Counted from the stretch's first letter, positions 1 through 64,000 are shown. The stretch is DNA of 64,000 nucleotides from Myxococcota bacterium (GCA_036229005.1 JAZAMN010000050.1:42998-106997), one strand, 5' to 3'. Numbers and translations are program-made. Notes: a model not told the origin generated them from the letters alone.

Positions 1-642
1 GGCGAGCTGGCAGCGGAGATGGCCGGGCCCGGCAAGTCCGTGATGGTCCACGTGGAGGGCACCCGCTCCCTGAACTGCCGCACCCCCGTGCAGAAGATGA
101 GCGGCGCCTTCATCGACATGGCCCTCAAGGTCAACGCCCCCATCGTGCCCGTGCGCTTTGTGGGCGGTCTGCCCGCGGCGGACCTGGAGGCCCGCGTGGA
201 GTTCCCCGTCGGCTTGAGCGCCGAGGGTCAGGAGCCCCCCAAGGGCCAGCCCTTCGCTCACGGCCTGGGACAGCAGGACATCTGGCTGGGCGCGCCCATC
301 CTGCCCGAGGACATCGCGCACCTGCCCTATGGTGAGCGCAAGCGCATCGTGATCGACGCCATCAACGGCCTCGGTCCCGCCAACGCCGCCGAGGCGCCCT
401 TCTCCGGCGACCTGGAGTTCGGGGAGAAGGTGGAGGCGTGGCGGTCCAGCACCGGCGCGACCCACGAGCACGCCACCTTGCTGCAGGTGCTGCGTGAGGC
501 CGAGTCGGTCTGCCCCGAGACCCAGGCCATCCTGGACGGTCTGGATGGCTCCGGCTTCCAGAGCGAGGACAGCGAGGCCGGCGCTTGGCTGGCGGAACTG
601 GCCCGCCGGCTCTACGGCGAGCAGGGTCCCCCAGTGAAGTAG
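1..642 (+). CDS. C-terminal part of a protein ending in a PlsC/AGPAT-like acyltransferase domain; probably a myxobacterial PUFA synthase Pfa3-type subunit (5' part outside window)
   Basis: Frame is open from position 1. It shows the acyltransferase block III-like HVEGTRS (cf. FPEGTRS) and block IV-like APIVPV, followed by a C-terminal extension. Confidence 0.6.
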   Translation, partial: GELAAEMAGPGKSVMVHVEGTRSLNCRTPVQKMSGAFIDMALKVNAPIVPVRFVGGLPAADLEARVEFPVGLSAEGQEPPKGQPFAHGLGQQDIWLGAPILPEDIAHLPYGERKRIVIDAINGLGPANAAEAPFSGDLEFGEKVEAWRSSTGATHEHATLLQVLREAESVCPETQAILDGLDGSGFQSEDSEAGAWLAELARRLYGEQGPPVK

Positions 643-646
643 CAGG

Positions 647-693
647 CTGCAGAGCAGCAGGTGGCTTTGGATGAGTCGCCTGCTGCGCTGCAG
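647..693. terminator. Long inverted repeat between convergent genes (possible terminator or REP-like hairpin)
   Basis: 647-666 CTGCAGAGCAGCAGGTGGCT pairs with 674-693 AGTCGCCTGCTGCGCTGCAG (1 mismatch, 2 G-U), with a 7-nt loop. There is no U-tract. Confidence 0.45.
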
Positions 694-770
694 GCATACG
701 TCCCAGGACATGCGTCCCCCCGGCTTCTCCTCAAGCTAAAGGGGGAGGGGACCAGAAATTGTCCGGGGGA

Positions 771-1526
771 TCAGTCGTCGAAGCGACCGTGGCGCCCCGC
801 ACCCTCCGCGAAGCGCGTCGCCCCCAGCCTGGCCTCGTCGATGACACGGAGTCCGCGATCGAACTCGCGGGCCATCGCGTCCGGGAGGTGGGCCATGCGG
901 GTCGACCACCGATCCGCCCGCAGACAAGCCTGAGGAAAAGCGGCGATCTCCGCCGCAAGTGTGAGGGCCGAGGACAGCGCCTGACCGCTGGGAGCGAGCC
1001 GGTTCACCAAGCCGATCCGGTGGGCCTCTTGCGCATCGACGGGCCGCCCGGTGAGGACGAGGTCCATGGCCCGTGATTCACCGATCAGCCTGGGCAGCCG
1101 CACCGTCCCTCCGTCGATCAAGGGGACCCCCCAGCGTCGGCAGAACACCCCGAACACGGCATCGTCCGCCGCGACCCGCAGATCCGCCCAGAGCGCCAAC
1201 TCCAGGCCGCCAGCGACCGCGTGGCCCTCGATCGCGGCGATGACCGGCTTCTGCGTGCGCAGGCGGGTGGGGCCCATGGGGCCGGGGCCGTCTCGCTCCA
1301 GGCGGTTGGGCGTCCCCTCGGAGAGCGCCTTGAGGTCGGCTCCGGAGCAGAAGGTGCCGCCCTCTCCATGCAGGACCAGGACGTGGACCTCCGGGTCTGC
1401 GTCCGCAGCCTCGACGGCCGCCAACAGCGCGTCTGCCGTGTCCCGGTCCACCGCGTTCCGCCGCTCTGGTCGGCTCAGGTGGATGACCGCCGTCGCCCCG
1501 TGTCGGCTCGTCCAGACAGCGCTCAC
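771..1526 (-). CDS. Enoyl-CoA hydratase/isomerase (crotonase) family protein
   Basis: Motifs RPERRNA, FCSGADL, GPMGPTR, KPVIAAIEGHAVAGGLELAL and DGGTVRLPRLIG. The true start is probably GTG 1526, overlapping the LysR stop (GTGA), not 1949. Confidence 0.92.
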   Translation of the reverse strand: MSAVWTSRHGATAVIHLSRPERRNAVDRDTADALLAAVEAADADPEVHVLVLHGEGGTFCSGADLKALSEGTPNRLERDGPGPMGPTRLRTQKPVIAAIEGHAVAGGLELALWADLRVAADDAVFGVFCRRWGVPLIDGGTVRLPRLIGESRAMDLVLTGRPVDAQEAHRIGLVNRLAPSGQALSSALTLAAEIAAFPQACLRADRWSTRMAHLPDAMAREFDRGLRVIDEARLGATRFAEGAGRHGRFDD

Positions 1527-2464
1527 AGCTCGGACTCGCTCAGGCAGGCCCCAGGCTCGGCGATGGACTGCGCGATCTCGGCCAGGCAGCCCCTCAACCA
1601 GGCGTGGGCGGGGTCCTGCTGGAAGCGCTGGTGCCACACCTGCCGGATGGTGAACTGAGGCAACTGCACGGGGGGCTCCAGGAGCTGCAGTCCCAGCGCG
1701 GCGCCGAAGGCGCAGGCCACGCGGGAGGCGAGGGTGAGCACGTGGTCGGTCTGGGCGACCAGCATCGGCGCGACGGAGAAGTGGGGGACGCTCACCGCGA
1801 CCCGCCGCTTGAGCCCGCGCTGCGCGAGGACGTGGTCCACGACCCCCTGACCTCGGGCGCGGGGCGCGATCAAGACGTGCGGGTGCCGGGTGTATTGGTC
1901 CAGGCTCAGGCTCCCCTGGATGTCGGGGTGATCCGGACGGACCACACACACAAAGCGGTCGCGGAACAGGCCCTGCTGACGGAAGGAGCCAGGCATGTCC
2001 TGGAAGGCCCCCACGGCCAGGTCGATCTCCCCGGACTCCAGCGCGCTGCCGGGCAGGTCACCCAGGATCCGCACCCGCAGGTCCACCCCGGGCGCCCGCT
2101 GGGCCAGCATCTGCGCCAAGGCTGGCAGCAACACCATCTCCGCGTAGTCGTTGGCGGCCAGCGTGAAGCGCCGCTCCGCCGTGGCCGGGTCAAAGCGCCC
2201 GTGGTCCTCCAGCGCCCGCGACAGGGTGGTCAGGGCGTCGCGCACCGGTCCGGCCAGCTCCAGCGCCCTGGGGGTCGGCACCATCCCGGCCTTGGTGCGC
2301 ACCAGCAGCTCATCCCCGATGGCCTTGCGCAGGCGCCGCAGAGCGTTGGACATCGCGGGCTGGGAGAGCCCCACGCGCTGGGCCGCCTTGGTGACCGAGC
2401 CCTCCTCCAGCAGCGCGTCGAAGGCGATCAAGAGGTTCAGGTCGATGGCGTGAAGATTGCTCAC
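1523..2464 (-). CDS. LysR family transcriptional regulator (NodD/nitroaromatic-like subgroup)
   Basis: N-terminal DLNLLIAFDALLEEGSVTKAAQRVGLSQPAMSNALRRLR HTH, then FDPATAERRF and a LysR substrate-binding domain. Confidence 0.95.
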   Translation of the reverse strand: MSNLHAIDLNLLIAFDALLEEGSVTKAAQRVGLSQPAMSNALRRLRKAIGDELLVRTKAGMVPTPRALELAGPVRDALTTLSRALEDHGRFDPATAERRFTLAANDYAEMVLLPALAQMLAQRAPGVDLRVRILGDLPGSALESGEIDLAVGAFQDMPGSFRQQGLFRDRFVCVVRPDHPDIQGSLSLDQYTRHPHVLIAPRARGQGVVDHVLAQRGLKRRVAVSVPHFSVAPMLVAQTDHVLTLASRVACAFGAALGLQLLEPPVQLPQFTIRQVWHQRFQQDPAHAWLRGCLAEIAQSIAEPGACLSESEL

Positions 2465-2506
2465 GTGAATCCCCAGACAAGGTGTATTCGCCTGGAGGAT
2501 ATCCCC

Positions 2507-3841
2507 TCAGTCCATGTACCCCAAGGCCCGCAGCGCCTCGACCATCTCGGGGGTCGCCTCGAAGCTCCGGTGAGGCGGAGCGGTCGCGTCCCAGGCGCGG
2601 AGCTGCGCCACCATCTGCTCGACCCGCTGAGGGTCCTGGACCACGTGCACGCTGGGCTCCCAGGCGTAGAGCTGCGCCTGCCGCCGGTAGGGCGTGACCA
2701 CGAGGCTGTAATCCTGGTGGGTGACCGAGCGCTGGAAGGGGAGGTTGTTCCAGCCCTGACCGTTCTCCAGGCTCGCCGGCTGGGTGGCCTCCGCGAAGCT
2801 CGGGGGCGCCTGCCAGCTCCGCTCTCCCCGCAGGATCGCCGAGGTGTCCTCGCCGTCGCCCAGGTCGCTCTCCCAGCCCAAGAGGCCCAGCACGCTGGGC
2901 CCGACATCCATCAAGCGGATCGGTCGGTGCACCACGCTCGCAGGCAGCGCCAACTCGCCGCTCCCCCAGAAGATCAGCGGCACGTGCACGATCGAAGGGT
3001 CCACGTCGGGTCCGTGTCCGAAGGGGCTCCCGCCGTCACTTCCCAGGTGCTCGCCGTGGTCTGAGAAGAGGACGATGAGGGCGGACTCCAGGCGCTCGCG
3101 CTCCCGCAGCCCATCGATCAGGGCGCCGATCTGCTGGTCGGTCCACTGGACCTCCGCCTGGTACAGGCACCGGGCCCGAGCGAGGTCATCGGGGCCCAGG
3201 CTGCCCGCGAACTCCGGCCGGGTCATCGCGATGGAGGTCTCGATCCCCGGCTGGATGGGTCCCTGGTAGGGCTCCGGGCAGGCCTGGTCCCGCAGCGCGG
3301 TGGGCGCCGAGTTCCAGGGGTTGTGGGGGTCGTAGTAGTGGACGAACAGGAAGGTCGGCTGGGCCTCGCCCTGCGCGTCGATGTGCCGGAGCGCCGCCTG
3401 GGTGACCTGGTCTGCTCCGACCTCGTGGATGCCGGTCTTGAGCTGCAGCTCGTGGTTGTCGTAGACGCGGAAGCCGCGCGAGAGGCCCATCTCCGGCTGC
3501 AGCGCGGTGCTCCCCACCACAGCGATGGTGTCCCAGCCCTTGGCCGCGAAGCGCTCCTGGAGGAGGGCGAGGCCCCCGGGTACCGGGAAGCCGTTGCGCA
3601 CCACCGTGGACCCGTGGCTCTCGCGCCCGCTGAAGACCCCGGTGTGCGAGGCCAGCGTGGTCGCGCTCTGGGAGAGGCCCCGCTCCACGCGCACGCCCTG
3701 GGCGGCGAGAGCGTCCACGTTCGGGGTGCTGGGCGGTCCCCCGTAGGCCCCCAATGCGTCGGCGCGGGTGGTGTCCATGCTCACGAAGAGCACCAGGGGA
3801 GGGGGGCTCTGACAGGCCAGCCAGGTGGTGATGAGCAGCAT
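2507..3841 (-). CDS. Sulfatase-like (alkaline phosphatase superfamily) lipoprotein
   Basis: Motifs LFVSMDTTRAD, TTLASHTGVFSG (nucleophile region), FVHYYDPH, FSDHGE, HVPLIF and C-terminal EALRALGY. N-terminal MLLITTWLAC lipobox. Start is ATG 3841; the upstream part of the 786-aa ORF is a shadow of the divergent gene. Confidence 0.85.
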   Translation of the reverse strand: MLLITTWLACQSPPPLVLFVSMDTTRADALGAYGGPPSTPNVDALAAQGVRVERGLSQSATTLASHTGVFSGRESHGSTVVRNGFPVPGGLALLQERFAAKGWDTIAVVGSTALQPEMGLSRGFRVYDNHELQLKTGIHEVGADQVTQAALRHIDAQGEAQPTFLFVHYYDPHNPWNSAPTALRDQACPEPYQGPIQPGIETSIAMTRPEFAGSLGPDDLARARCLYQAEVQWTDQQIGALIDGLRERERLESALIVLFSDHGEHLGSDGGSPFGHGPDVDPSIVHVPLIFWGSGELALPASVVHRPIRLMDVGPSVLGLLGWESDLGDGEDTSAILRGERSWQAPPSFAEATQPASLENGQGWNNLPFQRSVTHQDYSLVVTPYRRQAQLYAWEPSVHVVQDPQRVEQMVAQLRAWDATAPPHRSFEATPEMVEALRALGYMD

Positions 3842-3847
3842 GCCCAG

Positions 3848-3857
3848 AGGGTACCCT
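3848..3857. promoter_or_regulatory. Palindromic bidirectional -10 element between two divergent, apparently leaderless genes
   Basis: AGGGTACCCT gives TACCCT on both strands, 5 nt before ATG 3863 (+) and 6 nt before ATG 3841 (-). There is no room for or sign of Shine-Dalgarno sequences. Confidence 0.55.
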
Positions 3858-3862
3858 GGGCC

Positions 3863-5116
3863 ATGTCCTTCGACGCCGTCACCACCGCGGAGCTGCCCTC
3901 GCGGCAGGTCACCACCCTCCACCTCTTTCGCCACGGTCAGGTGGAGACGGGCGGGCTGCGGCTGGCCTACGGACACTCGGATCTGCCCCTCTCCATGCAA
4001 GGTGAGGACCAGCACGCCGCCCTGGAGCGCTTCGCCGCGCGCCTGCCCGCTCCGGACGGGGTGCTCAGCTCGGATCTGCGCCGCTGCATGCACTTGGCCG
4101 AGGGGCTGGGCAGGGTGTCCTCGCTGGCGCCCCGCTGCCATCCGGAGCTCCGTGAGCAGGACATGGGGGAGTGGGAGGGCCAGGCGTGGGGGGCGCTCTC
4201 CAGCCGCTCCTCCCAGGCCATCCACGACTACTGGGACGACTATGTGGGGGCCCGGCCGCCAGGTGGCGAGAGCCTCCGCGATCTGGACGCGCGCGTATGG
4301 GACTGGTGGCAGGGCATGCAGGACGAGCTGGCCGGCGGGACCTGGTGGGTGGCGGCGCACATCGGCGTGATCCGCGTGCTGCTCTGTCGGCTGATGGGGC
4401 ACCCGCTGGACGAGGCCCTGCGCTTCGCACCCGCCCGCGGCTCCCACACCAAGCTCCTGCTCGCCGAGGCCGGCGCGGTCCTGGAGGTCCTGGGAGAGCA
4501 GCCGCTGCCCGTCCCCAAGGCCGAGTCGGGGCCCCTCAAGATCGCCCTGAGCGGTAGCGCGGGGGTGGGAAAGAGCACGCTTGGGCAGGCCCTGTCCAAA
4601 CGCCTGGGGGTCCCATTCATCCCGGAGGGCATGCGGGCGCGGCTGGAGGGCGGTCTGCAGCTCCACCGGCTGGATCGAGGGCAGCTCCGGGACCTGATCC
4701 ACAGCCTCTGGGACGAGCAGCTCGAAGCGGAGCGGCGCGCCGTCCGGGACCACGGGGGCTTCGTCGCGGATCGGGGGGCGGCGGACTTCGCGGCCTTCTA
4801 TCTGCACTACCGCTTCATCGAGGCCCAGGACGGGACCGCCGCGTTCGTCTCCCAGGCGCTCGCCCATGCCCGCGGCTACACCCGGACCGTGGTGCTCCCC
4901 TGGGGCGCGATCCCGCTGCGCTCGGACGGGGTGCGCAGCAGCAATCCCTGGCTACAGCGGCACTTCCAGGCGGTGGTCGAGGGCGTGATCCACCGGGAGG
5001 TCCAGCGCGAGCGGGTCCTCTGGCTCCCCACCGAGCGGCGCTCCCTGCGCGAGCGGGTGGACTGGGTGTCGAGCTGGCTGCCTGCTGGATTCGCGCTCAA
5101 GTCCCGCCCCCGGTGA
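3863..5116 (+). CDS. Fusion of histidine phosphatase (PGM/CobC-like) and P-loop nucleotide kinase (NadR/AAA_28-like)
   Basis: Phosphatase motifs LFRHG, SSDLRRC, LREQDMGEWEG, PPGGES and AHIGVIR. Kinase motifs KIALSGSAGVGKST (Walker A), FVADRG and DGVR. Confidence 0.85.
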   Translation: MSFDAVTTAELPSRQVTTLHLFRHGQVETGGLRLAYGHSDLPLSMQGEDQHAALERFAARLPAPDGVLSSDLRRCMHLAEGLGRVSSLAPRCHPELREQDMGEWEGQAWGALSSRSSQAIHDYWDDYVGARPPGGESLRDLDARVWDWWQGMQDELAGGTWWVAAHIGVIRVLLCRLMGHPLDEALRFAPARGSHTKLLLAEAGAVLEVLGEQPLPVPKAESGPLKIALSGSAGVGKSTLGQALSKRLGVPFIPEGMRARLEGGLQLHRLDRGQLRDLIHSLWDEQLEAERRAVRDHGGFVADRGAADFAAFYLHYRFIEAQDGTAAFVSQALAHARGYTRTVVLPWGAIPLRSDGVRSSNPWLQRHFQAVVEGVIHREVQRERVLWLPTERRSLRERVDWVSSWLPAGFALKSRPR

Positions 5117-5146
5117 CCGATTCGGGGTCCCCGTGGAGAGACCCGA

Positions 5147-7528
5147 ATGCCCCGACTGAGCCTTTGCCTCATCGCCAAGGATGAAGAGGAGATGCTGGAG
5201 GACTGCCTGCGCTCGGTGCGCGGCGTGGTGGACGAGATCATCGTCTGCGACACCGGCTCCAGCGACGGCACCCGCGAGCTCGCCACACTGCTCGGGGCCC
5301 AGGTCATCGAGCATGTCTGGGAGGAGGACTTCTCGGCGGCCCGGAACGCTGCCCTCACCGCTTCGACCGGTACCCATGTCCTCATCCTGGACGCCGACGA
5401 GCGGCTCACCCCTGGCGCCGGCGAGGTCATCCTGGCGGCGATCCAGGACCCCACGCTGGATCTGGGCATGCTCCCCCTGCACAACGCGGAGCGCCTGGAC
5501 GCGCCGGTCGACCAGGTGCTCAGCGGGCTCGCTCGGCGCGGCGACCCGGTGGACCTGCCGCGCCTGTTCCGTCGCACCCCCGACCTGCGCTGGGAGGGGG
5601 CCATCCACGAGTCGCCGAACACCTGGCTGAGCAGCGCGCCCCGCCGGATCCGGCGCCTGGAGGCGCCCATCCTTCACCTGGGGGCGGTCCCCAGCCTGCG
5701 GCAGGCGCGGGGCAAGCGGGAGCGCAACATCAAGCTGCTCCAGGCGCGCGTGGCGCAGGAGCCGGGCAACCCCCAGGTCTACGCCTACCTGGCCGGAGAG
5801 CTGCTCCACGAGGGGCGGAGAGAGGAGGCCGAGCGGGTGATCGAGGCCGGCTGGGCCGCCGCGGGCAGGCTGGGGGATGGGCCTCGGCCCGTGCTGGTTC
5901 AGCTCGTGACCCTGCGCGCCCACACCTTGCTGGAGCAGGGCCAGGTGACCGAGGCCCTGGCGGCGCTGGGCCAGGCGCGGGAGTGGAGGGTCCAACACCC
6001 CAACGTGGACCTTCTGGAGGCGCTGGCGCTGCGCCAGCTCGACCCCCCCGCGCGGTCTCGGGCGGCCCAGCTCCTGGAGCGCTGCCTGAACTGGAAGCAG
6101 GGCCTCGCGCAGGAGCCGATCCCCGGCGCTCTGGGCTGGCTCTCGGCTCAGCACCTGGGCGAACTCCGCCTGGAGCTGGGCGAGCTGGACGCGGCCGAGC
6201 TGGCTTTCGGCCGGGCGCTGCAGGAGAAGCCGGATCTGGAGGGGCCTGCCCTTGGAATGGCCGAGCTCGCGCTGCGTCGGGGGGATGCTGCGGCGGCCCT
6301 GAGGCTGGTCGAGCCTTGGCTCCCGCTGGAGAAGCCCGACCCTTGGGTCCTCGCCGCCGCGAGCTGCGCGGCCCTCGGAGAGCCCGGCGACATGCAGGCG
6401 CTGGTCCGTCGCGCCGTGCAGCTCGCGGACAAGGGCTTCGTCGGGCGCCACCGGGCTGACTGGCTCAAGGAGCTGCTGGTCGAGGCGGACCTGTACGCCG
6501 GAAAGCCTCACCCCGGGCCCGGAGTCGTCGGCCGCCTGGGCGCGCTGGCCTCCCGGCTGCCCAACCGGGACGAGCGGGCCATCCACCCCGAGGGCGCCGA
6601 GCGCGTCGCCGTGAACCTGGTCCGGGCCGGCCACCCCGAGCTGCTGGAGCCCTTCTTCGAGCCGCGGGCCGACTCGCTGCTCCCGGGGCTCGCCATGCGC
6701 GTCAAGCTGGCGCTGGCCGAGCAGGGGATCGTCGTCGAAGACGATGGGCAGGCGGAGTTCGTGTTCATCGGAGGCGCGGGCCGCAGCGGCACCACGCTGT
6801 TCCGGGCCATGCTCGGCGCCCACGGCGGCATCCACTGTGGGCCGGAGCTCAAGCTGGTCCCCATCATCTCCGGGCTCCGCGAGCAGTGGGTGCGCACCAT
6901 GGGCAAGGACCTGCAGGAGGCCGGCGTCGGAACCGAGGTCCTGGACGAGGCCGTGCGCTCCTTCATCACCGCGCTGCTGCACGGTGGCGCGCCCGAGGGC
7001 ATGCGGGTCGCGGAGAAGACCCCCCACAACCTGCTGCACACGGCGCTGCTCGGGCGGCTCTTCCCGCGGGCCCGCTTCATCCACGTGGTCCGAGATGGCC
7101 GGGCGGTCGCGGCCTCTCTGGTCCGGCAGCGCTGGGTCGATCCCGCGACGGGGAAGCCCATCTGGTATTGCCAGGATGTCGAGGGGGCTTCTCGATACTG
7201 GGTCGAGGTCGTCTCCACCATCCGGCATCAGGCGGCGTCCGTACCGGGTCGCTACCTGGAGGTCCGATACGAGGAGCTGGTGCAGTCTCCCGAGGACACC
7301 ATGCGCCGGGTGCTCGCGTTCCTGGGGGAGCCCTGGGACGCCGCGGTGCTCGCACACCACGAGGCCGACACCCGCCTGTCCTCGCGTGAGGCCAGCAGCG
7401 CTGCGGTGGCGGGGGCGCTCAGCGATGGCGCTCTGCGCAAGTGGCGTACCCAGCTCTCCGACGCGGACCTCAGCCGCTTCGACCAGCGCACACAGAGCGT
7501 GCTGGCGGAGCTGGGGTACGCGAGCTGA
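5147..7528 (+). CDS. GT2 glycosyltransferase - TPR - PAPS-dependent sulfotransferase (TPST-like) fusion
   Basis: GT2: LSLCLIAKDEE, DTGSSDGT, DFSAARN and LDADE (DxD). The middle is helical and TPR-like. Sulfotransferase from about 6758: FIGGAGRSGTTL (5'-PSB), EKTP, RDGRAVAAS (3'-PB) and RYEELV. Confidence 0.9.
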   Translation: MPRLSLCLIAKDEEEMLEDCLRSVRGVVDEIIVCDTGSSDGTRELATLLGAQVIEHVWEEDFSAARNAALTASTGTHVLILDADERLTPGAGEVILAAIQDPTLDLGMLPLHNAERLDAPVDQVLSGLARRGDPVDLPRLFRRTPDLRWEGAIHESPNTWLSSAPRRIRRLEAPILHLGAVPSLRQARGKRERNIKLLQARVAQEPGNPQVYAYLAGELLHEGRREEAERVIEAGWAAAGRLGDGPRPVLVQLVTLRAHTLLEQGQVTEALAALGQAREWRVQHPNVDLLEALALRQLDPPARSRAAQLLERCLNWKQGLAQEPIPGALGWLSAQHLGELRLELGELDAAELAFGRALQEKPDLEGPALGMAELALRRGDAAAALRLVEPWLPLEKPDPWVLAAASCAALGEPGDMQALVRRAVQLADKGFVGRHRADWLKELLVEADLYAGKPHPGPGVVGRLGALASRLPNRDERAIHPEGAERVAVNLVRAGHPELLEPFFEPRADSLLPGLAMRVKLALAEQGIVVEDDGQAEFVFIGGAGRSGTTLFRAMLGAHGGIHCGPELKLVPIISGLREQWVRTMGKDLQEAGVGTEVLDEAVRSFITALLHGGAPEGMRVAEKTPHNLLHTALLGRLFPRARFIHVVRDGRAVAASLVRQRWVDPATGKPIWYCQDVEGASRYWVEVVSTIRHQAASVPGRYLEVRYEELVQSPEDTMRRVLAFLGEPWDAAVLAHHEADTRLSSREASSAAVAGALSDGALRKWRTQLSDADLSRFDQRTQSVLAELGYAS

Positions 7529-7546
7529 GGGACCCGGGCCCCGGGA

Positions 7547-8242
7547 TCACTCCTCGGAGTGGCCGGCGTCAAAGGGGATGACCTCGCCTTGCTTGCGGGG
7601 ACGGACCAGCGCGACCCCCAGCAGCAGCGCCAGGGCTCGGTCGTACTCTGCGCCCAGGGCCTGGTTGGCGGAGAACAGCGCCAGGCCGACGCCGACCGGT
7701 GCGGACAGGCGCGCGACCTGCTCGGCGCCCTTGCGCAGTCCCACCAACACGGGGCCGACCTTGGGGATCAAGGGCAGGATGGGCTTGTAGGGAGCGCTCA
7801 GGCGAAGGAGCTGCTTGGACACCCAGCCCGAGCCCGCGGCGGCGCCCGCACCCGCAGCGCCGGTCCACGCGACCCACTGGCTGCGGCGGAGGCGGTTCAC
7901 GTGCTTGTCGTCCAGCTCCTCCAGGGCCTCGACGCCCTCGCAGCGGGAGAGCAGCGCCAGGCTGAGGGCGTCCAGGCGCTCCCAGTCGCCCTGATCCGGG
8001 TCGAGCTCGACCTTCAACCGGGAGGCGGTCCGGTCCACGAGCTGCCCGAGGCTGTCGCGCATGGCCAGGACACCGACCGGCGTGTGGGTGCGCCACCAGA
8101 GCGCACGGACCAGCTTGTCGGCCAGCTCGGGGGCCGAGAGATCCGCCTTGGGGCTGATTCCACCGGCCTCCAGGACCTCCCGGAGGGCCGCTGGATCCGC
8201 CTGGGAGAGGCTGTTTCGCACCATCTGAGCGTCGACCTTCAC
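7547..8242 (-). CDS. Hypothetical protein, weakly YaaW/UPF0174-like
   Basis: GTG 8242 is preceded by GAGGAG, with a -10-like TAGAAT at 8287-8292. The C-terminus APVGVGLALFSANQALGAEYDRALALLLGVALVR is reminiscent of the YaaW family. Confidence 0.55.
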   Translation of the reverse strand: MKVDAQMVRNSLSQADPAALREVLEAGGISPKADLSAPELADKLVRALWWRTHTPVGVLAMRDSLGQLVDRTASRLKVELDPDQGDWERLDALSLALLSRCEGVEALEELDDKHVNRLRRSQWVAWTGAAGAGAAAGSGWVSKQLLRLSAPYKPILPLIPKVGPVLVGLRKGAEQVARLSAPVGVGLALFSANQALGAEYDRALALLLGVALVRPRKQGEVIPFDAGHSEE

Positions 8243-8407
8243 ACCTATCTCCTCAAAACCACGGGCCAAGGGAGGTCCTGGCCTCGATTCTACCCGCCAG
8301 CGGCCCCGGATATTTCCCAACATCAAAATGTGGCGCTGGGCCAAAGATGCGCTAATGGTGGGCCGCGGGCCGTTTTTTGGCCCTGAACACCCCATCGTGG
8401 AGATGCC

Positions 8408-8695
8408 ATGAACAAGAAGGAAATGGCCGCCGCCCTCGCCAAGCGCTCGGGTCTGAGCCAGGTCAAGGCCCTTGAGATCCTCAACGCTGTCTTCGACGCC
8501 AGTGACGGCGTGATCGCAGCCGAGCTCAAGGAAGGCAACAAGGTGACCATCCCCGGCTTCGGTACCTTCGGCGCCAAGATGTCCGCTGCTCGCACGGGCA
8601 CCAACCCCTCTTCCGGCACCAAGATGGAGATCCCCGCCCGCATGCGCGTGCGCTTCACCGCCGGCAAGACCCTCAAGGAGACCGTCGCCGGCTGA
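8408..8695 (+). CDS. hup: HU family DNA-binding protein
   Basis: Motifs MNKKEMAAALA, VTIPGFGTF, ARTGTNP and FTAGKTLKE. GGAG Shine-Dalgarno. Confidence 0.95.
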   Translation: MNKKEMAAALAKRSGLSQVKALEILNAVFDASDGVIAAELKEGNKVTIPGFGTFGAKMSAARTGTNPSSGTKMEIPARMRVRFTAGKTLKETVAG

Positions 8696-8720
8696 GCCGA
8701 CCGACGTTCTGTTTGAACTG

Positions 8721-8750
8721 GACCCGGCCTCGGCCGGGTCTTTTTCGTTT
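8721..8750 (+). terminator. Rho-independent terminator after hup
   Basis: GACCCGGCC-TC-GGCCGGGTC perfect inverted repeat followed by TTTTTCGTTT. Confidence 0.85.
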
Positions 8751-8815
8751 GGGCCCGGTGCGACGCTTGCGTGCGAGCCCGCGGCCTCCTAGAGATCCCG
8801 AGAAGGGAGTTCTCC

Positions 8816-9130
8816 GTGAAGCACCGCATCCCCCACGACCTTGGACAAGAGCTGGCCCGCAAGGCCACCCAGCGCGCACTCGAGACCTACCGGGACGAGT
8901 TCCCCGAGGTCGAGCCCGAGGGCCGCTGGCTGTCGCCCGACCGCGCCGAGATCGCCGTGACGCTGGCCGGGAAGCGCCTGCGCGCCAACCTGGATGTCCT
9001 CAAGGACGCGGTGGACATCGACATGGACGTCCCCCTGGTCTTCCGCCCCTTCCGAAAGCAGGCCATCGCGGTCATCGAGAAGGAGATCCTGGTCTGGATC
9101 GAGAAGGCCCGTCGCGGAGAGTTGGACTAA
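8816..9130 (+). CDS. Polyhydroxyalkanoic acid system (PHA_gran_rgn-like) protein
   Basis: 104-aa protein MKHRIPHDLGQELA...VPLVFRPFRKQAIAVIEKEI. GTG start with GGGAG upstream. Confidence 0.65.
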   Translation: MKHRIPHDLGQELARKATQRALETYRDEFPEVEPEGRWLSPDRAEIAVTLAGKRLRANLDVLKDAVDIDMDVPLVFRPFRKQAIAVIEKEILVWIEKARRGELD

Positions 9131-9149
9131 ACTGGCCTTGGAGGCACCG

Positions 9150-9770
9150 ATGTCCCTGCGCTGGACCCCCCTGGCCGCTGCGCCGCTGATGCTCCTGGGC
9201 GCCCTGGTTGCGTGCCAGAGCGACGACCCCTTCATCGAGGACTCGGACACCCAGGTGGAAGAAGAGGGGCCGGACACTGGCTACCTGGAGGTGGGCTGGA
9301 TCGGCACCTGGTCCTCGGAGTTCGAGGGGCAGCACACCTTCTACGCCTACGACCGCATGATCGGGGAGCACCTCTGCCTCTTCCGGTGGACCACCACCCC
9401 CATCCTGGACTCCGAGGGCGTGCTCGCGCTGGGCAGCACCTGCGGGGACGACGGGGACGAGGACTGCGGCTTCGAGTTCGTTCAGGAGGTCGAGTACAGC
9501 GACGGCACCCTGATGACCGACCCCTACACCGGGGAGGTCACCGACTGCAGCAGCTTCAACCTCAGCGACGGCTCGGCCCTTGGCACGACCCGCAAGTTCG
9601 CGTACGAGGAGACCCCCGCCAGCAGCCCGGACCGGGGTGTGTTGATGCAGTACTACGACGATCAGGACGACCTGACCCCTGGCTGGTACGAGGTCGCCTA
9701 CGCCGACTACAACGCGTCCCTGGACGAGATCACCTACGAGCGGGCCTACGCCTACTATCAGTGGCCCTGA
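9150..9770 (+). CDS. Hypothetical acidic lipoprotein
   Basis: GGAGG SD, lipobox LVAC after a hydrophobic stretch, and an Asp/Glu-rich body with paired Cys. Confidence 0.75.
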   Translation: MSLRWTPLAAAPLMLLGALVACQSDDPFIEDSDTQVEEEGPDTGYLEVGWIGTWSSEFEGQHTFYAYDRMIGEHLCLFRWTTTPILDSEGVLALGSTCGDDGDEDCGFEFVQEVEYSDGTLMTDPYTGEVTDCSSFNLSDGSALGTTRKFAYEETPASSPDRGVLMQYYDDQDDLTPGWYEVAYADYNASLDEITYERAYAYYQWP

Positions 9771-9791
9771 GCGCCGCGGGGGGGAGGGAGC

Positions 9792-10568
9792 TTGCCCGAG
9801 CTGCCTGAAGTCGAGGTGATGACCCGGAACCTGCGCCGCTGGCTGAACGGCCAGGAGCTGCGTTTGGAACTGGTCGACCCGCGCCTGCTCAAGGGGGAGC
9901 CCCCCCAGGATCCGCAGCGCGTGGTCCAGGTCCATCGCCGGGGAAAGTACAGCTTCATCGAGCGGGAGGCGGACACCTGGGTGCTGCACTTCCGGATGAC
10001 CGGAAAGGTCGTCCCGGCCCGGGAGGGGGGAAAGGTGAGGGCCCGTCTGCTGACGGACACCGGGGCCTACCATTTCCTGGATCAGCGCTGCCTGGGGGAG
10101 CTCCATGTCTTGCCCCCTGGCGCCAGCGAGGCCTTTGAGGCCGGCTTGAACCTGGGCCCTGAGCCCTACCCGCAGCGGCAGAGCGGGGCCTGGTGGCGAG
10201 AGCGCCTGTCGGGGCTGCGGGGCGCCATCAAGCCGGCGCTGATGCGGCAGGACCGGGTCGCGGGCCTGGGGAACATCGCCGCGTCGGAGATCTGCTTCCG
10301 GGCCGGGGTGGACCCGCGCCGACCGGTCCCCGATGTCCTCGCTTGGGACGGGATCGCTACAGAGGCGCACGCATTCCTGCACGAAGTGGTGGACCTGGAG
10401 GGGCAGGGGGATGAGATCCAGTACATCAACTCGGACCCGGACGCGCGGAACCCCTTCGCGGTCTATGGGCGCGCCGGAGAGCCCTGCCTGCGCTGCGGGG
10501 AGGGGATTGAGCGCATCGTCCAGAGCGGTCGGTCCAGCTTCTACTGTCCAAGCTGCCAGGAGGGCTGA
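9792..10568 (+). CDS. mutM: Fpg/Nei family DNA glycosylase (formamidopyrimidine-DNA glycosylase)
   Basis: MPELPEVE, RRGKY, HFRMTG, H2TH motif AGLGNI, and zinc finger CLRC...RSSFYCPSCQ. TTG start. Confidence 0.9.
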   Translation: MPELPEVEVMTRNLRRWLNGQELRLELVDPRLLKGEPPQDPQRVVQVHRRGKYSFIEREADTWVLHFRMTGKVVPAREGGKVRARLLTDTGAYHFLDQRCLGELHVLPPGASEAFEAGLNLGPEPYPQRQSGAWWRERLSGLRGAIKPALMRQDRVAGLGNIAASEICFRAGVDPRRPVPDVLAWDGIATEAHAFLHEVVDLEGQGDEIQYINSDPDARNPFAVYGRAGEPCLRCGEGIERIVQSGRSSFYCPSCQEG

Positions 10569-10571
10569 GTG

Positions 10572-12074
10572 ATGCTGTGGACTTGGCTCGCGTTGAGCGC
10601 CTCAGCCCTCGCGGAGCCCACATCCGCGGTGAGCGTCGATGGCTGGACCTGGCCGCAAGGCACGGTACGCACCTTCCACCTGGAGAGCCTGGAGGTGGTC
10701 CCGGGACCCTGGCAGATCCGGCAGCGGGGCGGCCTGCAGTCCGCGCGCACCAACAAGGTCCGCAGCGAGTTTGTGCTCCAGTGCACCCCGGTAGACCAGA
10801 CCCCGCGCGCCTGGGAGCTGGAGTGCGAGGTGCTGGACGCCGCTTTCATCGGGACCCCGGTGCTGGCGGAGGACCCCCGAGTGCTGGAGACCGTGCTGGG
10901 AACCTTCGCGACCCTGGCCGAATCGGGGACCGTCGACATCACCATGGGGCGGGACGGCCGGGTGCTGTCGGTGGACCTGGACGGGCTGAACCAGGAGGAC
11001 CAGGCGGACAGGGCGATCGTCGAGTGGATCCGCCTGCGCCTCATCCTGGCGCTGTCTGGGCTGGACGTCGGGCTGCCCCCGGCCGGCGTGGATGGGTGGA
11101 CCCAGCGGGACCACCTCTGGGCGATGTCTCCCTACACCTCCGCCATCCGCGGGGGCATCCGCGTGGAGAACAGCCTCCAGGACGAGGCAGGCCTCACGCT
11201 GATCACCAGCAAGGCCCAGGGGACCCTCTCCCTCAGCAACAGCACGGCCGCGCTGGAGCTCAACGGGCTGTGGAAGCTGCAAGGGGGATCGCAGCTCACG
11301 CTGGACCGGGAACAGGGGGCTGTGGTCTCCGGGAGCTGGGCGCTCGTCGGGCTGCCCACCGCGTCCGCCGGGGTCATCGAAGGGGACCCCTACCTGCTGG
11401 GCGGCAGCATCCGAATGGTCGGGCCGAATGAGCCGGTGCCCACCGCGGGGCCTTCGGGGCTCTGGGGGGACCACTTCGAACCAGGAGAGCCGGAGCGGGC
11501 GCTGGTGGCGCTCCAGGTCGAGCTCGACGACAGCTACGACGAGGCCGGCTTCCGCTCAAGGCCCTACCTGTGGGCGCAGGTCGGCCCCACCTACCACTTC
11601 AAGGACCTGCGCGAGAACCCGCTTGGCGCCGGTGTGACGGTCGGCTTGCGTCTCCCCCTCGCGATCTCGGTCGGTGTGGGCGCTCAGTGGGACCAGGCCG
11701 CCCGCTTCCGCTCCCACACCTGGATCGAAGAGGAGCGGCAGCTCTACGGCGGGCTCTGGTACGAGAGCAACTACCGCATCACGCCGCGGGTGGGGATCGA
11801 GGCTGGTGCCAGCCACCGCAGCTTCTCCGAGCCGGGCTTCCCCGAGGTCTGGATGCCCTTCTTCGCGCTGGACCTGGGCCTGCAGTGGCGCCCATTGCCC
11901 AGCCACTGGCTCAGCATCCACACCCGCGCGCCCATCGAGCTTGGCTACCTGGAGATCACCGACAGCCGCGGGAACGCCTCGTTCGCCGACAAGACCTCCT
12001 GGGTGGTGCAGCTCGCGTGGACCGTGAAGCTGACCGGTCGCAAGGACCAGGAGCCGGTGCCGCGGGGCCACTGA
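10572..12074 (+). CDS. Secreted hypothetical protein with a probable C-terminal beta-barrel-like domain
   Basis: Signal peptide ending ASALA. The last ~190 aa have alternating aromatic/hydrophobic strands. Confidence 0.6.
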   Translation: MLWTWLALSASALAEPTSAVSVDGWTWPQGTVRTFHLESLEVVPGPWQIRQRGGLQSARTNKVRSEFVLQCTPVDQTPRAWELECEVLDAAFIGTPVLAEDPRVLETVLGTFATLAESGTVDITMGRDGRVLSVDLDGLNQEDQADRAIVEWIRLRLILALSGLDVGLPPAGVDGWTQRDHLWAMSPYTSAIRGGIRVENSLQDEAGLTLITSKAQGTLSLSNSTAALELNGLWKLQGGSQLTLDREQGAVVSGSWALVGLPTASAGVIEGDPYLLGGSIRMVGPNEPVPTAGPSGLWGDHFEPGEPERALVALQVELDDSYDEAGFRSRPYLWAQVGPTYHFKDLRENPLGAGVTVGLRLPLAISVGVGAQWDQAARFRSHTWIEEERQLYGGLWYESNYRITPRVGIEAGASHRSFSEPGFPEVWMPFFALDLGLQWRPLPSHWLSIHTRAPIELGYLEITDSRGNASFADKTSWVVQLAWTVKLTGRKDQEPVPRGH

Positions 12075-12094
12075 GTCCAGGGCCGCTGGGTCCT

Positions 12095-13117
12095 TCAGTG
12101 CTGGGCGGCCAGCATCCCGCAGGCGCTGTTGCTCTCTGCGCCCACCGAATACCGCCGCACGATGGGGACCCCCAGGGTGGAGAGCCCGTCCCGGAAGCGC
12201 TCCAGGGCCTCGGCATCCAGCCGGGAGTAGCCGCCCTCGCGGGGGTCGTTCACGTCGATCAGGTTGATGCGCACCGGCGTGTCTCGGATCAGCGCGCGCA
12301 GGGCCTTTAGCTGCTCCGGGGTGTCGTTCACGCCAGCCATCATCACCCAGGCCAGGGTCACCCGGCGCCCCGTTCTGGCGTGGCGCTCGCGCAGCGTGTC
12401 CATCAGCTCCTGGACCTTCCACTTTCCGGCCACAGGCATCAGCGCCCGCCGCTCCTCCTGCAGGGCCGAGCTGAGGCTCACGATCAGCCGGTAGGGCTGG
12501 TCTTCCTGGGTGTAGCGCCGGATCTGGGGCACCAGACCCACGGTCGAGATGGTGATGGACTTTGCAGGGATGCGGCCGCCATCAGGGGCCGAGAGCCGCT
12601 GGGCTGCGCGGATCACCGCGTCGTAGTTGTGGAAGGGCTCGCCCTGTCCCATGAACACCGCGCCCGTGACCCGCCCGGGGGCCTCGTCCCGGATCTGCAG
12701 CCAGCAGCCCACCATCTCCCAGGCCTCCAGGCTGCGGGTGAGTCCCAGGCGTCCGGTCGCGCAGAAGTCGCAGCGCATCGCGCAGCCCACCTGGGAGCTC
12801 AGGCAGACCGAGAAGTGGCCGGGCTTGGCCAGAGGGATCCGCACCGCCTCCACCACCTGGCCGTCGTGGAGCTCAAAGAGCGTGCGGACGCTCCGGTCCA
12901 CGGTGTCCTCGACGGTGCGCAGGACCTTGGGGCGCTCCAGGGAGTAGGTGTCCAGGAGGTGGGCCCGCAGTGTCTTGGACAGGGGGCGCTTCATCCCCTC
13001 CAGATCCCGATTCCCGTGGGAGATCAGGTGGGAGAGGGCGCGACGGGCCTCGGACAGGGTGCAGCCCACCTCCAGGACGAGTTGCTCGGGGCTTCGATCC
13101 AGGAGCGATGGGCGCAT
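12095..13117 (-). CDS. rlmN: RlmN/Cfr family radical SAM RNA methyltransferase
   Basis: VCLSSQVGCAMRCDFCATG (CxxxCxxC), FMGQGEP, ISTVG, GVND and SACGML. Confidence 0.85.
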   Translation of the reverse strand: MRPSLLDRSPEQLVLEVGCTLSEARRALSHLISHGNRDLEGMKRPLSKTLRAHLLDTYSLERPKVLRTVEDTVDRSVRTLFELHDGQVVEAVRIPLAKPGHFSVCLSSQVGCAMRCDFCATGRLGLTRSLEAWEMVGCWLQIRDEAPGRVTGAVFMGQGEPFHNYDAVIRAAQRLSAPDGGRIPAKSITISTVGLVPQIRRYTQEDQPYRLIVSLSSALQEERRALMPVAGKWKVQELMDTLRERHARTGRRVTLAWVMMAGVNDTPEQLKALRALIRDTPVRINLIDVNDPREGGYSRLDAEALERFRDGLSTLGVPIVRRYSVGAESNSACGMLAAQH

Positions 13118-13138
13118 GCGAGGTCTCCAGGGCGCCGG

Positions 13139-13441
13139 CTAACCCGCTGCGCCGTCCACCCAGGCGTCGATCTGTCGGGCCATGCGCAGATCGAGCTCGG
13201 AGACGCCCCCGGCGTCGTGGGTGTTCAGCAGGATCTCCAGGCGCCCGTAGCAGTTGCTCCACTCCGGATGGTGGTTCATCTTCTCCGCGAGCATCGCGAT
13301 TCGGGTCATCAGCGAGAACGCGGCGTAGAAGTCGGGGAGATCGAGATCCCGCTGGATCGCCCGGCCTTGTCGGCAGAGCCGCCAGTGGGGGAGGGTGGCC
13401 ATCTCGGCCTGCAGGGCGTCGGGGGGGAGGGCTGCGGGCAT
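13139..13441 (-). CDS. phhB: Pterin-4-alpha-carbinolamine dehydratase
   Basis: Motifs AEKMNHHPEWSN and THDAGGVSELD. Confidence 0.92.
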   Translation of the reverse strand: MPAALPPDALQAEMATLPHWRLCRQGRAIQRDLDLPDFYAAFSLMTRIAMLAEKMNHHPEWSNCYGRLEILLNTHDAGGVSELDLRMARQIDAWVDGAAG

Positions 13442-13494
13442 GGGGGCTCCAAGGGGGTCTTGTCTTCTAGCAGGGCGCCGTGCATTGTGGCTGC

Positions 13495-14286
13495 ATGATC
13501 GCGCTGTTGTTGCTCTTGTCCCCGAGCGGGGGCTCGTCCCCGGACCCCGTGACCGTCCACCAGGAGTGGTCGGAGCTACGGCCGGTGCTGGTAGAGCACT
13601 CCAAGAGCACCATCCCGGAGCTGAGCCCCGCGCAGGTCAAGGACCTGGTCCAGGGCAAGCGCCTGGGCATCCGCCTGGAGCAGACGGGGGAGGTCGACGG
13701 CGCGATGGGCGTGGCCTTCATGCCCCTGGACACCGAGGCGGTCTGGATCGGCGGCCTGGACGACAAGCACGCGCAGCTCGCGGCCGGGCTCACGGAGGTC
13801 TGGCTGCCAGGGACGAACCAGGAGCGCAAGATCCTCTACCAACACCTCGACGTGCCGGCCCCCTTCGCGGACCGCCACTGGGTCGTGCACATCCGGAACA
13901 ACCAGGCGCTCTTTGGCGCCAGCGAGGGCAGGATGTGGGAGCGGTACTGGGAGCTTGACCCGCGCCCCCTGGAGGAGTGCCTGGCCGAGCTCCCGGAAGA
14001 GCCCGTCTGGTTGGATGGCGAGACGCTGACCACGCCCGTCAACCGGGGGAGCTGGAGCGTGCTGCCCGTCAGCGGTGGCGTTGTGGTCCTGTACGAGGTG
14101 CACACCGACATCGGCGGCCCGGTGCCCGAGGAGCTGATGGTCCGCTTCGCGATGATGAGCCTGGAGTCCTTCATGGACAAGCTGCAGGAGCTCGGCGCGC
14201 GCGCCCCCAGCCACTACGCCGAGGACCACTTCATCATCCGGCGGCCGGACCTGAGCCCCATCCAGCCGGGCTCGCTGCAGCAGTAG
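13495..14286 (+). CDS. Exported START/SRPBCC-like lipid-binding protein
   Basis: Hydrophobic N-terminus. START-like motifs YQHLDVPAPFADRHWV, GSWSVLP and TDIGGPVP. Confidence 0.6.
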   Translation: MIALLLLLSPSGGSSPDPVTVHQEWSELRPVLVEHSKSTIPELSPAQVKDLVQGKRLGIRLEQTGEVDGAMGVAFMPLDTEAVWIGGLDDKHAQLAAGLTEVWLPGTNQERKILYQHLDVPAPFADRHWVVHIRNNQALFGASEGRMWERYWELDPRPLEECLAELPEEPVWLDGETLTTPVNRGSWSVLPVSGGVVVLYEVHTDIGGPVPEELMVRFAMMSLESFMDKLQELGARAPSHYAEDHFIIRRPDLSPIQPGSLQQ

Positions 14287-14290
14287 GCGC

Positions 14291-15013
14291 TCAGCGCTTG
14301 GTGGCGGTGACCAGCAGAGCGCCCTTGTACTTGTGCGCCCAGAGTCCGGGCTCAACGTCCAGGCTGAAGCCCTGGGCCTCCAACAGCGCCTGCGCGCGGG
14401 GGAGCCGGAAGGTCAGGTAGTACATGTGGAAGGGGGGTGAGCGCACCGCGTTCCGGGCGTGGATGGCGGCGTTGAAGGCCCGCGCGGCCCACACGCGCCA
14501 GGACAGGTTGTCGGGGGCGCCCGAGGTCACGAAGAGGAAGCGGCCGCCAGGCTTGAGGGCGCGGTGCACCTGTCGGACAAAGCGCTCTTCCTGCTCGCCC
14601 TCCAGGATGTGCCCGAAGGCCCCAAAGCAGGTGACCACGTCGAAGTGGTCCTGGGGGAGCGGGTGCTCCAGCACGTCGCCCTGCTCCAGGGAGAAGCGGG
14701 CGTCTCCAGGGGCGCTCTCCAGGCGCTCGCGTGCCTGCTCCAGCATCCCGGCGCTCAGGTCGACGCCCAGGACCTCCTGGGAGCAGCGCTGCTTGAGGTG
14801 GGCCAGCGCCGCCCCGGTCCCGCAGCAGAGGTCCAGACCCCGGGCCACGCCGCCCGGCGGCCCGATGTGCTCGGCGACCACCTGGAGGATGTCTTCGGGG
14901 GTGCGGAAGGGGGTGAACTCGAACTTGGGCGCCAGCAGGTCGTAGCCGGCGGTGGTCTCGGAGAGGGCCTGCTCTGCGAGCTCGGCGAGGCTGGGGCCAT
15001 TGGGATGAAACAT
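14291..15013 (-). CDS. Class I SAM-dependent methyltransferase
   Basis: Motifs GLDLCCGTG, GVDLSAGML, FDVVTC and LKPGGRF. Confidence 0.9.
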   Translation of the reverse strand: MFHPNGPSLAELAEQALSETTAGYDLLAPKFEFTPFRTPEDILQVVAEHIGPPGGVARGLDLCCGTGAALAHLKQRCSQEVLGVDLSAGMLEQARERLESAPGDARFSLEQGDVLEHPLPQDHFDVVTCFGAFGHILEGEQEERFVRQVHRALKPGGRFLFVTSGAPDNLSWRVWAARAFNAAIHARNAVRSPPFHMYYLTFRLPRAQALLEAQGFSLDVEPGLWAHKYKGALLVTATKR

Positions 15014-15159
15014 GCACAGCTCCTGGGTCTCAGACGGGCTCGGAGGGCAGTCTATTGCGGCGCCGGCAGGAGATGGGGACGGGCGAGATCCCGGGGTGCG
15101 TGTTATGCGGCGAGCCCGGCCACGACGGCCCCAAACGCCCCCACACCCGAGAGAGGTTC

Positions 15160-15696
15160 ATGGCCAAGTTCAGGATGGTTTGCCCCAAGTGCGGCTCCCA
15201 CAACCTGGATCTGGAGCGTGACTACCGCGGCAGCTCCGCGCGTGGTCCGCATCAGGTGCAGCTCCACTGCTTCACCTGCGGCAAGGTCATCTACGGGGAG
15301 AAGGCCGTCCAGGCCGAGTTCGACCGTCAGCGTGAAGAGTGGGAGGCCACCTCGCGCACCCCCGCCCTGGTGGAGCGCAGCCGGCCCAAGCCTGTCCCGC
15401 TGGTCCGCCCCGTGGTCGACGCCGCCCCCGCAGCTCCCGCAAAGTCCGCGCCCGAGCAGGCGCCGGCGCCCGAGTCCAAGGCGACCCCGGTCGCGCCGGC
15501 TGACGGCAGCACCCCCGAGTGGTGGAGCTGGCCCCACAACGAGATCACGGTGGACCACGCGCCGCAGCCTCCGGGCTGGGAGAAGTGTGCCTGGGAGAGC
15601 TGCCGCAAGGGGCGCCGTCCCCGCAGCAAGTATTGCTCGCGCAACTGCAGCAACAAGAACGCCCGCGCCCGCCACGCCAAGCGGACCAAGGACTAG
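15160..15696 (+). CDS. Hypothetical protein with two zinc-binding modules
   Basis: GAGG SD. N-terminal CPKC...CFTC ribbon, Pro/Ala linker, and C-terminal CAWESC...KYCSRNC followed by a basic tail. Confidence 0.75.
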   Translation: MAKFRMVCPKCGSHNLDLERDYRGSSARGPHQVQLHCFTCGKVIYGEKAVQAEFDRQREEWEATSRTPALVERSRPKPVPLVRPVVDAAPAAPAKSAPEQAPAPESKATPVAPADGSTPEWWSWPHNEITVDHAPQPPGWEKCAWESCRKGRRPRSKYCSRNCSNKNARARHAKRTKD

Positions 15697-15730
15697 GCAC
15701 GCTCCCCCAGAGTGGGGATGACGAGCTGTG

Positions 15731-15760
15731 AAGGGGCCTCCTGCAAGGGGCCCCTTTCCT
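15731..15760 (+). terminator. Possible terminator hairpin
   Basis: AAGGGGCC...GGCCCCTT inverted repeat with a short T run, downstream of 15696. Confidence 0.45.
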
Positions 15761-15791
15761 GTTACATTGGACCTCCCAACCCCGGTGTCCA

Positions 15792-17315
15792 ATGACCCTG
15801 CTCCCCTTGCTCGTCGGTGCATCCGCCGCCGCCCCTCTGGACCCGGCCTTCGAGGCTGCGGCGAGCGCACACCAGGTGCCCCCCGAGCTACTGGTTGCGC
15901 TGGCCTTCGAGGCGAGCCACTTCGACGCCCAGGCGGCGAGCGCTTGGGGCGGCTACGGGCTCTACGACTTCCGGGAGGACGAAGAGAGCTTCGGGCCGGG
16001 CATCGAGCGGGTCTCCATCCTCCTGGGGGCGTCCCCGGACGACATCATCGACAGCCCCGAGCTGCAGATCGAGGGCGCCGCGGCGCTGCTGGCCTGGCAC
16101 GCAGAGGCGCAGCTCGGCGCGCTCCCGGACCCGGACGACCTGGAGGCTTGGGCGCCCGCGGTCGTGGCGTTCTCCGGGCGGCAGGAGCCCAACCTGCAGG
16201 GGCTCTTTGTCAGCTACATCTACGAGCTCATCGCGGAGGGCATCTACACCGACAGCGCGCGGCTGACGCCCCATGAGCACGTGCACCCGCAGCAGGCGCT
16301 GGCGGAGCTGGATGCGGTGATGACGCCGCCGCCTGCGACCACGGACTACGCGGGCGCGGTGACCTTCACCCAGGCGCACAGCAGCAACTACAGCGACTAC
16401 AGCCGCGGCGCCTCGGACATCAACTACATCATCATCCACACGGTTCAGGGTAGCTACTCCGGGTGCATCTCCTGGTTCGCGAACTCCGCGGCGAACGTCT
16501 CGGCCCACTACGTGGTCCGCAGCTCCGACGGCCAGATCACCCAGACCCTGCTCGAAGAGGACGTCGGCTGGCACGCCGGCAACTGGACCTACAACGAGCA
16601 GTCTGTCGGTATCGAGCACGAGGGCTACGTCGACGACCCGGGCAAGTGGTACACCTCCGCCATGTACGAGGGCTCGGCGCAGCTCACCGCTGACATCGCT
16701 CGGCGCAACGGCATCCCCCTGGACCGCTCCCACGTCATCGCCCACTACGAGGTCCCCAGCGCGACGCACACGGACCCGGGCAGCGGCTGGGACTGGTCGC
16801 TCTACATGGAGCTGGTTGGCGGTGATGCGCCCGTCGCCAGCGCCGAGATGCTGGGTGTGGTCGCGGACGGGGACATCCACTCGGGGGAGCGCCTCGTTGG
16901 CGCCAAGGTGACCCTGCAGGAGACCGGAGAGACCGTCACCGTGGACTCCGACGGCTACTACCACTTCGAGGGGCTGACGGCCGGCACCTACACGGCCACT
17001 GCCAGCATGGCCGGCTTCACCTCGGGCTCCTGCACCAAGGACGTGGAGACGGGGAGCGGCCAGTGGTGGTGCTCCATCGCGCTGGAGCCCGGAGAGGACC
17101 CCCAGGACACCGGGGAGCCGCAGGACACCGGCGGCGCGGATGACACGGGGCTCGAGCCGCAGGACAGCGGGCTCGTTGCGCCTCCGGGCGGCCCAGGTGT
17201 GCTCGAGGGCATGCCTACGGGGGCTTGCAGCACCCAGGGCTCCAGCGGCGGGCTCGCGGGCGGACTGCTGGGACTCGGCGGTCTGGCCCTGCTCATGCGT
17301 CGGCGTCGTCGCTGA
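15792..17315 (+). CDS. N-acetylmuramoyl-L-alanine amidase (Amidase_2) with N-terminal lysozyme-like domain, carboxypeptidase-regulatory-like domain and MYXO-CTERM tail
   Basis: Amidase motifs IIIHT, SAHYVV, WHAGN, GIEHEG and HTDPG. C-terminal GACST...GLLGLGGLALLMRRRRR. Confidence 0.88.
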   Translation: MTLLPLLVGASAAAPLDPAFEAAASAHQVPPELLVALAFEASHFDAQAASAWGGYGLYDFREDEESFGPGIERVSILLGASPDDIIDSPELQIEGAAALLAWHAEAQLGALPDPDDLEAWAPAVVAFSGRQEPNLQGLFVSYIYELIAEGIYTDSARLTPHEHVHPQQALAELDAVMTPPPATTDYAGAVTFTQAHSSNYSDYSRGASDINYIIIHTVQGSYSGCISWFANSAANVSAHYVVRSSDGQITQTLLEEDVGWHAGNWTYNEQSVGIEHEGYVDDPGKWYTSAMYEGSAQLTADIARRNGIPLDRSHVIAHYEVPSATHTDPGSGWDWSLYMELVGGDAPVASAEMLGVVADGDIHSGERLVGAKVTLQETGETVTVDSDGYYHFEGLTAGTYTATASMAGFTSGSCTKDVETGSGQWWCSIALEPGEDPQDTGEPQDTGGADDTGLEPQDSGLVAPPGGPGVLEGMPTGACSTQGSSGGLAGGLLGLGGLALLMRRRRR

Positions 17316-17842
17316 TGTGGTTGCTGGTCCTGTCGGCCTGCGCCGGCAAGCGGGAGCCGCAGGTCGAGCCCCCGGTGTCCTCGGGACAGCACGTCAGCGT
17401 TGAGCTGCCAGCCGCCGCCGCAGAGCCCGAGGTGGTGAGGATGCGGGCTGTTCTGGACGCCGCGAACCCCTCCTTCCAGGACTGCTATGCGCAGGCGCTG
17501 GCGCGGGATCCCAGGCTCTTTGGCGAGGTCACGCTGCGGGTCGTGCTGGACGCGCAGGGCGGGGTCTCGGAGTCCTCGGCGGTGCTCTCCACCCTCTCGG
17601 ATGCGCAAGCGGTCGCGTGTGTGGAGGGTGTGGTCGCGGATCTGAGCTTCCCGGCACCGAGTCGCACCCCTCTGGCGATGCGGTATCCGGTCGTGTTCAC
17701 CAGCTCTGCGACTCCACCCGAGGTCCGCAGGGCGCTGATGCTGAACAATGGCCTGTTGACCCTGGAACAAGAAGAGGCCGCCTTGGAGAAGGCGGCCTCG
17801 ACGGGGGAGCCGGTTGAGGGGGACTGGGTCCAGACCTGGTAG
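17315..17842 (+). CDS. AgmX/PglI (TonB C-terminal-like) domain lipoprotein
   Basis: ATG overlaps the upstream TGA. Lipobox MWLLVLSAC and domain FQDCYAQALARDPRLFGEV...ACVEGVVADLSFPAP...YPVVF. Confidence 0.8.
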   Translation: MWLLVLSACAGKREPQVEPPVSSGQHVSVELPAAAAEPEVVRMRAVLDAANPSFQDCYAQALARDPRLFGEVTLRVVLDAQGGVSESSAVLSTLSDAQAVACVEGVVADLSFPAPSRTPLAMRYPVVFTSSATPPEVRRALMLNNGLLTLEQEEAALEKAASTGEPVEGDWVQTW

Positions 17843-17869
17843 GGCGAGAGACCCCAGGGGGCGCGGAGC

Positions 17870-18748
<879 letters not shown>

Positions 18749-18783
18749 TGAACGTCTCCTTCGGGTGGCTCGGGTCCATTGAC

Positions 18784-18800
18784 AGCAAGTCGCGTGCCAG
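18784..18800 (-). promoter_or_regulatory. Sigma54 (-24/-12) promoter of the sigma-70 gene
   Basis: Minus strand reads CTGGCACGCGACTTGCT, which matches YTGGCACG-N4-TTGCW exactly, 35 nt upstream of the ATG. Confidence 0.8.
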
Positions 18801-18927
18801 GGTTGGCCCCAGGCGCGCCGCGACGGGCTGTCAATCCCATGTGATGCCTGTTTGGGTCCGATGCTGAGCAGGAGTTGCGACATCCATGTCGTGGTGGTCG
18901 TCCAGCTCGCGGCGGCAGCTTTGGCAG

Positions 18928-18959
18928 GATCTTGAACGGTGTACAAGATTCTTGTACGG
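18928..18959. promoter_or_regulatory. Phased triple half-site operator (candidate enhancer/UAS)
   Basis: CTTGAAC (18931), GTACAAG (18941) and CTTGTAC (18951) at 10-bp phasing. They form the overlapping palindromes ATCTTG-N9-CAAGAT and GTACAAGA-T-TCTTGTAC. Confidence 0.6.
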
Positions 18960-19033
18960 CCCTGGGATCGGATCCCCCGGTCCGGAGTTGAGGCCTTTCT
19001 GGGTCAGACGGTCCTCGCCGGGACCGGGTCTCG

Positions 19034-20098
19034 TCAGAGGGCGTCGACCGCAGCTTGGAGGGCGGTGAAGGGCTCGTCTGCGTCCGCCGTGATCTCCTCG
19101 ATCCTGGCGATGAACGCGAGCAGATCGCCGTCCTGCTCCTCCAGGATGGCGGCGAAGAGGGCCTCGTTGGAGTTGTAGGTCTTGAACTGGACCAGGCGCG
19201 CGTTGTTCCACTCGGTCTCGCGGACCATCTTGAGGTAGGCCTCCTGGTTGGTGAGCCCGGCGGCTTCGACCCGGCGCAGGAGCTCGGGGCCCAGCAGATC
19301 CTCCTTTCGGGCGAGCTTCTCGGCGTCGCTGAGGGTGGCGTCCTGGTACACGGCGTCCAGGTCTCCGTAGAGCCCATGGAGCAGGTCCCGGAAGCGGTCG
19401 CGGTCGGCCTGGCGCTGGATGGTAGCGAGCAGCTCGGGGTCGTGGGCGCCGCGGCGCGTCTGGAGGTAGCGCAGGGCGGAGACCTCACCGACGAAGTTGG
19501 CGTAGGACTCGTTGAACTGGACGGAGCCGGGGACCCACAGGGTGGCGTGGGCGAGCTCGTGCAGCACGGTGTCGGCCAGGCGGTAGTCGCTCCAGGCCAG
19601 CATGTCCGGGAGGATGGGGTCCTTGAACCAGCCCAGGGTCGAGTAGGCGCCGGCAGTGCGCACGTAGGTGTCCAGCCCCTCGGCCTGCAGCTTGTGCTCC
19701 AGCTCGCGCGCGTCCTGTTCGCGGAAGTAGCCCAGGTAGGGGAAGCGGCCGACGACGGGGAACCACCAGGTCTTGGGCGTGAAGGACAGGGGGTCGCAGC
19801 CGGTCACGTTCCAGATCGTGCGCTCCCACTTCCAGGCCAGGGTCTCGTAGTTGTCGGTGGCGGAGAGGCCGATCTCGGCGCCGTAGGCCTTGACGTCGGC
19901 GATGAGATCCAGGCGCTGGATCTGCGCGGGGCTGAGCACCCCCTGTTCGCGCAGCTCGGACACGGGCTCCCGAGAGGCGAGCAGCTCGGCCTGGTAGTAG
20001 CCGGAGGAGATCAGGTACCCGACCTTGCACCCGGGCACGCAGGCCAGCGCGGCGAGGCCCACCGCGAGCGCGACGATGCGCTTTCCGCGTGTGTTCAT
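19034..20098 (-). CDS. Putative zinc aminopeptidase lipoprotein
   Basis: Motifs WWFPVVGRFPYLGYF, AYSTLGWFKDP, HELAH (HExxH) and FNESYA. Lipoprotein-type N-terminus. Confidence 0.88.
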   Translation of the reverse strand: MNTRGKRIVALAVGLAALACVPGCKVGYLISSGYYQAELLASREPVSELREQGVLSPAQIQRLDLIADVKAYGAEIGLSATDNYETLAWKWERTIWNVTGCDPLSFTPKTWWFPVVGRFPYLGYFREQDARELEHKLQAEGLDTYVRTAGAYSTLGWFKDPILPDMLAWSDYRLADTVLHELAHATLWVPGSVQFNESYANFVGEVSALRYLQTRRGAHDPELLATIQRQADRDRFRDLLHGLYGDLDAVYQDATLSDAEKLARKEDLLGPELLRRVEAAGLTNQEAYLKMVRETEWNNARLVQFKTYNSNEALFAAILEEQDGDLLAFIARIEEITADADEPFTALQAAVDAL

Positions 20099-20185
20099 GT
20101 GCGAAGGTCTCCTGTCTTGTCAGCATGCCCCGAGTTGACGGGGGGCCGGTGGGGGGACACCATCCTTGTGGCAGAAGGAGCGCCT

Positions 20186-20815
20186 TTGTTTGAGCTGTTG
20201 CAGAGTGGTGGCGCCGTCATGGTGGTCATCTTCCTATTCTCCCTGGTGGGGATGGCGGCGTTCTTCGAGAGGCTCTTCGCGCTGCGGCGCGGTCGGGTCG
20301 CTCCGGAGGCGGTCACGGTCGAGGTGAAGGAGCTGGTGACCCAGGGTCGCATCCCCGACGCTCTGACCTTGTGTCGCAAGCAACCGGGTCCGTTGACGCG
20401 TGTCGTCGAGGTCATCCTGATGCAGCCCGACAAGAGCCGCGCCGAGCTCAAGGAGCTGGCGGAGGAGGTCGGGCGCCGGGAGAGCGCGGATCTGGAGCGC
20501 TTCACGGGGGTCGTGGGGATCGTCGCGAGCGTCGCGCCGCTGCTGGGCCTGCTGGGCACGGTGTGGGGCATGATCCAGACCTTCGATGTCATCCAGACCC
20601 AGGGCATGGGGCAGATCGGCCTGCTGGCCGGGGGCATCTCCACCGCGCTGGTCACGACCTTTGGCGGCCTGAGCGTGGGCATCCCGGCGCTGATCGCCCA
20701 CCGCTACCTGCTCTCGCTGGTGGATGACCTCACCCTGGAGCTGGAGGAGGCGGCGCTGTCGATCCTGGATCTGGTGACCTCGCATGCGGGCGAAGGTGCA
20801 CAGGAGTCCGAGTGA
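20186..20815 (+). CDS. exbB: MotA/TolQ/ExbB proton channel family protein
   Basis: APLLGLLGTVWGMI, LAGGISTALVTT and GLSVGIPA. TTG start after AAGGAG. Confidence 0.9.
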   Translation: MFELLQSGGAVMVVIFLFSLVGMAAFFERLFALRRGRVAPEAVTVEVKELVTQGRIPDALTLCRKQPGPLTRVVEVILMQPDKSRAELKELAEEVGRRESADLERFTGVVGIVASVAPLLGLLGTVWGMIQTFDVIQTQGMGQIGLLAGGISTALVTTFGGLSVGIPALIAHRYLLSLVDDLTLELEEAALSILDLVTSHAGEGAQESE

Positions 20816-21252
20816 ACTTCAAGCGCCAGCGGAGGGACGAGACGCGCGTCGACCTCACCCCCCTCATCGACATCATCTTCCAGCTCGTGCTGTTCTTCAT
20901 GGTGTCGACGACCTTCATCACGGCGCCCGGGATCCAGGTGGATCTCCCCCGCAGCTCCGCGCAGCAGATCCTGCAGGACAGCTCGGACATCAACATCTGG
21001 ATGGGCAACCAGGGCGAGGTGTTCGTGGACGACCAGCCCGTGGACTGGGAGGCGCTGGATGCACGGCTGCAGACCGCGAGCGCGGACCCGCAGACCCTGG
21101 TCATCATCAAGGCGGACACGGACGTGGACCACGGTCGGGTGGTGCGGGTGATGGACCTGGCGCGCTCCAAGGGGCTGTCCCGGCTGGCCATCGCGACGGA
21201 CCCGGGGACCGGCGGGGGAGGGGAGCCCAGCGGCGGCTCCGACGAGGAATAG
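20812..21252 (+). CDS. exbD: ExbD/TolR biopolymer transport protein
   Basis: DLTPLIDIIFQLVLFFMV, VDLP and IKADTDVDHGRVVRVMD. GTGA overlap with exbB. Confidence 0.92.
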   Translation: MNFKRQRRDETRVDLTPLIDIIFQLVLFFMVSTTFITAPGIQVDLPRSSAQQILQDSSDINIWMGNQGEVFVDDQPVDWEALDARLQTASADPQTLVIIKADTDVDHGRVVRVMDLARSKGLSRLAIATDPGTGGGGEPSGGSDEE

Positions 21253-21274
21253 TCCCTCAGCAAGGATCCGCATC

Positions 21275-21302
21275 TTGACGTGACAAGAGGGCTTGCTACG
21301 GT
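21275..21302 (+). promoter_or_regulatory. Sigma70-type promoter, apparently leaderless, for the FtsB-like gene
   Basis: TTGACG, 16-bp spacer, TGc-TACGGT, then 6 nt to GTG 21309. Confidence 0.55.
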
Positions 21303-21308
21303 AGGGCT

Positions 21309-21623
21309 GTGAAGCCGCCTGCATCCCTCAACTCCACGCTCGTCCGCCGCCTGCTCCTGGGGGCGGTGCCCTTCACTCTGATGGGCGCGGTGGTGTTGAT
21401 GACGATCTTCGGGGATCACGGGCTGGTGCGCCGACACGAGCTCCGCCAGGAGAAGCGGGCCGTGGACGCGCGCACCCAGCAGCTCCAGCGGGAGAACCTG
21501 GCGCTCAAGCGGGAGATCCAGATCCTGGAGCAGGAGCCCATCGGGGCGCGCCGCCTGGCCGCACAGGAGCTGCTGGTCGCGCAGCCTGGCTCCACCATCT
21601 ACCGCTTCGAAGAGAGCGAGTAG
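21309..21623 (+). CDS. Septum formation initiator (FtsB/DivIC) family protein
   Basis: TM helix, FGDHGL, coiled coil LQRENLALKREIQIL, and ELLVAQPGSTIYRF. Confidence 0.8.
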   Translation: MKPPASLNSTLVRRLLLGAVPFTLMGAVVLMTIFGDHGLVRRHELRQEKRAVDARTQQLQRENLALKREIQILEQEPIGARRLAAQELLVAQPGSTIYRFEESE

Positions 21624-21771
21624 ACGCCAGCCGCGGGGGCGGGAGACAGAGTCCTCACGCCCTGCGAACGCGCCGACGTGGTGGGGACTTACAGCCTTTT
21701 CTGCCAAGTGTTCTTTGCAAACCCTGGACGATTTCCATGGTCGCAAGAGGGAGCCAGAAAAGGAGGCTCCC

Positions 21772-23745
21772 ATGCGCTCGATGACTCTCTTTGTACCGCT
21801 CTCACTCCTCGCCCTCTCCGCCTGCTCTGAGAACCGCCCCGCCGGCGAGGACATTCCGGCCGCGACCGCGGTGGCGCCGACCGGTGGCCTGGAGTCCCAG
21901 GACCCGGCGCAGACCCAGGCAGCCGAGGCAGCCCTCCGCGAGGACGCGGGGGCGGCCGGTCCCGAGGCTCCCGCTTCCGAGGCCCCCGCTCTCAAGGACA
22001 TCGAGCGGCTGGCAGTGGAGGCGGAGAAGGCCCCCATGGAGCCGGCGGCGCCTGCGCCGGAGATGGATGTGGGCGTCCTGGATGGGCTGGATGCGTCCTC
22101 CGATCTGGGTGGCTCCGATCTGGGTGGTATCTCCGGGTTGGTCGGGGCGAAGGGCTCCGGGGCGTCCCTGGGCTCGCGGGGCTCCGGGCTGGGGGGCGGG
22201 GGCACGGCAGAGGGGCTGGGCGGGCTGGGAACCTCCGGACGGGGACGGGGGACCGCGAGCTTCGGGGCGAAGTCCGAGGCGGCCAAGGAGAGCCGCACCG
22301 CGGCGCCCGCAGACCGGGTCGCCCACAACGTGCAGGTGCCCGCTGAGCAGGCCAAGGCGGGTGAGGGCTACAAGAACTACGGCGTGAACGACATGACCCT
22401 GGTCGAGAAGGACCGCTTCTCCACCTTCGCGGTCGACGTGGACACGGCGTCCTACAGCATCACCCGGCGCAAGCTGAACGAGGGGATGCTGCCGCCGCAG
22501 GCCTCGGTGCGGGTCGAAGAGTTCGTGAACGCGTTCGACTACGGCTACCGCGCCCCGGAGCAGGGCTCGGATGCGCCCTTCGCGGTGCACATGGAGGCGG
22601 CGCCGTCTCCCTTTGAGCCCAACCACCACCTGGTGCGGGTGGGCGTGAAGGGCATGGAGGTGACCGACCGGCAGCCCGTGCACCTGACCTTCCTGGTGGA
22701 CACCTCGGGGTCGATGCAGAGCGCCGACAAGCTCTACCTGGCGCAGGACGCGATGATGGAGCTCGTGGAGAACCTGGGCCCCCAGGACACCGTCGCGCTC
22801 GCGACCTACGCGGGGGACACCCGGCGCGTGCTGGAGCCCACCTCGGCCTCCCGGGCCAGCCGCATCAACTCGGCCATCCGCTCCCTGACCGCTGGGGGCG
22901 GGACGGCCATGTCCAACGGCATGGAGGTGGCCTACGAAATGGCCAGCGAGTCCTACGTCCACGGCCACGAGAACCGGGTCATCGTGCTCTCGGACGGCGA
23001 CGCGAACATCGGGCGCACCAGCCACCAGGAGATCCTGGCGACCGTCCAGCACCACGCCGAGGAGGGCATCACCCTGACCACGGTGGGCCTGGGCATGGGC
23101 AACTACCAGGACACCATGATGGAGCAGCTCGCGAACAAGGGCGACGGCAACTACTTCTACGTGGACTCGCGCAAGGAGGCCTCGGAGATCTTCGGGGAGA
23201 AGCTCTCCGGCACTCTGGTGACCATCGCCAAGGATGTGAAGATCCAGGTGGAGTTCAACCCCGAGGCGGTCATCGGCTACCGCCTGGTCGGGTACGAGAA
23301 CCGCGATGTGGCGGACGTGGACTTCCGGAACGACCGGGTGGACGCCGGTGAGATCGGCTCCGGACACTCCGTGACCGCGCTCTACGACGTGATCCTGGCG
23401 GACGACGTGGGTGAGGTGGAGCTGGCCACCGTGCGGCTGCGGGCCAAGAAGCCCGGGCCCGACAGCGCCGCGAAGGAGTGGGCGACCGTGTTCTCGCCGG
23501 ACCTGCTGCACGCGGAGCTGGGGGACGCCAGCGCGAGCTTCCGACTGTCCGTGGCCGTGGCGTCCTTCGCCGAGCTGCTGCGTGGGAGCCCTTACGCCGC
23601 CGAGCTGCGCTACAGCGACGTGCTGAGTCTGGCCGAGGGGGCGACTCTGCGCGGGGTCGAGGAGCACGCCGAGCTGCTCGGGCTCATCCGCAAGGCGGCC
23701 CGGCTCTCCGGGGACGGCGGAGATCAGGTCCTCGTCACCCGTTGA
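21772..23745 (+). CDS. YfbK-like VWA domain lipoprotein (vWF_A + VWA + DUF3520)
   Basis: AGGAGG SD and lipobox LSAC. Motifs STFAVDVDTASY, VRVEEFVNAF, DTSGSM (MIDAS), LSDGDAN, TIAKDVKIQVEFNP and YRLVGYENR. Confidence 0.9.
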   Translation: MRSMTLFVPLSLLALSACSENRPAGEDIPAATAVAPTGGLESQDPAQTQAAEAALREDAGAAGPEAPASEAPALKDIERLAVEAEKAPMEPAAPAPEMDVGVLDGLDASSDLGGSDLGGISGLVGAKGSGASLGSRGSGLGGGGTAEGLGGLGTSGRGRGTASFGAKSEAAKESRTAAPADRVAHNVQVPAEQAKAGEGYKNYGVNDMTLVEKDRFSTFAVDVDTASYSITRRKLNEGMLPPQASVRVEEFVNAFDYGYRAPEQGSDAPFAVHMEAAPSPFEPNHHLVRVGVKGMEVTDRQPVHLTFLVDTSGSMQSADKLYLAQDAMMELVENLGPQDTVALATYAGDTRRVLEPTSASRASRINSAIRSLTAGGGTAMSNGMEVAYEMASESYVHGHENRVIVLSDGDANIGRTSHQEILATVQHHAEEGITLTTVGLGMGNYQDTMMEQLANKGDGNYFYVDSRKEASEIFGEKLSGTLVTIAKDVKIQVEFNPEAVIGYRLVGYENRDVADVDFRNDRVDAGEIGSGHSVTALYDVILADDVGEVELATVRLRAKKPGPDSAAKEWATVFSPDLLHAELGDASASFRLSVAVASFAELLRGSPYAAELRYSDVLSLAEGATLRGVEEHAELLGLIRKAARLSGDGGDQVLVTR

Positions 23746-23790
23746 CGGCAGGGGCCACCTGCTGGGATAGGTTTTCCCCAGGAGGTGGCC

Positions 23791-24048
23791 ATGCCCCGCG
23801 AGCAACTCAAGAAGGAGCTCTCCGCCCTGCACCAGGAGATGGAGAAGCTGGACGGAATCACCGATGACCGGCGCCAGCAGATCGAGGACGTCGCGCGCGC
23901 GGTCGGCGCGGTCAGCAACGGCGCGCAGCCCGGAGAGGCCCTGGTGGCCGAGATCGAGGAGCGGGTGATGGTGTTCGACAACGAGCACCCGCAGCTCTCC
24001 GCGGTGCTGCGCCGCCTGGTCTCCGCGCTGTCGGCCATCGGGGCCTGA
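23791..24048 (+). CDS. DUF4404-like small protein
   Basis: MPREQLKKELSALHQE...FDNEHPQLSAVLRRLVSALSAIG. GGAGG SD. Confidence 0.75.
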   Translation: MPREQLKKELSALHQEMEKLDGITDDRRQQIEDVARAVGAVSNGAQPGEALVAEIEERVMVFDNEHPQLSAVLRRLVSALSAIGA

Positions 24049-24057
24049 GAAAAAGTA

Positions 24058-24096
24058 CCTGAACGGATTGACAGGTGAACGGGGTTCCAGTACAAG
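24058..24096 (+). promoter_or_regulatory. lexA promoter with two tandem LexA (SOS) boxes
   Basis: TTGACA at 24068-24073, 17-bp spacer, weak -10 TACAAG. Overlapped by CCTGAACGGATTGACAG (24058-24074) and GGTGAACGGGGTTCCAG (24074-24090). Confidence 0.7.
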
Positions 24097-24123
24097 AAAT
24101 GCAGCTTGGAACTGGAGGCCCAC

Positions 24124-24759
24124 GTGGAAGACCTTTCGCCCCGTCAGCAGGAGATCATGGAGTACGTCTCGGCGTGCTTCGACCAGCGCGGCATCGCGCC
24201 GTCGTACCGGGAGATCGGGGACGCGCTGGGCATCCGCTCCACCAACGGCGTCGCTGACCACGTCAAGGCGCTGATCCGCAAGGGCTACCTGGAGCGCGTC
24301 GGTGGCGCCGGGCGGGCGCGCAGTCTGCGCATGACCACCAAGGCCAAGGGCAACCTGCACGAAGAGGCGACGGTCGGTCTCCCGTTGCTGGGCCGGGTGG
24401 CCGCGGGCTCTCCGACCCTGGCGGTGGAAGATGCGGAGGAGATCGTGCGCGTGGACCGCAGCCTGGTGCCCGCTGGCAAGGCCTGCTTTGGCCTCCGGGT
24501 GCACGGCGAGTCCATGATCGAGGACGGCATCCTGGACGGTGACATCGTGATCGTCCAGAAGCAGCCGGAGCTCCGCAACGGTCAGACCGGCGTGGTGATG
24601 GTGGACGGAGACGTCACGGTCAAGCGGGTCTACAAGGAGAAGGGCCTGCTGCGGCTGGTCCCGGCGAACTCCAGCATGGAGGACATCCTGGTGGATCCCG
24701 GCCTGAACCCCGAGGTCGTCGGGAAGGTCATCGCCCTGATCCGGCCCAACATCTACTGA
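24124..24759 (+). CDS. lexA: SOS response repressor LexA
   Basis: LSPRQQEI, PSYREIG, VAAG cleavage site, GESM (Ser) and TVKR (Lys). GTG start after GGAGG. Confidence 0.95.
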   Translation: MEDLSPRQQEIMEYVSACFDQRGIAPSYREIGDALGIRSTNGVADHVKALIRKGYLERVGGAGRARSLRMTTKAKGNLHEEATVGLPLLGRVAAGSPTLAVEDAEEIVRVDRSLVPAGKACFGLRVHGESMIEDGILDGDIVIVQKQPELRNGQTGVVMVDGDVTVKRVYKEKGLLRLVPANSSMEDILVDPGLNPEVVGKVIALIRPNIY

Positions 24760-24857
24760 GCCCCGGGCCTGGGCATCGCGCGGTCGGGTGTGGTGCTGGC
24801 AGGCATCTGGTGGGGGGCACTCCAGAGGCGGGAAGCGGCGGGCGGTAGACTCCCCAG

Positions 24858-26339
24858 ATGGAGCCTGCGCCCATTCCAGAACTCTCCTTGGAGCCCCGGC
24901 CGGCCGCGGGTCGTGGGCTGTTGGCGGAGCTCGCGGTGACGATGGGCTTGGGGGCGCTCGCGGTCGTCCTCCTCAACACCACGCTCTTCTGGCTGCTCGG
25001 ACAGCAGCTGGAGCTGGAGCGCCGCGAGGAGCTGACCCGGGCATCGGCCACCGCGCTGGCCGCCCAGCTCGAGTTGGAGGGGAGCGTGGACCGGCAGGCC
25101 GCCATGCTCCAGGCCTTCAACCAACAGGGACTGCAGCTACAGGAGCTTTGGCTCTACCGCCCGCAAGGGACGGACATCGTGGTGCTGGGCATGCCGCCTG
25201 GGGCACCGGACGAGGGGCTCAAGCAGGCCCTCAACATGGGGAGGGAACATGTGCGCGCTGCGCGGGGGGAGTCGGTGACCGTCACGGTGCCCGTGGGCAT
25301 GGCCTCCGGCCAGGGGGCGCTGCGCGTCCAGGTCCGCAACGACGGGCACGGCCTGGTCTCGCCGGGGCTCGGGCTGGTCCTGAGCTTCTCGGTGGGGACG
25401 GGGCTGGCGCTCGCGCTGGGAGGCTTCGTGGTGGTGCGCCGGCGACTGCTCGCCCCTGTCCAGGCCCTCACGCGGGCCACGGAGCGCATCGCGGGGGGAG
25501 ACTTCGGGCACACGACCCAGCTCCGGGCGGTGCGGGAGCTGGGCGACATGGCGGGCGCGCTGAACGTGATGTCGGTGTCCCTGGCGGCCTACCGCAGCCG
25601 GACCCGGGAGCAGGTCGCCGATCTGGAGCAGGCCAACGCTGAGCTCAAGTCCGCGCAGGAGGAGCTGATCCGTGCTGCTCGGCTGGCGAGCGTGGGTGGG
25701 CTGGCCGCGGGCATCGCGCACGAGGTGGGCAACCCCCTGGCGGCGGTGGTCGGCTACACGGAGCTGCTGCTGGATGGGGTGGGGGACGCACAGGTCGAGC
25801 GGGACCTGCTCTTGCGCACGCAGAAGGAGCTCGGGCGCATCCACGCCATCATCCGCCAACTATTGGACTACGCGCGGCCGACCCCGGGCCGGCGGGTCGA
25901 GCGGAGCGCGGTGGAGTGCATTCAGGACGCGCTGGCGACCGTGCAGCCCCTCCCTCGCTTTGCCGGGGTGTCTCTACGGAGTCGGGTGGAGCCCAGCCTG
26001 CCCGGCTTGGTGGAGGAGGAAGGGCGACTGCACCAGGTCCTCCTCAACCTGCTCCTGAACGCGCGGGATGCGATGGGAGGAGAAGGGACCGTGGTGCTGT
26101 ACGCCAAGGCCCACCCCCTGGGGCTGGAGTTCGGCTGCCAGGACAGCGGACCCGGTTTCCCCGGCGAGGTCATCGGCAGGGTCTTCGAGCCCTTCGTGAG
26201 TACCAAAGAGGCTGGCAAGGGCACCGGGCTTGGGCTTGCGACCTGCCAGCGCATCGTGGAGATGGCTGGAGGAGAGATCCAGGCCAGGAACCTGCCGCAG
26301 GGCGGCGCCGAGGTGAGCTTCACGTGGCCCGGCGCCTGA
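24858..26339 (+). CDS. Membrane sensor histidine kinase (HAMP-HisKA-HATPase)
   Basis: Two TM segments, HAMP, AHEVGNPL, NLLLNARDA, DSGPG, FEPFVSTK and GTGLGL. Confidence 0.93.
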   Translation: MEPAPIPELSLEPRPAAGRGLLAELAVTMGLGALAVVLLNTTLFWLLGQQLELERREELTRASATALAAQLELEGSVDRQAAMLQAFNQQGLQLQELWLYRPQGTDIVVLGMPPGAPDEGLKQALNMGREHVRAARGESVTVTVPVGMASGQGALRVQVRNDGHGLVSPGLGLVLSFSVGTGLALALGGFVVVRRRLLAPVQALTRATERIAGGDFGHTTQLRAVRELGDMAGALNVMSVSLAAYRSRTREQVADLEQANAELKSAQEELIRAARLASVGGLAAGIAHEVGNPLAAVVGYTELLLDGVGDAQVERDLLLRTQKELGRIHAIIRQLLDYARPTPGRRVERSAVECIQDALATVQPLPRFAGVSLRSRVEPSLPGLVEEEGRLHQVLLNLLLNARDAMGGEGTVVLYAKAHPLGLEFGCQDSGPGFPGEVIGRVFEPFVSTKEAGKGTGLGLATCQRIVEMAGGEIQARNLPQGGAEVSFTWPGA

Positions 26340-27700
26340 ACATCTGGGCCACGTTGGTGGTGCTGCTCGCGCTGGGGCTTCGTCTCTGGCGTGCAGCGCT
26401 GCGCTGGGACGAGATCGCGCTGGCCTATGCGGCCTACATCCAGCCGGTGGTGGAGCAGGGCTGGGGCTTCGTGGGGCTGCACCCGCCGCTCTATGCCTGG
26501 ATCCTGGAGCTGCTGGACAAGGCGTGGGGGGCGCCGGCGGCCTGGCTGATCTGGGGAGCGGTCTGCAGCACCGGAGCGGTAGCGCTGTTGGCCTACCGGG
26601 TGCACCCGCTGCCGGCCCTGGTGTTGGCCCTTGATCCCTTCCAACTCGCCTACGCGGCCGAAGTGAACAACTACCCGCTGCTCTGCTTCGCGGTCGCGTG
26701 GATCGTGGTGGCCCGGCACCGGCTGGAGCAGGGCGGGCACTGGGTGTGGCTGGTGCTCGCGGGCCTGGTTGCGAGCTGGACGCATCTGCTGGGCGGGTGG
26801 ATCGCGGGGATCGCGTGGCTCACCCTGGGCCCGCGCCGCTGGCGCCTGGTGCTGCTGGGACTGGGGACGCTCTTGGTTGGAGCGCTGCCTTTCTGGGGGC
26901 CGGTGACCGCGCTGATGGGGCTGGAGACCACGCGCTCACAGGGTGGACTGGAGCTGCGCACCCTCTGGGAGCGGCTCTGGCCGGTCGCGGGGCCCACTGT
27001 GGGGCTGTTCGTGGTGGCGCTGGGGGCGCTGCGCCGCTGGGAGGGCCAGCTCTTCGCGGGCTGCCTTTTGGGGCTGGTGCTGGCGCTGGTCGGGGGCGCG
27101 GCGGCGTCCCATCAGCTTCCCTACTGGGTGGTGCTCGGTGCCCCCGCTGCGGTGGCTGTCTGGCGGGTGCTGCCTTGGGCGACGGTGCTCCTTGCCGGGG
27201 TGGGGGCCATGCAGACGCTCCCTGGAGAGCTGGAGCGCACCCAGCGGCTCCGGGCGGATCTCGCGCGGACGCGGGCGATCGACGTGGCCCTGCGCAGCGT
27301 CCCGCCGGACTGGCCCCTCTGGCTGGTCTCGCCCGCCTGGCTCACGGACGATGACAAGACCGCCACCAGCGATGTGCTCTGGCGCTTCTCGCCCTTCCGG
27401 CCCATGCCGGCGGTGACCAACCTGCACGACTACGTCGATCCCCGGGCCGGCCAGCCGCGGCGGATGCAGGGGCGCATCGTCCACACCAGCGTCAACCTGG
27501 AGACCCTGGTGGTGCACCCGGTGATCCGGCAGCACCTGGAGCGCTACGGGGGTGTGGGCATCGTGCTCTACGACCACGGCTACGCGAACGACTACCCGGG
27601 GATGGTGAAGTCCGCGCTGCGGCCCTTCGACCCCACCTGCACCTGGATCGGAGACGACGTCGGCATCGGCCAGGACCTCTTCTGCGAGGTGCGGCGATGA
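26324..27700 (+). CDS. Polytopic membrane protein, GT-C fold glycosyltransferase-like
   Basis: First TM followed by LRWDE and HPPLY, then YAAEVNNYPL, many TMs and a soluble C-terminal domain. Start GTG 26324 is inferred. Confidence 0.6.
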   Translation: MARRLNIWATLVVLLALGLRLWRAALRWDEIALAYAAYIQPVVEQGWGFVGLHPPLYAWILELLDKAWGAPAAWLIWGAVCSTGAVALLAYRVHPLPALVLALDPFQLAYAAEVNNYPLLCFAVAWIVVARHRLEQGGHWVWLVLAGLVASWTHLLGGWIAGIAWLTLGPRRWRLVLLGLGTLLVGALPFWGPVTALMGLETTRSQGGLELRTLWERLWPVAGPTVGLFVVALGALRRWEGQLFAGCLLGLVLALVGGAAASHQLPYWVVLGAPAAVAVWRVLPWATVLLAGVGAMQTLPGELERTQRLRADLARTRAIDVALRSVPPDWPLWLVSPAWLTDDDKTATSDVLWRFSPFRPMPAVTNLHDYVDPRAGQPRRMQGRIVHTSVNLETLVVHPVIRQHLERYGGVGIVLYDHGYANDYPGMVKSALRPFDPTCTWIGDDVGIGQDLFCEVRR

Positions 27701-29157
27701 GCCCCGACTGGCTGGCCGGCTGGCCGCTGCTGCCCCTGTCCGGGATGCTGCTCGGGGGGCTCTGGCGGCAGCGGGCGCTGATCCGGGACGGGCGCTTCTG
27801 GGCGGTGGTGGGGCTCGCGCTCCTGGTGTCCGCTGTGGTGATGCCCCTGGGGCGGCACATCTTCGACGGGCACGAGGCCGAGTATCTGGACATCGCGCTG
27901 GGAAGGCAGCCCCTGGACGGGGGCAACACCTACCGGCTGCCGGCGATGCAGTGGCTCTACCGGGGCCTGGGGACCGTGCTGCCCTTCCCATGGGCCCTGC
28001 AGGGCTTCGTGCTCCTGTGCACGGCGCTGGGTGTGGGGGCCGCCAGCTCCACCGCTGCGCGGCTGGTCTCCGCTCGGGTGGGGTGGGCGACGGGGATCAC
28101 CTTGGCGCTGTGGGGGAACCTCGCCGCCTGGTCCAGCTCGATCTACAACGTGGCGTTGCCCTGGGCGCTGGGGAGTGTGGCGCTGTGGGGGCTCTCCCTG
28201 GTCCTGGACCCGGAGGAGGACGCGCTCGGGGGAGCCCTGGTCGCTGGGGGCGCGGCCGGGCTGGCGGTCTGCTTCCGTGTCGAGGCCCTGCTGCTCGCGC
28301 CGGTGGGGGGGCTGCTGCTGTTGACCCACGGGTGTCCTCGCTGGCGCCACTGGGGGTTGCCCCTGTTTGTGGGGCTGGGCATCGCGGGGGTGAGCACCTG
28401 GGTGCTGCTGTCCGCGGGGCTGGCCCCGGGCAGCGGCGAGCGGCCCTTGAGCCTCTACAACAACATGGCCTTGTTCATCTACTTCGAGCCCTTCCAGCGC
28501 CCGTGGGTGCTGCCCGGTGTCCTGGTGGGCCTGGGGATCGGGCTCTGGGAGCGCTGGCGTGTCTACCTCCCGCTGGCCCTGGGCGTGGTGCTGCTCCACT
28601 GCGTGATGGCCAGCTTCAACGACTACGCCACCCGGCACGTTTTGAACGCGGGGCTGGCCCTGAGCATGTGCCTCGGCGCCCTCTCGCTGCGGCGCTGGGC
28701 CTGGCCTCTCTTGTTGGTGGCTGGGGTGGGCCTGCTCGTCTCGCTGGGGGATTTGCGCCACCGTTTCTATGCGGAGGAGGAGCTGCTCGCGCAGGAGCTG
28801 GATCCACACCTCCCGGTCATCGGAGTGGACGAACTGGACCCTGGCTGCGCCCTCATCTGCGAGGACACGCGGGTGGTGCCGGAGGGGGAGCAGCGCTCGC
28901 ATTTCAACCTCTTGGACCCGCAGCAGGTGCGCCAGATGAACGACCAGCAGGGCTGCGTGCTCTGGCTCTACGGGGTGCAGGACCATCGGTGGTCCTCCCG
29001 GGCCGTGCGGGACCGCGCGCTGCGCATCGAGCGGCTCTACGAGACGGAGCCGGTGGCCGTGGTGATGGAACCAGAAGGCGGCTACGTTGCTCTGGTGATG
29101 CGTGTGGGTCAGCGCAACAAGTGGCCGCGGGCAACCCCGGTGCGCAAGATCCCTTGA
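27697..29157 (+). CDS. Polytopic membrane protein, possibly a second GT-C-like transferase
   Basis: ATGA overlap. Acidic first loop FDGHEAEY, roughly 12 TMs, conserved-looking FRVE and TRH, and a soluble C-terminal domain. Confidence 0.5.
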   Translation: MSPDWLAGWPLLPLSGMLLGGLWRQRALIRDGRFWAVVGLALLVSAVVMPLGRHIFDGHEAEYLDIALGRQPLDGGNTYRLPAMQWLYRGLGTVLPFPWALQGFVLLCTALGVGAASSTAARLVSARVGWATGITLALWGNLAAWSSSIYNVALPWALGSVALWGLSLVLDPEEDALGGALVAGGAAGLAVCFRVEALLLAPVGGLLLLTHGCPRWRHWGLPLFVGLGIAGVSTWVLLSAGLAPGSGERPLSLYNNMALFIYFEPFQRPWVLPGVLVGLGIGLWERWRVYLPLALGVVLLHCVMASFNDYATRHVLNAGLALSMCLGALSLRRWAWPLLLVAGVGLLVSLGDLRHRFYAEEELLAQELDPHLPVIGVDELDPGCALICEDTRVVPEGEQRSHFNLLDPQQVRQMNDQQGCVLWLYGVQDHRWSSRAVRDRALRIERLYETEPVAVVMEPEGGYVALVMRVGQRNKWPRATPVRKIP

Positions 29158-29169
29158 GTCCAGAGGCAG

Positions 29170-32130
29170 ATGTCGGACCCGACTCACATCCTTGAAGCTC
29201 TGCGGGCGCTCTCTCGGCGAGAGCGGCTCTTTGTGGCTGCGCGCGTGGGGCTCGCTTTGCTGGCGGCGCTGCTCCTGCTCTGGCTGGGGGCGATGGGAGC
29301 TGCCGCGGCTGGGCTCTCGCGCTGGGTGACCCGGTTCGCGCTGCTGATTCCTTTGCTGAGCGGGGTCGGGTTGGCCGCGGCCCTGCTGCTACGGCGCTGG
29401 CGGCTCGCCGGCGATGTGGTGCACCAGGCCCAGGCGGTCGAGGCGGTGAGGCCCCAACTCCGGGGATTGATCACGCCCCTGGCCGAGCACCCCCTGGGGC
29501 CCGAGCCCGGGCAGAGCGCGTCCATCTTCGGGCTGCTGGTCGAGAACGTCCAACAGGGCCTGCGGCAGGTCTCTGTGCGGGCCGTCCACCCGCCAAGGCT
29601 GGGGCTCCCCATCGGCGGTCTGGCGCTCGCGCTGCTGGCCTTCGTGGTCGGTGCGGTGCTCTCGCCGCTGAGCCCGGCGCAGACCCTGGCGTGGCTGGCT
29701 GGCGGTCGCGTTCAGTGGCTGGCGGAGCAGGATCTGGACGCCCTGCAGGACGCCCAGAAGGTCCGGGTTGGCGATCTGTCGCTGCGCTACGAGTACCCGG
29801 CCTACACCCGGCTCCCTCCGCTGGAGGTGCCCAACGCCAGCGGCGAGATCCACGGTCCGCCGGGGACGCGGGTGCAGATCTCAGCGCGCACCGACGAGCG
29901 CTACGACAGCGTGCTGGTGCAGTCCTACGATCTGCCGCCCCAGGAGGCGGTACTCACGGACCGCAGCTTCCAGGGGGAGCTGGTGATCCTGGAGGACGGG
30001 AGCTGGCGGGCGGTGTTCCAGCGGGGCGCGGAGGTGCAGAGCACTCGGGAGTTCGCCATCGTCTCCGAGTCCGATGACGCGCCCGTGGTCGAGCTGCTGG
30101 CCGAGGGCCGCGGGATCGAGGTGGAGCTGGATGACCCCATCGTGGTGGAGTGGAGCGCGCGGGACGACTTCGGCATCAGCCAGGTCTACCTGGAGGGCAA
30201 CAAGCGTCAGTTGGAGCTGCTCGCGGCCCCAGTGGGGGAGCCCGCCGAGCTCAAGGACCGCGTCGAGACGACCGCCAAGGAGCTGGGGCTGCGGCCCGGT
30301 TCGGAGACCGCCCTGCGCGTGGTCGCCGTGGACAACGACGGCGTCGCCCTCCAGAAAGCCGGCTACAGCCGGGTCTTCATGGTCCGGGTCAAGGGGGAGG
30401 GGCAGCAGGAGCAGCGGCAGCAGGTGGCCTACCGCAAGGAACTGCGGGACGCCCTGGTGCAGGTGCTGGGCCCCTACAAGCGGGACCCCCGGACCTTGGC
30501 GTCTGACCGCGCGGAGCTCGGGAGCTGGGCCCGCGAGGCCTCCGAGCGCTTCGGCCCCCTCAACACCTTGGTCGCCACCCGCTGGGAGGGCGACGACCTG
30601 CGCACCCTGGAGGGCCGCATCATCGAGGAGGTCCAGTACGAGGGCCAGGAGCTGCTGCGCTTCGCCATGGAGCTGTCCGTGGGCGAGGGGCCGCTCGACC
30701 CTCAGGACCTGGAGTCGGTGCATGCCCGCCACGAGGGGCTGATGGCGGTGATGGAGACCTACGTGCTCATGCTGGACCGCATCGTGCGCTACCAGGGCAT
30801 GGGGCTGCTCAAGGAGCAGGTCCAGCAGATGGAGCGGACGGCCTTCCAGGCGGCGACCGCGGCGGAGCTGGCAGACGCCGAGGGGCTGACCGCGAGCCGG
30901 GAGGCCCTCAGCGCGCAGGTGACCGAGCTCAAGGAGCTCGCGCTGGAGGTTGACAACGGCACCGTGGCCGGCATGGTCCACCAGACCACCGGGGACCTGG
31001 AGCAGCTCCTGGAGGCCGCGGAGCGGGCGCAGTCCGCGGGGGACCTGGAGCGGGCAGGGGAGCTGATGGAGTGGGCGCAGCAGGAGCTCGAGCGCTTGCG
31101 GCGCAACCTCGAGAGCTGGCAGCAGGCCCTCCAGGAGATGAACGAGGGCGAGAGCGAGGCGCTGCGCAAGCTGATCGAGGAGCTGGAGCGCATCGAGGCT
31201 GAGGAGCGCGCCCTGCTGTCCGAGACCCAGGGGCTGCGCGCCGCTCAGGGCGTGGATGACGCGGACTGGAGCGCAACCTGGGACGAGCTGGCCAAGCTGG
31301 CGGCCTCCGCCAGGAGGCGGGCGGAGCAGGCCAAGGCGCAGACCAAGAACGCGAGCGGGCATGAGCAGCGCTCCCTGGATGCGGCGATCCAGGCCGCCAT
31401 TCGGCTGGAGGAGGCCATCGCGGCGCGGGATGTGCGGGGGGCTCAGGTAGCCTCGGCGGCGGCCCGCAGGCAGCTCCAGGACGCCGGCATGTCCATGCGC
31501 TTCTACCAGCGGCCGCAGTCGCGGGTCAGCAGCCTGGAGACCGCCTCGGAGGAGGCCTGGGAGGTGCGCCTGCGCCTGGACGCCCTGGACCGGCGCACCC
31601 AGCAGGGCAACCCTGGCCTGGCCAAGGCGCTGGGCCAGAAGGTGGCCACCCAGGACGGACTGCGGGAGGACACCGAGAAGACCCAGCCCGTCGCGGCGGA
31701 GCTGGCCGGCAAGCTGCCCGGTGGGGCCCCCGGGCTCGAAGAGAACCTGGACGCGGCGGTCCGGGAGATGGCCAAGGCCGAGGACGCGCTGGTGGAGGGC
31801 CTGCCCCTGGCCGCGGAGGGCGCCGAGGAGGCCGCGGCCGACCGGATCCGCCTGGCTCTGGAGTCCCTGCAGCAGTCCGCTGCGGCCAGCGCGCAGACGG
31901 GCGCCGAGATGGGGGGAAGCTCCGAGGGGCAGGGCGGAGAGCCCGACGGCAGCGGCTCCGGGGAGGCCTTCGGTGGGGAGCCCAACCCCATCATGGAGCT
32001 GCCAGAGCCCGAGCGGGATGTGGACATCGCCCGCTACCGGCGGGAGCTGATGCAGGGCATGGAGGGGGACGTCCCCGACGAGTACGAGGCGCTCAAGCGG
32101 AGGTACTATGAAGAGCTCGTCCGCCAGTAG
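29170..32130 (+). CDS. DUF4175-like membrane-anchored coiled-coil protein
   Basis: N-terminal TMs, YPAYT, DDAPVV, ARDDFGI, long coiled coils and C-terminal PDEYEALKRRYYEEL. Confidence 0.75.
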   Translation: MSDPTHILEALRALSRRERLFVAARVGLALLAALLLLWLGAMGAAAAGLSRWVTRFALLIPLLSGVGLAAALLLRRWRLAGDVVHQAQAVEAVRPQLRGLITPLAEHPLGPEPGQSASIFGLLVENVQQGLRQVSVRAVHPPRLGLPIGGLALALLAFVVGAVLSPLSPAQTLAWLAGGRVQWLAEQDLDALQDAQKVRVGDLSLRYEYPAYTRLPPLEVPNASGEIHGPPGTRVQISARTDERYDSVLVQSYDLPPQEAVLTDRSFQGELVILEDGSWRAVFQRGAEVQSTREFAIVSESDDAPVVELLAEGRGIEVELDDPIVVEWSARDDFGISQVYLEGNKRQLELLAAPVGEPAELKDRVETTAKELGLRPGSETALRVVAVDNDGVALQKAGYSRVFMVRVKGEGQQEQRQQVAYRKELRDALVQVLGPYKRDPRTLASDRAELGSWAREASERFGPLNTLVATRWEGDDLRTLEGRIIEEVQYEGQELLRFAMELSVGEGPLDPQDLESVHARHEGLMAVMETYVLMLDRIVRYQGMGLLKEQVQQMERTAFQAATAAELADAEGLTASREALSAQVTELKELALEVDNGTVAGMVHQTTGDLEQLLEAAERAQSAGDLERAGELMEWAQQELERLRRNLESWQQALQEMNEGESEALRKLIEELERIEAEERALLSETQGLRAAQGVDDADWSATWDELAKLAASARRRAEQAKAQTKNASGHEQRSLDAAIQAAIRLEEAIAARDVRGAQVASAAARRQLQDAGMSMRFYQRPQSRVSSLETASEEAWEVRLRLDALDRRTQQGNPGLAKALGQKVATQDGLREDTEKTQPVAAELAGKLPGGAPGLEENLDAAVREMAKAEDALVEGLPLAAEGAEEAAADRIRLALESLQQSAAASAQTGAEMGGSSEGQGGEPDGSGSGEAFGGEPNPIMELPEPERDVDIARYRRELMQGMEGDVPDEYEALKRRYYEELVRQ

Positions 32131-33907
32131 GGGGCTGCTGCGCGCTCTGGCCCTCGCCCTGCTCTTTGCGGGCGGTGGGGTCGCCCGCGCAGCGGATCTG
32201 GAGAGGGGATTCCAGTGCCTCGCCTGGACCGACCTGCCCTGCGCGGTGGAGGAGGCCAAGGGGGCTGACGGTACAGTGACCGGCACCCTGCTGCAGGCCC
32301 GCGTCGCCTTCCACCAAGGAGACTTCGAGCAGGCCGTGGCGCTCTCGGGGAGCGTGCTGGATCGCGCTGCCGAGGTGGACCTGGAGGCGGTGGACCCCGT
32401 TGTCCCACCGCGCATCGGCTTGGATCTGGAGAGCCTCTCGGGTGGCCGCCTCGCGCGCTACCGCAGCATCGGGGTGGAGATCCCGCAGGCCGGCGGCGAC
32501 GAGCCCCCCAAGGTCACCCTCCAGCAGGACCGCAGCCCCGAGGAGGACTTCGAGCTGCTGCGCGCCTGGATGGAGGAGCAGCACGGGCTCTATCTGGCGT
32601 CCCTGGAGTCGTCGGATGGGCTTGTGGTCACGCAGTACGGCCCGGTCGAGGTCCTGCACCACCCCGGCATCGAGCGCATCCTGGTGCTCCAGGCGGCCGA
32701 GGCCATCACGCTGGCCCGCGAGCGCATCGCCCCGCTGTTGGGAGGCCCCGTCCCCGGGACCGTGCGGGTGGAGATCTACCCGGATCGCTCGGACTTCATC
32801 GCTGCGACGGGCATGCCCGCGGGCTCGGTGAACACCACGGGGGTCGTCGCGATCTCCAAGTGGAACCGGCTGTTGCTGCTCTCGCCGCGGGCGCTGGGGG
32901 ACGGCTACGGCTGGCGCGACACGCTGGTCCACGAGTGGATCCACATGGTGGTCAGCTACCACGCCAAGGACCGCGCCCCGATCTGGCTCCAGGAGGGCCT
33001 GGCCAAGGGCACGGAGATGCTCTGGCGGCAGGACGGGTTCTCGCTGGAGATCTCCAAGCAGTCGCTGCTCGCGGGGGCCCTCAAGACCGACCAATGGGTG
33101 ACCTTCGAGCAGATGCACCCGTCCATGGCCTACCTGCCCTCCGCGGAGATGGCGGGGCTGGCCTACGCCGAGGTCGCGACCATGGTCGAATACCTGCAGC
33201 TCCAGACCGACCGGCAGGTACTCACGCGGGTCATCGCGCGGGTGCGCAAGGGGGAGGACGCCCAGGACGCGGTCGCGAACGAGGCCAACGGCGGCGACTT
33301 TCAGGCCTTCTGGGAGGGCTGGAAGGGGTGGCTGCGCACCCTGGACCTGGTCGGCGAGAAGGTCGCGCTGAGCGCCGTCGGGGAGCACATGGAGGGTGCG
33401 CCGGACGCCATCGGCGGCGAGGGCTCCGAGGACGTGGGCTACGACCCCGTGCTCTCGCGGCGCAAGGACCTGGCCAACCGGGCCCGCCTGGGCGAACTCA
33501 TGGCCGAGCAGGGGGACCACGCCGCCGCCATCCTGTACTTCCAGGAGGCCATGCCCGAGGGAGAGCCCGCCAGCCCCGCTGTGGTCGCCTCGCTCGCCGA
33601 GAGCCTGATCGTCCTGGAGCGGGAGCAGGAGGCGCTGGATCTCTTGCGTGAGAACCTCCGGTACTACCCCGAAGAATCCCGGACCCAGACACTCGCTGGC
33701 GATCTGTTGTCCAAGCGAGGACAGACTGAGCAGGCCCTGGCGGCCTACGAGGCTGCGGCCGAAGTGAACCCCTTTGACGTCCACGTGCAGCGCTCCCTGA
33801 TGGGCCTGTACAAGCAGAGCGGAGCGCGGGAGGACGCCGCGGCGACCGCGCTGGTGCTGGACATCCTGACCTACCGAGAGCTGGATTCCAGCGTGGAGAG
33901 CCGTTGA
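32108..33907 (+). CDS. Exported peptidase MA-like zinc metallopeptidase with TPRs
   Basis: Signal peptide, HEWIH...WLQEGLA (gluzincin), LAYAE and C-terminal TPRs. Confidence 0.8.
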   Translation: MKSSSASRGLLRALALALLFAGGGVARAADLERGFQCLAWTDLPCAVEEAKGADGTVTGTLLQARVAFHQGDFEQAVALSGSVLDRAAEVDLEAVDPVVPPRIGLDLESLSGGRLARYRSIGVEIPQAGGDEPPKVTLQQDRSPEEDFELLRAWMEEQHGLYLASLESSDGLVVTQYGPVEVLHHPGIERILVLQAAEAITLARERIAPLLGGPVPGTVRVEIYPDRSDFIAATGMPAGSVNTTGVVAISKWNRLLLLSPRALGDGYGWRDTLVHEWIHMVVSYHAKDRAPIWLQEGLAKGTEMLWRQDGFSLEISKQSLLAGALKTDQWVTFEQMHPSMAYLPSAEMAGLAYAEVATMVEYLQLQTDRQVLTRVIARVRKGEDAQDAVANEANGGDFQAFWEGWKGWLRTLDLVGEKVALSAVGEHMEGAPDAIGGEGSEDVGYDPVLSRRKDLANRARLGELMAEQGDHAAAILYFQEAMPEGEPASPAVVASLAESLIVLEREQEALDLLRENLRYYPEESRTQTLAGDLLSKRGQTEQALAAYEAAAEVNPFDVHVQRSLMGLYKQSGAREDAAATALVLDILTYRELDSSVESR

Positions 33908-34929
33908 TGGAGAGCGCACCTTTGAGCCCCGGGGCCATGGACGACGCGCAGGTGCTGGCCGAGATCAAGGCCACCCGCGAGCGCCTGCTGGAGCAGATCG
34001 GCAAGGTCGTCGTGGGGCAGCAGCGCGTGGTGGAGCTGATGCTGACGGCGCTGTTCGCGCAGGGCCACTGCCTGTTCGTGGGCGTGCCCGGCCTGGCCAA
34101 GACCCTGCTGGTGTCCACGACCGCGCAGGCGCTGGGGCTGGAGTTCAACCGCATCCAGTTCACCCCGGACCTGATGCCGGCGGACATCACGGGCACCGAG
34201 ATCCTGGAGGAGGACCGCAGCACCGGGCAGCGCAAGATGCGCTTTCTGCAGGGCCCCGTGTTCACGAACCTGCTGCTGGCCGACGAGATCAACCGAACCC
34301 CGCCCAAGACCCAGGCCGCGCTGCTGCAGGCCATGCAGGAGCGCGTGGTCAGCGTCGGCGGGCGGCACCTGCCGCTGGAGGCGCCCTTCCAGGTCTTCGC
34401 CACCCAGAACCCCATCGAGCAGGAGGGCACCTACCCCCTGCCCGAGGCCCAGCTCGACCGCTTCATGCTGAGCATCCACGTGGGCTACCCCACGGAGGAG
34501 GAGGAGCGCGAGATCGTGCGCCGGACCACGATGGGGGCCATGGCGAGCGTCCAGGCCGTGGTCTCCCAGACCCTGCTGCTGCGCATGCAGGAGGTGGTGC
34601 GGAAGGTGGAGGTCGGCTCGCCGGTGATCGATGCGGCCGTGCGTCTGGCGCGCGCCACCCGCCCCGGACCCGAGGCGCCTGCCGCCACCCGCCAGTGGGT
34701 GCAGTGGGGGGCGGGGCCGCGGGCCAGCCAGTACCTCGTGCTCGGCGCGAAGGCCTGGGCCGCCATGCAGCGGGGCGCAGGTCCAGAGGGTGGGGCCGCC
34801 CGGGTCGAAGACCTCAAGGCCGTCGCGGAGGCCGTGCTGCAGCACCGCGTGCTCCTGAACTTCCAGGCCGAGGCCGCCGGCGTGAAGCCCGCCAAGGTCA
34901 TCTCCGAGCTGGTGAGCGAGCTGCTGTGA
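33907..34929 (+). CDS. MoxR family AAA+ ATPase
   Basis: GVPGLAKT, RIQFTPDLMPADITG, LADEINRTPPKTQAALL and ATQNPIEQEGTYPLPEAQLDRF. Confidence 0.95.
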   Translation: MESAPLSPGAMDDAQVLAEIKATRERLLEQIGKVVVGQQRVVELMLTALFAQGHCLFVGVPGLAKTLLVSTTAQALGLEFNRIQFTPDLMPADITGTEILEEDRSTGQRKMRFLQGPVFTNLLLADEINRTPPKTQAALLQAMQERVVSVGGRHLPLEAPFQVFATQNPIEQEGTYPLPEAQLDRFMLSIHVGYPTEEEEREIVRRTTMGAMASVQAVVSQTLLLRMQEVVRKVEVGSPVIDAAVRLARATRPGPEAPAATRQWVQWGAGPRASQYLVLGAKAWAAMQRGAGPEGGAARVEDLKAVAEAVLQHRVLLNFQAEAAGVKPAKVISELVSELL

Positions 34930-35930
34930 GCCCCAGCGCCGACCAAAGCGCCGTGCTCTGGGACGCAGAGACCCTCGCCCGGATCCGGACCCTGCAGCTC
35001 GTCGCCCGCCAGACGGTGGACGGCCTGCTGCTGGGTGACCATCGCAGCCGGCGGGTTGGCGCCAGCGTGGAGTTCGCGGACTACCAGACCTACCAGCCCG
35101 GAGACGACCTGCGGCACCTGGACTGGAAGGTCCTGGGGCGCAGCGACCGCCTGGTCACGCGCCGTTACCAGCTCGAGACCGAGTGGCCTTGCATGATCGT
35201 GCTGGACGCCTCCGGGGACCTCTCCACCGGCGGGGGGCAGGGGCCTCGGCAGCGCCGCTGGCTCTCGCGTCTGTTCGGCAACGAGCAGCCCAAGCCCCGG
35301 CCGGAGCTCGACGGCACCAAGTTCGGGTTCTCCGTGAAGCTCGCCGCGAGCCTCGCGTGGGCGATGGTGCGGCGGAACGAGCCCGTGGGGCTCTGCGTGC
35401 TGGGCGGGGAGACCCAGGGCGACCGCCTGCTGCTCCCCAAGCAGGGGCGGAGCCAGCTCGCGCGCATCGTGGGCACCCTGGCCGACCTCCGGCCCGCGGG
35501 GGAGGCCGATCTGGCGGAGGGCCTCGCCGCGGTGGGGCCTCGGATACGCAGCCGCTCCCTGGTGGCCTTGGTCTCGGACTTCATGGAGGAGCCCGGGGAC
35601 TGGGGCCCCTCGCTCCTCGCTCTCGCCAAGAGGCGCTGTGATCTGGCGGCCTTCCACGTGGTGGATCGGCAGGAGATGGAGCTGGACTTTGACCAGCCCG
35701 CCCTCTTCTTCTCCCCGGAGGGCGGTGAGCCCCTGCAGATCGACCCCCAAGGGGCGCAGCGGGAGTTCGCCGAGGTCCGGGACGCCTGGCTGCTCGAGGT
35801 CGAGCGGAGCCTGCGGGGTCACCGCGCGCGCTACTACCCCTGCCTGACCGAGCGCGGCCTCGACGCCCCGCTGCGCGCCCTCTTCCAGGGCAACCCGGGC
35901 CAGCCCTTGAGCCTGGAGCGGCCCGCGTGA
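34926..35930 (+). CDS. DUF58 domain protein (MoxR-associated)
   Basis: GDHRSRRVGASVEFADYQTYQPGDDLRHLDWK, LDASG and VSDF. GTGA overlap. Confidence 0.9.
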   Translation: MSPSADQSAVLWDAETLARIRTLQLVARQTVDGLLLGDHRSRRVGASVEFADYQTYQPGDDLRHLDWKVLGRSDRLVTRRYQLETEWPCMIVLDASGDLSTGGGQGPRQRRWLSRLFGNEQPKPRPELDGTKFGFSVKLAASLAWAMVRRNEPVGLCVLGGETQGDRLLLPKQGRSQLARIVGTLADLRPAGEADLAEGLAAVGPRIRSRSLVALVSDFMEEPGDWGPSLLALAKRRCDLAAFHVVDRQEMELDFDQPALFFSPEGGEPLQIDPQGAQREFAEVRDAWLLEVERSLRGHRARYYPCLTERGLDAPLRALFQGNPGQPLSLERPA

Positions 35931-37981
35931 GCTTCGCCTTCGCCGCCCCCCTCGCGCTGCTCCTTGGCGCGCTGATCGCGGGCCCCATCCTGGCGCACCT
36001 CAGCCAGCGCAGACCGGAGCAGCGGCAGGCCTTCGGGGCCATGCTCCTGCTGCGTAGGCTGGTCAAGCGCCTTGAGAAGCGCCGGCGGATCCGGGAGCTG
36101 CTCCTGCTCCTGCTGAGGGTGCTGGCGGTGCTCGCGATGGTCCTGGCGGTGGCGCGCCCCGAGCTGAGGGTGCCCGGCGCGTCTCCGGTGTTCGGGGGCA
36201 AGGGGCCGGTGGTGCTGGTGCTGGACGACTCCATGTCCATGGCCCAGACCAGCGGAGGCCGTACGCTGATGGCGCGGGCCCGGAAGGACGCCCTGGATGT
36301 GCTGGGCGACCTGCCACCGGGGACGCCGGTGGGGCTGGTGACCTTGGGCGGAAGGGCCCAGTCCCTGAGCGCCGAGATGAGCACCGACCACGCCCAGATC
36401 CGCGCCGCCATCGAGGCCACGGACGCCGGCTATGGGCGCACCGATCTGGTGGGCGGGCTGCACCAGGCCCGGGCGCTTCTGGGAGGCCTCCCTGGTGAGG
36501 TCCTCGTGTTCACGGATCAGGCGGGTCCCGGGGTCGTGGAGGCCTCCCAGGTGGAGATCCAGGCGCTGGTGGACCGGGGGAGCGCTGTCATCCCGCGCGT
36601 GGTGCAGGCAAAGCCGCCGGTCAACGTGGTGCCCCTCTCCGCGACCTACGGAGATGGCTTGGAGGGCGGCTCGGTCCGTGTCGAGCTCGCCAACTTCGGG
36701 CCCGAGGAGGTCGAGGTCCCGGTCACCCTGGAGCTTCCAGACCGCTCTGAGATCACGGCCTTCACCACCGTGCCGGCAGAGGGGCGCACCAGCGAGGTCT
36801 TCACGGTGCCGCTCACCGTCCCTGGGGGCGTCGCTGCCGTGCAGGTGGATGATCCTGGGCTGGCGCTGGACGACCGGCGCTCCTTCCACCTGCCGCGGGT
36901 CGGGGCTTCGCGGGTGCTCGTCGTGGACGGCGATCCCGGCCGCACCCCCTTCGAGTCGGAGGTCTACTTCCTGGAGCGCGCCCTGGCCCCTTGGGGCGGG
37001 GTGTCCGGAGGCCTGGTGCCCGAGGTCGTGTCCCCTGCTGGCCTGCGCCGCCTGGAGCAGGACACCCACCAGGTCGTGTTCCTGGCCAACGTCGAGGACG
37101 TCGGGCCCTTCGCCGGTACCCTCCAGGAGTTCGTGCAGGAGGGCGGCTCCGTCGTGATCTCCGTGGGCAAGAACGTCAGCGCCCAGCGCTACAACCAGAC
37201 CCTCTCCGGCCTGCTCCCCGCGCCTCTGCGCAAGCCCGTGGACCTTGCCCAGGCTGACGGCGTGCGTCTGCAGACCCCCGACACCAGCCTGCCCCTCTTC
37301 GCGCCCTTCGCCCGGGGCGGGGCCGCTGGTTTCACGCAGATGCGGGCCTTCCGGGTGTTCACCCTGGAGCCCTTCCAGGAGAGCGACACGCTGCGCGTGC
37401 TCCTGCGCTGGGAGGACGGCAACCCCGCGCTGGTCGAGCGCCGAGTGGGGCAGGGCAGGGTGCTGCTCTGGACCACCAGCATCGACTACGACGACAACTG
37501 GTCCCACGCCGCGGTGGAGGCCGTGTTCATGCCCTTCATCCAGCGGCTGGTGCGCACCCTGGGCGCCAGCGGGGAGGGCGTCGCGCTGCGGGCCGAGGGC
37601 TTCGTGGACGAGCCCATCCAGTTGGAGCTGCCCCCGGGCGCGCTGGAGCCCCAGGTCACTGGACCGGACGGTCAGCGGGTGGAGAGTCGCCTGCAGCGGG
37701 GGGCCCAGACCCTGCTGTCCTTCACGCCCACCCTGCCGGGCGCCCACGAGATCGGCCAGCCGGAGCAGCCCCCCATCGCCCAGGTGGCGGTCAACGTGGC
37801 CCCCGAGGAGTCCGACGTGCGCGTGAGCGGCAGCATCGCCGAGGTGGAGCGCCAGGCCGACCCCGAGTTGCTCACCCGCTCCATCGTGCTGGGGCCATGG
37901 ATGCTGTGGCTCGCGTTCGCAGCCCTGCTGGGCCAGGCCGCCCTCTCCGCCCGCCCCCAAGCCGATCTGGAGGACGCATGA
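35927..37981 (+). CDS. BatA-like/VWA domain membrane protein
   Basis: MSFAFAAP...PILAHL, LLLLLRVLA...ARP, DDSMSM (MIDAS), FTD, and a C-terminal TM. Confidence 0.85.
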   Translation: MSFAFAAPLALLLGALIAGPILAHLSQRRPEQRQAFGAMLLLRRLVKRLEKRRRIRELLLLLLRVLAVLAMVLAVARPELRVPGASPVFGGKGPVVLVLDDSMSMAQTSGGRTLMARARKDALDVLGDLPPGTPVGLVTLGGRAQSLSAEMSTDHAQIRAAIEATDAGYGRTDLVGGLHQARALLGGLPGEVLVFTDQAGPGVVEASQVEIQALVDRGSAVIPRVVQAKPPVNVVPLSATYGDGLEGGSVRVELANFGPEEVEVPVTLELPDRSEITAFTTVPAEGRTSEVFTVPLTVPGGVAAVQVDDPGLALDDRRSFHLPRVGASRVLVVDGDPGRTPFESEVYFLERALAPWGGVSGGLVPEVVSPAGLRRLEQDTHQVVFLANVEDVGPFAGTLQEFVQEGGSVVISVGKNVSAQRYNQTLSGLLPAPLRKPVDLAQADGVRLQTPDTSLPLFAPFARGGAAGFTQMRAFRVFTLEPFQESDTLRVLLRWEDGNPALVERRVGQGRVLLWTTSIDYDDNWSHAAVEAVFMPFIQRLVRTLGASGEGVALRAEGFVDEPIQLELPPGALEPQVTGPDGQRVESRLQRGAQTLLSFTPTLPGAHEIGQPEQPPIAQVAVNVAPEESDVRVSGSIAEVERQADPELLTRSIVLGPWMLWLAFAALLGQAALSARPQADLEDA

Positions 37982-38736
37982 GCCGCCCCAGCCGCCGCCA
38001 CTTCCTGCTCCGCGCCGGCGCCGTGGTCGGGGCCACCCTGGTCCTGCCCGGGGCGGCCTTCGCCCTGGGGGATGTGAGCCAGGTCGACGTGGTCGAGCTC
38101 CAGCTCCCCAAGGGCACTCTGTCCCGCCCGGGCGCATGGCGCACCATGCTCTACGAGGTCTCCCGCAGCACGTCTGTGGTCACCCAGCCCGACCAGGTCG
38201 TCCAGAGCAGCCCCGGGGACCTCGCGCTCTTCGAGCACCCCTTCGCCGTGCTCACCGGGGATGGCGCCTTCGACCCCCTGCCGGAGACCGAGCTCGAGCA
38301 GCTCAAGCGCTACCTGACCTACGGCGGCTTCCTCTACATCGACGACACGACCGGCGTGGAGGACTCCGAGTTCTCCCGCTCCGTGCGCCGCCTGCTCAAG
38401 CGCATGTTCCCGACCCGGCCGCTGCAGCAGCTCGAGCGCAGCCACTCGCTGTACCGGGCCTTCTTCTTGATCGACCGGCCCGTCGGCCGCGTGCTGGGCC
38501 CCGGCTACCTGGAGGGCATCAAGCTGGGCTCCATCTTCCCTGTGGTCTTTGGGCAGATCGACCTCTCCGGCGCCCTGGAGCGCACCGAGAGCGGCCAGTC
38601 CCTGCGCCCCGTGCCCGAGCGCCAGCGCCGCGAGGCCGTGAAGCTGGCCGTCAACCTGGTGCTCTACGCGCTGACCTCCAACTACAAGCAGGATCAGGCC
38701 CACGTGAAGCAGCTCCTGGAGGACAACCGCCTATGA
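37978..38736 (+). CDS. DUF4159 domain protein with Tat signal
   Basis: SRRHFL twin-arginine motif, LKRYLTYGGFLYIDD and AVNLVLYALT. Confidence 0.85.
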   Translation: MSRPSRRHFLLRAGAVVGATLVLPGAAFALGDVSQVDVVELQLPKGTLSRPGAWRTMLYEVSRSTSVVTQPDQVVQSSPGDLALFEHPFAVLTGDGAFDPLPETELEQLKRYLTYGGFLYIDDTTGVEDSEFSRSVRRLLKRMFPTRPLQQLERSHSLYRAFFLIDRPVGRVLGPGYLEGIKLGSIFPVVFGQIDLSGALERTESGQSLRPVPERQRREAVKLAVNLVLYALTSNYKQDQAHVKQLLEDNRL

Positions 38737-40991
38737 TCCAGTGGCTGTTGGGCGGTCCCCTGAGCACCCAGGGGCATCTGGAGCTGTCGGCCTCCACGCC
38801 GGAGCTGGTGGGCATCAGCGTGGGACTGGCGGCGGTGCTCGTGCTCGCCGGGATCTCCGGGCGCAAGGGCCGCGGCACCCCCCTCTGGGAGCTGCTCTCG
38901 CTGGCCGCCGGGCTGCTCGCGGTCGGGATGGCCATGGCGCGCCCGACCTGGGTGGAGAGCGCCGGGCGCACCGAGCCCGGGGTGCTCGCCATCCTGATCG
39001 ACGACTCCCACTCCATGTCCGTTCTGGAGGACGGACAGCCCCGCTCGTCCCAGGTCCAGGCGGCTCTGGACGCCGCGCGGGTGGGCCGCGCCGAGGTCTA
39101 CACCTTCGGCAGTCAGCTCGGGGTGGGGGAGCTCACCAGCTACCAGCAGGCCGGCACGGATCTCGGGGGCGCGCTGCGGGCGCTCCAGGACCGCTACGCC
39201 GGCGAGCGGCTGGCCGGGATCGTCGTCATCACGGACGGCCTGGATCGCGGAGGCCTGCGCCAGAGCGTGATGAGCACCCAGAGTCCGCGCCCGGTTGACC
39301 TCGCTGGGCCCCTGACCGTCTACCAGGTGGGGGACGCCCAGGAGCTCAATGATCTGGCCGTCGTTGAGATCGACTCCGGCGGCTATGCCTTCCAGGACGC
39401 CCCCTTCACGATCAGCGGGGCCATCCAGGGGGCGGGCTACGCGGGCCGCTCGGTCCCGGTGATCCTGCTGGAGGATGGCCAGGAGCAGGGCGCGCAGATG
39501 GTCACCCTGGACGCCCAGGGCCAGGCCCAGGTCAGCTTCGAGCTGGAGCGCGAGCGCCCCGGCCGCCACATCTACGAGCTCAAGGTCCCTCTCTGGGAGG
39601 GCGACGCCGTCCCCGGCAACAACAGCCTGCCGGTCGCGGTCAACGTGGTGCGCGACAAGATCCGCGTGCTGCAGGTCTGCGGCGGCCCCAGCTTCGACGA
39701 GAAGTTCCTGCGCCTCTTCCTCAAGCAGGACCCCGCGGTCGACCTCGTGTCCTTCTTCATCCTGCGCACCCCGGACGACGTGAACGCGTCGGAGTACCGC
39801 AGCCAGGAGCTCTCCCTCATCGAGTTCCCCTACATCACGCTCTTCACCCGCGCGGACCGCGACGGAGAGCTGGACAGCTTCGACCTCGTCGTCTTCCAGG
39901 ACTTCGACTACGCGCCCTACTTCGCCCGGGAGCAGGCCGATCTGCTGGGGGAGATCGCCGACTACGTGCGCGATGGCGGGGCCTTCGTGATGCTCGGCGG
40001 GGAGCGCAGCTTCGACAAGGGCGCCTACGACGGGACCCCCCTGGAGGACATCCTCCCGGTGGAGCTGGGGCTGGACCCAGAGGACTCCACGGACCTCGAA
40101 CGCTTTCAGCCCACCCTCACCCCAGAAGGGCAGCAGCACCCGGTCACCCGCTTGTTGGGCCAGAGCGAGGACAACAGCCTGCTCTGGCAGCGCCTGCCCC
40201 CACTGGACGGCTTGAACCTCTCTGCCGGGCTCGCGCCCGACTCCGCCGCGCTGCTCGTACACCCCACCCAGACCACCGCCGCCGGAGACCCCATGCCCGT
40301 GCTGGCCGTGCGCGAGGTGGGCGAGGGCCGCAGCATGGCCCTGATGGGCGACTCCTCCTGGCGCTGGGTCATGTCGGAGGCCGCCGCCGGCAACGGCAAC
40401 CAGGCCTACCTGCGCTTCTGGAAGAACAGCATGCGCTGGCTGATGCAGGACCGGGATGGTCAGCGCGTCCGGGTCGACGCCACCCGCGACAACCTGGGCA
40501 TCGGCGAGCCCGTCAGGCTGGTCGCCCGCGTCCGCGACGTCGGCTTCGAGGCCATGGAGGGCATCCCCGTCCGCGGCACCCTCCAGGGACCCGGCGGGAT
40601 GCAGAGCTTCGAGGCCACCACCAACGCCGCCGGAGAGGCCGTCATCGAACTGGAGACCTCGGGGTCGGGGAGCTTCACCGTGCAGGTGGAGGCGGGCAAG
40701 GAGTCCCAGGTGGTGGGCCGCGACAGCACGTCCTTCGCCGTGTCCGCTCGGGACCCCGAGCTCGATGAGATCCTGCCGGACAGCGCCTTCCTCCAGGCCT
40801 TCGCTGCGCTGCAGCAGGGCCGCTACTACGGACCGGGGGAGCTCGGCGCGCCCTTGCTGGATCCCGAGGCCGGCCGCGTGGTCGACGAACAGAAGCAGAC
40901 CCCCCTGTGGAGCGCGCCCATCCTGGCCCTGCTGGCCGGACTCGGGCTCGGTGGGAGCTGGCTGCTGAGGCGTCGCCGCGGGCTGCGCTGA
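38733..40991 (+). CDS. Membrane protein with VWA-like and glutamine amidotransferase-like (GATase1_like) domains
   Basis: ATGA overlap. Motifs DDSHSM, ITDG, DLVSFFILRT, ELSLIEFP, YVRDGGAFVMLGG, LPV and SWRW, with a C-terminal TM and RRRRG. Confidence 0.8.
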   Translation: MIQWLLGGPLSTQGHLELSASTPELVGISVGLAAVLVLAGISGRKGRGTPLWELLSLAAGLLAVGMAMARPTWVESAGRTEPGVLAILIDDSHSMSVLEDGQPRSSQVQAALDAARVGRAEVYTFGSQLGVGELTSYQQAGTDLGGALRALQDRYAGERLAGIVVITDGLDRGGLRQSVMSTQSPRPVDLAGPLTVYQVGDAQELNDLAVVEIDSGGYAFQDAPFTISGAIQGAGYAGRSVPVILLEDGQEQGAQMVTLDAQGQAQVSFELERERPGRHIYELKVPLWEGDAVPGNNSLPVAVNVVRDKIRVLQVCGGPSFDEKFLRLFLKQDPAVDLVSFFILRTPDDVNASEYRSQELSLIEFPYITLFTRADRDGELDSFDLVVFQDFDYAPYFAREQADLLGEIADYVRDGGAFVMLGGERSFDKGAYDGTPLEDILPVELGLDPEDSTDLERFQPTLTPEGQQHPVTRLLGQSEDNSLLWQRLPPLDGLNLSAGLAPDSAALLVHPTQTTAAGDPMPVLAVREVGEGRSMALMGDSSWRWVMSEAAAGNGNQAYLRFWKNSMRWLMQDRDGQRVRVDATRDNLGIGEPVRLVARVRDVGFEAMEGIPVRGTLQGPGGMQSFEATTNAAGEAVIELETSGSGSFTVQVEAGKESQVVGRDSTSFAVSARDPELDEILPDSAFLQAFAALQQGRYYGPGELGAPLLDPEAGRVVDEQKQTPLWSAPILALLAGLGLGGSWLLRRRRGLR

Positions 40992-41031
40992 ACGCCCTTC
41001 ACTGTGGTAGAACACCGGCAGGAGGGTCGAA

Positions 41032-41292
41032 ATGGCCGACTACCAGTGTCCAGAGTGTGGAGCGAGCGTCAGCCGTCAGAGCGCGGGGCCTGCAGCCCGG
41101 GCTTTCGGCGCGGCCGGCATGTTGATCGGGGCGGCCTTCGCGGACTTCGAGTGCCCGGAGCACGGCGTCATCACCCGCGGTCAGTTCCCGCCCGAGGTGC
41201 AGAGCAAGATGCGCAGGGGCTCGATGGGGCTCGTGGCCGGCGCGGTGGTGTTGTTCATTGTGGTCATCGCGCTGCTCATCGCCCTGAACTGA
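41032..41292 (+). CDS. Small zinc-ribbon membrane protein
   Basis: AGGAGG SD, CPECG...CPEHG and a C-terminal TM helix. Confidence 0.7.
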   Translation: MADYQCPECGASVSRQSAGPAARAFGAAGMLIGAAFADFECPEHGVITRGQFPPEVQSKMRRGSMGLVAGAVVLFIVVIALLIALN

Positions 41293-41416
41293 GGGGCTTG
41301 GGGGTGGTCGGGCCTGCTGGGCCCACCGCCCAAACGCGTGCGCGCCGGTCACTCCCTGGAGAGGCCGGCGCGCAAGCGAGGACAGGCGACCTGCGAGCAG
41401 GCCGCTGGGGGTGGGC

Positions 41417-41644
41417 TCAGTGGTGAGCCGGCTCCACGGTGCCCTTGTTCGAGGTCAGCAGCGCGACCACGAAGGTCACCAGGGGGACCACGACCACGAG
41501 GCCCCAGTACACGGCGGGGAACATGCCGCTGTCGTGGTGCTCGGCGCCGGCGGCCTCGTGGCCACCCTCAGCGCTGGCCAGAGCCACGGAGGGGAGGACG
41601 ACAGCGGCAGCGGAGGCCAGGAAGGGGAGGGTCTTGCGGATCAT
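41417..41644 (-). CDS. Small exported/membrane His-rich protein (75 aa)
   Basis: Signal peptide ending VALA, then EGGHEAAGAEHHD and one TM. GC3-rich codons. Confidence 0.6.
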   Translation of the reverse strand: MIRKTLPFLASAAAVVLPSVALASAEGGHEAAGAEHHDSGMFPAVYWGLVVVVPLVTFVVALLTSNKGTVEPAHH

Positions 41645-41743
41645 GAGGGTCCTCACGGATCGAAGGCTTGGGCGGGCGCAGGCCCGCCGCATCAGGTCGG
41701 CGCAGAGTAGCGCATTGAGGGGGCCGGGGCCACAGCGGGGACC

Positions 41744-43792
41744 CTAGGCCACGTCGAAGCGGTCGAACACCATGGAGAAGCCACCGCGCCCACGGGTCAT
41801 GGAGCGGATGGTCGTGGTGTAGCCCAGCAGCTTGTCCAGGGGGCAGTCGCACTTGATCGTGCTGGGCTCGCCGGGATCGGTCTCCTGGATCATCGCACCG
41901 CGGGCCTGCAGATCGCCGAGCACGGCGCCCAGGTTCTCGCTGGGGACGACCACCTCGGTCTTCATGATGGGCCGGAGCACCTGGCCGCCGCCCTTCACCA
42001 TCGCGTTGCGCACGGCCTCGGCCACCGCGACGCGGATCGCCTGGGGGGTGGAGATCTCACCAAAGACCTCGATGGCGTCGACCTGGACGCGCACGTCCTG
42101 GAGCGTGGAGCCCTGCACGGGGCCCGCGATGCTCGCGTCCTTGGCGCCAGCGGTGACCGCCTCGGCCAGGGTGGGGGAGAGCTGGGTGGCGGTGCCGGTG
42201 ACCTTGACGTTGGAGGTGTCGACCTCGATGCCGGCGCCGCGCTCGCGGGGAGACACGGTGGCGGAGGCCCAGGCCTTCATCTCGATGGTCTTGGTCTCCT
42301 GCTCGATGACCCGGTGGAACAGGGCCTCAGCGCTGCCCTTTCCGCCGATGGTCTCCCGCATGACCACGTCCGGCTTGCCGGCGCGCACCTTGACCCCGGC
42401 CTCGCGCTTGATGCGCTCGAAGTAGATCTGCAGGTGCAGCTCGCCCATGCCGCGGAGCACGCGCTGGCCGGTCTCCTTGTCCTCCTCCAGGCGGAGGGTG
42501 GGGTCCTCGGCGACCAGCTTGTTGAGGGTCTCCATGAGCTTGGCCTCGTCCTTGGCGGACTCGGGCTCGATGGCCAGGCCCAGCACGGGCTCGCGGGCCT
42601 CGATGCGCTCCAGGAGGACGGGGTGGTCCTGGGCGCAGAGGGTGTCGCCGGTGCTGGCCTTCTTGAGGCCGGCGATGGCGATGATCTGCCCGGCGACGGC
42701 CTTGTCGATGCGCTTGGCCTTGTCGGCGTCGATGTCGAACACGCGGGCCACGCGCTCGGTCTGCACGCCGCCCTCGCCGTCCGGGATGGCCACAATGTCG
42801 CCGGGGCTCAGGGTCCCGCGGTACACGCGGCAGAACATCCGGCGGCGGCCGTCAAAGTGCTGGACCTTGAAGACCAGAGCCGCCATGGGACCGTTCTCGT
42901 CCATCTCGACGATCTCTTCGTTGCCGTCGGCGTCCACGGCGGTGGAGGGGGGGCCCTCACCGGGGGCGGGGAGCACCTTGATCACGCCGTCCAGCAGGGG
43001 CTGCACGCCCTGGTACTTGAGGGCGGAGCCGCCAAAGCAGGGGAAGGCCTTGCCGCTGAGGCAGGCCTTGCGCAGGGCGGCCCAGAGCTGCTCGGGGGGG
43101 ATGGGCTCGTCCATGAGCACCAGCTCCTCGAGCTCCTCGTCGAACTCGGCGGCGCCCAGCAGCATGGTCTCGCGCAGGTCGGCCAGGGACTCCCAGGTGT
43201 CGTCGTCCACCCGCTCGGTGTGCACGGTCTCGCCCATCTCACCCTCGAAGGTGTAGGCGATGCGCTCGACCAGGTTCACCACCTTCTTCTCGTCGGGCAG
43301 GGGCACGCAGACGGGGAGTGGCTCGCCGCCCAGCTTGGTGCGGATGGTCTCCAGGCTGCGGCGGAAGTCCGAGCCGGGGCGGTCCATCTTGTTCACGAAG
43401 AAGCAGGCGGGGACCTGGTACTTGGAGCGCTGACGCCACACCGTCTCGGTCTGGGGCTCCACGCCGCGCACGCCGTCCATGACGACCACGCAGCCGTCCA
43501 GCACGCGCATGGAGCGCTCGACCTCGATCGTGAAGTCCACGTGTCCGGGGGTGTCGACGATCTGGATCAGGTGATCCGCCCAGTCGGCCTTGGTCACGGC
43601 GGCCATGATGGTGATGCCGTGCTCCTGCTCCTCCGGGATGTAGTCGGTGTGCGCCTCACCATCGTGCACTTCGCCGATCTTGCGGAGCGCGCCGGTGTAA
43701 TAGAGGATGCGCTCGGTGAGGGTGGTCTTCCCGGCGTCCACGTGAGCGGCGATGCCGATGTTTCGAACCCTGCTGAGGTCGTTCTGGGCCAT
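41744..43792 (-). CDS. fusA: Elongation factor G paralog (stand-alone)
   Basis: AHVDAGKTT, HGITI, DTPGHVDF, NKMD, GMGELHL and IRSMTRGRG. Not flanked by rpsL/rpsG/tuf. Confidence 0.88.
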   Translation of the reverse strand: MAQNDLSRVRNIGIAAHVDAGKTTLTERILYYTGALRKIGEVHDGEAHTDYIPEEQEHGITIMAAVTKADWADHLIQIVDTPGHVDFTIEVERSMRVLDGCVVVMDGVRGVEPQTETVWRQRSKYQVPACFFVNKMDRPGSDFRRSLETIRTKLGGEPLPVCVPLPDEKKVVNLVERIAYTFEGEMGETVHTERVDDDTWESLADLRETMLLGAAEFDEELEELVLMDEPIPPEQLWAALRKACLSGKAFPCFGGSALKYQGVQPLLDGVIKVLPAPGEGPPSTAVDADGNEEIVEMDENGPMAALVFKVQHFDGRRRMFCRVYRGTLSPGDIVAIPDGEGGVQTERVARVFDIDADKAKRIDKAVAGQIIAIAGLKKASTGDTLCAQDHPVLLERIEAREPVLGLAIEPESAKDEAKLMETLNKLVAEDPTLRLEEDKETGQRVLRGMGELHLQIYFERIKREAGVKVRAGKPDVVMRETIGGKGSAEALFHRVIEQETKTIEMKAWASATVSPRERGAGIEVDTSNVKVTGTATQLSPTLAEAVTAGAKDASIAGPVQGSTLQDVRVQVDAIEVFGEISTPQAIRVAVAEAVRNAMVKGGGQVLRPIMKTEVVVPSENLGAVLGDLQARGAMIQETDPGEPSTIKCDCPLDKLLGYTTTIRSMTRGRGGFSMVFDRFDVA

Positions 43793-43940
43793 GGTGTCCT
43801 CGCTGGCGGGCGGTCCTATCGCAGTGTGTGGGGGCCAGCACGTCTATGCACGGTGAGCCACCTCGCTCATGTGACACCTGGGAAACCCACCTCGACAGGG
43901 CCGCGCTGACCCCGTACCAAGGCGGGAACCCGAGGTGAAC

Positions 43941-45028
43941 ATGGGCGGCATCCTGCTTCTGGAAGACGGACGCTCTTTTGAGGGGGAGGCGTTCGGCGCC
44001 ACCACCTCCCTGGTCGGGGAGATCGTGTTCAACACGGCCATGACCGGGTACCAAGAGGTCCTCACCGACCCCAGCTACCGCGAGCAGATCGTCGCCATGA
44101 CGACGCCGCACATCGGCAACTATGGGGTGAACGACGAAGACGTCGAGTCCGGCCGCGTGCAGGTCTCCGGCTTCATCGCGCGCAGCTTCTCCAAGCGCTG
44201 GTCGAACCACCGCGCGGAGGGCGGTCTGGACCACTACCTGCGCAAGGCGGGGGTCCCCGGACTCCACGGCGTCGACACGCGCGCGCTGGTGCGGCACATC
44301 CGCGAGAAGGGGGCCATGAAGGCCGTGATCTCGACGGACGGCAAGCCCTTGGCCCAACTCCAGGAGCTGATGGACGCCTGGCCAGGGATGGAGGGACGCG
44401 CGCTCGCCTACGAGGTCAGTGTGTCCGAGTCCTACGTCTACAACGACCCCGAGGCGCCCACCCTGCGGGTCTCGGTGCTGGACGGCGGCTGCAAGACCAA
44501 CATCCTGCGCAAGTTCGCGGAGGCTGGCGCCCGCGTCGAGGTCTTCCCGGCCACCACCAAGGCCGAGGTGCTGCGCAAGGACGCCGACTGCGTGTTCCTG
44601 AGCAACGGCCCCGGCGACCCCGCGGCGCTCCCCGAGATGTACGCCGAGGTCTCCAAGCTGGTCGGCGAGCTGCCGCTGCTGGGCATCTGCCTGGGCCATC
44701 AGCTCCTGGCCCTGGCCCTGGGCGCCAAGACCTACAAGCTGCCCTTCGGGCACCGCGGCGGCAACCACCCGGTCAAGGACCTGGTCACCGGCAAGGTGGA
44801 GATCACCTCGCAGAACCACGGCTTCTGCGTGGATGAGGAGAGCCTGCTCGCGACGGGGGCGGAGGTGAGCCACCTCAACCTCAACGACAAGACGGTCGCT
44901 GGCTTCGTCCACCCCGGAAAGCGGGTCATGGGCATCCAGTACCACCCCGAGGCCGCGCCCGGCCCCCACGACGCCCAGCACCTGCTGGTGGAACGCTTCA
45001 TCCGTTTCGGCAAGACCGGAGAGCTCTG

Positions 45029-45029
<1 letters not shown>
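43941..45029 (+). CDS. carA: Carbamoyl-phosphate synthase small subunit
   Basis: [41 protein letters not shown] and QYHPE. Confidence 0.97.
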
Positions 45030-48198
<3,169 letters not shown>

Positions 48199-48202
<4 letters not shown>

Positions 48203-48840
48203 GTCGGGAGCTGCAGGGCTCACCGCCTGGCCCGGGACGCACCCTCTTTGTCGGGGACGTCCACGGCTGCAGCGAGGAGCTCTCGGCGCTCATCGAGCTC
48301 GCCCGAGCGGACCGCGTGTTCCTGTGTGGGGATCTCTTCACCAAGGGGCCAGACCCGCTGGGGGTCTGGGCCCTGATCCGCCAGCATGACCTCGCCTGCG
48401 TCAAGGGCAACCACGATGACCACGTGGCCACCAAGCCCACGAAGTTTGGCCACTGGTTGACGCCTGAGATCCAGTCCTTCCTCTCCCGGCTCCCCCTGAC
48501 CCGGCGCGTGGGCCGTTGCATCCTGGTTCACGCCGGCATCCACCCCATCAAGGGGCTGGCCGGGACCACCCGCCGCATCGCGCTCTACCAGCGCCGCTTC
48601 CCCGACGACAAGGACCCCGCCAACCCCTTCTGGTACGACGCGGGCTGGCAGGGGCCGGAGTGCGTGGTGTTCGGTCACGACGCCATGCGCGGGCTGGTCC
48701 GGCGCGAGAAGGGCGGCGTCCCCATCGCCATCGGTCTGGACACGGGCTGTGTCTACGGCGGCAAGCTGTCGGGCTGGCTGATGGAGGAGGACCGGGTGCT
48801 GCAGGTGCCGGCGCGGCGGGTGTACAAGCCGGTGGGGTAG
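48199..48840 (+). CDS. Calcineurin-like metallophosphoesterase (ApaH/PrpE-like), probable CTG start
   Basis: Motifs VGDVHG (upstream of the ORF-track start), GDLFTKG, KGNHD, VHAG, FGH and GLDTGC. Confidence 0.8.
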
Positions 48841-49869
48841 TCAGGGGGCGTCCCAACACTTGAGTGTCCTGTCTGGACCGACCTCAGGGAGGCCGGTTCG
48901 GAACACCGCCAGCGGCCGGGAGAGATCCAGGGTCCATGCAGGTGGGGGCGGAGTCGGAGACTCCAGGACGATGGGCCCCTCGGCCCTTGCGCCCCCTGCC
49001 AGTTGGTGGTTGGGGGCCCCGAGTGCGGCGAGCTGGTCCAGATACTGCACCTGGGTCCCATGGGGGACGTCCGAGGTCGGGGCCACAAAGATGCAGCTTG
49101 GCGTCCTGGGCAGGAGGCTGCGGCTGGCTTCCTCCAGGAACTCCGGGGCTTCGACGGTGGTCCTATCCCCGCCATAGCCGTGACCTTCGTGCAGTGTCGC
49201 CGACGCACTGGTGAGCTCCAGCCAGGCGGCGCCTCGGCCTGGGAGCGGAGGGATCGGCGGGGTGGGCTTGGGGTCGTCCACCAGGTAGGCGAAGGTGGAG
49301 ACCCCCGCAGTGCCGATGCTGTAGATCGCCCGCTGGAGCATGACAGACGGCACGGCCTCGTCCACGACCAGGAGCGCGGTTGCAGGGGGGCGCTCCTCAG
49401 CCTCGGGAGACACCCCCAGCATCTCGCTCCAGCGGGCGTATTGCTGGTGTGTGGCGTCGTGGAGTCGCACCAGCAGCGGGCCCTTGGTCTCATCCTTCGC
49501 GAGGCGGAGCCCCTCATGGAACTCCAACACATCCTCCCCATTCAGCCGCATCCCCCCCACGTGGATCTCCAGCACCAGCGGCTGCACCACGCCCCGCTCC
49601 AGCATGTCGGCGGGGTGTGAGCTCATCTGACAGACCTGCCAGCTCCGCAGGCACTTGAGGTCCTCCTCCGTCGGCTCGGTCGGGCCGGGCCAGAAGAGCT
49701 CCTCGACGTTCAGGGTGCTCGCGTTCTCCGCCGCAGGCAGTCGCGCCGTGAAGGTCAGCGCCGAGTCCGACTGCGCCGACTGTGTCGTCTCGCTGGGCGG
49801 CGTCTCCTCCGTCGGCTCCAGCGCGGGCGTCCCCCCAAACCACAGGCTCCCCAACATCATCCCCAGCAT
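48841..49869 (-). CDS. Hypothetical exported protein with two ExbD/AglS-like periplasmic modules
   Basis: LLVVDEAVPSVMLQRAIYSIGTAGVSTFAYLV and IFVAPTSDVPHGTQVQYLDQLAALG both resemble ExbD C-terminal motifs. TAGACT -10 and GGGAG SD upstream. Confidence 0.5.
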   Translation of the reverse strand: MLGMMLGSLWFGGTPALEPTEETPPSETTQSAQSDSALTFTARLPAAENASTLNVEELFWPGPTEPTEEDLKCLRSWQVCQMSSHPADMLERGVVQPLVLEIHVGGMRLNGEDVLEFHEGLRLAKDETKGPLLVRLHDATHQQYARWSEMLGVSPEAEERPPATALLVVDEAVPSVMLQRAIYSIGTAGVSTFAYLVDDPKPTPPIPPLPGRGAAWLELTSASATLHEGHGYGGDRTTVEAPEFLEEASRSLLPRTPSCIFVAPTSDVPHGTQVQYLDQLAALGAPNHQLAGGARAEGPIVLESPTPPPPAWTLDLSRPLAVFRTGLPEVGPDRTLKCWDAP

Positions 49870-49988
49870 GCGATCTCCCAGCTCACGAGCAGTCTACAGC
49901 CCGCTGCGATCCGGATCATGTGGCTCATCGGAGTCCTCCAAGGCCAGCATGTCGGTCGGGGATGGGGACGGTGCGCGGATCTGAGGGA

Positions 49989-52900
49989 TCAGCTCAGCTC
50001 GCGCAGCAGCTCCAGGGCCACGCGGGCGTAGGGGCGGTTGCCGATGTCCGCGGCGCGGGAGCGCAGGCTGCGGAGGCGCTTGATGGCCTCGTCGTGCTCG
50101 CCGTGGGCCATCAGGTAGCGGGCGTCGAACTCCAGCACGCCCAGGAAGAGCTCCACCCAGGTGCTGGAGAGGGCGCGGGCGCAGCGGTTGCCCCAGTCGT
50201 GGACCTCGTCCGGGAAGAGCACGCCCTCCAGCAGCAAGCCGTAGAGCTCGAGCTCCTCCAGGCCCTCGGCGCGGGCGATCTGCAGGCCCTGCTGCAGGAG
50301 CACGGTGGCGGTGGGGCGGCTGCCGTCGTCCAGGTGGATGCGGGCGACCTCCATGCGGCCCAGGGCGCCGGAGTAGCCGCGGGTGGGGAGGGTGGTGGCC
50401 TCGACGGTGGCGGCCTCGATGTCCCCCTGGGCGCGCAGCCAGCGCAGGTTGGCCAGGCGCCATCCCCAGGAGCTCCGCTGAGCACCCACGCGCTCGGTCG
50501 CCTTGCGGGACATGATGGGGTCACCGGTCTGTACTCCCAGATCGAGCTCCACCGTCGCGGCCAGGGGCTCCAGTCGAGCCAGCTTGAGCTTTCGGGCGAC
50601 GGCGAGGCCATCGGTGAGCCAACGCTCGGCGATCGCGGGCTCTCCCCGGCCGATCGCGAGGGCCGCGAGCTGCAGGGAGGTGGTCGCGGCCCCCGCCAGG
50701 TCGGAGTTGCGGACGTAGAGCTCGCGGGCGCTGGCCAGCATGTCCTCGCTGGCGCGCCGCCGTCCCGACCGCATCCAGGCCACCCCGAGGTTCCGGAGGT
50801 GCCAGGCCTCAGCCCCAGCGTGCTCCAGCCGCCTCGCCGCCCGGAGACCGGCTCGGGAGCGCTGCGCCAGTCCAGTCAGCTCGCCCTGGACGAGCAGGGA
50901 CTCCACGCAGGCAGCCTCGGCCTCCACCCGGAGCAGGGGGGCGGTGTCGGCGAGCTCCCCGGCGGCCTCGGCGCACCAGCGGGCCTTGTCCCAGGCGCCC
51001 ACCTCCATCCAGGCCTGGGCGCAGCAGAGCCAGAGGGCGGCGGCGGCCTCGGGGTGGTCGAGCTGGGCGGCGCGGGCGGTGTCGTGAGCGAGGGAGAGGG
51101 CCTCGTTGGGCAGGCCGTTGCGCAGGTGAAGCTCGGCCTGGAGCAGGGTGCTCAGGTGGAGCTGCTCGGCGTTGATCGCGCGGGCGCGGGCGGCGTCCAC
51201 GAGGTCCTGGCGGGGGCGCTCGGCGTCGGTGCGGGCGGCGACCCGGGCCCGGGAGAACGCCAGGTCGAAGCGGAAGCGCCGGTAGGTCTCGGAGTTGCGG
51301 TCCTGCTTGAGGGTGTCCAGGACCAGCAGGAGCTGGCGGGCCTGGGTGTAGCGACCCAGGCGCTGGGCGGCGTCGGCGCCCCGAACGCAGGCCTCCCAGG
51401 CTTTGGGGCTGCCGGCGGCGAGGCGGTGGTGCGCGATCTCGATCCAGCGGTTCCGGGAGCGGCCCTCGGTCTCCCAGGCGTGGGCGAGGTCCCGGTGGGC
51501 GGCGGCGGCGTCCTGCAGGGCGGCGTTGGTGGCGGTCTGGAAGTTGCCCTCGGGGAGGCGGAGCTTGCCCACAAGGGTCTCCACCACAAAGCCCTTGGAG
51601 ATGAAGGGGCCGGCGTCGCCCAGCCAGGCCTCCAGGACGTCGCGGGGGAGGGGGCGGCGGGCAACGGCCAGGGGCGCGGCTTGGGGGGGCAGCTCGTAGA
51701 AGGGCTCGGCGCGGAGCTCGGCCAGAGCGCGCAGCGCGGCCTGGGTGGCCTGGAGCGGGGTGGCGGCGCCGGGGGAGACGCCAGGGGCGCCCTCGGGGAG
51801 CAGGCTGGCGCAGAGGGCCTTGGTCTCGCGGGGGGGCAGGGGGGCCATGCGCAGGATCTGGCCCTGCTCCAGCCCCTCGACGTGCTCCAGCATCCGCTCG
51901 GCGCGTGCGCCCATGCGGCGGGGATCGGCCAAGGCGAGCAGGTGGATGCGGGGGTCTCCGCGGCGCAGCAGGCGGCGCAGGAACTTGGAGCTGAGGGGGT
52001 CCAGGTGGTGGGCGTCGTGGAGCACCAGCACCAAGGGGGTGTGGGCGGCGGCGCGGGCGAAGCTGCCCAGGGCGGCCTGGAGGACATCGCGCTCACTGGC
52101 CTCGCCGGCGGGACGATCCGACAACATGTGCAGGGGGAGGTGTGGCCAGAGTTGCAGCAAGGCGCCGCTGCCATCACCGACCAGCTCTTCCCTCCAGGGG
52201 GTCTTGTTGGGGGCGGAGAGGAGCTGGGAGAGCCACATGCCCAGGGGGTGACCGGGGGCCTCCGGCAGGCAGCGTCCGACCAGGGTGCGGGTGCCGCGCA
52301 GGAGGGCTCTGCGGCAGGCCTGCTCCTGGAGGCGGCGCTTGCCACTCCCGGCGTCGCCCAGGAGCACGGAGATGCGGGCGCTCTTGCCCTGCAGGGCGGT
52401 CTCCAGGAGCTGGAGCTCGACGCGGCGGCCGGCGAACACGGGGGGATTGGGCCACTCGGCGGGGCTGGAGCCGTCCAGGCAGCCGCGCAGGAGCTCGGCG
52501 AGGGCCCGGGCGGTGGGGCGCGCGCTGGGGTCGAAGCGCAGGCAGTGGTCGATGACGGTGCTCAGGTCCCGGGGGCAGCGGGGATCGACGCTCGCGGCGG
52601 GGGGGACGCGCTGGAGGACCTGTCGGGCGAGCCAGCCGGCGGCCTGCTTGGGGCGCTCGCGCCTGCCGACGAGCCCCTCGTAGAGCATCAGGCCCAGAGC
52701 GAAGACGTCCGCCGCGCCGGTCACGGGCAGGCCACCGATGGCCTCGGGGCTCATGAAGGAGGGGGTCCCGACGAGCCCGCCGGAGCCGGTGAGCGACTCG
52801 GAGACGGCCCACCACTGGACCACGCCGAAGTCCAGGATGCGGACCTCGCCGCTGTCGGTGACCATCACGTTGGAGGGCTTGAGGTCGCGGTGGACGAACC

Positions 52901-53300
52901 CGGCCTGGTGCATGGACGCCAGGGCGTCGGCGAGCTGGGTGCCGGCCTCGCAGGCGCGGAGGGTGCGCTCGGCCATGGACGCGGCGCTCTGGATGTAGCG
53001 GCGGAGGGTCTGTCCGCGCACGATCTCCATGGAGTACCAGGTGAACTGCGGGCTCTGGCCGGCGTCGACCACCCGGACCACGTTCTCCAGGCGCAGGCGC
53101 CGGATGGACTCGAACTCGCGCAGGAAGCGCTTGTCCATGCCTGGATCCCCGGCGCGCCGCAGCTTGAGCGCGACCTGTTCGCCGGTGGGGGCGCGGGCCC
53201 GGAACACGGTGGCGCTGGCCCCACGACCGAGCACCTCCAGCAGCTCGTGTCCGACGACCTGCTGGCCAGGGCTCAGGTTCTGTACACCGCCGCCTGCCAT
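49989..53300 (-). CDS. Ser/Thr protein kinase - AAA ATPase - TPR protein
   Basis: Kinase motifs LGRGASATV, ALK, HRDLKPSN, DFG, GTPSFMSPE and DVFALG. AAA motifs FAGRRVEL and GDAGSGKR, then a helical repeat C-terminus. Confidence 0.9.
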   Translation of the reverse strand: MAGGGVQNLSPGQQVVGHELLEVLGRGASATVFRARAPTGEQVALKLRRAGDPGMDKRFLREFESIRRLRLENVVRVVDAGQSPQFTWYSMEIVRGQTLRRYIQSAASMAERTLRACEAGTQLADALASMHQAGFVHRDLKPSNVMVTDSGEVRILDFGVVQWWAVSESLTGSGGLVGTPSFMSPEAIGGLPVTGAADVFALGLMLYEGLVGRRERPKQAAGWLARQVLQRVPPAASVDPRCPRDLSTVIDHCLRFDPSARPTARALAELLRGCLDGSSPAEWPNPPVFAGRRVELQLLETALQGKSARISVLLGDAGSGKRRLQEQACRRALLRGTRTLVGRCLPEAPGHPLGMWLSQLLSAPNKTPWREELVGDGSGALLQLWPHLPLHMLSDRPAGEASERDVLQAALGSFARAAAHTPLVLVLHDAHHLDPLSSKFLRRLLRRGDPRIHLLALADPRRMGARAERMLEHVEGLEQGQILRMAPLPPRETKALCASLLPEGAPGVSPGAATPLQATQAALRALAELRAEPFYELPPQAAPLAVARRPLPRDVLEAWLGDAGPFISKGFVVETLVGKLRLPEGNFQTATNAALQDAAAAHRDLAHAWETEGRSRNRWIEIAHHRLAAGSPKAWEACVRGADAAQRLGRYTQARQLLLVLDTLKQDRNSETYRRFRFDLAFSRARVAARTDAERPRQDLVDAARARAINAEQLHLSTLLQAELHLRNGLPNEALSLAHDTARAAQLDHPEAAAALWLCCAQAWMEVGAWDKARWCAEAAGELADTAPLLRVEAEAACVESLLVQGELTGLAQRSRAGLRAARRLEHAGAEAWHLRNLGVAWMRSGRRRASEDMLASARELYVRNSDLAGAATTSLQLAALAIGRGEPAIAERWLTDGLAVARKLKLARLEPLAATVELDLGVQTGDPIMSRKATERVGAQRSSWGWRLANLRWLRAQGDIEAATVEATTLPTRGYSGALGRMEVARIHLDDGSRPTATVLLQQGLQIARAEGLEELELYGLLLEGVLFPDEVHDWGNRCARALSSTWVELFLGVLEFDARYLMAHGEHDEAIKRLRSLRSRAADIGNRPYARVALELLRELS

Positions 53301-53311
53301 GGGCGCCGATT

Positions 53312-55180
53312 CTACCCCTGCAGCCCCTCGAGCACGCGCAGCACGGCCTTGTAGGAGCCAAAGGGCGGGTAGATGTAGGCGCCGCTGACCCGGGGATGCT
53401 GGTGGGCCTCGCGCAGGGTCTGCTGGGCGATCTCGATGCCGATCTCCCGCTGGGCCTGCCGGTCGGGGGCGGCGTGCAGGCGCTCCCGGATCTCGGCGGG
53501 GACCTGCATCCCGGGCACCTCGTTGTGCAGGAAGTCGGCGTTCTTGGCGCTGGCCAGGGGCAGGATGCCCACCAGGAAGGGGACCTTGGGGAAGCGCTCG
53601 GTGAGCGCGAAGAAGCGCTCCAGGACCTCCCGGTCGTAGACGGGCTGGGAGAAGAAGAACTCGGCGCCCGCGGCGATCTTCTGGCCGTAGCGCTCGACCT
53701 CCCGCTCCAGCTCAGGGTGCGCGGGGTTGCAGCCGGCGCCCACAAAGAACGACGTCTGCCCGCCGATGGGCCGGCCGGAGAAGTCGACCCCGCGGTTGAG
53801 GTTCTGGAGGAAGTGGATCAGCCCGATGGAGTCGATGTCGAACACCGCCGTCGCGTCGGGGTACGCGCCCATCTTGGGGGGATCCCCGGTGACGGCGAGG
53901 ACATTGCGGAGCCCCAGGGCGTGGTAGCTGAGCAGGTCCATCTGCAGACCCAGCAGGTTCCGGTCCCGGCAGCACACGTGCACCACGGACTCGATGCCGC
54001 AGCGCTCCCGGGTGAGCTGGGCCATCGCAGCCGGACCCATTCGGGCCGTCGCGCGCGGGCCATCCGCGATGTTGATGACGTCGATCTCGTGGTCCTTGAG
54101 GAAGGCGGCCCCCTCCAGCGCCCGGGTCAGGTCCAAGCCCCGGGGCGGGTCCAGCTCCACGGAGACGCAGAAGCGGCCCTCGCTGAGCTTGCGGGCCAGG
54201 GGGCTGCGCTCGGCCAGGGGGACGGGCTCCATCAGGGTGCTCTCGTCGGCGGGCGGCTCCTCGAGCTCGGCGCTGGTCACGTTGCGCATCGGTGCGACGC
54301 TGCGCACGAAGCTCCGCATCTCGTGGACCATCTCGGGGGTGGTCCCGCAGCAGCCGCCGACGACCTGAACGCCCTTGTTCACGAAGCGGCGGGCGAACTC
54401 CGCCATGTACTCGGGGCTGGCCAGGTACAGGCGCCGGCCCTCGACCATCTGGGGGATGCCGGCGTTGGGGTAGGCGATCAGCGGGAGGTCCGTGGCGCTG
54501 GCCATGGCCTCGATGGCGTCCAGCACGACCTGGGGGCCGGTGCTGCAGTTGGCGCCCAGGGCGTCCACGCCCCACTGGGTCATGGTCCGGGCGGCGCGCA
54601 CGGGGTCTTCGCCGACCAGGCGTTCGCCGCTTCGGCTGCTCTTGAAGCTCAGGCAGGCCAGGATGGGGTGCTCGGGCGCCACGTCCTTCGCGGCGCGGAC
54701 CGCCTGCCAGAGCTCCTGCAGGTTGGTGAAGGTCTCAAAGAGCAAGGCGTCCGCGCCGCCCTCCACCAGGGCCTCGATCTGCTCGCGGAAGGCGTGGTAG
54801 GCCTGCCCGGGGGACAGGCGCCCAGCGGGAGAGAGGGAGGCTCCCGTCGGCCCCACGGAGCCCAGCACCCAGGCCCGGTCACCGGCGACCTGACGGGCCA
54901 GGCTGGCGGCCTTGCGGTTCATCTCGCCCAGGCGGTCCTCAAGGCCGAAGGCCTGCAGGCGCACCCGGTTGGCCCCGAAGGTGTTGGTGGTCAGCAGGTC
55001 GGCGCCGGCCTCCAGGTAGTCGTGGTGTACCTGTCGGACCAGCGCGGGCTGGGAGAGGGTCAGCTCGTCGTAGCAGCGGTTGATGAACACGCCGCGGCGG
55101 TAGAACTCCGTGCCCAGCGCCCCGTCGAGCATCAGCACCCGGGAGTTGAGGGCGTCTCGCAGGCCTGGCTTGGGCGACAT
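53312..55180 (-). CDS. yitJ: Bifunctional homocysteine S-methyltransferase / methylenetetrahydrofolate reductase
   Basis: DGALGT, TNTFGAN, GANC, PNAG and GGCCGTTP, then VELDPP, CRDRN and TGDPP. Confidence 0.92.
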   Translation of the reverse strand: MSPKPGLRDALNSRVLMLDGALGTEFYRRGVFINRCYDELTLSQPALVRQVHHDYLEAGADLLTTNTFGANRVRLQAFGLEDRLGEMNRKAASLARQVAGDRAWVLGSVGPTGASLSPAGRLSPGQAYHAFREQIEALVEGGADALLFETFTNLQELWQAVRAAKDVAPEHPILACLSFKSSRSGERLVGEDPVRAARTMTQWGVDALGANCSTGPQVVLDAIEAMASATDLPLIAYPNAGIPQMVEGRRLYLASPEYMAEFARRFVNKGVQVVGGCCGTTPEMVHEMRSFVRSVAPMRNVTSAELEEPPADESTLMEPVPLAERSPLARKLSEGRFCVSVELDPPRGLDLTRALEGAAFLKDHEIDVINIADGPRATARMGPAAMAQLTRERCGIESVVHVCCRDRNLLGLQMDLLSYHALGLRNVLAVTGDPPKMGAYPDATAVFDIDSIGLIHFLQNLNRGVDFSGRPIGGQTSFFVGAGCNPAHPELEREVERYGQKIAAGAEFFFSQPVYDREVLERFFALTERFPKVPFLVGILPLASAKNADFLHNEVPGMQVPAEIRERLHAAPDRQAQREIGIEIAQQTLREAHQHPRVSGAYIYPPFGSYKAVLRVLEGLQG

Positions 55181-55206
55181 GGCCGGCTCCTTGGGGCAGG
55201 GGGGCT

Positions 55207-56958
55207 CTACCGCACACTAAGCCGGGCGATGAGCGCCGTTGCGTTGTCGCCGCCGCCGCCGCGGTTCGCTGCGGTCACCAGGGACAGCGCGGCCTCTTCC
55301 GGGGTCTGCTCCTGCAGCAGCCGGGTCATCAGCTTGAGCAGGTCCAGGTGCGAGGGGGTGGCGTAGTCCACGATGCCGTCGGTCATCAGGACCAGGCTGT
55401 CCCCGGAGAGCAGGCGGATGCGGCGCTGGAAGGGGGGCAGCAGGCTGGGGGCGCCGTGCTCGTCGAAGTGGCCCAGGTAGCCGATCAGCGCCTGCGCCAG
55501 GGAGTCCTGGTCGGCGTCTCGGGAGCGGTGGCCCTGCATCCACTCCAGCTCGACGTTCTGGTCGGGGGTGAGCTGCGCGGCCCCGGTGTGGCACACCGCG
55601 TAGATGCGGCTGTCGCCCAGGCTGGCCATGTCGACGACGCTGCCCTGGAGGCGCGCGACGACGATCGTTGTGCCCATGGGGATGCGGCCCGTCAGGTCGC
55701 CATCGGCGGCCTCCAGCGCGGCCTCGCAGATCTGTCGGTTGGCCTCGGCCAGGCGCTCGCGCAGCCAGGCGGCGACCTCCAGCTCGGTGGCGTCCGCGGG
55801 CGGGCGCTGCTCCCAGGCCTTGGAGAAGACCGAGCAGGCGATCTGGCTGGCCATGTCGCCGCTGCCCGCGTCGCTGGTGGAGATGCCATCGCAGACGACC
55901 AGCAGGGCCTCATCGGCCTCGCTCCCGAACCAGAAGGCGTCCTGGTTGGTCTGGTGGGCCCGCATCTTGTAGCGCCCGATGTGGGTGTCGGCCCCGATGT
56001 CGAGGTGGCTGCGGTTTGGCAGCAGCGCATGCTCCCGCACCTCTTCGACAGCGGCGGCGGCCGACCAGTCCGCATAGGCCTCGACCGCCGAGCGAGGACG
56101 CTGTGCCTGACTCGGCGCGACCAGAGACTCCAGCAAGGGGAGGGCGGTCACGGGCAGGCCGGGGGCCAGCTCGGCCAGGAATGGCATCAAGCGGTGCGCG
56201 GGGACCCCGCGGGGGAGGTCCTTGCCCAGGCAGCGCTGGAGCAGCAGGCGGCCCGTCGCGTGGACGTCGCCTGCGATGGGGCCCGAGCTGGGGCCGAGCT
56301 CGAGCTGCCCGTCCTCGTCGGCCCACACAGAGCCCTCATCCAGGCCCACACCTTGCCCGCGGGCGTGGTGGTGAGCCAAGAGCCCCAGCAGCTCCATTCC
56401 CGTGTGCAGGAGCTCGAGCCCCTCCAGGCGGTGCAGCGTGCTCCAGGGGCGGAACAGCCCCTCCTGGGTGGGGATGGGCGCGGTGATGTCGCCGCCGCTG
56501 GGGTCGGTGGGCTCCAGCTCCTTGCAGCGGCTCAGGCGGCCCCCCTGGTGGTCGAAGCGGGGGTCCTGGTCCAGCTTGGCGCGGCGCAGCACGGCGTCCA
56601 CGTCTGCGCTTGAGACCGCGCCCACTCGGCTGAGCCACTGTCCGAGCACGACCGGCTCCTCCGGGTGGTTCAGCTCATCCAGGAGCAGCAGGAGCGCGCC
56701 GCCAGGGTCCCGCTCCAGCATCTCCCGCATGCCCTCCGGGTCGCACACCGCCAGGGAGAAGAAGCCGCCGGGCAGGCAGAGCTGGTAGCCCTTCTCGGCC
56801 GCTGCCCGGGAGACGCGGCGGGGGAGTCGCTCTCCGACCTGGTGCCACGCGAGCTGCAGGCCCTGGTCGTCCAGGCCGGTGACGGCCGCGAAGCCCAGAG
56901 CGGGGTTGTACAGGACGTCCCCGGGGGAGAGATTGAGCTTGGGCGTGATGGGTCGCAT
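55207..56958 (-). CDS. PP2C family Ser/Thr phosphatase with a long N-terminal region including a degenerate kinase-like segment
   Basis: PP2C motifs NQDAF, VCDG, MGTT, LGDSRIY, QLTPDQ, MTDG and GGDNAT. Confidence 0.85.
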   Translation of the reverse strand: MRPITPKLNLSPGDVLYNPALGFAAVTGLDDQGLQLAWHQVGERLPRRVSRAAAEKGYQLCLPGGFFSLAVCDPEGMREMLERDPGGALLLLLDELNHPEEPVVLGQWLSRVGAVSSADVDAVLRRAKLDQDPRFDHQGGRLSRCKELEPTDPSGGDITAPIPTQEGLFRPWSTLHRLEGLELLHTGMELLGLLAHHHARGQGVGLDEGSVWADEDGQLELGPSSGPIAGDVHATGRLLLQRCLGKDLPRGVPAHRLMPFLAELAPGLPVTALPLLESLVAPSQAQRPRSAVEAYADWSAAAAVEEVREHALLPNRSHLDIGADTHIGRYKMRAHQTNQDAFWFGSEADEALLVVCDGISTSDAGSGDMASQIACSVFSKAWEQRPPADATELEVAAWLRERLAEANRQICEAALEAADGDLTGRIPMGTTIVVARLQGSVVDMASLGDSRIYAVCHTGAAQLTPDQNVELEWMQGHRSRDADQDSLAQALIGYLGHFDEHGAPSLLPPFQRRIRLLSGDSLVLMTDGIVDYATPSHLDLLKLMTRLLQEQTPEEAALSLVTAANRGGGGDNATALIARLSVR

Positions 56959-57008
56959 GTCCCACGGTGTTAACCAACTGGCGCCCCATTCGCCTGGGAG
57001 GTGGGTTC

Positions 57009-58328
57009 ATGGAGGTGCGCGACCCCATTCACGGTGCGATCCACGTCAGCGATGCCGAACGTCTGGTGCTGGATCACCCCTTCTTCCAGCGCCTTCGCTC
57101 CATCAAGCAGGTGGGCTTCACGGAGCTGGCGTTCCCGGGCGCGACCCACTCCCGCTACCTCCACAGCGTCGGCGTGATGCACCTCTCCGGGCAGGCCTTC
57201 GACGCCGCGTTCCGGGGCTGGGACTTCTCCTCCCAGGCGCGCCGAGAGGCCCTTCGCCAGACCGTCCGCCTGGCCGCGCTGCTCCACGACATCGGGCATG
57301 CGCCCTTCTCGCACTGCACCGAGTTCGCCATGCCCGACCTGTCGGCGCTTGAGCTCGAGGTCTACCGGGCGGACGTGCTCCAAGCCCGCGGAGACCAGCA
57401 GGCCAGCCACGAGGACTACACCATCGGCATCCTCACCAAGACCTCTCTCGCGGAGGTCCTGGACCGCCACTTTGCCTGCGGAGCGCTGCACGTGGCCGCC
57501 CTGATCTCCCGCGAGGTCGCCGTGGACACCGAGTTCTTTGTGGACCAGGGGGTGGATCTGCGCGTGGTCCTGTCCCAGATCATCTCCTCGGAGCTGGACG
57601 TGGATCGCCTGGACTACCTGGGCCGGGACTCCTTCTTCACCGGGGCCCGCTACGGCCACGTCGATGTGGACTGGATCCTCTCCAACCTGCGCGTCCACCG
57701 GGACCCCCGTGACCAGGTCTGCCTGGCCCTGGACCGCAAGGGCCTGTACGCCTTCGACCACTTCATCCTCGCCCGCTACCACATGTTCGTGATGGTCTAC
57801 TTCCACCACAAGTCGGTGGTGTTCGAGGAGATGCTGCGGCGCTACTTCACCGCGCCCGACTGCCCCTACCACCTGCCGGCCAGCTTCGAGGACTACCTGA
57901 GCGTGGACGACGCCCAGCTCTCGGTCCACCTGCGCCAGAGCTCCGACCCGTGGGCCAAGGCGGTGGGCTGGCGGCGCCCCTGGAAGCGCGTGCTCGAGCT
58001 CCACGGTGACGCCAGCGAGGTCGACACGGACTGGGCCGTGCAGCGCCTCGAGGAGTCCGGGATCCCCACGCTCACCGCCTCCAGCACCGGGCGCCTGAGC
58101 CGCTACACGGTCTACGGCAAGAAGAAGGCCGCCGCGCCCAACATCTACGTGATCGAGGACACCCTCAAGCCCGGCGGGCGCGAGACCCCGCTGCACGAGG
58201 CCACCGCCATCTTCGCCCGCTACCGGGATGCCCGCCGCATCGGCAGGATCTACGTGGCGCCCGAGCGGCGTTCGGAGGCCCGGGAGGTCCTCGCTCGCAG
58301 TGAGCGCATGCCGGAGCTCTTTGGCTGA
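57009..58328 (+). CDS. HD-domain phosphohydrolase (SAMHD1/YdhJ-like dNTP triphosphohydrolase)
   Basis: RDPIHG, FQRLRSIKQ, HSRYLHS, LLHDIGHAPFSH and DVDRLDYL. GGAGG SD. Confidence 0.9.
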   Translation: MEVRDPIHGAIHVSDAERLVLDHPFFQRLRSIKQVGFTELAFPGATHSRYLHSVGVMHLSGQAFDAAFRGWDFSSQARREALRQTVRLAALLHDIGHAPFSHCTEFAMPDLSALELEVYRADVLQARGDQQASHEDYTIGILTKTSLAEVLDRHFACGALHVAALISREVAVDTEFFVDQGVDLRVVLSQIISSELDVDRLDYLGRDSFFTGARYGHVDVDWILSNLRVHRDPRDQVCLALDRKGLYAFDHFILARYHMFVMVYFHHKSVVFEEMLRRYFTAPDCPYHLPASFEDYLSVDDAQLSVHLRQSSDPWAKAVGWRRPWKRVLELHGDASEVDTDWAVQRLEESGIPTLTASSTGRLSRYTVYGKKKAAAPNIYVIEDTLKPGGRETPLHEATAIFARYRDARRIGRIYVAPERRSEAREVLARSERMPELFG

Positions 58329-58349
58329 ACCCCAACCCAGGCGGTGGGC

Positions 58350-61300
58350 CTACTCGGCGCCGCCAAAGAACAGCCCCACCTCTCCTGCATCCGACCCGTC
58401 AAAGGGCGAGCCGACGGCCAGGTCGTCGGTCCCGTCGTCGTTGAGGTCCGGGCCGCAGAGCAGCGAGTAGCTGGCCTCGTCGTCTCCATCGCCGGCGAAG
58501 CTCGCGTCCGCATCGTCCACGTCCAGGTTCCCGGTCGCGAGGTCCCCGTGGAAGAGGTAGGCCGCGCCTTCTCCGCCGTCCTCGGGCGCACCCAGCAGAA
58601 GGTCGTGGCTGCCGTCCCCGTTGACGTCGCATGCGCTGGCGAGCGTCTGGCCCGCGTAGGTGTAGTTGCTCGTGCCAGCGATGCGCGTGCTGTACTGGCC
58701 GCCGACGCTTCCGTTGCTGAGGTCGCCGCTGGAGATGATGTAGGCCCGGCCGGTGTAGGTGCTCCGCCAGGGGGCCCCCAACACCAGATCATCGGTGCCG
58801 TCTCCGTCCAGGTCGGCGGCTGCGATCGCTGAGCCCAGCCCTTCGCTGTTGCTGCCGGTGATCTGGTAGTCCGCCGCGCTCCCGGACATGTTGGAGGTCA
58901 CGGGGCCCAGGAAGACGTAGGCCTCGCCCTTGTAGGAGTCCCGGTTCGGGGCGCCGATGATCAGGTCGTCCACGCCGTCACCGTTCAGGTCCCCGGCGGC
59001 GGAGCCGAGGCCGAAGTTGTCGCTCCCGCCCTCGCCGTAGAGCTCGACGTCGTCGCTGGCGCCCGAGGTGGAGTAGCTCGTGAGCGGCCCGTTGAAGATG
59101 AAGGCGCTGCCGGAGTCGGTTCCGTTGGTGTCCCCCCGGTACTCGGAGGCCACAAGGTCGTCCTGCCCGTCGTTGTCCAGGTCAGCGACGGTGAACACGC
59201 GGCCCATTCGATCGGAGCCTCGACCCAGGGCCCACCAGTCGGCGTTGGTGCCGTCGTCGGCTGCGTCGAGGTCTGCTGTGATGGGGCCGAGGTAGAGGTA
59301 GGCGGCGCCGTCGCCAGTGCCCAGCCCACCGTTTGGGCCGTCGTATGCGCCCACCACCAGGTCATCGATCCCGTCACCGTCGAGGTCACCGGAGGCCAGC
59401 GACCACCCGAAGTACGAGTTGTCGGTTCTGGAGCGGAGGCGCACGTCCTCATCGCCGGAGACGGTGGCGTCTGCGGTGATCGGGCCGTTGAACAAGAAGG
59501 CTGCCCCGGAGTCGTAGTTGCTCCCGGCGTCGTAGTCCATGGCGGCGACGACCAGATCGGTGGTGCCGTCGTTGTCAAAGTCGCCGGCGGTCATCGCGTT
59601 GCCGAACCACATGTTGTTGCTGGAGCTGTCGAGCACCACATCGCCGCTGGAGACATCGTAGCTGCCGTCCAGCACGCACTCGTCCCAGTCCCCGCTGCAG
59701 TCGTTGTCGATGCCGTCATTGCAGATCTCGGTCTCGCCGGGGCTCACGCTGCTGTCGCCATCGTCGCAGTCGCTGCCGATGGAGACCGAGCCGCTGACGC
59801 TGTCGGAGCCGTAGCCGTCGCCGTCGGCGTCGGTCATGCACTCCTTGGAGTCCTCGTTGTAGGCCGCGCCCGGGTAGGTGTTCGCGTCGGCGTCGTCGCA
59901 GTCGTCGGCGTCCTCGAACTCCCCGCTGTCGGTGCAGTCGGTGTCCGCGCTGCTGACGGTGCTGGTCTCGCCGGCGAAGCCGTCGCCGTCGCTGTCGGCG
60001 TAGCAGAGTTCGTAGGTGTCGCAGTCGTCGTCGCTGCCGTTCGCGGGGACCTCGCTTGCGCCAGGATTGATACCGGAGTCTCCGTCGTCACAGTCGGTGT
60101 TGACGGTGGACTCCTTGCCGTCCGTGCAGTCCAGATCCGAGCTGCTCTTGGTGCTGGTGCTGCCGTAGCCGTCCCCGTCGGAGTCCAGGTAGCAGGTGTC
60201 GCCGCCGTCACAGTCCTGGTCGATGCCGTCGGCCGTGGTCTCGGAGGCGCCGGGGTAGACGGTCGCGTCGCTGTCGTCGCAGTCGTCGCTGCTGCTGTCT
60301 TCGCCGGCGTCGCTGCAGTCGGTGTCGGCTGAGCTCAGGGTGGCGGTGCCGCCGTAGCCGTCCAGGTCCACGTCCGCGTAGCAGGTCTCGCCCCCGTCGC
60401 AGTCCTGGTCGGTCCCGTCGCCGACGATCTCCGCCTCGTCGGGGTTGATGTCCTTGTCGCCGTCATTGCAGTCGTCGCTGTTGTCGGCCTCGCCGCTGTC
60501 GCTGCAGTCCAGGTCGCTGGAGGCCACGGTCGAGGTGCTGCCGAAGTCGTCCCCGTCCGAGTCGACATAGCAGGTGTCGCCGCCATCACAGTCCTGGTCG
60601 ATGCCGTCGGCCGTGGTCTCCGAGGCGCCCGGGTAGGCGGTCGCGTCGCTGTCGTCGCAGTCCTCGGCGACCGAGAACTCGCCGCTGTCGCTGCAGTCGC
60701 TGTCGCTGCTGGTGGTGGTGCTGTCTTCGCCGGCGTAGCCGTCCCCGTCGGCGTCGTCGTAGCAGAGCTCGTAGCCGTCGCAGTCGTCGTCGCTGCCGTT
60801 GGCGATGGCCTCGGAGGCGTCGGGGTTGATCTCGTCGTCGCCGTCGTTGCAGTCGTCGGCGTTGTCGGCCTCGCCGCTGTCGCTGCAGTCCAGGTCGCTG
60901 GAGACCACGGTGGAGGTGCTGCCGAAGTCGTCTCCGTCGGAGTCGACGTAGCAGGTGTCGCCACCGCTGCAATCCTGGTCGATGCCGTCGGCCGTGGTCT
61001 CGGAGGCGCCGGGGTAGATGGCAGCGTCGTCGTCGTTGCAGTCGGTGCCGGCGCTGATGGGCGTGGTGGCGCCGGAGTCACCCCAGTCGTCTCCATCCAG
61101 GTCGGCCATGCAGGCGGTGGTGGAGTCGTTGGGGGCCGCGCCGGGGAAGGTGAGCGCGGAGCGGTCGTCGCAGTCGTCGTTGGTGGTGGCGAGGTTTGAG
61201 CCCGAGCAGGTCAGGTCGGTGCTGCCCGCGGTCAGGGCGCCGCCAAAGCCATCCGCGTCGTCGTCTCGGTAGCAGACCTCCTCTCCGTCACAGTCGCTGT

Positions 61301-62198
61301 CCACGCCGTCGGCGGGGGACTCGGGGGCGCCGCCGTAGGTGCTGGGCTCGGTGTCGTCACAGTCCGCGCCCGAGGCGACGCCCGTGGGCGGGGAGCTGTC
61401 GCCATAGCCGTCGCCATCCACGTCCTGCATGCAGGCCACGTCCGACTCGTTCTCTGCGGCGCCGGGGAAGGCCTGGGCCTCTCCGTCGTTGCAGTCCTGG
61501 CTGTCGGTGACGTGGTCGCTGGGTTGCTCACAGGCCACCAGCAGGCTGGCGGGATCCCCGAAGCCGTCGCCGTCCCGGTCGGCGTAGTAGGGGTCTCCGT
61601 CGATCGCGTCCAGGTCGACGCTGCCGTCGCAGTCGTTGTCGACGCCGTCGCAGACCTCGTCCCCGTTGGGGTTGACCTGAGGGTCGCTGTCCAGGCAGTC
61701 CCCGGGGTCCGCGGTCCAGGTCGTGTCGGGTGGCTCGCAGGCCAGGGTCAGGGTGTCGTCTGCGCCGAAGCCGTCGCCGTCTGCGTCCTCGTACCAGCTC
61801 AGGGCGTCGCTGGCGTCCTGGTCGATGCTGCCGTCGCAGTCGTTGTCCAGGCCGTCGCACACCTCGACCCCGCCGGGGAGGGCGGCGGCGCTGCTGTCGT
61901 CGCAGTCGCTGTTGTCGAGGCTGTAGCCCTCGCCCAGGGCGCAGTCTTCGATGCCGGGGTCGCTGGCGTCGCCGAAGCCATCACCGTCGCTGTCCACGTA
62001 GAAGGTGGACAGGCCGTCCTCATCGATCTGACCGTCACAGTCGTTGTCGATGCCGTCGCAGATCTCCTCTGCGCCGGGGTAGATGTTCGGGTCCTGGTCG
62101 TCGCAGTCCTCGTCCGCGAAGAGACCATCCTGGTCCAGGTCGGCGAGGACCTCCGTGGGCAAGGGCGAGAGGCATGCACTGAGGAGGAGAAGGAACAT
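58350..62198 (-). CDS. Surface lipoprotein with MopE-type (putative metal-binding) repeats and a C-terminal FG-GAP beta-propeller
   Basis: Lipobox MFLLLLSAC. Many DCDD...YPGAxExCDGIDNDCDG and YxDxDGDGFG units, then repeated GDxxGDGxDDLxxGA...GxAYxF units. Confidence 0.9.
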   Translation of the reverse strand: MFLLLLSACLSPLPTEVLADLDQDGLFADEDCDDQDPNIYPGAEEICDGIDNDCDGQIDEDGLSTFYVDSDGDGFGDASDPGIEDCALGEGYSLDNSDCDDSSAAALPGGVEVCDGLDNDCDGSIDQDASDALSWYEDADGDGFGADDTLTLACEPPDTTWTADPGDCLDSDPQVNPNGDEVCDGVDNDCDGSVDLDAIDGDPYYADRDGDGFGDPASLLVACEQPSDHVTDSQDCNDGEAQAFPGAAENESDVACMQDVDGDGYGDSSPPTGVASGADCDDTEPSTYGGAPESPADGVDSDCDGEEVCYRDDDADGFGGALTAGSTDLTCSGSNLATTNDDCDDRSALTFPGAAPNDSTTACMADLDGDDWGDSGATTPISAGTDCNDDDAAIYPGASETTADGIDQDCSGGDTCYVDSDGDDFGSTSTVVSSDLDCSDSGEADNADDCNDGDDEINPDASEAIANGSDDDCDGYELCYDDADGDGYAGEDSTTTSSDSDCSDSGEFSVAEDCDDSDATAYPGASETTADGIDQDCDGGDTCYVDSDGDDFGSTSTVASSDLDCSDSGEADNSDDCNDGDKDINPDEAEIVGDGTDQDCDGGETCYADVDLDGYGGTATLSSADTDCSDAGEDSSSDDCDDSDATVYPGASETTADGIDQDCDGGDTCYLDSDGDGYGSTSTKSSSDLDCTDGKESTVNTDCDDGDSGINPGASEVPANGSDDDCDTYELCYADSDGDGFAGETSTVSSADTDCTDSGEFEDADDCDDADANTYPGAAYNEDSKECMTDADGDGYGSDSVSGSVSIGSDCDDGDSSVSPGETEICNDGIDNDCSGDWDECVLDGSYDVSSGDVVLDSSSNNMWFGNAMTAGDFDNDGTTDLVVAAMDYDAGSNYDSGAAFLFNGPITADATVSGDEDVRLRSRTDNSYFGWSLASGDLDGDGIDDLVVGAYDGPNGGLGTGDGAAYLYLGPITADLDAADDGTNADWWALGRGSDRMGRVFTVADLDNDGQDDLVASEYRGDTNGTDSGSAFIFNGPLTSYSTSGASDDVELYGEGGSDNFGLGSAAGDLNGDGVDDLIIGAPNRDSYKGEAYVFLGPVTSNMSGSAADYQITGSNSEGLGSAIAAADLDGDGTDDLVLGAPWRSTYTGRAYIISSGDLSNGSVGGQYSTRIAGTSNYTYAGQTLASACDVNGDGSHDLLLGAPEDGGEGAAYLFHGDLATGNLDVDDADASFAGDGDDEASYSLLCGPDLNDDGTDDLAVGSPFDGSDAGEVGLFFGGAE
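60188..61020. repeat. Intragenic higher-order tandem repeat (about 380-bp period) within the MopE-repeat gene
   Basis: Near-identical TCCTGGTCGATGCCGTCGGCCGTGGTCTC blocks at about 60213, 60592 and 60973, each encoding YPGASETTADGIDQDC. Confidence 0.8.
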
Positions 62199-62222
62199 TC
62201 CGCGAGTGTAGCGCGGATTGTC

Positions 62223-62777
62223 TTACACCTGAATGACGCCCTTGATGTCGGGGAACTCCTCGACCAGCAAGCGCTCGATGCCGAAGGCCAGGGTCGCGGT
62301 GGAGCTGGGGCAGGAGCTGCAGGCACCGATGAGCCGGACCTGCACGACCTTGTCGTCGGTCAACCCCACGAACTGGCAGTCGCCGCCGTCCTGGGCCAGT
62401 GCCGGGCGGACCTCGTCGTCGATCAGCTCGATGATCTGGCGGGCCATCTCGGAGGTGGTGTCCAGGGAGCTGAGCTCGGGCTGGTCGGAGACCGCCTCCT
62501 CGCCGCTCTCCAGGTGTGCGCGCAGGGCGGCCTTGATCTCGGGGACCAGGTCGTGCCAGGGCTGCGCGCCGGCCTTGTTGATGGTCACAAAGCGGCTGGT
62601 CACCAGGACCTGCTGGACCCCACTGACCGCGAACAGGCGCTTGGGCAGCGCGCTGTCTCCGGCCGTCTCGGGGGCGTTGAACTCGAAGGTTCCCCGCGTC
62701 ACCAGGGGCTCCTCCACCTTGAACATCATGGCGTCGGGGTTGGGAGTGGGCAGGGTGTCGATGCGCACGGGGGGCAT
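62223..62777 (-). CDS. NifU/Nfu1-type Fe-S cluster carrier protein
   Basis: PTPNPDAMMF (Nfu_N domain), VRPALAQDGGD and GACSSCPSS. AGGAG SD. Confidence 0.92.
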   Translation of the reverse strand: MPPVRIDTLPTPNPDAMMFKVEEPLVTRGTFEFNAPETAGDSALPKRLFAVSGVQQVLVTSRFVTINKAGAQPWHDLVPEIKAALRAHLESGEEAVSDQPELSSLDTTSEMARQIIELIDDEVRPALAQDGGDCQFVGLTDDKVVQVRLIGACSSCPSSTATLAFGIERLLVEEFPDIKGVIQV

Positions 62778-62870
62778 GAGGGGGCTCCTGGGGGCGGCCG
62801 TTCTAAGGGGCGAGATAGGCACCCGCCAGCGGGGGACAAGCAGCCGCCTGCAGAGGGGTTAGGGGAGCAG

Positions 62871-63800
62871 ATGCCAAGCGTTGTGCAGCTCCGCGGCGGA
62901 CACGTCGACAGCGTCCATCCCTTCACCGCAGTCTGGGTGGGGCCCAAGGGCCTGCGTCGCTGGGGGGAGCCCTTCCGCACGCCCTTCCGCAGCGCCGCCA
63001 AGCCCATCCAGCTCCGGGCCTCGCTCCACGCCCTGGGGGATCCCGAGCTGCCCCTGAGCTGGCTCGCGCTGGGAACGGCCAGCCACTCCGCGGAGCCGGA
63101 GCACATACGGATCGTCCAGGAGATCCTGGCGCACTTTGGCCTGGAGGACGGCGATCTGCTCTGTGGCCCCCACGCTCCGATGCACGCGCCCAGTCACCAC
63201 GCGCTGATTCAGGCGGGCGCCCCCCTCCAGAACCTCCACAACAACTGCTCCGGCAAGCACGCATTCATGGCGGCCGCCTGCAAGGCCCAGGGCTGGGACC
63301 CGGAGTACCGGGACGCCGGGCACCCCCTGCAGCGAGACATCCGCGAGCGCGTCGCCCAGTGCGGCACCCGACCCGAGCACGGCGTGGACGGCTGCGGCCT
63401 GCCAAGCTGGGTGCTCGAGGTGGGGGAGATGGCCACCCTCTGGCAGCTCATGGTCCTGGACCGGGACCCGGTGATGGGGCGGATCCGGGCGGCCCTGAGA
63501 GAGCACCCCCACCTCACCAGCGGGACGGGTCGCCTGGACGAGCTGGTCATGGCGGGTGCAGACGAGGCCATGCTGGTGAAGATCGGCGCCCAGGCGCTGT
63601 TCCTGATGGGTTTCCCCCGGCGCCGCGGCGCGCTGGCGGTCAAGGTGCACAGCGGAGTGGTCGACGCGCTCGGTCCCGCGGTACAGGCCAGCCTGGCGCG
63701 CATGGTTCCGGGCGCCTGGACGCGTCCGCCAGGCTGGAATCTGGAAGTCTTCCGCAACGCCGTGGGTCGGGTGGTGGGAAACTACGAAGTGCAGGAGTGA
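62871..63800 (+). CDS. Rhizobial-type (class 3) L-asparaginase family protein
   Basis: Motifs RSAAKP, ASHSAE, NNCSGKH, DGCG and VKIGA. Confidence 0.88.
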   Translation: MPSVVQLRGGHVDSVHPFTAVWVGPKGLRRWGEPFRTPFRSAAKPIQLRASLHALGDPELPLSWLALGTASHSAEPEHIRIVQEILAHFGLEDGDLLCGPHAPMHAPSHHALIQAGAPLQNLHNNCSGKHAFMAAACKAQGWDPEYRDAGHPLQRDIRERVAQCGTRPEHGVDGCGLPSWVLEVGEMATLWQLMVLDRDPVMGRIRAALREHPHLTSGTGRLDELVMAGADEAMLVKIGAQALFLMGFPRRRGALAVKVHSGVVDALGPAVQASLARMVPGAWTRPPGWNLEVFRNAVGRVVGNYEVQE

Positions 63801-64000
63801 GCAACCGTCTTCTTCAAGTTGTTTGAACGGCCGGCGCAGTCGGCTGCGAAAGGTAGCTTCTCATCGTGCTGTTGAGGTGGATGAGGAGCTTCCGCATGCA
63901 GGCCACGATCGCGACCTTGGCTGGCTTTCCCTTGGCGCACAAGCGCTCGTAGAGCGCGTGGAGGGGCGGGCTCTTGTGCCGGATGGCTGACAGGGCCGCC
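63800..64000 (-). mobile_element. Right end of an IS110-family insertion sequence
   Basis: After the transposase stop the minus strand reads TTGAAGAAGACGGTTGCT, ending in a CT dinucleotide that overlaps the asparaginase stop codon. Confidence 0.65.
63814..64000 (-). CDS. IS110 family transposase/recombinase, C-terminal fragment (not in the ORF track)
   Basis: Minus-strand translation AALSAIRHKSPPLHALYERLCAKGKPAKVAIVACMRKLLIHLNSTM...*. The GKPxKVAxVACMRKLL signature is typical of IS110. Confidence 0.88.
   Translation of the reverse strand, partial: AALSAIRHKSPPLHALYERLCAKGKPAKVAIVACMRKLLIHLNSTMRSYLSQPTAPAVQTT

Follow-up and report, generated by a model that had tools for sequence, protein, structure and literature searches.

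A GT2–TPR–sulfotransferase fusion family from Myxococcota, akin to animal-type tyrosylprotein sulfotransferases and co-occurring with flagellin

The fusion protein encoded in the 64,000-nucleotide stretch of Myxococcota DNA analysed here (the window) belongs to a real, conserved and uncharacterised family from one Myxococcota order, in which a GT2 glycosyltransferase, a tetratricopeptide repeat (TPR) array and a sulfotransferase (ST) domain resembling the animal-type tyrosylprotein sulfotransferases (TPSTs) are joined in one polypeptide (Table 1). The putative function of the enzyme is to O-glycosylate flagellin and then to sulfate the added sugar, a reading to which we give slightly better than an even chance. 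Judged from searches and trees, its ST domain also appears to be closer to animal-type TPST than any other prokaryotic protein searched here.

A preliminary description of this DNA had proposed a GT2-TPR-sulfotransferase fusion, and the gene indeed holds an intact reading frame, open and uninterrupted over 793 aa, with Pfam matches to GT2 (PF00535, residues 5–104, E 9e-18), TPR_19 (residues 342–399, with TPRs overall around 336–426) and Sulfotransfer_3 (residues 539–731, E 8e-37). The motifs quoted at that time (FIGGAGRSGTTLFRAMLGAH, IHCGPE, EAGVGTEVLDEAV, EKTP, VVRDGRA, LSSREASSAAV and GALRKW) are all present in the translation. GC3 is 0.92 in the N-terminal part and 0.90 in the ST part, and the AlphaFold model, for which 53 aligned rows were used, has high confidence over its whole length (mean pLDDT 93.8, pTM 0.85). 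A frameshift or a chance fusion is ruled out by full-length relatives at about 36–64% identity. The linker is also found in a stand-alone paralogue on contig C24 of the same genome, and is absent from some family members. No membrane-spanning stretch was found in the fusion protein (best 19-residue hydropathy 1.15), which agrees with the soluble, cytoplasmic two-in-one enzyme initially suggested. With regard to the genetic neighborhood, no neighbour recurs in more than 7 of the 46 stretches compared and the neighbours differ by genus, so that neither a conserved operon or substrate gene nor a shared precursor peptide emerges from them. The histidine phosphatase + AAA_28 gene, which is adjacent in four related loci only, is not considered part of the system.

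Table 1. Features of the fusion gene and of its upstream neighbour, in window coordinates
Feature	Position	Strand	Basis
Whole GT2-TPR-linker-sulfotransferase fusion gene, P0001, 793 aa	5147..7528	+	ORF, Pfam, model, full-length relatives
GT-A fold GT2 domain, GmaR/SunS type, residues 1–204	5147..5758	+	Pfam, PDB sequence match, superposition, conservation
TPR superhelix, about residues 205–430; likely the substrate-binding part	5759..6436	+	Pfam, model, Foldseek
Helical linker, about residues 431–534, family-specific	6437..6748	+	Alignment, model
Predicted TPST-like PAPS-dependent ST domain, residues 535–793	6749..7525	+	Pfam, alignment, superposition
Catalytic codons R546, E567, K624 and S750	6782-6784, 6845-6847, 7016-7018, 7394-7396	+	Alignment to TPST1
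Helices matching TPST dimer helices alpha2–alpha4 (W581, L-x-E-A-G, L-D-x-A)	6854..6985	+	Alignment
Bacterial Q-x-W-x-D...P-x-W-Y-C loop, residues 661–675, replacing the TPST peptide-pairing RKVTI strand	7127..7171	+	
Histidine phosphatase + AAA_28 fusion, co-oriented upstream neighbour of the fusion gene	3860..5116	+	Pfam

The GT2 domain is predicted to be a protein-type glycosyltransferase, as its GT2+TPR architecture had suggested, and this prediction is supported by its relatives of known structure. The best PDB sequence match of residues 1–438 is the GT domain of GmaR (E 4e-25, residues 2–204), followed by SunS/ThuS. The features of the GmaR type (a homologous GT2 followed by TPRs, and the DxD, HE, H and K..R motifs) are all intact in the fusion, where residues D35, D82-x-D84-E85, H154-E155, H177, K190 and R193 are conserved in 49–53 of 53 family rows. 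GmaR, the flagellin O-GlcNAc transferase from Listeria monocytogenes (PDB 22ao), is described as holding, like the fusion, an N-terminal GT2 followed by TPRs and a linker; it adds GlcNAc to flagellin, its TPR region has been proposed to bind flagellin, and it moonlights as an anti-repressor (PMC9638930). However, the C-terminus of GmaR is the MogR anti-repressor domain, while that of the fusion is a sulfotransferase, and the fusion gene usually lies outside the flagellar operon, unlike the GmaR-type gene located in a flagellar locus.

The glycocin S-glycosyltransferases SunS and ThuS (PDB 7msp, 7msk) have the GT2+TPR fold in common with the fusion (Z 24.6–26.0, with 26.0 for SunS; E 6e-14), and rank with TPST1/2 at the top of a Foldseek search with the fusion model. 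A glycocin system was nevertheless rejected: the fusion scores 57.7 bits on TIGR04195, against a cut-off of 350, and its neighbours include no conserved precursor-peptide or exporter gene.

The TPST-like character proposed for the ST domain holds in both sequence and structure. Among ten PDB sequence matches, the top seven belong to TPSTs of tick and human (E 1e-39 to 8e-34), followed by curacin/olefin-synthase STs (E 7e-13 and 2.5e-12). Superposition of the AlphaFold model on human TPST1 (5wrj_A) gives Z 32.1 and an rmsd of 2.0 Å over 255 residues with 36% identity; over TPST1, TPST2 and the tick TPST (PDB 5wrj, 3ap1, 8w5z), which have the fold in common with the ST domain, Z is 31–32, rmsd 1.6–2.0 Å and identity 33–36%. 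The curacin/olefin-synthase STs reach Z 22.6–23.1 at an rmsd of 4.8–5.4 Å. The Arg/Glu/Lys/Ser positions previously picked out as catalytic (R546, E567, K624, S750) align with R79/E100/K159/S286 of TPST1, and a catalytic triad has been reported as confirmed in the tick TPST (PMC10951654). They are kept in 103, 104, 102 and 100 of 104 family rows, which include near-duplicates and were compared with 36 eukaryotic and 46 outgroup rows; because the same residues are also present in 46, 46, 45 and 31 of the 46 outgroup rows, they are not diagnostic of TPST. The EAG..LD.A helix region, on the other hand, goes beyond generic ST motifs, as had been claimed: it occurs in the fusion family and in TPSTs, other bacterial relatives mostly lacking it, and the signature of the TPST dimer helices alpha2–alpha4 (W114, A127-G128, D135, A137) is kept in the family. 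Despite these similarities, animal TPSTs hold a type II Golgi membrane anchor, whereas the fusion lacks an anchor and has the GT2 domain as its N-terminus, and the fusion ST exhibits bacterial EKTPHN, FIHV, RYE and W-x-D loop motifs where TPST has CNKDP and RKVTI.

Clear differences are also found in the acceptor site. TPST1 is described as holding its acidic peptide by means of R102, R106, R123, R285, W114 and T199 (PMC5562738). An Arg or Lys is present at TPST1 positions 106, 123 and 285 in 2, 0 and 0 of the 104 family rows, versus 29, 31 and 20 of the 36 eukaryotic ones, and T199 in 3 of 104 versus 24 of 36. In the fusion ST itself, R106 and R123 are replaced by I573 and D588, and position 123 is Asp in 62 of the 104 family rows. 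Position 102 alone among the acid-peptide-binding basic residues stays basic (101/104), and K569 (R102 of TPST1) and W581 (W114) are the residues of the peptide site retained in the fusion. The acceptor-side loop W-x-D...P-x-(W)Y, present in 94 of 104 family and 24 of 46 outgroup rows and in none of the 36 eukaryotic ones, is rich in Trp/Tyr and may suit a sugar. Thus, the fusion ST fails the TPST substrate-recognition test (R106, R123, R285, T199 strand), although the TPST chemistry is common to both. Of the two options which the preliminary description left side by side, sulfation of the sugar that the enzyme adds is favoured over sulfation of the protein target, for which R106, R123, R285 and T199 are not kept.

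With three of the four acid-peptide-binding arginines and the peptide-pairing strand replaced, TPST-type tyrosine sulfation is unlikely. A true protein-tyrosine sulfotransferase of other specificity, where the GT2 would glycosylate a protein and the ST would sulfate a Tyr of the same protein outside the acidic motif of TPST, is an improbable reading as well. It agrees with the clade formed with eukaryotic TPSTs (99/99 and 100/99), with the common fold and catalytic tetrad, with the retention of W114, of the Lys that stands for R102 and of the dimer helices, and with the existence of a bacterial Tyr sulfotransferase, RaxST (PMC4646787); yet other residues take the places of R106, R123 (mostly Asp), R285 and T199, the loop on the acceptor side is that of the wider bacterial subfamily and of none of the 36 eukaryotic rows, and the conserved tyrosines of flagellin are alike in genomes with and without the ST.

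Because of the GmaR match of its GT2, the fusion was tested for co-occurrence with flagellin. Flagellin_N matches are present in all 36 ST-bearing genomes (35 of the 111-genome survey of the order, plus G059), against a base rate of 43 of 61 genomes in the order sample, and the ST is absent from all 20 flagellin-negative relatives, of which 13 are at least 90% complete. The window's own family divides without exception into 17 genomes with both ST and flagellin and 5 with neither. The flagellin-negative genomes without ST come from several genera of families f1, f2, f4, f5, f6, f7 and f3; f3 is nearly devoid of ST (1 of 21), so that its four flagellin-negative genomes carry little weight. Within g19, and again within g30, one genome has both and another has neither. 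Among the 50 genomes covered by the full-length search as well as by the flagellin survey, flagellin is found in 26 of the 27 with any match to the full-length query. PilT occurs in 52 of 61 genomes and in each of the 50 relatives that are not from f3, and APS kinase in 58 of 61; neither tracks the ST, and hence neither explains its losses. The ST is missing from 21 of the 43 flagellated genomes, which for three of them means that it is not among the matches listed in the 111-genome survey, and the Fisher p of 9e-5 for the association overstates it because the genomes are related. Since the ST of this family was found only in flagellin-carrying genomes, the fusion probably glycosylates the protein of the flagellar filament and adds sulfate to the sugar once it is attached.

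Genomic location bears on this proposal in both directions. In this genome, the fusion gene is on contig C50, the flagellar operon on C3 and the APS kinase on C35. The full fusion of genome G1397 ends 5.7 kb from a flgK-flgL-fliC-fliD-fliS-flgB-flgC run, and this is the only family locus examined with flagellar genes nearby; most others, among them the gene of the window, are unlinked. Three paralogues limited to GT2-TPR lie 13–22 kb from lone flagellin genes, and in Gracilibacillus dipsosauri (L021) a sister-clade ST is part of a flagellin-glycosylation island with the gene order flgL-fliW-fliC-orf-GT2/TPR-GSCFA/ST-UDP-sugar dehydrogenase. Two of five genomes tested from the sister subfamily lack flagellin, and one GT2-TPR-ST of this subfamily is from the non-flagellated Mycobacterium botniense. 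As for the candidate substrate, the flagellins are minimal (about 275 aa) with a Ser/Thr-rich variable region: 14–23 Ser/Thr were counted in an 80-residue window over this region in 23 flagellins of ST-bearing genomes, where Tyr occurs only at the C-terminal helical end. Other conserved tyrosines fall in the flanking conserved parts, in columns also found in genomes without ST, and ST-bearing genomes cannot be told from the others by flagellin sequence, be it by Ser/Thr content or by conserved Tyr.

A gene that tracks flagella can also act on another motility-linked protein. The same chemistry might be exerted on the hook, the cap, a motility-linked surface protein, or Ser/Thr-rich beta-proteins such as those of a cassette in genome G1389, an alternative which we regard as unlikely though deserving of attention. 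It fits the rarity of fusion genes beside fliC, the Ser/Thr-rich FliD and FlgL of this genome, the sister-clade members in flagellin-less genomes and the three G1389 copies, which travel with five small beta-rich ORFs; it is opposed by GmaR being the best structural-database relative of the GT2, by the relatives beside fliC in the Gracilibacillus island and G1397, and by the G1389 flanking ORFs, for which no match was found in the window's genome. The G1389 copies form a repeated cassette away from flagellar genes, and one flanking ORF has weak phage-like Atlas matches (0.89, below the reliable range of the tool). A phage origin was rejected, as a scan of viral contigs gave one distant locus (22%) and G1389 showed no Terminase_6N match and no PHROG match of its flanking ORFs. 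A plasmid search returned 18 records, all below 60% identity, those listed being at 28–33%.

A search with the fusion gave 510 matches, whose sources, among the 120 listed, point to Myxococcota including UBA796-type bins; of the first 80, most can be aligned end to end, at about 41–64% identity. The full-length query matches 36 of 61 relatives at E ≤ 1e-30, some of them through GT2-TPR-only paralogues, and the ST domain itself was detected in 35 of the 111 genomes surveyed in the order. Variants include an added methyltransferase, a second ST, or a linker+ST unit split off, as in the C24 paralogue of this genome. The latter sits between GT1_3 and GT4-type glycosyltransferase genes, an arrangement repeated in L012; its two flanking glycosyltransferase genes are in keeping with the proposed sulfation of a flagellin-bound sugar. 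They also fit an ST whose acceptor is a free glycan, a glycolipid or a small molecule, its flagellar link being an indirect product of shared lifestyle or ancestry, given that related genomes have traits in common. We hold this to be very improbable, as the ST is fused to a GmaR/SunS-type protein glycosyltransferase with TPRs and is absent from non-flagellated genera of several families, with contrasts inside genera g19 and g30.

Among 95 full-length proteins, 86 have an intact GT2 site together with the catalytic Arg of the ST, 8 have lost the GT2 and ST catalytic residues together, probably as a single subclade, and 3 exhibit ST-only catalytic changes, while no dead GT with an intact ST was found. 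This joint decay, with no case of a dead GT beside a live ST, fits an ST that acts after the GT. The co-degeneration of both sites looks like one event. The subclade that keeps a full-length gene despite two degenerate sites (8/95), together with the moonlighting of GmaR as an anti-repressor (PMC9638930), would suit a protein that is mainly a flagellar regulator or scaffold, catalysis being secondary; as 86 of 95 proteins retain their GT2 site and the catalytic Arg of their ST, such a role is highly implausible.

In the proposed sulfation of a flagellin-bound sugar, the TPR array would capture flagellin in the cytoplasm before export, as proposed for GmaR, and the GT2 would use a nucleotide-sugar to glycosylate Ser/Thr residues of the variable region of flagellin. 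The ST, probably dimeric through its TPST-type helices, would then transfer the sulfate of PAPS to a sugar hydroxyl by the TPST mechanism, with R546 as acid, E567 as base and K624 and S750 as stabilising residues, while the sugar would be held by the Trp/Tyr loop that stands where TPST has its peptide strand. A flagellar filament modified in this way would be sulfo-glycosylated and anionic.

The relationship with eukaryotic TPSTs was approached from both sides. A search with the ST domain matched 32,820 representatives, 156 of them at 1e-30 or better; TPST-type eukaryotic sequences make up 18 of the top 150 (judged from sequence, two being checked by name or against PDB). Eukaryotic TPST-type sequences and the fusion family form one clade in FastTree (241 rows, support 1.0), quick IQ-TREE (95 rows, SH-aLRT 94) and quick C20 trees (69 rows, SH-aLRT 91), and with 44 chosen rows its support is 100/99 (LG+G4) and 99/99 (LG+C20 PMSF), so that the ST groups with TPSTs rather than with ordinary bacterial STs, as expected from the initial claim. 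These trees were built without RaxST, and Asgard archaea were not knowingly sampled. The distant rows of the 241-row tree include two domains of genome G196, on which no conclusion depends. AU tests modestly reject TPST outside the group of near and Myxococcota sequences (p 0.030) and TPST grouped with other near sequences (p 0.012), and do not separate TPST nested in the family from TPST sister to it (p 0.108).

Since the tree rows had been gathered by similarity to the fusion ST, reverse searches seeded with TPST were run, and the family came out of them as the top prokaryotic match. Against proteins of 619–2000 aa, a TPST query retrieved animal records and two TPST-type proteins first and three fusion-family members next (E 9e-42 to 5e-38), every generic TPR-ST ranking below these. 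A TPST profile gives 214–248 bits for the domains of this Myxococcota order (140 for one degenerate member), and at best 185, 197 and 174 bits in three other phyla (251, 251 and 301 genomes, with 3–7 candidates scored per genome). Across Myxococcota, it reaches 1e-32 in 8 of 151 genomes, seven in this order and one in its class. A TPST-seeded metagenome scan yielded 80 loci, three being family members and 77 closer to TPST than to the fusion ST and taken as eukaryotic from that better score alone. An ESM Atlas search with the ST returned generic Sulfotransfer_3 clusters only. Four positions appear to be derived and common to TPSTs and the fusion family: W114 (28 of 36 eukaryotic, 95 of 104 family and 1 of 46 outgroup rows), A127 (30, 92 and 1), A188 (32, 87 and 0) and D135 (26, 101 and 13).

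As the family keeps bacterial motifs of the outgroup type, the direction would be from bacteria to eukaryotes, provided that the tree is rooted within the distant rows from bacteria. A recent transfer from an animal to this genome was discarded, with eukaryotic rows monophyletic at 100/100 and the family outside them, the bacterial motifs, and a GC3 of 0.90. A tentative scenario, which we rate as less likely than not, is that animal-type Tyr sulfation derives from a myxobacterial flagellin-glycan ST: eukaryotes would have taken the ST from this Myxococcota lineage, the sugar-binding loop would have become an acidic-peptide groove, and the bacteria would still build a sulfo-glycosylated filament.

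Several known systems offer points of comparison. RaxST of Xanthomonas is described as a bacterial PAPS-dependent protein sulfotransferase, an activity like that predicted for the fusion ST, although RaxST is a stand-alone protein with a linked peptide and exporter and the fusion ST is joined to GT2-TPR (PMC4646787). A precedent for sulfated sugars on motility filaments is provided by Agl30/Agl31 of Halobacterium, which sulfate the N-glycan on archaellins and other glycoproteins; these, however, are separate enzymes of an archaeal N-glycan pathway, likened to the fusion by their described function (PMC11980604). No bacterial case of sulfated flagellar glycans was found among the papers listed. 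The plant TPST is reported to be unrelated to the animal one, in passages without a mention of Myxococcota (PMC12506393), and Myxococcota have already been discussed as gene donors to eukaryotes (PMC12872458). In the literature found on such gene donation TPST is not mentioned, and the supplements searched of two eukaryogenesis papers contain no TPST entry, a listing in other supplements being possible. A preprint on plasmalogens reportedly treats Myxococcota as gene donors to eukaryotes, too. Literature searched for bacterial relatives of TPST or for its origin, with subscription papers mostly outside the scope, contained nothing on this family.

What is new here is the co-occurrence of the ST with flagellin across genomes, which neither pili nor PAPS genes reproduce. 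Animal-type TPST sulfates chemokine receptors, coagulation inhibitors and hormones, and the fusion ST offers a possible bacterial source for it. With a soluble relative from bacteria, the change from an ancestral acceptor to acidic Tyr peptides becomes amenable to assay and structure, and, if flagellin is the target, a sulfated O-glycan made by a single polypeptide would be expected on bacterial flagellin.

In the window, the gene encoding the GT2-TPR-linker-sulfotransferase fusion lies directly downstream of a histidine phosphatase + AAA_28 fusion gene, which diverges from a sulfatase gene (see table); the same order recurs at locus L003. On its other side, a convergent ORF of 282 residues, with no match in a Pfam search, holds this orientation in 7 loci of the family. 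Two very long ORFs (2282 and >2490 residues) end just past the window start, inside the window.

Coordinates and identifiers of the features discussed
Feature	Location	Strand	Genome or genus
Sulfatase gene	window 2507-3832	-	G000
Histidine phosphatase + AAA_28 fusion	window 3860-5116	+	G000
282-aa ORF	window 7547-8395	-	G000
Very long ORFs	L002:1178-15501; window 1-642		
Stand-alone linker+sulfotransferase paralogue	L001:8449-12404 (contig C24)		G000
Extra divergent flagellin-like genes	C47:80239-82517; C59:77476 (L222-L225, L229)		G000
Cassette copies (three)	L238:7352-11374; L239:8037-12911; L240:8010-12862		G1389
Degenerate full-length members, loci	L101, L103, L107, L111		g14
Degenerate full-length members, proteins	P0091, P0095, P0096, P0098, P0099, P0101, P0102, P0127		
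Gracilibacillus dipsosauri flagellin island	L021:925-10133		

In the related genome G1389, the fusion belongs to a cassette with two or three small ORFs (114–135 residues, beta-rich and abundant in Ser, Thr, and Asp) and two paralogous ORFs of 262–269 residues. Pfam and PHROG searches with the ORFs flanking the fusion returned no match, an Atlas search gave weak matches to phage proteins for one cassette ORF (0.89, below the reliable range), and a search of the genome for Terminase_6N gave no match.

One subclade retains the full-length gene, next to a FkbM methyltransferase gene, while both active sites are decayed: GG.WDSG replaces GG.GRSG, and the conserved GT2-domain residues H154, H177, K190, and R193 are absent. 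Judged from these motifs, its members are candidate double pseudoenzymes.

Sulfotransferases of this type also occur outside the fusion. The stand-alone paralogue of the window's genome (442 residues, 49% to the fusion's sulfotransferase domain) has a Glyco_trans_1_3 gene on one side and, on the other, a divergent gene of GT4 type, a layout repeated at locus L012. Among three TPST-type proteins of non-animal appearance (P0277, P0278, and P0160), two long ones hold a CGEETR motif, and one, a EukProt record, takes a basal position in the eukaryotic clade.

The extra flagellin-like genes of the window's genome are located outside the flagellar operon, and one has a central insertion. In Gracilibacillus dipsosauri, the flagellin island encodes a UDP-sugar dehydrogenase together with a protein in which GSCFA is fused to Sulfotransfer_3, and would offer a culturable model for flagellin-glycan sulfation.
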